Positions 1 to 33,750 of a DNA stretch of 33,750 nucleotides are shown piece after piece. The notes under the pieces were generated by a model. The model saw nothing but the letters and a program-made list of their open reading frames with translations. It was not told the DNA's origin and did not search any database. How positions within the stretch are numbered: position 1 is the stretch's first letter; every line of letters starts with the position of its first letter. The translations under genes and the position numbers were made by a program. The DNA is taken from assembly GCA_001600815.1 (NCBI GenBank), contig BCKZ01000011.1:599622-633371 (forward strand). The letters run 5' to 3'. The stretch is from Alloascoidea hylecoeti. Taxonomy: Eukaryota.

Positions 1-1045
1 GTACATATATCGATGGTATTGGAATCACGAAATCTGAAAGTTTCGTTTTGATAGTAGCACATCCAAGTTTGAATTCAATAATTCTTTGATCGGATGCCCA
101 AGAGCAATTTAGTAGGGTAAATCCTTTATAAGTTTGGGTTTCAATAGATTCTAATAATGGCGTCAAAACGGCAGCTGGTAAATAAGAGAAACTAGCACCA
201 CTATCAAAAGCAACATATGATTTAACTGGAACAGTTTTCCCATCAAAACTAATGCTGTCTAACTGGGTACCCAAAGGTGGGCATACTTGTGACGGGAGAG
301 TGTATAAATCTCCAGTATATAAATTACTATCAACTCCTCCAAATATAAGACTTCCTGATGAGGAATCAGAGGAGTTTAAAAAAAGAGAATAAGCACCAGA
401 TTTTGTAATTCCAGAGTCGACTAAAGCATGTGGATAATTACGGTAACAAAAGTATTCATTACTTCCTTTACCAGCAAAAATACCATCAGGGCCAAGACCC
501 AACATCCCCCCTACACGACTGCTGTTCGTTGCTAATCCCAAGCTAAAATCTTTAACTGTCCGCCCAGCAATAGATACATCATCCTTAAACCATTCCCCTG
601 TTGATCCACTATTATCTTCAAAACTTGATCTAAATTGATTTGAAATATGCTTGTAAGTTGTGGAAAGCGATTTATCAAAATAACCAAATGAACGATTGTA
701 TTCACCACCAATCACGGAATCTTTAGCAAGAATCCACAAATCAGTAGAGCCAGTATCAACTTGAACAGTAACCTGTTGAGGTGGATTTCCAACTTCAATG
801 TCAATAAGATATACAAAATTGTACCAAAACGGAGCGATATGTGCATCAACAACCCCAGAACTCGAAATAGCTAGCACTTTCGATGCTGCTGTAGCCATAC
901 TATCTTCTAATCCAAGTTCACGTTTAAATTCAAGCTGATGCGTACCCGGAACAATATTAGCCACCTCCGCAATAATAGTTGGAATCAATCCCAAGGATAC
1001 AATTGATATTAAATGAAATATTTGGAAATTGAGTTGATACTTCAT
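1..1045 (-). CDS. Secreted pepsin-like (A1) aspartyl protease, Sap/yapsin-like; 3' end lies outside the window
   Basis: Not in the ORF track because it has no stop in the window. Manual translation from ATG 1045 gives MKYQLNFQIFHLISIVSLGLIPTIIA (signal-like), then a KR site, IEVGNPPQQVTVQVDTGSTDLW (catalytic D codon 755-757), GMLGLG, YSLFLN, LIFGGVD and FDSGAS (D codon 203-205). The frame is open to position 1. Confidence 0.93.
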   Translation of the reverse strand, partial: MKYQLNFQIFHLISIVSLGLIPTIIAEVANIVPGTHQLEFKRELGLEDSMATAASKVLAISSSGVVDAHIAPFWYNFVYLIDIEVGNPPQQVTVQVDTGSTDLWILAKDSVIGGEYNRSFGYFDKSLSTTYKHISNQFRSSFEDNSGSTGEWFKDDVSIAGRTVKDFSLGLATNSSRVGGMLGLGPDGIFAGKGSNEYFCYRNYPHALVDSGITKSGAYSLFLNSSDSSSGSLIFGGVDSNLYTGDLYTLPSQVCPPLGTQLDSISFDGKTVPVKSYVAFDSGASFSYLPAAVLTPLLESIETQTYKGFTLLNCSWASDQRIIEFKLGCATIKTKLSDFVIPIPSIYV

Positions 1046-1241
1046 CCTAATATTAAAATTGCAAATATCAAAAGGAAAAAACAACAACAAAGACCGGGTT
1101 TTAACTGTATTTTATATTAAAAGATTTACAGCCAAAATTATTATAAATTTGAACAAAGTATTGATCTTATCTAGCGTTAAGTAACCACACAAACTTAATC
1201 ATAAACTTTACAGTGCCACATTTCTGTTGTTGTATGCATAT

Positions 1242-1833
1242 GCAACTATTATGCATATTAATGTGCATTGGAATTAGGTCAAATCCTGAGAATTCTAAAA
1301 GCTTCCTCTTTGAATACATTTGAGGAGCTGGGATTAATTTCAACATTAGAATATCAGAGCCCTTATAATAACCTTTCTATAAATACATACATAAATATAT
1401 AACATTTCCGGTGAATAATCTCATCTGAATGAAGAGAACCAATTTGCTTTGAACATTTTAACTTTTTTGCAATTTAGATTTGATTATAATATAACTATTG
1501 ACGAGTTCATATTAATACAAATGATGGTAAATGAATGTATAATAATAATGAATTTAAATCTGATATAGGCCTAAAGCATTTTAGTTAAGAGCTGAGGTTG
1601 AATATTGATAAACATAACACATTCACTATAAGATTTAAATTAAAATAAAAAACTTAGGCAAAGTGGAATATGAAAGTTATGTACATATTCAAAAACTTCG
1701 AATTCTATGATGATAATTTAGTGTTAACAATACTAGTACTAGTTATTAATACAAGCACCCCCAAACTTTTAAACGACTTCATTACTAATTATAAATGGAA
1801 AAGCCGGTACCTTCTCGCAACTATTATGCATAT
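1242..1833. repeat. Pair of exact 17-bp direct repeats GCAACTATTATGCATAT (1242-1258 and 1817-1833)
   Basis: Seen directly. Each copy is followed by a loosely similar AATG...TAGGTC segment. Confidence 0.8.
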
Positions 1834-1934
1834 ATATGGGTGTCAATGCGTCAGTAATATAGGTCTTTATGTGTCTTTGTTATATGTTCTGAGAGTGTCA
1901 TTACTGACTCATTAGTATTATTTATATGATATTT

Positions 1935-2433
1935 ATTCTGTTTTAACCATACATACATGTCTTTTTTTATAGGCTCAAATTCTCAAGATATTCAGAGCGT
2001 CAACTTTAGACAGGTCACACGAGGATATCCAAAGTATCAACATGTACTGGCACAATAAATATGGATGTAGTTTAAAACATAAAACTATAAAAGCTATTTG
2101 AATGAGGAAATCACTCATAGAGTGAAATACGATCTCCAATAAATCTCATTTAATATTTATGATCAATAATTTGATCCCTATTCTTTCTCTTCCTAACATC
2201 ATCTTCTTTAGTATTATTATTGTTGAGCAATCTTCAAATAGATGTAATATGCCGTCTTTACCTTGTTGACATAAACTACAAATAACAGATTTTTGCCACC
2301 ATTGTTTTGCATTTTTATTATGATGTAGCATATGAGTAACATATCTCAAGCTGAGAAAATGTCTCTTCAGGGTGATAATAGTTTTCTTACTACTTCATCA
2401 TTTAATAGAAAATTATATGTGCGACTAAAGATC
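1935..2433 (-). mobile_element. Decayed non-LTR retrotransposon (L1-clade, Zorro/Ylli-like) ORF2 C-terminal fragment
   Basis: ORF 2146-2349 encodes CSLCQQGKDGILHLFEDC (2227-2280), which has the C-x2-C-x8-H-x4-C spacing and HLF..C ending of the zf-RVT knuckle. The frame continues past a TGA to ..CQYMLILWISSCDL.. Upstream, a shifted frame reads TYNFLLNDEVVRKLLSP*RDIF. Boundaries are approximate. Confidence 0.65.
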
Positions 2434-3142
2434 TAAAGGAAACCATCATGACAGTCATTATTTTGGTTGTTCCTTTGGTTATTATTTTGCGAGTACGTTT
2501 AGCATTTATTGGATACATTTTTATATTAGTTCTCGATACATACATATACTTCATTGGTTCTTTGTGAATTGTCTATAAATAAATATTGGATTGATCTATA
2601 TATACAAAAGAAATCCCACTTTTAAAAGAGGATAACCAAGTTAGCTTTAATATATTGATAGTCGTCTTTATCTGATTCCGCCAGATACATTTATTGTAAG
2701 CCACTAAGTCATTGGTAGCTTACTTTACAGAAGATGTAAGGGAACCCACGATCCTATAGCCACTATTAAGTCATTAGTAGCTTATTTTATAGAGGATGTA
2801 AAGTGAGCTAATAATGACTTAATAGCTTACAATAGATGTAACTGGCGGAATCAGTTACAGATGACGATCAAGATCTAAACAGGAAAGATGTATTAAAAAG
2901 CTGACCTCCCCTCTATTTAAAAGTGGGATTTATCTTATCTTTATATAGGTAAATCCAAAAGCTATTAATATGAAAGTCTTAGAAGTAATTAAGAGTCACC
3001 CTGTATTCCAGCAATGGGATGATGAGCTCAAGAGCTGTGGCATGTGTTTCAGTATAAAATGCATCCAAGAAACGTTAAATGTACTTGGGAAATAATAACC
3101 AAAGGAACAACCAAAATAATGACTGTCATTGTTGTTCCTCTA
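2434..3142. repeat. ~710-bp imperfect inverted repeat (fold-back palindrome)
   Basis: Nested arms: 2448-2487/3090-3129 (perfect 40 bp, extending imperfectly to ~2527/3052); 2586-2655/2888-2958 (perfect 16-bp core 2611-2626/2916-2931); 2672-2729/2797-2854 (51 of 58 complementary). Confidence 0.96.
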
Positions 3143-3157
3143 CACAGGAAATATAGG

Positions 3158-3229
3158 GCCTCCTTAGCTTAGTGGTAGAGCGTTGCACTTGTAATGCAAA
3201 GGTCGGCGGTTCAATTCCGCTAGGTGGCA
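3158..3229 (+). tRNA. tRNA-Thr(UGU)
   Basis: GCCTCCTTAGCTTAGTGGTAGAGCG-TTGCA-CTTGTAA-TGCAA-AGGTC-GGCGG-TTCAATT-CCGCT-AGGTGGCA forms a cloverleaf with A and B boxes and anticodon TGT. A T5 terminator follows at 3237-3241. Confidence 0.97.
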
Positions 3230-3671
3230 AGAAATGTTTTTGCTGTTTTTACTTTTGGCCCTTCGTTGCACGGCTATTTGCGGGTTCCCGTCCATTCGTT
3301 ATACACGTGTTTTCTTCAGAATTGAAGAACTGGTGGGGAATTCTTCAAAAAACCAATAAAGAAAAACTGGGTGGTCTCGATAAAAAAAGTTGCTGTATAA
3401 ATCACATTAATTAATTAGGTCTTTTTCACAAATTTTTGGTTGTTATAAATATAGTATTTATAGATAAAGCAGTTTAATATAGAGCCTTGATGGCCACTTG
3501 GGAAAAAAAAAAAAAAAAATTAACATTGTTTCAATTTCGTCACTTTCCATTCTCCAAAGTAATTGATATTATTTACTCTCTATAACTTATATGTAGCTAC
3601 GATTTCGAAAAATAATTAAGGAATATGTTATTGAAAAAAATTGAAGTATATTATTATACATTTATAAATGA

Positions 3672-4595
3672 TCATCTTGGCTTAGAAAATTCAGCATGTA
3701 TAATCAAACTATGAAGACCCTTTCCATCAATTGCATCTCTAGCCTTTTCTGCTAGAGAAACAGTGCTGAATGCAACATAGGCCAAACCTTTTGATCTTCC
3801 GGTCTCTCTGTTTCGAACCAGTGTAACTCTTTGTAATGGACTCCACCTGTCAAGCAAATAACGTAAGTCATCTTCAGTAACATCTTCATTGAGCTGAGTA
3901 ATACGTAGGGTAGTAGAATCATCTCTTTCATCGAATCGTGATCTATCACTATGACCAGAACTATTAGCACCAGCACCAGCGCCACCATTACGCAGATGAG
4001 GAGGAACATAACCAGTTGTGGTAGCAACAGGAGAAGCTTGTGTTGGGGTGGGATCAGAAGGTGGTAGGTTTTGAGAAGCAGCTTCATCTCCACCAAGAGT
4101 ATCTTTATAAGGGCATTTAGAGGTAAAATGTGCTTCTCCACACGTTCTACATGTGATGGCTTTTGTGGGAACTTTGGAAGCTTTTTCTTGATCTTCATCA
4201 TCTTTTTGTCGGAGTTTAGCAATACCTAATCGTAGATATATATTCTCACCAACTTGTGTAGTCTTCGTATTTGGGCCTGGTGGTGCATCGCGTTCCTCTC
4301 CGTATTTTTCCCAGTGCTTACGTTGTGCAACAGCAATGTTCACACGTTGTTTAGTGACAATTTCTTTGATTCGCTGTGTAACTTTGACTTTATCACCATT
4401 ATCATTGATTCTGTATGAAATAATTGTCTTGGTCCCATCAGGATTTTCAGTAACTTGTGGTGGTGGAATATTTAATGAGGATTCATCTTCTTCGACTTGA
4501 TCCGCCCACTTTGTAGGTTTAATTCTAGATGACACATTTGAAGTTAGTTTCCTTGTAACACATAAGTTTCCGTATAATACTTACAATCCAGACAT
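3672..4595 (-). CDS. TIF35: Translation initiation factor eIF3 subunit g; join(4585-4595,3672-4524)
   Basis: WADQVE motif, eIF3g domain, CxxC..H....C zinc knuckle, YVPPHLR and a C-terminal RRM. A 60-nt intron at 4525-4584 (GTAAGT..AACTAAC..TAG) restores the start MSGLIKPTKW. The ORF-track start is a GTG inside the intron. Confidence 0.96.
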
Positions 4596-4637
4596 CGTGT
4601 AAAATATCTGATATTACTATATTGGTCAACGTGTAGC

Positions 4638-4725
4638 TAAAAAACTTTTCACACACGCCCAGTTACCCGAGCTTGATGGTCGGTGGGTGTTATACACACG
4701 TGACCCCTTACCTAAGCGTCACATG
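4638..4725. promoter_or_regulatory. Divergent TIF35/WD40 promoter with RRPE-like, Reb1-like and Cbf1-like sites
   Basis: AAAAAACTTTTCA (~4639-4651), TTACCCG (4663-4669), CACGTGAC (4697-4704) and GTCACATG (4718-4725). Factor assignments are extrapolated from S. cerevisiae motifs. Confidence 0.55.
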
Positions 4726-4888
4726 AAGGCCACAACTGCAATATGATGTGGAGACCCTGTATGCAATCATCATACATATAAGGTTGCAACAATGATTTAT
4801 TAATATTTATACCGTTTCAGTTGCACTTCTTTTGAAATTGTAATATTCTTATTTCAGTCTATGTGCTCTGAACAAATCAAATTTCAAA

Positions 4889-6697
4889 ATGGATTCTCAA
4901 GTTACTTCACCATCTGGCTCTTTGAAATTTTCAAACTCAACTCCAACTTCTAGCTTTCATAGAGATAAACCTTCAATTGACAGTACTAGTAGCAGTAGCA
5001 GTGGTGTATCTGATGCTACCAGTTCAATTGGAACGTTTTCTTCCAGAAGTTCAGGACTATCAGTTGATAAGTCTTGGTTTTCTTCTGCACCCGTGTCTGA
5101 AAATTCTCTTTTTGGGAATCGTGATCCATCGAAAATTCGGTATAGTCGGATTTACAGAAAATTAAAACGATCACCAAAAGTTTTATATGATTTATTTCTA
5201 GCTCAGGAACTTAATTCAGGTATGTATTCATGTATTTTGTATATAATCGATGTAATTGAAATTGTCATTCTAACACCAGAAATTTTTATGCATAAAGAGG
5301 TCGTTTCATCATCTCAAACATCAGAGTCTTTCGAGGGCCGACCCAAAAATGCCATATGGTGTGCAAAATTCAGTTTGGATGGTAAATATTTAGCAACGGG
5401 TGGACAAGATCACTGTATAAAAATATGGAAGGTATTAAGTTCCCCAGCTGAAAGAATTCTTTGTGTTGAAGAATGGTCAAAAAGAATGATTAATAATGTT
5501 TCTGAATTAAACTATAAACAAAAAGATCAATTATCGTTTGCTCCTATATTTCAAAACACTCCATTTAAAATTTTCAAAGGTCATACATCTGATGTTTTAT
5601 CGTTAACGTTTAGTAAAAATAATTTCTTATTATCATCATCAATGGATAAAACTGTAAAACTTTGGAATATTGAACGTAACGAATGCTTAAATACTTTCCA
5701 ACATAATGATTTTGTTACCTCTATTGCTTTCCATCCTACTGATGATCGATTTTTTATATCTGGATCATTAGACATGAATCTAAGGTTGTGGTCCATTTTG
5801 GATAGGAATATAGCATATTCTGCAAAGATCCCAAGTTTGATTACCGCCGTTTGTTTTACACCTGATGGATCTTCTGTCATCGCAGGAGGATTTGATAGTA
5901 TGTGTTACATTTTTGATACTGTTGGGCTTAAGCAAGAAAATAAATTTCAAGTAGGTCATGTTAATGGGGAAAGAGCAAATAAAACAAAGATTACAGGTTT
6001 AGAAGTGATTCAAGAACAAAAGGATGGAAAGCATGTTTTTTATCTATTAGTGTCAACAAATGATTCAAGAATACGGTACTATAGTATAAAAGATAAAAAA
6101 TTAACAATGAAATTCAAAGGACATGAAAATGTAAGTAATCAAATAAGTGCATCAGTCTCTACAAGTGGTGAATTTATCATGTCTGGTAGCGAAGATGAAT
6201 GGACATATATTTGGCGAATAAATCATGAACATGATCATAAATTAATAGATAAATTGAAAAGAGCAATTTCAAGTGAAAAACATTATGAATCTTTTCATTC
6301 CCATCAATCTGTTGTTACTGCTTCAATTTTTGCACCCGAACGCACAAGGCACCTGCTTCTTTTATCTGGAGATCCAGTTTATGAAGGATATATCGAAGAA
6401 GGACAAAAGATTACATCATTAACTGGATTAGAAGGCGAAATTATTATCACTACAGATCAAACTGGGTTGATTTGCGTTTTTCGACAAGATTGTTCAAGAA
6501 ATTATCGAAAGACAAAACAAAAAACTTCGGAAGCGTCTTCACCTAATACCCCAGTCTCTGAAAGGGGTCGAGAAAGATCACTTTCGAGCACCAATAGTTA
6601 TGATGGACATAAATTGTTGTTACATATGCATATGTCTCATCTTGGATGTCAACCTCAAAGTAGATCAAGTAGCAGAGGTACAATCCGAGGTAAATAA
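4889..6697 (+). CDS. WD40-repeat protein, WDR44/Rab11BP (yeast DGR2/YMR102C) family; probable intron 5220-5279
   Basis: LFLAQEL, AIWCAKFSLDGKYLATGGQD, LLSSSMDKTVKLW, FHPTDDRFFISGSLD and LVSTNDSRIR are characteristic of this family. An in-frame 60-nt intron is present (GTATGT..TTCTAAC..CAG). Confidence 0.9.
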   Translation: MDSQVTSPSGSLKFSNSTPTSSFHRDKPSIDSTSSSSSGVSDATSSIGTFSSRSSGLSVDKSWFSSAPVSENSLFGNRDPSKIRYSRIYRKLKRSPKVLYDLFLAQELNSGMYSCILYIIDVIEIVILTPEIFMHKEVVSSSQTSESFEGRPKNAIWCAKFSLDGKYLATGGQDHCIKIWKVLSSPAERILCVEEWSKRMINNVSELNYKQKDQLSFAPIFQNTPFKIFKGHTSDVLSLTFSKNNFLLSSSMDKTVKLWNIERNECLNTFQHNDFVTSIAFHPTDDRFFISGSLDMNLRLWSILDRNIAYSAKIPSLITAVCFTPDGSSVIAGGFDSMCYIFDTVGLKQENKFQVGHVNGERANKTKITGLEVIQEQKDGKHVFYLLVSTNDSRIRYYSIKDKKLTMKFKGHENVSNQISASVSTSGEFIMSGSEDEWTYIWRINHEHDHKLIDKLKRAISSEKHYESFHSHQSVVTASIFAPERTRHLLLLSGDPVYEGYIEEGQKITSLTGLEGEIIITTDQTGLICVFRQDCSRNYRKTKQKTSEASSPNTPVSERGRERSLSSTNSYDGHKLLLHMHMSHLGCQPQSRSSSRGTIRGK

Positions 6698-7701
6698 ATA
6701 AGTTCATTATTCTTATTATAAGAGATAACTATATCTCAGAGATTTAGAGATGTAGAATATACAAGATTACATTTCCATTTATAAGGCTTTTATAAGTTAT
6801 AGCTGAATCCACAGGATAAAAACTAACAGTATATACTTAATATCAATAACACTGCACATACAATTGTATATAATTATAGCTAATGTATAATAATATTCTG
6901 AGTTATAGGCATATACATTTCCCCATAGAAATTAACAGTATACGTATTATAGAATCTCCAGCACTTTAATTATAACCAAATGTTGTAACTTTATGTGATT
7001 CACCTGCTTGTCTTGAAAAGAAAAATTTGAGATGAGTCTGACACCTAGATAATTATAGGAGACATGAAATGGTAGAAGATTATATACTAATTCGAAACCA
7101 ATGATGTATAACTTCTATATGTGGAGATAAAATGATCAGAAACCGAAACCCAGAACGATCTTAACTACAGGGAGGATCAAAGCTAATTTCGCACAAAAGT
7201 TAAATCACACAATTGCAAAACCAGGAAAATAAGCTGAAGCCTTCATCACGAACGTTAACATCGGAAATCAGGAAGCAAATATTAGTTTTTATAACGTTAA
7301 TGTTGTAATTAAATTAAAATATTATTAATTATGAACTACCAATACTCGCTAGATAATAAATTAGTATTAACATCCAAACTGGTCTGTGTATTGTATTTTC
7401 AATGGTCATGATGACACATTGATTTAATTTTAGATTACAATCGGTAGTATTATAAGCTTATGTGTGTAGCTGTTTTTGTGTTTTGTTTTGTACTTCTTTA
7501 AGATTTATACCCATATTTAAATTTAGTGTTCAGCTTGGACTCAAATTAACGCAGCCTGCATTGAAATATACCTTGAAAAATTGTCAGTCAAAAAATTTTA
7601 ATCTTAATAGTCATTCGTTCAACGGGTATCTTTGAGACTTTTAGTTCCATTTCATATTGGAAAACTTAAGATAAACAACTATATCATTTAAATACTGGAT
7701 C

Positions 7702-8879
7702 ATGGGGAAGTTTACGGATTTAAAAGATAAACTTGAAAACTCTCAAGGGCTTAAACCTTCGAATTCAGTTTCAAGCGCCAATGAGAGCACTAATAAAACA
7801 GATATATTCAAACATGTACCACAACCAGGTCCAGTACCTATATTAAAAGACAAAAAAGTAATTAGCACATTGGGAGGTTTTGCATCTGGTGCTATTGCAG
7901 CTTGTGGTGCCGTTACATTTACAAATCCAATAGAGGTAGTTAAGACAAGGTAAAGCCACATGCCCAAGAGGTATACAATCTATGAAAGTTAGATATATGA
8001 ATAGTGACACTAACCATTTAAATTTAAACTTTTTCATATAGGTTACAACTTCAAGGTGAACTCGCAATTTCCAAATCAGCCCCTAGGATTTATAAATCCT
8101 CACTACAATCCTTTCATTTGATCTTCCATCACGAGGGAATCAGAGGTCTTCAAAGAGGTCTTGTATTAGCTTATGTTTATCAAGTAGGCCTAAATGGATG
8201 TCGATTTGGTCTCTACGAACCTTTACGAAAATTACAACATTCAATTTTCTTTGCTGATGAATATGAAAAAGGCCACGACATCCAATCAATGCCGGTTAAT
8301 GTTATGGCTGGAGCAGTGTCTGGTATGGCGGGTGCCGTCGTTGGATCTCCTTTTTATTTAATTAAAACCAGAATGCAATCATATTCCCCTGTTCCTGCAA
8401 CCCAGGTAGGTGAACAAACTCATTATAAATCATCATGGGAAGCAATTTCACGTGTGTATAAGAATGAAGGTTTAAAGGGTTTATATAGAGGTGTCGATAC
8501 AGCCATTATAAGAACAGGCGCTGGTTCTGCCGTTCAATTACCATTATATTTTGCAGTTAAAAGGACAATGGATTCTTATAACTTTATGAAAGAAGGTCCA
8601 CTAAAATATTTTCTTGCGAGTACAATAGCAGGAGCAGGAGTTGCAGTTGTTATGAATCCATTTGACGTTCTATTGACAAGAATGTATAATCAAAAGGGGG
8701 ATTTATATAAATCACCAATTGATTGTTTGGTGAAGACAGTAAAATCAGAGGGTGTTATGGCTTTGTATAAGGGATTTGGCGCCCAAATTTTAAGAAGTGG
8801 GCCCCATACAGTATTGACACTGATGTTCATGGAACAGGCTGTGGAAATAATCACACGACTCGAACATGGACAATCTTGA
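7702..8879 (+). CDS. OAC1: Mitochondrial oxaloacetate/sulfate carrier; join(7702-7949,8042-8879)
   Basis: GAIAACGAVTFTNPIEVVKTR|LQLQGEL, YQVGLNGCRFGLYEP, three Px[DE/Y]xxK/LTR carrier motifs and TRMYNQKGDLY. A 92-nt intron at 7950-8041 (GTAAAG..CACTAAC..TAG) joins two ORF-track ORFs. Confidence 0.95.
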
Positions 8880-9084
8880 ATGGATAATATATAATCACAA
8901 TAAACATTAGCATAGATACTTATATAAATATGGATATACAGTATTGTACGGTACACATTGCTTTTGTATTTCTCTAAGAATTAAATACATTTCAATCCAT
9001 GATCAAGTATATATATTAGCCATTATTTAACTATGGTAATAGATATAGAACTATTTCGCCATGTGAAACAAAAGAGGTTTGACC

Positions 9085-9108
9085 ATATATATATATATAT
9101 ATATATAT
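9085..9108. repeat. (AT)n microsatellite
   Basis: About 12 AT units seen directly. Confidence 0.9.
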
Positions 9109-9210
9109 TACAATATTATTCGGTGCATAACTCGTGGGTGAGCGTTCATACATAATGTTCTTTTTTTTATAAATTAATAAATCCTTATAGTTAATCTCTA
9201 CATACTATGA

Positions 9211-9440
9211 GCTCGGGCTAAAACTCGGGTATTTCCGAGGTACCCCGAGTCCGAGTCCGAGTCCGAGTCCGATTTTTGTTTTAATCTGTCACCGAGTTCG
9301 TTACTTCCTCACACCCATATTACACGTGATATCTTTCAAATCCTGAAAATTTACCCTACTACTCCATAATTACGTAATCTAACTTATTACTATTACGTAA
9401 TAATTTGAAAAATTAGAACCCCGAGTTCCAGTCCGAGTTT
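9211..9440. promoter_or_regulatory. Cluster of CCGAG/CTCGG motifs including (CCGAGT)4, plus CACGTG and two ATTACGTAAT palindromes upstream of the PTM1-like gene
   Basis: CTCGGG at 9212 and 9224, CCGAGG at 9235, (CCGAGT)x4+CCGA at 9245-9272, CCGAGT at 9292, 9421 and 9433, CACGTG at 9323, ATTACGTAAT at 9369-9378 and 9392-9401. Confidence 0.6.
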
Positions 9441-9826
9441 TGGAAATCCAAAATCTTCGCCCCCAAGTTTTAAAATTTTGCTCGAAACGAACCTGATCGC
9501 AACTCTAGAAACGAATTATGGAGCGAATTTTATTGTAAAATATGGCTATTCGTTTCAGGTGATGAAATATGACTTTAAATTTGCTGGATAAGGAAGTTCC
9601 AAAAAAGTCTGATTTTAGGTTACTCTTTTTACATCATTTTCAAAACTACGTACGAGCTTGAAGCTTTATTCAACTTGTAACGAAATAAACTTAAAGTCAA
9701 ATAATAAACTCCTGGCATCAAAAATTCAACAGGTTACCCTACACACTAGCTCTTACATAGGCCTAGCACTTATCTACATAGTATAGCAGTACATTATAAT
9801 ACAATTACAATACTTAAATAGTTGAA

Positions 9827-11416
9827 ATGAAAATATTTAGGGATTGTATTTGGCTGTGGGTCCTTGGGGTATCGGCTCACATCATTTTACTAGACACTCC
9901 GGATACAATATGTGAAGGCATGTATGATAAAAGAGATTGGGGTGGTTTGATAAGTCCGCACATTGAAGTTTCACTTAAAGGTGATATGGAAAATATATCC
10001 GTTGTGATTTTCGAATATAAGGACACTCATTTATTGGGTGCGCCATTGACTTCTGATGGTGATAAAGGAAATAAGAAGTATATATGCGATTCCAAAGCTG
10101 TGAGAAATGAGCTATGCTCTCAACAACACCTAGGAAGCTATATTGTCTCACCATTATCAACCAATACGTCATTTGCGAAAATTAAGACAAAATTTCTTAG
10201 TAAATTAATTCATGATCAAAATCAAGAAGACGAGCATACTAAGCCAACACTCAAATATCATATATTAAAAACTGGGTACTATTGTGTTAGTACTTATTCA
10301 ATGTCTGGGACAATAAAAAGTCAAAATTCCGCTATCATTATGAATTTTCAAAATGCTTTTGGGAATTTGCCTGCCTCGGTTGTCCCTAATCTTTCTCTAT
10401 TTGGAGGTCTAGCTGTTGCATATTTAGTGATATTTGCATTATGGATGTTTACATATGTTCAATTTAAAAATACAGTCTCGGATATTCAAGTCTACTTCAC
10501 AAAGACAGCTGGATTTTTAGTATTTGAAATGATATTAATATGGGGTTATTATGATATGATCAATATAAAAGGGGTAGGTTGGTATTCTGGCGTGTATCTA
10601 CTGGTTTTGTCTTTCATAAATGCTTTTAGAAACACATTTTGTTTCTATTTATTACTAACTGTTGCTTATGGTTTCGGTACTACATATGATTCTTTATCAC
10701 TTCCAGTATTAAAGAAGTGCCGAACAATGGGAATTATACAAGTAGTTGCGGCGATTATATACTCGATGGTTTCATATATTTCATCAGCCGGGAATACTTT
10801 TGCCGGTGGTTGGTTCTTGGTGGCAGTCACACCAATTGCAATTTCAACAACATATTTTTATATTTTAATATTAACAACAATAAATAAAACAATAAAGATA
10901 TTGAAATCCCAAAGACATTTACAACTCGATGATGGTATAAAACTAAAATTACAATTTTATCGGGGATTAAATTATTTATTGACTTTTACATTAATAGTGA
11001 TATTTTTGTTTTATCTTTCTGGTTTGATATTAATATTAAAAATGAAAACAGAAGAATATATTACTAATACTTGGCAATGGAGATGGTTCGTTATTAATGG
11101 GTGGAGTAATTTAGTATTTACAATTGTATTTGCAATAATAGCAGTTTTAGGAAGGCCAACAAAGGAGAATTTGATTTTCAAACCAATCAATTTTGGGGGA
11201 AATGATGAGGAAACGATGTATGCTAGAGCAGGGTTAGATGAGATTGAACTACAAGACGTAGGAAATGAAAATTATACCGATAGTTCTGACCGAATTGATC
11301 GGGTTTTTTCATCTGATGAGGAAGAATATCTGGAGAATGAAAATACTGATATTAATGAAACTGTGGATGATGAAGAATCCCAAGATCAGGCATTATTGGG
11401 GAAAAAGAGGAACTAA
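9827..11416 (+). CDS. PTM1: PTM1/GPR107/TMEM87 (lung seven-TM, GOST family) membrane protein
   Basis: Signal peptide, CEGMYDKRDWGG, KYICD, YHILKTGYYCV, FQNAFGNLPA, NAFRNTFCFYLLLTVAYGFG, WQWRWFVINGWSN, seven hydrophobic segments and an acidic tail. Confidence 0.88.
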   Translation: MKIFRDCIWLWVLGVSAHIILLDTPDTICEGMYDKRDWGGLISPHIEVSLKGDMENISVVIFEYKDTHLLGAPLTSDGDKGNKKYICDSKAVRNELCSQQHLGSYIVSPLSTNTSFAKIKTKFLSKLIHDQNQEDEHTKPTLKYHILKTGYYCVSTYSMSGTIKSQNSAIIMNFQNAFGNLPASVVPNLSLFGGLAVAYLVIFALWMFTYVQFKNTVSDIQVYFTKTAGFLVFEMILIWGYYDMINIKGVGWYSGVYLLVLSFINAFRNTFCFYLLLTVAYGFGTTYDSLSLPVLKKCRTMGIIQVVAAIIYSMVSYISSAGNTFAGGWFLVAVTPIAISTTYFYILILTTINKTIKILKSQRHLQLDDGIKLKLQFYRGLNYLLTFTLIVIFLFYLSGLILILKMKTEEYITNTWQWRWFVINGWSNLVFTIVFAIIAVLGRPTKENLIFKPINFGGNDEETMYARAGLDEIELQDVGNENYTDSSDRIDRVFSSDEEEYLENENTDINETVDDEESQDQALLGKKRN

Positions 11417-12973
11417 TAGTTTGTATTTATTAATGCCAAAGAAAAGTTAATGAGAAGGTTGATTATAGTAACCGGATATGATCATGAAATTGTCATTGTA
11501 TTTTACTCGATCTATTATTATATTAGAATTAGAAGGATATTAAATATATATTTGTAGTAATTCTGAATAAAATTATTAATATTAATGATATTGATAAGTG
11601 CAGTACATATATAAAGTTATATACAGCTTCTCCTAAAGACGTAAATAACTAGGTCAAAAATTAAGGCAGTCGGTGAAAATTTATGTTGAATACTTTAGCG
11701 TATAGCTCATAATTATGTATCAGAATGGCTTAAATATAATATGTACATGATGACCGCAAGTAGTACATCATATGGCCGAATTCAAGTAAAATGAATGATC
11801 AATAATGTTTAAGGTGTTATTTTCAGTGCGGCTGCAGTTCAGGCACGGAGAAGGAGAAATTTAAACCTTATGCTAACATCAAAATTTAAATATAGGACTA
11901 TAGCTGCTATTAAATACTTTATTGGCAAAAGTAGATCTAATATGATAAACATATCCAAAAGGTTGTAAAACATTATCTGCATTGATTTCCATTTGTAATA
12001 TTGACAGTTTGACATGATCAAAATATTGATATGATTACCTATGCTAAGGATAAATATCGAAGCACAAGCTTAGGAGGGTTATGAAACAAGTCAGATTTTC
12101 AGTAATAACCAATATATCTAATAGGCATAATCATGATTAAGTGGCCTAAAATGTTACAACTGTTTAAAAAACATATCTTTTCTTGGACGCACACAAAAAG
12201 GAAGAAACAGCTGCAGCACAATCAACTTTACGATGACTATAATACATAATACATAAGGAGTAAGATATATCATACCATCCCATGCATTGCCATTATTTTA
12301 AAAATACATTAACATTAATAACGTTAATGTAGACCAGGAGCACATAGTGACTCCAACTACTAGACTTATTTCGTGGAATTGAATAGATATAGAAGCTTCA
12401 TATCATGGATTAAAGGTTCGTCCGCAGCACCAGTAAGATAGAGTAGGTTATAATAGATATACTACACCGGCAGACATAACTTATAGCCATAGAATCTCGC
12501 CATAGAGTCTCAAATGCAAAATAGAGAGAAACTTCCAAGTTTACCAGTTGTAGTGTACTTTTATAAATATACCCATGCGTCGGAAAAGCAACAAAGAAAA
12601 AACTAACTTTATAATTAATACTTTCGTTAGTTTTGCCAAGACTAACCATTTATCCTGACGTGTGACTCCTCTAACAATTTAACAATTTATGTAAACTTCT
12701 TCTTTCTCTTCTTTTTTCTCTTTCTGGGCGAATTTAAAACTTGAAACTTCATTTTTTCTTCTTTCTTCATCATAAATCAGTTTTAGTTATATATATTTAA
12801 CTTTAAAAATAAGCACGATTGGCCTTTGGTGTTCTACTTTCGTGTATTTCATAAGAACTCAACCATTAATATTGCTATAATATTAATATTAAGATTTTTG
12901 TTTAATTTTTACAAAATTAATTATAGATACTTTCTTTGTTTCTGGATTAAAAAATTATCATTATTCAAAACTA

Positions 12974-14209
12974 ATGTCTGCGAATCCTGAATTATATACG
13001 GCTGATACAAGAGATAATCTCGTCAACGATGAAAATAAAAATGGGGTTAATTCATCTGTTCGAGCAATTGAAACTGATGATGATAAGAAAGATAATATAA
13101 AATTACCATTTAAAGAAAAATTTAAAAAAAAATGTAAAAGCGTTTATGATTACATCTTTACAATTCATTTTTTAATTATATTAGTTCATGGACAAGTTTT
13201 ATCATGGTGTTTGGTATCTACCAATACTCTTAGCACATATTTATCAAATGCTGGAGCATCGATGCCTGCTTTACAATCTCTAATAGTGTATGCACTGCTT
13301 AACTTAATTTATACAAGCTATACGATTTATAAATATGGATTTAAAAAGTGGTTCAAATTAATTTATAAAGATGGTTGGAAATTCTTTTTATGGGCATTTT
13401 TAGATGTTGAAGGGAATTATTTTGTCGTTTTGGCTTATAGATATACAAATATGCTAAGTGCACAGCTATTAAACTGCTGGGCTATTGCAGTTGTTATTAT
13501 TCTATCATTTTTTATATTAAAAGTGAAATATAAGATATTACAAATTGTTGGTATAGTTGTTTGTATCGGTGGATTGGGGATTGTATGCGCATCAGATACA
13601 ATAACACATAAAGATTGGGAGGCTTCCAATATGTTAAAAGGAGATTTATTTGTTATTTTGGGAGCAACATGTTACGGGCTTTCAAATGTTTGTGAAGAAT
13701 TCTTAGTTTCCAAGCGACCATTATACGAGGTTGTTGGACAATTAGGGTTTTGGGCCATGTTAATTATGGGAGTTCAATGCTCAATTTTTGATAGAGGCGC
13801 GATTGAAAGCACACAATGGAACGGAAAGGTTGCTGGATATCTCATTGGGTTTGCAGCGACCATGATTATAATATATTCAACAACGCCAATACTGTTTAGA
13901 ATGTCTTCAGCAGTATTTTATAATTTATCATTATTAACAACTAATTTTTGGGGACTATTGATTGGAATTAAATTGTTTGGGTACTATGTTTTCTGGATGT
14001 ATCCAATTGGATTTTCGCTTACAATTATCGGACTAATAATATTTTATGTATTTTCCGAAAACGGTGCGACAGGAGAAGCAAACAAGCCATGGTTGGGCGA
14101 TAATCAAGAAGAAGGTATTGTTGGTGTCGGAACTGCGAAAAAAAGAAACAACGGTATTAATACTGCTAACGATGTAGAAAATCCCGTTGCGATCAACGCT
14201 AACAACTGA
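12974..14209 (+). CDS. SLC35F1/F2-family (DUF914) solute carrier; candidate queuine/queuosine transporter
   Basis: GQVLSWC, DVEGNYFVVLAYRYTNMLSAQLL, GDLFVILGATCYGLSNVCEEFLV and RMSSAVFYNLSLLTTNFWGL; about 10 TM segments. Confidence 0.9.
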   Translation: MSANPELYTADTRDNLVNDENKNGVNSSVRAIETDDDKKDNIKLPFKEKFKKKCKSVYDYIFTIHFLIILVHGQVLSWCLVSTNTLSTYLSNAGASMPALQSLIVYALLNLIYTSYTIYKYGFKKWFKLIYKDGWKFFLWAFLDVEGNYFVVLAYRYTNMLSAQLLNCWAIAVVIILSFFILKVKYKILQIVGIVVCIGGLGIVCASDTITHKDWEASNMLKGDLFVILGATCYGLSNVCEEFLVSKRPLYEVVGQLGFWAMLIMGVQCSIFDRGAIESTQWNGKVAGYLIGFAATMIIIYSTTPILFRMSSAVFYNLSLLTTNFWGLLIGIKLFGYYVFWMYPIGFSLTIIGLIIFYVFSENGATGEANKPWLGDNQEEGIVGVGTAKKRNNGINTANDVENPVAINANN

Positions 14210-14680
14210 TCACGGTGTATTTACATATTCATACAATATATTTTATAATTAATAGGTTTGAGCTTCCAAGTAATTTAAAATTTAAATTATAAATTTTTTA
14301 AGGTTGAATGATTGATTTAATTTAACCTCCAATCATTTCCTTTTCTTTCATTTTATCCAAAAATTAAAAAAAGATTCAATTTTTCATTTTCTTAATAATA
14401 AGAATTTGGTACTTATTTATTTATTTGTATTTATGGTAAAAAGAGGTTTTGCTGTTCTCTGAGATTTTTTGAATTTCTTTTTTAACTTGCTTTTGCTATC
14501 TGAAGATCCATTATTACCTCACAGCTAGCTAAAATTGTTGTTGTTACTGCTAGTTTTTCAAACTAAACCATCCATCTGCAGTTTTAATATTAATACTCCA
14601 CAGACGGTCACTTCAACAACTAACATTTTCCATTCTTTCTTTCTGATTTAATAAACCAAAAGACGCGAGGTTGTCATCTC

Positions 14681-17395
14681 ATGAAATTGAACAAGAAAAC
14701 AATGAGCAAAGGAAAATCAAAGGATTCCGATCCGAAATCAAATGAAAAAATTTCGAAAGGAAAACACGAAAAATTCCATAAAAAAAGAGACAAAATTAAA
14801 GGTTTGTTTTCAAGATCACATTCAACAAGCTCGACTCTATCATCCCCAACCAAAAGTATCGAATATAGTTCTTCGTTATCAACGAGCAGATCAAACGTTT
14901 CCATTAAATCAACGTCGGCCTCTATTATCAATGGCACTCCCCATACACCTTCAAAGACGGTTCCTATTGAAATTGCCAACTTAAAGGTTTCGAAATCATG
15001 TGTTGTTCCTAATATACAGAAACATACTTTTTCGCATTCTGTCTCAACCATGCCATCCCCAACTAATTTAAAGAAAAGAAATACAATATCGACTAGTACT
15101 CCTTCCTCTGCAAGATTATCTTCTGCCGCTGTGGCACGAGGTAGACAACAATCAACTAGTCCTAGGCTTTCAAATCAAAATATATACGAATCCGTTTATA
15201 TACCGGGAGGAAGTTCTTATAACCCTCGTATTGTTTCTAAGACATCTTCAAATTCTGATATAGGTTCCATTTATTCGTCGATTATTTCGCAACATTCACT
15301 TTCTGGTGGGGCTTCATTTTCTCTTGGTGACGATCATACGAAAGAATCAACTTTAAATCTGCCGTATCCAGTCCAGAATCCAAATGATTACTTGCCAGTT
15401 GAACTACAGAGTCCAGACCAATCCCTCTTTGGTACATATCAATATCCTGATAAAAATTCAGATTATTTTAATAAAACTTTGGGCAACGGAGCATCAGCAC
15501 AGGTCAAAGTCGTTGCATTAAAAAATCAAAAATCCTCACTTTTTGCACTAAAAAAATTTACCCAACTTGATAATGCAAAGGAAAAACCAAGTAAATTCTA
15601 TGAAAGAGTTGCAAAAGAATTTATCCTTTCAATGCCTTTAAATCACATCAATGTAGTGAAAACAAAAGGATTATTTAAATTACCAGAAAATAAAGGATGG
15701 GGAATTATATTAGAATTATGTCAAGAAGAAGATTTATTTTCAATAATTCAATCATATGCAAGGAATAAAATGTCAATTCCAATAGCAGAAAGAAATTGTT
15801 ATTTTAAACAAATATTGAATGGTATTGGTTATTTGCATAAATTAGGAATTGTTCATTTAGATATAAAACCTGAAAATATCTTATTAAATAAAGGTGAAGT
15901 TAAATTAACTGATTTTGGCTGTTCAGATTTTGGTTGGATTGATCGTGATGAATCAAAAGGTATTAATAAGAAGAAAGGTTTTCTTGGTTCTCCGCCTTAT
16001 CTCGCTCCTGAAGTGATTCAGATAAAAGATATAAATGATAAATCAAAAGTAATCGGTTATGACCCTTTTAAAGTCGATACCTGGGCAATTGCAATAACTT
16101 ATTATTGTTTGACGAAATTTGGGAATCCTTTTGCCGAAGCGAGTGTAAGGGATAAGAAATATGCAGCTTATAGGCAAGGTTTTGATTCTCATATTAGTTC
16201 TCATCCTGATTTTAGAACTGAAAAGAGATTATCTAGTCCACCTGTTTCCAAATTTTCAACAATTTTTGATGATGAATTTTCAACCTTGATGTATCATATG
16301 TTAGATCCTGATCCAAAATACAGATTTTCTGTTTTAAGGATTTTACAATTACCAGTTATTAAAAGGATTAAACTTTGTGTTGAAGAAGTTGATTTAGACA
16401 CTTGCTCAAAGTTCCCAAAATTATCACCGATTCCTAGTATTGAAGACACACAGAAAAATCAAGAACAAAATGGAAGTAAGAATCAAATTAATTCAACACC
16501 AGTTGCTAGATCAATGCTAGATGATGCGTTTGCCGATCCTCATACTCCAATAGATACACCTCACCATAGACCTTGTAATTCAATTTCTGAAAATGATGAA
16601 AACAATAAGGATAAGGATAATTGTGATGCATCATCAATTGCTCCATCAGTTAATTCATCCATGTTATTTACTATCGAGGACGAATCTGTTCCGACTCCCA
16701 TAACATCTGATACCATAAATAAAAGTAGGAACGGTTCGATGGCTGTTTCATCTTCAGTCTCCAAATCCCATGGTAAGGAATCACTAATTGCTTTGCTGGG
16801 TAATAAAACACCACCATCATCATCTTTAAATTTAAATGAAAATTCAAATTCACATTCTGCCGAAAAGACTTTGAAGCCAATTATATCATCTTCAATGCTT
16901 GATGATTTAGAAAATAATACACCAATCAGAACTGGTTCGATATCGACACCAAAAAGATCGTCTAGTAATATTTTTTCCAATTGCAATAATAATGATAAAT
17001 CTTCAAAATCATATCTTAAAGTTAGATCATTAGTTGCTGATGAACCGATATCACCAAGATCATCATATATATCTTTACCATATTCAAATTCAATAACAAC
17101 ATCGAATGTGTTGGGCAAAAAACCTTCTTTTTCATCAATAAATTCAAATTCTTATGATGAATTCCATGATGCAGTATCATTTGATTCACCACAATCCAAT
17201 ATAGAATCTTCATCTTCATCATCATCTATTAATAACAATATAGATTTTTCCAATAATGATAGATCTAATAATCAAGTTTCTGTTTCAAAATCAAGTTTAC
17301 TAACCCAACAACTTCAGAATTCATCGGGCACTATAATTTCAACAGGGAATGCAAAACATCATCATGGGGTTTATAATTCTGAAAGGAATAATTAA
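14681..17395 (+). CDS. PTK2: NPR/HAL-family Ser/Thr protein kinase, Ptk1/Ptk2-like
   Basis: LPYPVQNPNDYLP, LGNGASAQV, ALKK, KFYERVAKEF, WGIILELC, HLDIKPEN, LTDFGCSD, GSPPYLAPEV and YDPFKVD, with long S/N-rich flanks. Kinase call is firm; exact orthology is less so. Confidence 0.85.
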   Translation: MKLNKKTMSKGKSKDSDPKSNEKISKGKHEKFHKKRDKIKGLFSRSHSTSSTLSSPTKSIEYSSSLSTSRSNVSIKSTSASIINGTPHTPSKTVPIEIANLKVSKSCVVPNIQKHTFSHSVSTMPSPTNLKKRNTISTSTPSSARLSSAAVARGRQQSTSPRLSNQNIYESVYIPGGSSYNPRIVSKTSSNSDIGSIYSSIISQHSLSGGASFSLGDDHTKESTLNLPYPVQNPNDYLPVELQSPDQSLFGTYQYPDKNSDYFNKTLGNGASAQVKVVALKNQKSSLFALKKFTQLDNAKEKPSKFYERVAKEFILSMPLNHINVVKTKGLFKLPENKGWGIILELCQEEDLFSIIQSYARNKMSIPIAERNCYFKQILNGIGYLHKLGIVHLDIKPENILLNKGEVKLTDFGCSDFGWIDRDESKGINKKKGFLGSPPYLAPEVIQIKDINDKSKVIGYDPFKVDTWAIAITYYCLTKFGNPFAEASVRDKKYAAYRQGFDSHISSHPDFRTEKRLSSPPVSKFSTIFDDEFSTLMYHMLDPDPKYRFSVLRILQLPVIKRIKLCVEEVDLDTCSKFPKLSPIPSIEDTQKNQEQNGSKNQINSTPVARSMLDDAFADPHTPIDTPHHRPCNSISENDENNKDKDNCDASSIAPSVNSSMLFTIEDESVPTPITSDTINKSRNGSMAVSSSVSKSHGKESLIALLGNKTPPSSSLNLNENSNSHSAEKTLKPIISSSMLDDLENNTPIRTGSISTPKRSSSNIFSNCNNNDKSSKSYLKVRSLVADEPISPRSSYISLPYSNSITTSNVLGKKPSFSSINSNSYDEFHDAVSFDSPQSNIESSSSSSSINNNIDFSNNDRSNNQVSVSKSSLLTQQLQNSSGTIISTGNAKHHHGVYNSERNN

Positions 17396-17544
17396 TGTAT
17401 TATAATTTTATTCTGCTAATAACAATAAAGAATTAGCGTAGGAGCTTTATATCTATTATATTTTATATGAATCGAATGTTAACTATTATATTTGTATCTT
17501 TATATCTTCTTTTGATTTTGATTGAACGTTTGACAATTATTTAC

Positions 17545-17640
17545 TGTTATTATTATCGTTATTATCACTATTATTATTTACTGCTATTCTTGTCGTTTCT
17601 ATCACCATTATTATTATCATTATTATTATCACTGTTATTA
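17545..17640. repeat. Degenerate (TTA)n low-complexity tract
   Basis: Repeated TTA/TCA/CTA triplets 3' of the kinase gene. Confidence 0.75.
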
Positions 17641-18080
17641 CATAAATTACATATTGATTTAATATTATAATGAATGAGTCTCATAAGTAGCTCATGTGTT
17701 GGTTCGTGAATTTTAATCTTGGTATCAACATTGAATCTATTGATATATCGATTGTAAAATATAATATAATATAAATAAATAATTCCAATTGCAACGGGAA
17801 ATATGGTGTGTAAATTGATGCTAAGGAAATTTCGGATTAATAAATTACCAATGTAGCCATAGCATCACGTAGTTCCGAGTTCTGAGTCCTGACTTAATGG
17901 CAGGGGAAGGACCTGAGAAGCCGAGTCTTTTACACTGGTATATTCTTCGTGACCGACTACCATATAAAGTAATATAAGCATTAATATAAAACTTCGCTAT
18001 CAGTTCTTTATAACCTACTCCCTACTTTTTACTTTACAATTACTTTCGCATAAACATACAGAATCATTCGATTACTTCAA

Positions 18081-18416
18081 ATGACAGCAGCAGCGGGATT
18101 AATCCTATCCCGATCGACGTCATCCTTCGCATCGCATTCATCAGCAGCCGCCATCACAGCAGCTACTAAAGTAGTGCATATCATAACTACGAGCAAAAGA
18201 TATTATAGTGAAGGAGATTTAGGAACATTTCGTGGAGAACAACTTTCAGATTCTTTTACACAATTGGCTAAAGCCAAAGAAGATTACTACGTTCGGGTAC
18301 ATGAACGAGACAAATTAGAAAAATTAAGAAAATCAATCACAGGAAATACCTTCGGAAGAATCAAAGAAGATGCTGATGATTTAGAATCTAAATTGAGGAA
18401 TGAATTAAGAGGATAA
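18081..18416 (+). CDS. INH1: Mitochondrial F1-ATPase inhibitor (IF1; Inh1/Stf1 family)
   Basis: Acid-free A/S/R-rich presequence ending KRYY, then SEGDLGTFRG..SDSF....AKEDYYVRVHERDKLEKLR and a coiled-coil tail. Confidence 0.88.
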   Translation: MTAAAGLILSRSTSSFASHSSAAAITAATKVVHIITTSKRYYSEGDLGTFRGEQLSDSFTQLAKAKEDYYVRVHERDKLEKLRKSITGNTFGRIKEDADDLESKLRNELRG

Positions 18417-18574
18417 TTTGGTATTCTTTTAATAAATTAATAAAAAAAAAAAGTAATAAATAATAATTTTGTATCTTTAGTGAAACACCCGTACACCTTC
18501 TCTTTGTGGTTCACATTTTATTTATAATTGCATTTTTTCTGTTATCAATATTAATAAATAAGTTAATCAATAAA

Positions 18575-19181
18575 ATGGATCTTACTATTGTTTTTAAGGC
18601 TTCTAATCTTCTTGTTGGTGGTTTTTCTGTAAGTGGATGGACACTATATTTTCATAACTTTACATTTCCTTTTGGCATTAAACTAATGATTTAGTTGCTT
18701 GGTGGCTTTACACAATTATTTTCTGGATTGTAAGTATAATTATATTTACATATACCTTTATAATCTATTAGATTGACATGATTATTAATGTTGATATCAT
18801 ATTTAGTCAGAGTTTTCTACTGGGATTGTTTTTAACGGTATCAGGAATTGGAATTATTGGTTTGGGTAAGTGGCCAACTACTACACTTTATTACAAAATC
18901 GATTTATTTTAACACGTAGTTATTGTCTTCTAGAGTTCCAAGTACCACCTCAAACATATGAATTCGCGTCCTTTCTATTTTCTTTCTTAGGACGAGGAGT
19001 TTACTATTTACTTCTTGGGTCATTGTTGCTTCATGGATCTATTTTTAGGTTTTTTGCAGGCTTTATAATCTTTGTTGTTGGAGTTATATATTCAAGTCTT
19101 CACTTCATCCCATCTATTGATACTCCCGAAAACATGAAGCGTGATAATGGATTTGAAGATTTGGAAGATGGTGAATTTTAA
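18575..19181 (+). CDS. TVP15: Golgi membrane protein Tvp15 (COPI-associated family); join(18575-18628,18695-18729,18807-18865,18934-19181), 131 aa
   Basis: Three GTAAGT..TAG introns (66, 77 and 68 nt) give a continuous frame: MDLTIVFKASNLLVGGFSLLGGFTQLFSGFQSFLLGLFLTVSGIGIIGLEFQVPPQTYEFASFLFSFLGRGVYYLLLG...PENM. Confidence 0.9.
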
Positions 19182-19395
19182 AGATATGTTTCATAAATTA
19201 TATGCATCATTGTGCAGGCAATGCCAACTGTAGGATTTTACCCGGCCCACAAATGATAATAGCAAAAGTCAAACATTTTCTTTGAAAAGATCTTTTATAA
19301 GGTTTTTTTCTTTACCTCTTATCTTTTATATATTCTTTCATATTTATATATAAATAAATATTAAATATGAATATTTATTCGGTAATATCATTATA

Positions 19396-22300
19396 ATGGC
19401 ACAAACACGTTCGAATTCACATTTAGGCCCTCATAGTTTAAACAGACCAGACTCAAGACATATATTCTTCCAAGATAATGACGATGATGACATAACTATT
19501 AGCATTCCTTTGTCTTCATTTACTGCATTTAGACTAATATACTCGAATCCTAAACAGATTGAAAAGTTATCAAAAGTTACCTTTGTTGGACCGATTCCTG
19601 ATTCATGGTTAGACATTAGGGCATCCTCATTTAAAACAATGTTAGCTAAATTGAAATTTAAGCAAAACTATCACACTTTTAATGGAAGAACCTCAGGTAT
19701 CAGTTCCACTACTATTTTTAAGGATCCTGCTTTAGTTGAAGAAGACAAAAAAATTGATAATGATGGAGAAAGTATGGATGAGCTTACCCAACAGCAACGG
19801 ATGCAACAACCAAATAATAAATTTGGTACATTTCAGATGAAAACAATTAACTTCGCAAAATCAGATAATAAAAAGAAGATATCAAAAAAACATGATGCCT
19901 CTAAATTTTTAGGATGGGATGAAAGGGATGTAAAACTTTTAGGTTTAAATCATTCACATGGTACTCATGGTAGCTCAATTTCTGATTCTGATAACAGTAC
20001 CAGTGAAGAAGAAGAAGAATATGATGATGAGGAAGAAATCAGTAAAGATAACCACCAAAATTCAGAATCTGGACTTAGAGCGAAAACGATTGATTTTCAT
20101 CCACACAACACTTTTAGTATATTTAACAATAGCCTCAAAAATGAAATATCTAAAGGCAGACGGGCGTTAACTATTCCAAAGAGAGGAACTTCTAATTTTA
20201 AAATACCCACTTTTTCAAACAATAAGAATCGAAATATTAAGGGAAAAGGAAAAGGAAAAGTTTCCTTTGTTTCAACTTTAGATGTCGATGACAAAGAGAG
20301 TGAGGATTTTTCAAATGTATCATATGATAATAGTACTGTTCCCATGTCACTGCTCCCACAATCAAGAGAAGGATCACCTGGGGAAAATACACCATCATCG
20401 AATTATATTAAAACTCATTCAATTCCCCGTCCCTTTAATTTAAAGTCAACTAACACTACAGACAGTGTTCCTACTAGTTTTTTGTCGTTTAAAACAGCTA
20501 AAGAAACGTTTGATAATGAAGCATCAACATCACATTATAGGCCCCTCGTCCCAAGATCGAATAATACTTCGAGTAGCATTCCTAATAGTTGCATGACATA
20601 TAATACCGCTAGAGAATCTCTTTTTGACAATAATTTATCAGCCCCAACGGGAACTGAAGCTAGAAGTGATGGATTAAACCGAAAATACAAAGGAAAAGAA
20701 ACAGATAATTCAGAATCTCCTGTATCAGATGACACCAATAATACATTCTTGGTATCTTCTTCACTTGAATCTATTAGCACTAATACAACTTCTACTTCAG
20801 AACCTGGTTCGGATCCATTTACCAAGAATTTGAAAGTTCAAACACATATTGATGTCATAAATCCATTACAAAGAGACGAAAGCATTTCTAAGATAGTATC
20901 TCAAGTGGATACATTATCAACAACATATCCTGATATAATTAATGATAAATCTACAATTCATAAGTTAGAACCTAAAGACCATGATCGTTTACGAACGGTT
21001 CATAAACTTCAAACAATGGCAAAGAAAACCATATCACATACTAAAGGTATGACAACTTCGATAGTTAGAGGGCATTTAATGAAAAAGAAGCCTGGTAAAA
21101 TAATTAAAATAGAAAAAATGCTAGTTACAATAAAAACATCAAAACAAAAAAATATTTTAAATTTTAATGAGGTAGAATGCTGTGATACAAGAACTGAACA
21201 AAGATCTAGAGAATACACTGTAATTGCAAGATCAACTGGTGAATTTGATTCACCAATCATTTTGCAATTTAGAAGTAAGAGAAATATACCACTGATCGAT
21301 AAAGAGAAAAATGGATCATCAAAAAAAAGTATAAAGGACAAATTATCTTCAGTATTAAATTCAAACTCAAACTCACTTGATTTAAGACTATCAAGAAACG
21401 TTTGTGCTAATTTCTATAGTACTTTAGATAAAAGTATTGTATTATGGAAGAATGTGAAAGATCCACCAACCAAGAAACATCTATCATCCAACCATATCCA
21501 TACTATAAATAATAATGTGAAGATGAAAAAGATTAAAAAAGAGGTTGAAAAGAAAAACGCCAATAATGATAACTATAATAATGATCAATATGGCTCAATA
21601 TTTTATATTTTACAATGTAAAACTCAATCAAATGCAGTCCTCTGGTTTTCTTTTTTCCAAGAATGTCTTGGTATATCATCTAATAAAAATTTTAGTTTAA
21701 AGATTCCTGATTTAGATTTATCTTGTGATGTGAAATTTCCAAAAAATCTTTATTCAAAATTAACAAAAAATGGGTTGAATGATGATGATAGCAATAATAT
21801 GTTAGTTTTAAATTATAACAATTCAAAATATGGATATGATTATCATTATAATTTCCCAATAGTTACTTATATAATTGATAATGTTTTAAGAAAAGTTTGC
21901 TCAATTGATGAAGAACATGCATTATTTATTAAAACTTGGAGAGAAAATAATGAAAAATTGGCCCTTGATTGGAGACGTTATGATAGAGTTGAATGGATAT
22001 TTGGCAATAACCAAAAATTATTATTTGGTAAATGGTCAATGAATATGACCCATGATTTAGAAATAAGGCCGTTGAAACATTATCCAGATGACATAAAAAT
22101 ACCAGTTGATAATGTTAGTGGTGGAACTTCTACTATTATGGAAGAGCCAAGTCCAATTGAAGGATATTTAACAAGAATAATAACAACAGTAGATGGTGAA
22201 TTATACAAATCAAAATTTAATAATTGTAAAGTTATGTCAAATGATTTATATTTCACAACTTGTGATAATCTATTATTTTTTTGTGAAACAGAATTTGCAA

Positions 22301-23577
22301 CACCACCAATTAATGATTTATCAATGTTTGATTTAAATGGGTTAATCAATGATGTAACAAGAGCCAGAAAATTTATTAAATCGATGCCAATAATCAATGA
22401 AATTTGTCCCTTTAGAACTGATGAGAATGGTAGATTTGAAGCACTACCGGTACATTCCTTCAATCAAGTTTGTTTTAAAAAATTTGATAGAGACGCTTTA
22501 CTAGAGTTTGATAGACGTGTGGGCACAATTGTTCGAGCAAAAGGTTTTATAGATTTAAAATTAATTTTAAATATTAAGCCAGTGAATGTTACTGATGAAC
22601 GATTTCAAAATTCACAATTACAATTGATTTTAGTAAATAATAACTTTAAATCCAATGTTAAGATTAATATTGATGGGCTTTTTGAAATTTTTTTAAAAAA
22701 TGGTACAACAATATTATTACAAGCATTTTCAAAAGAAGCAAGGGATGAGTGGATTTTTAGATTAAACAAAATATCAAGATATTGGGTATTAAGATTTCAA
22801 GAAGATGTAACAAGAATGAAAATGATTAGGCAATCAAATATTAAGACATTAAATATTGACGGTATTAAGGAAGCAAAAATTGGCGAATCAATGTCAAGGT
22901 GGGAAGTGTCCCGCGGAATAGCAGATCCAACATCGTTTAACATTACAGGAATTGCAATGAGTCGTACAATATTAATGAAGGGTGTATTACATCAGAAACC
23001 CAAAAAGCATTCAACATTTAGAGGTTATTATGCCATATTATGTCCTGGATTCTTAATTTTATATAAATTATATAGAAGAGATTTATTTGGAGTTGCAACA
23101 TCACAACCTGATTATCGGCATCATTTAACGATTCCATTGAGTGGATGCTATATTTATTCTGGTACTCAAACATTTTGTAATCTCTTACAACGAGATTTAA
23201 CTTTTGATAAGATGAATCCCGGAAACCATCCCTTAGCTCGTGTTTATGAGGATGGATGGAAATCATCAGAAGAAGAAGAACAAAGATGTTTCATTCTTTG
23301 GTTTGGTAAGAAAAGAGACTTGTCAAATTCACATATTAATAAAACTCAAGAAAGTAGTATGAAAAATTCAAATACACTTTTCGAGGCAGTAAAGCCGCCT
23401 AGTGATATTGTTCAAAATCCTAGTTGTTTACGAATGTTTGGAAGATTGGGAGCTACTGGACATAGTATGGTTTTCATGGCTAGATCACGGCAGGAAAAAG
23501 ATTTATGGGTCACGAGCTTATTCAGTGCACTGGAAAGATTTTCTGTGAGTGGTACAGAGGGAATTAATATTGTTTAG
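19396..23577 (+). CDS. SPO71: Sporulation PH-domain protein Spo71/Mug56 (prospore-membrane Vps13 adaptor)
   Basis: SFTAFRL..FVGPIPDSW, FYSTLDKSIVLW, WRRYDRVEWIFG, EEPSPIEGYL, KPKKHSTF, YEDGWKSSEEEEQRCFILWFGKKR and VFMARSRQEKDLWV. Confidence 0.93.
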   Translation: MAQTRSNSHLGPHSLNRPDSRHIFFQDNDDDDITISIPLSSFTAFRLIYSNPKQIEKLSKVTFVGPIPDSWLDIRASSFKTMLAKLKFKQNYHTFNGRTSGISSTTIFKDPALVEEDKKIDNDGESMDELTQQQRMQQPNNKFGTFQMKTINFAKSDNKKKISKKHDASKFLGWDERDVKLLGLNHSHGTHGSSISDSDNSTSEEEEEYDDEEEISKDNHQNSESGLRAKTIDFHPHNTFSIFNNSLKNEISKGRRALTIPKRGTSNFKIPTFSNNKNRNIKGKGKGKVSFVSTLDVDDKESEDFSNVSYDNSTVPMSLLPQSREGSPGENTPSSNYIKTHSIPRPFNLKSTNTTDSVPTSFLSFKTAKETFDNEASTSHYRPLVPRSNNTSSSIPNSCMTYNTARESLFDNNLSAPTGTEARSDGLNRKYKGKETDNSESPVSDDTNNTFLVSSSLESISTNTTSTSEPGSDPFTKNLKVQTHIDVINPLQRDESISKIVSQVDTLSTTYPDIINDKSTIHKLEPKDHDRLRTVHKLQTMAKKTISHTKGMTTSIVRGHLMKKKPGKIIKIEKMLVTIKTSKQKNILNFNEVECCDTRTEQRSREYTVIARSTGEFDSPIILQFRSKRNIPLIDKEKNGSSKKSIKDKLSSVLNSNSNSLDLRLSRNVCANFYSTLDKSIVLWKNVKDPPTKKHLSSNHIHTINNNVKMKKIKKEVEKKNANNDNYNNDQYGSIFYILQCKTQSNAVLWFSFFQECLGISSNKNFSLKIPDLDLSCDVKFPKNLYSKLTKNGLNDDDSNNMLVLNYNNSKYGYDYHYNFPIVTYIIDNVLRKVCSIDEEHALFIKTWRENNEKLALDWRRYDRVEWIFGNNQKLLFGKWSMNMTHDLEIRPLKHYPDDIKIPVDNVSGGTSTIMEEPSPIEGYLTRIITTVDGELYKSKFNNCKVMSNDLYFTTCDNLLFFCETEFATPPINDLSMFDLNGLINDVTRARKFIKSMPIINEICPFRTDENGRFEALPVHSFNQVCFKKFDRDALLEFDRRVGTIVRAKGFIDLKLILNIKPVNVTDERFQNSQLQLILVNNNFKSNVKINIDGLFEIFLKNGTTILLQAFSKEARDEWIFRLNKISRYWVLRFQEDVTRMKMIRQSNIKTLNIDGIKEAKIGESMSRWEVSRGIADPTSFNITGIAMSRTILMKGVLHQKPKKHSTFRGYYAILCPGFLILYKLYRRDLFGVATSQPDYRHHLTIPLSGCYIYSGTQTFCNLLQRDLTFDKMNPGNHPLARVYEDGWKSSEEEEQRCFILWFGKKRDLSNSHINKTQESSMKNSNTLFEAVKPPSDIVQNPSCLRMFGRLGATGHSMVFMARSRQEKDLWVTSLFSALERFSVSGTEGINIV

Positions 23578-23838
23578 TGGAAATTATATTCATTATTTGT
23601 ATGTGGAAAATGTGTATTTATTTTGTATCGATATATGTTTTGATTGTGCAAAGAGATAAATTTAAATTTAAATTTGGCGTGTGTAGAGAGTTACTATTGG
23701 CAAGTTCTGAGATAAATAATTAGGTGGAGTAAAAATAATAATTTTGAATTTATTAGTGGCGAATATGTCCACCAGCAATCTTAAAATTCACATTTAAAGA
23801 TTTTCGTTACACCAATTGCAATATAAAAATATACTTCG

Positions 23839-25473
23839 ATGTCCGCACACGAAGAGGGTAAAACATCTTTCTTGGATCTTGGAGTTGATATTATCATCTC
23901 CGGGATTATCCCTTTCTTAGACGTTAATGATATCAAGAGCTTAAGCCTAGTATCCACAGCCGTTAATCAAATAGTAACAGACCCTTCAGTGTGGCGTCTT
24001 CTATACATTCGGACTTTTGGATTCCAACCGAATCCCTTCTCAGAATATAAATGGCCAGAAATGTACAAATGGAGAGCAACTGCCAGTTTATTTACGTGGG
24101 GCCAGGCAAATGGGTTTCGATTAGGTTATGATTCTCATAAGGTCCCTGATGGGTATGGCGATAAATGGAACTCCGTCTACAAACCGTTGCAGGTTCCGGG
24201 CCTGGAAAACACAGTATTATCCGATATTGCGGCCACTGGCTTCAATTTTGTTGTTCTATCTGCCAATGGGAAACTATATTGTATTGGCAGATCACCTTGG
24301 GGAGAAGAGCAACATCCCGAATTGAATTCTGAATTGCAACCAAGCACATCTCATAGCCTTCCAGTAGTTTATCTGCCTCCCGTAGTTGGTGGTCCAACTC
24401 ATCCTCAAACAGAATTACCATCTCCAACCCCAAGTTTAAGCAGAATGCTACCTTTCTTCCCTCCAGTTTTTAGACATCCGCGTGTGGGAGGACCACATGC
24501 TGCAATACCTGGTGCAAGGCCTGCAGTTCCGTCAAACACTAATATTAATGGGCCTAATTCTAATACTAATGATTACAAAAAAATATCGTTTTTCTCCTAT
24601 TTACCATTGCCTGATCCAGAATTGAGAATTACGAGTGTAAGTTGTGGTAGAGAAGAAATCATAGTTCTTGATGACAACAATGGCATATGGTATTGGGGTA
24701 AAAGAAAGCGCAGTCCAGTTATTAAAGTTACATTACCTGGATCACCCCAGTCTAAAATAATTAAATTGGCAACTGGATGGACTTCGAAAGCAGCAGTAGT
24801 TCAAGACGTTGGAATATTAGTATGGAAAGAACTAGATAGTTATGGTCATGCTAATACTATATTAATGAACAGTACAAATAATTTTTTTGATCCAGATGGA
24901 CCTAATATCGTTGATATAATGTGTGGTGAAACTTTCATTATATTTTTAACATCAGATGGTATACTATATAGATGTGGGGATTCGGATGTTGAGCTTGATG
25001 TAGGTCCTTATATATTAACAACATTCCAAAACTATTTAAAGACAAAACAATTACAGTATTCAAGTAAATTTGTTAAGATATCTGGGTCATTTAGAACATT
25101 TGCCGCATTCAGTGATACTGATGATGTTGTCATTGGTACTAAAGATTCTACAACTAGAGATAATATTCAGGAACCAATTGTAATTGATGAACTGCAAAGT
25201 GCTGGATGCATATCAGTTGCAATTGGTGATTATCATTTCTTAGCTTTGTTAAGAGGTGGGAAACTTTTAAGTTGGGGGCGTGAACCAGGAAGATGTGGTG
25301 CCTTAGGTTTAGGAGAACCAGACCATTTAAAAGAAAATGGAGTTGCAATTTCTTTGGGTAGAGACCTTGTTGTTGAAAAGCCTCATGAAGTCCAAGTTGA
25401 AGGGAAAGTATTGGCTATTGCTGCTGGAGGTTGGCAATCAGCAGCCATTATGACAGGGAAGCAAATATCGTAA
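23839..25473 (+). CDS. SAF1: F-box plus RCC1-repeat protein (SCF-associated factor Saf1/Pof9)
   Basis: N-terminal F-box (LDLGVDIIISGIIPFLDVNDIKSLSLVS..VW), then TWGQANGFRLG, VAIGDYHFLAL, SWGREPGRCGALGLG and AIAAGGWQSAA. Confidence 0.9.
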   Translation: MSAHEEGKTSFLDLGVDIIISGIIPFLDVNDIKSLSLVSTAVNQIVTDPSVWRLLYIRTFGFQPNPFSEYKWPEMYKWRATASLFTWGQANGFRLGYDSHKVPDGYGDKWNSVYKPLQVPGLENTVLSDIAATGFNFVVLSANGKLYCIGRSPWGEEQHPELNSELQPSTSHSLPVVYLPPVVGGPTHPQTELPSPTPSLSRMLPFFPPVFRHPRVGGPHAAIPGARPAVPSNTNINGPNSNTNDYKKISFFSYLPLPDPELRITSVSCGREEIIVLDDNNGIWYWGKRKRSPVIKVTLPGSPQSKIIKLATGWTSKAAVVQDVGILVWKELDSYGHANTILMNSTNNFFDPDGPNIVDIMCGETFIIFLTSDGILYRCGDSDVELDVGPYILTTFQNYLKTKQLQYSSKFVKISGSFRTFAAFSDTDDVVIGTKDSTTRDNIQEPIVIDELQSAGCISVAIGDYHFLALLRGGKLLSWGREPGRCGALGLGEPDHLKENGVAISLGRDLVVEKPHEVQVEGKVLAIAAGGWQSAAIMTGKQIS

Positions 25474-25540
25474 TTAATATTATCAATAAGTAATTCTATG
25501 TTTGTATATAATTATACAATTGGTACTAAGTATAGTCATT

Positions 25541-26434
25541 TCATAAGGATGATGTATCCAATAATCCAAGAAATTTAGCAGCGTGCTCAACATGGTCCCT
25601 TGCGAAAGAAGAAATGAAATAGTAAGAATGATCGTAGTTTTCTTGAAATCTAACGGTAACATTACCCTTATAAATTGAATCATTAACTGCTGATATAAAA
25701 TTTTCGGGTAATAACTGTTTATTTATATAAAAATTATCACCAGTGCCAACATCAATTAATATCTTTGGAGTAGGACCTTTATAGTTTCTGATTAATTCAG
25801 TTGCATCATGTTCTTTCCATTTACCCTCTTTTTCTTCAATGCCAAAATATCCGGTAAATGCTTTCATACCCCAAGGACAATTGATTGGATTTGTAATTGG
25901 AGCAAACGCTGAAACTGATTTATATTTGCCTGGATTTTTAAGAAATAATGTTAGGGCACCATGTCCACCCATTGAATGGCCTGTAATTGATACTCTATCT
26001 GGATCCAGACAAGGGAAAAGTTCAAATAGTTCATTAGGTAGTTCCTCGGTAATATAATCATACATTTTATAATTCTTGTTATATGGTTCCTTTGTAGCAT
26101 TAATATAAAACCCGGCCCCAGTACCAAAATCCCAATCATCATCCTCTCCTTGTAACCCAAGACCTCTTGGTGATGTATCAGGATAAACAATTGCTAGACC
26201 ATATTGTTCAGCCCATGGTTGCAAAAACCCTTTTTCGGCACAATTATTTCCGTTACAAGTTAAGCCTGCTAAATAAAATAAAACTGGGACTTTACCTACA
26301 GATGATTTCTTAAACGATTTTCCAGGTAAGAAGAGATTTAAGTCCATTTTAGTCCCAACAATTGTGGATTGGTGACTTAGTTTTAATAGCTCTCCTCCAA
26401 AATTAGATATCCTAGAATTGATTTTTAACGGCAT
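25541..26434 (-). CDS. FGH1: S-formylglutathione hydrolase (esterase D / YJL068C family)
   Basis: YLAGLTC, PDTSPRG, WDFGTGAGFY, GHSMGGHGAL nucleophile elbow, SVSAFAPI, QLLPENF and YDHSYYFISSF. Confidence 0.97.
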   Translation of the reverse strand: MPLKINSRISNFGGELLKLSHQSTIVGTKMDLNLFLPGKSFKKSSVGKVPVLFYLAGLTCNGNNCAEKGFLQPWAEQYGLAIVYPDTSPRGLGLQGEDDDWDFGTGAGFYINATKEPYNKNYKMYDYITEELPNELFELFPCLDPDRVSITGHSMGGHGALTLFLKNPGKYKSVSAFAPITNPINCPWGMKAFTGYFGIEEKEGKWKEHDATELIRNYKGPTPKILIDVGTGDNFYINKQLLPENFISAVNDSIYKGNVTVRFQENYDHSYYFISSFARDHVEHAAKFLGLLDTSSL

Positions 26435-26610
26435 ATTTTTCCAGAGATCCCAATTTCAATGTGAGGAATTCGAATGAACATGGGATCAATCACTCTTATA
26501 TGTAAAGGAGAAGCTGCCAGGATTTCATAACCTAACAAGGTTAAATCTCCAGTTTAACACCCAGACATCGAAACCCAACCAACCTCTTTATCATCACCAA
26601 CCTTTAAAAC

Positions 26611-27420
26611 ATGAATGATTTCATACTCGATACTGATTATGACAAGAGGATAGTCGAGCTGTTAAAAAAAGATGCTGCAAAATTATCTTCAAGTTACAAA
26701 AGAAATGGCCTTAGTGCTTTTGAAGACGCAAAGAGAAGTGATGGAGTGAGGCCGAATACTTCATTTTTAAAAAAATTGGTACGAAATACAGATTCTTATA
26801 ATCAACAATTATTAGATAAAGAAGCGGAAAGTGCCAATTTAAGATACGTTGACGACAAAGGGAAACTAAAGCGAAGAAATCATAAACGGTGGGATAAAGA
26901 GGATGGGACAACTGATAGAAGACGAGAATCAAAAGAATCCGAAAGGACAAGGGATTTAAAAAGCGGTAGAGATAGGTCGAATCACAGACACCATTCTAGG
27001 CGATCCAGAGATGATGATGATAAACAGTCTAGGAGATCATCAAATCACAGGCATCACAGACAACATAGTCGCAGAAGTCAAAGTCCTGAACGAACACATA
27101 CAACCAAACACAATCAAAATATCGGATCAAGCATGGATTCTTCTACAGGATATAGGAAACCAATAATAAAAGGTAGAGGTTTTACCTCCAAGTCAACTAC
27201 AACCATAGATGATCACTTCAAAATAGAATATGACGCTTCTAAAGACTCAAGTCCCGATATAAGTCTATTCAACTCTCATTCACCCTCATATTTTAAACAG
27301 GATCGAAGATATAATGAGAAGGTTGTTTGGCCTGATTATAACAAAGGTGAAAGAGAATGGGATAGAGGTAAAACTAAAGATGAGAATACGATAGTTTTCC
27401 AATCATCTAGAAAGGAATAA
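26611..27420 (+). CDS. Conserved fungal R/S/H-rich protein of unknown function (possibly nuclear or splicing-associated)
   Basis: 269-aa ATG-started ORF with blocks ELLKKDA..Y...GLSAF, RPNTSFLKKLVRNTDSYN and YNKGEREWDRGK that I recall as conserved in fungi, flanking an RS/RH-rich middle. Confidence 0.75.
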   Translation: MNDFILDTDYDKRIVELLKKDAAKLSSSYKRNGLSAFEDAKRSDGVRPNTSFLKKLVRNTDSYNQQLLDKEAESANLRYVDDKGKLKRRNHKRWDKEDGTTDRRRESKESERTRDLKSGRDRSNHRHHSRRSRDDDDKQSRRSSNHRHHRQHSRRSQSPERTHTTKHNQNIGSSMDSSTGYRKPIIKGRGFTSKSTTTIDDHFKIEYDASKDSSPDISLFNSHSPSYFKQDRRYNEKVVWPDYNKGEREWDRGKTKDENTIVFQSSRKE

Positions 27421-28424
27421 TTTGCTGCGTTCATGATTTTGCTTACAACTAACCATAGCTATACGGTATAAAGCAATCTAATCTAAATTTTTTTTGTATA
27501 TTATATTTCTATTTTCAGACTTAAGCTTGTGTTGGATAATATTTTCTGCAATTTTGAGGTTGATACTAATATCATGGCTTTCCTAAGTGAATTTTGCTTA
27601 AATCTTTTAAATCAGGAGGTATGCAACTTACTTTTTATAAGTATCCCCAAATTTAAATAAAACAAAAATTCTTATCTTATCTCTCAAAATAGATGTCTGT
27701 TTCTCGGGTCTGTGGAAGGAAAAATTAAATATCTTTTATATAAAAAAAAAGATTCAGAATCAGAATCGGAGTTACAAAATAAAATCATTGAAACAAATAG
27801 TACCGTTAGCTCTAAACACTAATTTTAAAACTACACCTGCTAATAATATCGAACCTCTTTATTTCCGTATTCTAAGTAAAATGAGAAAATGTACGGGAGA
27901 TCGTTAAGATCTTATCGACGGAATTAAAACTCGGAATGGGAAAAGATAAGACTGACTACGTATAGTTTCTATCCATACAACTCATTAACTTAAGTATTCA
28001 TTTTAAAAATGAAACATTTCTTATTTATATCTAGAATACGTACATAGTTTGCTATTGGTTATTGATTGCAACTAATATTGCTAAATTCTTTATATTGATG
28101 TCCTCAAATTTGTGGGAATTACTACCACGGAAAAAGGAAAGGAAAAAAATTCAGATATGATAAGTTTTGCAAGATGAAAAACGAATCATTATGTAACTGG
28201 GTCAAGTCTAAAATAGCGCCTTTTGTTTTTAAACAGCATTTCAAATCAAGATGGCGGTGTTATAATCAGCTTCTGAGTATTCCATAAGACTTAAACTGTT
28301 CCTAAAATAATGCGTAATGTTTCGTATATAATATTCTTCATAATATTAGTAATACTATATACAAACCTAGAAAAAAGGGATTCTATTTGAAAGTGAAAAT
28401 ATATTAATTATTAAGCGATTATAA

Positions 28425-29840
28425 TTAGGTTTTTGCAAGAGCTTTAAATTTGTTTTTCCGACTTTTTTGTTTTTCTTTTCTTTGGCCTCTTTCCACAAGT
28501 AATCCGGCTTTTTTCTTTTGTAATCGCTTCTTTTCTCCAAAGTGTTCCTTTTCCATTTCTACTATAGCTTCTCTTTTAGCCACACGTGTTTCTGAAAGCG
28601 AGTCTTTTATAACGGTATCATCTGTAATAGTATTGTATTTTTCTAGCTTTTGTCCTGTTTTCTCCTCGATATTCTCAATTCTTGTGACATCTTTAGGTGA
28701 GATAAATGAAATTGCTTCTCCTTTCTTGCCTGCACGCGCCGTACGACCAACTCTATGGATGTAATCATCTGCACTTGCTGGAATGTCGTAATTAACAACT
28801 AATTCTACAACGGGGATATCTAGACCTCTTCCTGCTACATCTGTTGCTATTAAAACTCTTGCAGCCTGTGCTCGGAACCTTTGGAGAGCATTAATTCTTT
28901 CAGACTGTGCTAAAGATGAATGCAAACTTGTGCACCTCACATTCAATTTTCGTAGCATCCTGCCTAATAATTCAGCTGAATAGATCCTATTAACGAAAAC
29001 AATTGCTGATTTATTCTCGTTATCAGGGTGTGTTAATAAATTATGTAAATAAGATTCCTTGACATATTCGGGCATCATTAAATATGAGGAAGTTAGTCTT
29101 TTGGGTAGAATCATTTGATCCACAGTATCTATTTCATGTATCGCAATTGGTAATTTCCCTTCTGCAAGTGGTTTGTCCTTTAGAGACCTGACAGCATCTG
29201 TAACAGTTGCTGTGAATAGTAATGTCTGTCGTTCATCTGAACTGGGGAGAACATCAAAACAGGTAGCTAAATCGGTACCAAATGTATTACTTAGTAACCT
29301 ATCTGCTTCATCTAACACCAAGTATTTCACCCTTCTTAACCCACTAATAGTTTCTTCACCGCTATTTTTAATATGATCCGCTAATCTACCGGGTGTCGCG
29401 ATAACAAAATGGGGTTTTCTTTGTAATTCTAGGGCCTGCTCAGTCATATTAACACCACCCACAATAACTGCTGTTCGCATATTAACAGAAGCACCTAAGG
29501 CCTTAAATTGTTCTGCTATTTGTATTGCTAATTCTCGAGTTGGGGTTAATATAAGCCCATATATACCAAATGGGTCTTTGGACCATGTCGTCATTAATGG
29601 AGCTGCAAAGGCAATAGTTTTACCTGACCCTGTTTTTGCTCCTCCGATGCAATCACGTCCTATGAAGATATTAGATCAGCTGTTCTATACCTAATCTGCT
29701 ATAAACTTTGTGAAAGTTGGCTTACCTTCTAAAATAGCTGGAATACAAGCAGATTGAATATCTGAAGGTTCATATATAGATATGGCATTTAAAGCATCAA
29801 TCAGCCATTTTGAAACCCCTAATGATTTAAAATCAGGCAT
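28425..29840 (-). CDS. DBP8: DEAD-box RNA helicase Dbp8 (DDX49); join(29726-29840,28425-29659)
   Basis: Exon 1 encodes MPDFKSLGVSKWL..PSDIQSACIPAILE. A 66-nt intron at 29660-29725 (GTAAGC..ATCTAAT..TAG) is followed by GRDCIGGAKTGSGKT, WSKDPFGIYGL, PTRELA, DEAD, TAT and HRVGRTAR. Confidence 0.96.
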
Positions 29841-29874
29841 GTTACAAAATATATGCCTATACCGGTATTGAAGG

Positions 29875-29935
29875 TTGAAAATTTAAATTTAAAGATTAAA
29901 AAAATTCAAGCTCATCGTAACCATTTTGAAAATTT
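29875..29935. promoter_or_regulatory. PAC plus RRPE ribosome-biogenesis elements of DBP8
   Basis: GCTCATCG (CGATGAGC on -) at 29910-29917; TGAAAATTT at ~29876 and ~29927; AAAAAATTCA at ~29899-29908. All lie 35-95 bp upstream of the ATG. Confidence 0.75.
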
Positions 29936-30040
29936 AAACACCCATACGCCTATATAACCGTATACTATGCAGGTGATATGAATGCTCATTAACTATATGA
30001 ATATTTGATTTATTTACAATTTAATTATGAAGTTTTACGT

Positions 30041-31795
30041 TTAATTCGCATTCGCAGCTTCGCCCATCATTTTAATGACTCTTTCCACATTTTCTCCTTT
30101 CATAGCACAACAGGGGACAATTTTCCAACCTTTTCCTTCAACATATTCTTTAACATTTTGATATTTACTCAGAGAATCTTCAACATCTGCTTTAGTTGCG
30201 ACAACTAAAATATTTTTATTCTTCATTCTCTTTTCTCCCATTTCGTTTACCAAAATTTCTAAGTCTTCAATTGGATTTTTCGTATCTAAAGCGAGAACAA
30301 AAACAAGCCCACCTGATCGCTCAACATGTCTTAGGAAATCAAGACCCATTCCTTTATCTTCATTTGCACCTTTTATAATACCAGGAATATCTGCAACAGT
30401 AAAAGGTTTTTTGTCAATACCCCAATCAATAGTACCAATTGTAGGTTGTAACGTTGTAAATTCCCAATGTCCAACTTTTGGTCTTGCCTTAGAAATTGCA
30501 CCAAGTAAAGTTGATTTCCCAGCATTCGGTAATCCAACAAGACCTAAGTCTGCTAATAGTTTTAATTCAAATACAAAATGTGTTTCAATACCAGATCTAC
30601 CCATTTTTGCAAAACGAGGATTTCTAATGTTTTTTGTTAGAAAGTGCATATTGCCCATGCCACCTTTCCCACCTTTTATTAATAATAAAGGTTTTTTATT
30701 TACTTTTGTAAAATCAATTCCTTTAACAGGGAAAATATCTTCTGACTTTTCCATTGATACTAAATTCTCATCATAATGCTGGACCTTTTTTTTCAACTCA
30801 GTAAAAAATTCTCTATCTTCATGATATTCTTCAGTACGGTCTTTAAATATCCAACCATCACCAGCTTCATAACTATTTCTATCAAGTCTCAAATATTTTG
30901 CAGATGAATCACCGTGGTAATCGCCAACAACTTCAAGTTCAACATACTCTTTATGATTATTTACAATTTCCTGCAGGTTATCGACAGTTTCCTTAAATTC
31001 GTTATACTCAGTTTTGGAAGTTCCATTAATTTCAAGTTCTTTTAATTGATTTTTTAAAGCTTCTAATTCATCTTTCTGCTTTTGAGCCCTTCTTACTACT
31101 CTAGGGTCAGGAACCCATCGAATCGTTGTACCCAATGGGACCTGTATTAATACATCCTGACCTGTAGCACCATCCAATTGTCTTCCCAATCCTTTATTAC
31201 CGTCACCCGAGATATATGATTGTCGTAAATAATGAAGACTATTTAAGCCACTTATAGCTTGAACGTAAATATTACCGCCATTACCACCATCTCCACCATC
31301 AGGTGGACCCTGTGATCGACCAGCATCTCTGAAAAAGCTAACAGCTCCATTACCTCCATTACCACTTTTTACCCTAATAACTCTAAGATCTGAGAATTTT
31401 TGCTCTGAAGAAGGACGTGAATTAAATGGTAATTGAGAATAACTTGATGTATATATCTTAAAATCGGTCATTGGAAATTTCGCTTTAAAGCCACCATAAT
31501 AATCTTTAAATTCAGCTGTTTGGGGAATATCTAGTTTATTAATAATTTCATCTGTAAACCGAGACGACGAAGGAGGAGATTGATGTTCTGCCATATAACC
31601 AGTGGAATCTGCAGTAATATTATCTAGCCATTCATCATTTTCTGTTGCTAATGGTGATGAATCTGGTGGTTCAAAGGGATCAAACTGCTTACGATTAATG
31701 AAGGTGGTGGATAAATATCGTTGGTTACAGATCTTGTATGAACATGATGGAAGTAAAAAAGCTTTCCTTAAGAAAATACTTTTATTTCTGAGCAT
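30041..31795 (-). CDS. MTG2: Mitochondrial Obg-family GTPase
   Basis: Presequence, SGNGGNGAVSFFR..GPPDGGDGGNGG, ELKLLADLGLVGLPNAGKSTLL, WEFTTLQP, ADIPG, DFLRHVERS and TKAD. Confidence 0.95.
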   Translation of the reverse strand: MLRNKSIFLRKAFLLPSCSYKICNQRYLSTTFINRKQFDPFEPPDSSPLATENDEWLDNITADSTGYMAEHQSPPSSSRFTDEIINKLDIPQTAEFKDYYGGFKAKFPMTDFKIYTSSYSQLPFNSRPSSEQKFSDLRVIRVKSGNGGNGAVSFFRDAGRSQGPPDGGDGGNGGNIYVQAISGLNSLHYLRQSYISGDGNKGLGRQLDGATGQDVLIQVPLGTTIRWVPDPRVVRRAQKQKDELEALKNQLKELEINGTSKTEYNEFKETVDNLQEIVNNHKEYVELEVVGDYHGDSSAKYLRLDRNSYEAGDGWIFKDRTEEYHEDREFFTELKKKVQHYDENLVSMEKSEDIFPVKGIDFTKVNKKPLLLIKGGKGGMGNMHFLTKNIRNPRFAKMGRSGIETHFVFELKLLADLGLVGLPNAGKSTLLGAISKARPKVGHWEFTTLQPTIGTIDWGIDKKPFTVADIPGIIKGANEDKGMGLDFLRHVERSGGLVFVLALDTKNPIEDLEILVNEMGEKRMKNKNILVVATKADVEDSLSKYQNVKEYVEGKGWKIVPCCAMKGENVERVIKMMGEAANAN

Positions 31796-32393
31796 TTTAA
31801 CTTAAGCCTTGCCATAATTATATTTTTCAAGTAGTTATTTAAAAATACAGCGACACCCATACTTCCATAGTGTTGACATTTTTAATCATTAATATTGTTT
31901 TATGTGATTCTTTTTCACTATTTTTGAGATACACCATATGCCAGACATACATTGCCTATTCATTTTTAATAATTCTTTGGCTTATTTATTCTACTTGATA
32001 CGCAGTTCTCATTTTTTTTTCTCTTTATAAAATTTCCAAGTAAAACTTTCTAAATATGGTGCATGCGCGTCAATTAAAATGGAAAACTTTTTTCTTGCGA
32101 AATTTTGGTCTCCAAAAAATATGTATGCATCTATACATACTACGCTATGAGGAATTTGTTCAGCGTATACATGCATGCACGTCTAAAAAAGTAATTTTTG
32201 CAGGCTGGTTAATCGACAAAACGCAAAAACAAATTTGAAACGGTAAGATTTAGATTTGCCATTCATCCATCTTTTTTTGTCTTTAATATATAATGGAAGT
32301 GGTTTTAGTGGTGTAGTTACTCTTTCTGAGATGGAATACATATTGTATATAGTCCTTGAACTCATATCAGTTTGGACGAGAAGCAAGAAATCC

Positions 32394-32476
32394 GCCTTGC
32401 TAGCTCAATCGGTAGAGCGTGTGACTCTTACTAGGAAGTTATCACAAGGTTGGGGGTTCGAGCCCCCCGTAGGGCT
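32394..32476 (+). tRNA. tRNA-Lys(CUU) with a 10-nt intron (32431-32440)
   Basis: GCCTTGCTAGCTCAATCGGTAGAGCG-TGTGA-CTCTTA[CTAGGAAGTT]A-TCACA-AGGTT-GGGGG-TTCGAGC-CCCCC-GTAGGGCT. The intron is at the canonical 37/38 position and a T-run follows. Confidence 0.96.
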
Positions 32477-32799
32477 TTCTTTTTGAATATCATTCGATAC
32501 AAACTCGTAAGAAATCTACCAAACTTACGGATTACATATATTCTGTTTCTAAAAGGATAATGAAGGGTGCTATTTGGTCTTCTATAAAAAAGAAAAAATG
32601 TATGGGCCTATAAATTTAGTCGGTAGATCTTATATTTAGTTAGTTAGTACGTTTTTAATTAAGAAATCAAGATCTGTAATAAGACATATAACTTATAGGC
32701 GAGAAATTTTTAGGGTACTTAGAAATAAAGAAAAAGTATTCAATCTACTAATTAATTGTAACTGGCAATATCTTTGGTTCCACCAAAAATATTTCTCGC

Positions 32800-33065
32800 A
32801 TATAAGCTATATTACATATCTTGACACTGAATCTAACAGTAGATCTAAAATCCAGGAATAATGTTTCCCTCGAAAGTGTTCCTCAATGTTAAGCAATCCA
32901 ACCTTTCTCAATTGGTTTCTGGAGTACTTCCTGGTATTTGGAACTAACCTTAAAAGATCCCCTAAAAACTATTGTAAGTGGAATTCAGACTTCTAAGTGT
33001 GAAAAGGCACTAATTAGTAATTACACATAATTGACAAAGAGAGATGTTTGTCGGAAGCTTCCAAG
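32800..33065 (-). mobile_element. Decayed L1-clade non-LTR retrotransposon ORF2 fragment (post-RT region)
   Basis: Manual minus-strand translation with frameshifts gives KLPTNISLCQLCVITN*CLF / IVFRGSFKVSSKYQEVLQKPIEKG / VGLLNIEEHFRGKHYSWILDLL. The order matches the L1 ORF2 blocks LS....L.N, L..PK..GGLGL.N and W...LL. Confidence 0.55.
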
Positions 33066-33432
33066 TGGAGCTAGTGAACTCAATACGCCAAAAAACAGAA
33101 AGTACGCTCGTCGCTCACCCACAAGATTTACAAAATGAAAAGTCGGACATATATTATCAGAATTATTAGATTAAATATATTTTAGTAATACGCTAACTTT
33201 AATTTATATTTGTTGTTGATTTTGGAAGTCGTGGTTATAACAATTTTGGGTGTGCCGTTATAAGATTTATGACAGGACATCTCGAGAAGTGACACGAGAT
33301 AATCTATCAACAAGTGAGGTCAGACAATGATCACACGGGAGGAAGTACTGAGTCTACTCATGGTATGCTTATACCAGTCCATACACCAAATAAAACTTTA
33401 TACAAATGAATCATTCGAGAGTAGTTAGAGTA

Positions 33433-33750
33433 TTAATCTAGCATATCATTCATTAGTGAATCATAATGAAGACTCTCATATAATAAATCGTCGGAGTATA
33501 AATCCCTGAGCTGTGTTATATCCATTAGTTCATCAATTGAAAATGGGCATAATTGATCTTTAAATACATCTTGGGTGTAGTTGAGATTTAAATCCTCATT
33601 TGTGGGATTGAAAGTATCGTTAATAATGTTATCATTTTCAATCAGAGTTTCATCATCAGTGGGTATTGAATTATTAATTATATCATTAGAAGTACCAGTA
33701 CTATTTTCTCCTTCATAATTAAATGGAATTGGAAGATCAGGTATGTTAAT
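33433..33750 (-). CDS. C-terminal 105 aa of an unidentified protein; acidic/hydrophobic tail resembling a transcriptional activation domain (partial)
   Basis: Open frame from the window edge: INIPDLPIPFNYEGENST...PFSIDELMDITQLRDLYSDDLLYESLHYDSLMNDMLD* (TAA at 33433-33435). Absent from the ORF track. Confidence 0.7.
   Translation of the reverse strand: MNIPDLPIPFNYEGENSTGTSNDIINNSIPTDDETLIENDNIINDTFNPTNEDLNLNYTQDVFKDQLCPFSIDELMDITQLRDLYSDDLLYESLHYDSLMNDMLD

What the first reader, a model, noticed from the sequence alone, without database searches (positions are those of the whole stretch)
2434..3142. ~710-bp fold-back palindrome wedged between a LINE remnant and tRNA-Thr
Seen: three nested complementary blocks (perfect 40 bp at 2448-2487/3090-3129, perfect 16 bp at 2611-2626/2916-2931, and 51/58 at 2672-2729/2797-2854) separated by diverged bubbles. 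There is no ORF, both ends carry TA, the left end abuts the LINE fragment and the right end is 15 bp from the mature tRNA. Known: long near-spacerless palindromes are unstable in yeast DNA, and Dicer-retaining yeasts process long hairpin RNA into siRNA. Inference: this is (a) a hairpin-RNA locus, possibly made from retrotransposon sequence and silencing it, (b) a non-autonomous fold-back/MITE-like element, or (c) the scar of fold-back break repair.
Basis: partly seen in the sequence, partly recalled or inferred. Interest (0 to 1): 0.8.

Follow-up and report, generated by a model that had tools for sequence, protein, structure and literature searches.

The report
Stacked retrotransposon ends before a tRNA
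The hairpin is real but ordinary: three leftover ends (solo LTRs) of one jumping-gene family landed one after another at the same spot just in front of a yeast tRNA gene, and the last one faces the other way.

Summary
The three complementary blocks are exactly as described, but the 710 bp is not one element. It is three solo LTRs of one dispersed Ty3/gypsy-type family: A 2432-2729 (+), a 57-bp deleted B 2735-2791 (+) and C 2797-3144 (-), ending 13 bp before tRNA-Thr. Four 5-mers (AAAGA, GAAGA, GAGGA, CAGGA) separate them, which marks serial insertion at one target. Other copies carry 5-bp duplications and sit 11-14 bp from tRNA genes in both orientations; one pair brackets PBS, gag relic and PPT. 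A and C belong to different subfamilies (p-AU 3.9e-7), which rejects a fold-back scar or MITE. A 2-bp deletion found only in these two arms points to one short arm-to-arm conversion. Argonaute and RNase III genes exist; siRNA output is untested. Side result: the flanking LINE relics belong to families placed like Dictyostelium TRE5 and TRE3 (26 of 30 upstream, 25 of 30 downstream). The scan noted that before on other DNA of this genome; the wider test is added here.

The parts
2072..2157 (-). Older LINE 3'-tail relic (my label U2)
   Evidence: 78% to the U2 copy from L146
2154..2365 (-). 5'-truncated LINE ORF2 C-terminal relic (my label U1), pointing away from the tRNA; its 5' end would lie 74-77 bp from the tRNA without the three LTRs
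   Evidence: zf-RVT E=0.00027, below the Pfam cut-off; 41 other matches in the genome; 96% to copy U1b; distance by subtraction
2427..2431 (.). Target 5-mer, copy 1 (AAAGA)
2432..2729 (+). Solo LTR-A (298 bp), left arm; inferred oldest insertion
   Evidence: 89-91% to copies on C2 and C39, clade support 100/100; sense strand set by PBS and PPT of the C5 element
2448..2487 (+). Left copy of the perfect 40-bp block, holding a 2-bp deletion shared only with the right arm
2730..2734 (.). Target 5-mer, copy 2 (GAAGA)
2735..2791 (+). Mini LTR-B (57 bp): both LTR ends, interior deleted; pairs with the start of C across a 5-bp loop
   Evidence: ends match the L019/L048 subtype; junction seen only at this locus in 241 loci; stem -32 kcal/mol
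2792..2796 (.). Target 5-mer, copy 3 (GAGGA)
2797..3144 (-). Solo LTR-C (348 bp, TG...CA), right arm; inferred last insertion, opposite orientation
   Evidence: 88-89% to copies on C33, C5 and C32; 38 matches in the genome
3090..3129 (-). Right copy of the perfect 40-bp block
3145..3149 (.). Target 5-mer, copy 4 (CAGGA), 8 bp before the mature tRNA
3158..3229 (+). tRNA-Thr(UGU), the Pol III gene that defines the target
   Evidence: ARAGORN; Rfam RF00005 70.5 bits
3423..3519 (+). 3' tail with poly(A) of a second LINE family (my label D1), 193 bp downstream of the tRNA and co-oriented
   Evidence: 92% to D1; 40 other matches in the genome; placement

Best explanation
The palindrome is a by-product of repeated, site-specific retrotransposition. 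A Ty3/gypsy-type LTR element inserted three times at the same 5-bp site about 13 bp upstream of tRNA-Thr. Each insertion duplicated the 5-mer and pushed older inserts away; each later shrank to a solo LTR, and B also lost its interior. A and B point towards the tRNA, C points away, so A/C and B/C form imperfect inverted repeats. Afterwards one short tract at the outer ends was copied from one arm to the other. Shown: family membership, termini, 5-bp duplications, tRNA spacing, both orientations, PBS-gag-PPT in a sister element, separate ancestry of the arms, and the private 2-bp deletion. Inferred: the order A, B, C; integrase tethering to TFIIIB as in Ty3; LTR-LTR recombination to solo LTRs; template switching or conversion as the cause of the shared deletion; no selected function.
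For: Each arm matches dispersed repeats; only the locus itself covers all 709 bases. 17 of 18 distinct other loci hold a tRNA gene; the exception is the distal LTR of the C5 element. In 18 hand-picked tRNA-adjacent copies the LTR edge is 11-14 bp from the mature tRNA, 14 in one orientation and 4 in the other. Flanking 5-mers match at 81 of 100 positions in 20 copies, 8 of them 5/5, against a mean of 30 and a maximum of 56 in 20,000 shuffles. C5:842051-844383 reads LTR, PBS (12 nt complementary to this genome's tRNA-Met 3' end with CCA added), gag relic, PPT, LTR, with weak Ty3_capsid (E=0.0046) and zf-CCHC (E=0.028) hits. Tree of 14 copies: A groups with C2 and C39 copies 100/100; A+C as one clade is rejected. 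A second same-site stack with CTCTT three times lies at C2 tRNA-Gln. The deletion 17-mer occurs exactly twice in the genome, once in each arm, and in 0 of 18 other copies.
Against: No copy of this LTR family with pol was found (counts are lower bounds), so RT/integrase order is untested and the gag hits are below Pfam cut-offs. All three window duplications are 4/5, not perfect, and the termini of A and B are each mutated. 2 of the 18 solo copies match only 3/5. The conversion claim rests on one indel inside a block that is conserved anyway (A shares 34 bp with L002). Both arms have end branches over twice the median (0.082 and 0.087 against 0.036), which I cannot explain. No single contig spans the locus.
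Confidence: 0.95

Rival explanations
1. Same origin, but the stack now works as a hairpin-RNA locus: an LTR promoter reads through A-B-C, a budding-yeast Dicer cuts the stem, and Argonaute uses the small RNAs against this LTR family.
For: One Argonaute with PAZ and Piwi in a 983-aa open frame. RNase III genes with the N-terminal domain and two dsRBDs, one with a changed signature motif. Both strands fold with a 40-41 bp helix. The shared deletion keeps that helix perfect. Small RNAs to transposons were cloned in Candida albicans (PMC7175516, passage).
Against: The real pair is among the weakest, 22 of 24, of inverted family pairs; only one helix on the plus strand exceeds 16 bp. No pol-bearing target of this family was found. 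In C. albicans a hairpin construct failed to silence (PMC7175516, passage). Whether the RNase III proteins are Dicers or Rnt1-type was not resolved.
Confidence: 0.1
2. A scar of fold-back break repair: one LTR was copied into an inverted duplicate.
For: Short spacer at the B/C centre; a derived deletion shared by both arms.
Against: The arms belong to different subfamilies; each piece has its own 5-bp duplication; the flanks (LINE relic left, tRNA right) are not duplicated.
Confidence: 0.02
3. A non-autonomous fold-back or MITE-like DNA element with long terminal inverted repeats.
For: Inverted ends; the outermost 5-mers share 3 of 5 letters.
Against: No second whole copy among 85 matches; the ends are LTR termini, not TA-flanked; arms occur alone with their own duplications and around a PBS-gag-PPT interior.
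Confidence: 0.01
4. An assembly artefact from collapsed repeats.
For: No listed contig spans the whole stretch; 2843-2918 is not bridged by a listed piece.
Against: Identical contig pieces bridge the left junction (X1), the A|B|C centre (X5) and the tRNA junction (X2, X3); the arms are 67-78% identical; the 5-mer series is coherent.
Confidence: 0.02

Closest known systems
Saccharomyces cerevisiae Ty3 and its solo LTRs at tRNA genes
   Same: 5-bp duplication whose tRNA-proximal end lies within 20 bp of the mature tRNA (PMC6673722, passages); insertion in both orientations (PMC5911963, passage); TG...CA ends and an initiator-Met PBS (recalled for Ty3).
   Different: No pol found for this family; the only two-LTR copy is a 2.3-kb gag-only relic. 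No sequence comparison with Ty3 itself was run.
Candida albicans beta LTR (Tca8), Yarrowia Tyl3 and Tyl6, Schizosaccharomyces japonicus Tj1, Dictyostelium DGLT-A
   Same: Ty3/gypsy elements listed just upstream of tRNA genes: beta 6-30 bp, DGLT-A 13-33 bp from the mature tRNA (PMC5911963 Table 1).
   Different: Other hosts; kinship not tested.
Inverted Ty and LTR clusters as fragile sites; quasi-palindrome arm homogenisation in yeast
   Same: Adjacent inverted Ty sequences or LTRs in different orientations promote breaks (PMC7175516, passage); template switching homogenises inverted arms (PMC8604942, abstract).
   Different: Here the arms are 67-78% identical and one indel marks the conversion; breakage was not tested.
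Dictyostelium TRE5 and TRE3 non-LTR retrotransposons (for the flanking LINE relics only)
   Same: Side-specific placement: TRE5-A 37-90 bp upstream, TRE3-A 14-228 bp downstream (PMC5006619 Table 1). Here U1 lies mostly 39-93 bp upstream (18 of 26) and D1 mostly 10-89 bp downstream (22 of 25).
   Different: Fungal host; only broken copies seen; kinship with TRE proteins not tested. The review table lists tRNA-targeted non-LTR elements only from dictyostelids.

Membership tests
Solo LTR of an LTR retrotransposon | TG...CA termini with short inverted ends | tested here: met
   C intact; A and B each have one changed terminal letter; 15 of 17 other copies end in ACA and 15 of 17 begin TG
Solo LTR of an LTR retrotransposon | Short target-site duplication around each unit | tested here: met
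   81 of 100 matches in 20 copies against 30 shuffled; window pieces 4/5 each
Solo LTR of an LTR retrotransposon | Same repeat found as a direct pair around PBS, coding relic and PPT | tested here: met
   C5 element; outer flanks match 4/5
Ty3/gypsy (Metaviridae) | Ty3-type gag | tested here: inconclusive
   Ty3_capsid E=0.0046 and zf-CCHC E=0.028, both below cut-off; 28-30% to gag of gypsy elements in this genome
Ty3/gypsy (Metaviridae) | pol order PR-RT-RH-IN | not testable with these tools
   No pol-bearing copy with this LTR among the RT and integrase loci fetched; the C5 interior is single-copy
Ty3-like Pol III start-site targeting | Insertion within about 20 bp upstream of mature tRNA, either orientation | tested here: met
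   11-14 bp in 18 hand-picked copies, 14 and 4 by orientation; no LTR1 match downstream of 63 score-picked tRNA genes
MITE or fold-back DNA transposon | Whole unit present in several copies | tested here: not met
   1 of 85 matches covers the unit, itself
MITE or fold-back DNA transposon | TA or other duplication flanking the unit only | tested here: not met
   5-mers flank each internal piece; the TA reading comes from misplaced ends
Fold-back repair duplication | Arms are each other's closest relatives | tested here: not met
   p-AU 3.9e-7
Endogenous hairpin siRNA locus | Host has Argonaute and a Dicer-type RNase III | tested here: inconclusive
   Argonaute present; RNase III genes present, Dicer role not resolved
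Endogenous hairpin siRNA locus | Read-through transcript and 21-24 nt reads from both arms | not testable with these tools
   Needs RNA runs of this organism
TRE5/TRE3-like tRNA-targeted LINE (flanking relics) | Side- and orientation-specific placement at tRNA genes across the genome | tested here: met
   U1 26 of 30, D1 25 of 30, none on the wrong side; 34 and 22 of 63 tRNA genes
TRE5/TRE3-like tRNA-targeted LINE (flanking relics) | Phylogenetic membership in the TRE clade; ORF1-TFIIIB contact | not tested
   No TRE sequences were fetched; no intact ORF1 was seen

The most novel reading that the evidence does not exclude
This concerns the flanks, not the hairpin. The locus records three separate tRNA-homing systems in one yeast: a Ty3-like LTR element at about -13, a LINE family (U1) inserting about 50-90 bp upstream, and an unrelated-looking LINE family (D1) inserting about 20-70 bp downstream, both with the 5' end facing the tRNA gene. 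That would be TRE5-like and TRE3-like targeting evolved in a fungus, which my searches found described only for dictyostelid amoebae. The scan noted it before on other DNA of this genome.
Probability: 0.8. Interest if true: 0.65.

Novelty: new member of a known kind. Interest (0 to 1): 0.27.

Why it matters
The hairpin itself matters little: stacks of solo LTRs at tRNA genes are well known, and this is a tidy example with four target 5-mers in series and one trace of arm-to-arm copying. It warns that long hairpins beside yeast tRNA genes should be checked against LTR families first. If small RNAs came from it, it would show that orientation-indifferent, same-site integration can build a silencing locus against its own family. 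The flanking LINEs matter more: fungal LINEs that home to either side of tRNA genes would extend a habit known from amoebae and offer a yeast system for site-directed non-LTR insertion.

Tried and rejected
Rfam: only the tRNA reached a gathering score; 4 other matches were below theirs. Sequencing runs: no RNA holder listed, which says nothing on expression. One search showed no joint that skips an LTR, so no empty allele; contigs show presence only. Arms as LINE sequence: rejected, no LINE match inside 2432-3144. The intact gypsy family with 221-bp LTRs (C45, C26) as parent: rejected, no match between that LTR and this family. The Ty3-like element at C20 beside tRNA-Ile carries another LTR (my label LTR2), with no BLAST match to this family. 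A second copy of the C5 interior: none. A second copy of mini LTR-B: none in 241 loci (not a whole-genome search). Rows dropped: 5 of 25 mis-anchored rows; 6 copies with LINE inserts or large deletions left out of the tree, one C39 copy added; the window's own tRNA and two on small contigs left out of the tRNA survey. Own-genome searches score only the best 30-60 candidates, so all copy counts are lower bounds, and the 63 surveyed tRNA genes are a part of the total. No relatives of this genome are held, so conservation was not tested. No supplements were opened. Earlier-finding look-up by sequence gave nothing.

Full report
1. Observation. The three blocks are exact: 40/40, 16/16 and 51/58. 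The region folds at -283.7 kcal/mol, z = -16.5, with 0 of 20 shuffles as good. tRNA-Thr(UGU) lies at 3158-3229. The arms, however, are only 67% identical by BLAST, differ by 50 bp and have a third piece between them. Public contigs with no differences bridge the left junction (X1), the centre (X5, a metagenome run at depth 2) and the tRNA junction (X2, X3); none spans the whole stretch. An artefact is unlikely.

2. Each arm is a dispersed repeat. A search of the own genome gave 85 matches; only the locus itself covers all 709 bases, the others about one arm or less. The right arm alone gave 38 matches. Of 18 distinct other loci, 17 hold a tRNA gene. In 18 copies that I picked because they touch a tRNA gene, the edge is 11-14 bp from the mature tRNA, 14 in one orientation and 4 (with the window's C) in the other.

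3. The repeat is an LTR. Copies have TG...CA-type ends and 5-bp flanking duplications: 81 of 100 positions match in 20 copies, 8 copies perfectly, against a mean of 30 and a maximum of 56 in 20,000 shuffles. The two worst scores are the inner ends of one element on C5, whose outer flanks match 4/5. That element reads LTR, primer-binding site (12 nt complementary to the 3' end of this genome's tRNA-Met once CCA is added), a broken gag, a purine run and a second LTR, 13 bp from tRNA-Glu. The gag pieces give weak Ty3_capsid and zinc-knuckle hits below cut-off and 28-30% identity to gypsy gags in the genome. This sets the sense strand: A and B read +, C reads -. No copy with pol was found, so Ty3/gypsy membership is likely, not proven.

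4. Anatomy. AAAGA - LTR-A (2432-2729) - GAAGA - mini LTR-B (2735-2791) - GAGGA - LTR-C (2797-3144) - CAGGA - 8 bp - tRNA. Each 5-mer differs from its neighbour by one letter. This is what three insertions at one site leave, the newest next to the tRNA (inference). A matching stack of three LTRs with CTCTT three times lies at tRNA-Gln on C2. B keeps both ends and has lost its interior; its remaining tip pairs with the start of C across a 5-bp loop. A full-length B next to C would have been a nearly spacer-less palindrome, so its deletion may be the relief of that strain (inference; timing unknown). Without the LTRs the LINE relic's 5' end would lie 74-77 bp from the tRNA, inside the usual range of its family, so the LINE probably came first.

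5. The arms arose separately. In a tree of 14 copies (6 with LINE inserts or large deletions left out) A groups with copies on C2 and C39 at 100/100, and holding A and C together is rejected, p-AU 3.9e-7; 68-72 sites support the subfamily split against 0-3 for A=C. This removes the fold-back scar. The lack of whole copies and the per-piece duplications remove the MITE. The real pair folds more weakly than 21 of 23 other inverted pairs of family members, so no selection for pairing is seen.

6. One oddity is real. Inside the 40-bp block both arms lack 2 bp that 18 of 18 other copies keep (5 mis-anchored rows dropped), and the 17-mer across that gap occurs exactly twice in the genome, once per arm. 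Contigs carry it on both sides. The simplest reading is one deletion copied from arm to arm by template switching or conversion, a known fate of inverted repeats (PMC8604942, abstract only). Against this: it is one indel in a block that is conserved anyway. Both arms also have long end branches, unexplained.

7. RNA silencing. The genome has one Argonaute and several RNase III genes of the budding-yeast layout. A read-through RNA could form one 40-bp helix. Expression could not be tested. I give the hairpin-RNA reading 0.1.

8. Flanking LINEs. The window has a U1 relic upstream and a D1 tail downstream of the tRNA. Element-first: of the 30 best 3'-end matches of each family, 26 U1 copies lie upstream and head-to-head (18 at 39-93 bp) and 25 D1 copies lie downstream and co-oriented (22 at 10-89 bp); none is on the wrong side. 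The rest had no tRNA within the 1.5 kb fetched, and 4 of the 5 for D1 run off the fetched edge (each set includes its query copy). tRNA-first: of 63 genes picked by tRNA score, 34 have U1 within 600 bp upstream pointing away (1 toward, 0 downstream) and 22 have D1 downstream pointing away (1 toward and 1 upstream, both between neighbouring tRNA genes). Even if all 1,957 first-look tRNA candidates were genes, 600 bp on one side would cover under 5% of the genome (my arithmetic). U1 and D1 share no DNA match and 33% over 55 codons. The distances fit TRE5 and TRE3 (PMC5006619, passages and Table 1). The table of PMC5911963 lists such non-LTR elements only from dictyostelids (passages), PMC7175516 gives Zorro3 a poly(A) target (passages), and searches listed no fungal case; the library lacks most subscription papers. 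I had this lead; one search then showed that the scan had noted it on other windows of this genome, several saying that the genome-wide test was missing.

9. Comparison and verdict. The stack works like Ty3 solo LTRs at tRNA genes: 5-bp duplication within 20 bp of the mature tRNA (PMC6673722, passages), both orientations. Inverted LTR clusters are known in yeast (PMC7175516, passage). A search for hairpin siRNA from such stacks listed no direct case (listing only). Verdict: observation confirmed, interpretation partly supported, new member of a known kind, interest 0.27.

Noticed in passing
G000 C10, L099:3797-5892: A 2.1-kb almost spacer-less palindrome of gypsy RT sequence (self match 96% over 2098 bp; arms 91% to the C45 element). 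A far better candidate for a fold-back scar or hairpin-RNA source than this finding, unless misassembled.
   Followed up: partly
G000 C8, L098:3529-9225: Inverted duplication with 2365-bp arms at 100% identity and about 970 bp between them, made of the gypsy family with 221-bp LTRs; both outer ends carry an LTR. May be real or an assembly error.
   Followed up: partly
L002:1855-1931 (C33, before tRNA-Ser): A 77-bp unit with 20-bp inverted ends that look like two LTR ends facing inward, with CAGTA on both sides. Possibly an inverted LTR pair collapsed by a central deletion.
   Followed up: partly
L033:2066-2238 (C11, between two tRNA-Ala genes); L043:1501-2090 (C27); L105:2844-4415 (C39): Three more opposite-orientation pairs of the same LTR family; the C11 pair is a 173-bp hairpin with a short spacer.
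   Followed up: partly
L097:2989-7972 (C20): Ty3-like element with an open PR-RT-RH-IN frame whose LTR (second family) ends 11 bp before tRNA-Ile; two assembly gaps. Shows that this genome holds a tRNA-adjacent Ty3 with integrase.
   Followed up: partly
L104:1552-3886 (C5): Gag-only two-LTR element whose two LTRs are only 80% identical and of different subtypes, with a 210-aa acidic frame that has no Pfam hit.
   Followed up: partly
L125, L130, L151, L154 downstream flanks; L146 upstream flank: Further LINE families: D2 downstream of tRNA genes (8 of 63 pointing away, 2 toward) and an older U2 upstream.
   Followed up: partly
L116:634-2775; L113; L117: RNase III paralogues: one with a changed signature motif (like Candida Cdl1, by recall of the motif), one short, one with stops inside the domain.
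   Followed up: no
window:2-1045 (-); window:1242-1263 and 1817-1838: Secreted-type aspartyl protease gene running off the window; a 22-bp repeat (91%) occurs twice in its upstream region.
   Followed up: no
small contigs C53, C63-C67, C72, C76, C80, C125, C133: Many RT matches with in-frame TGA, probably mitochondrial group II intron frames (inference).
   Followed up: no
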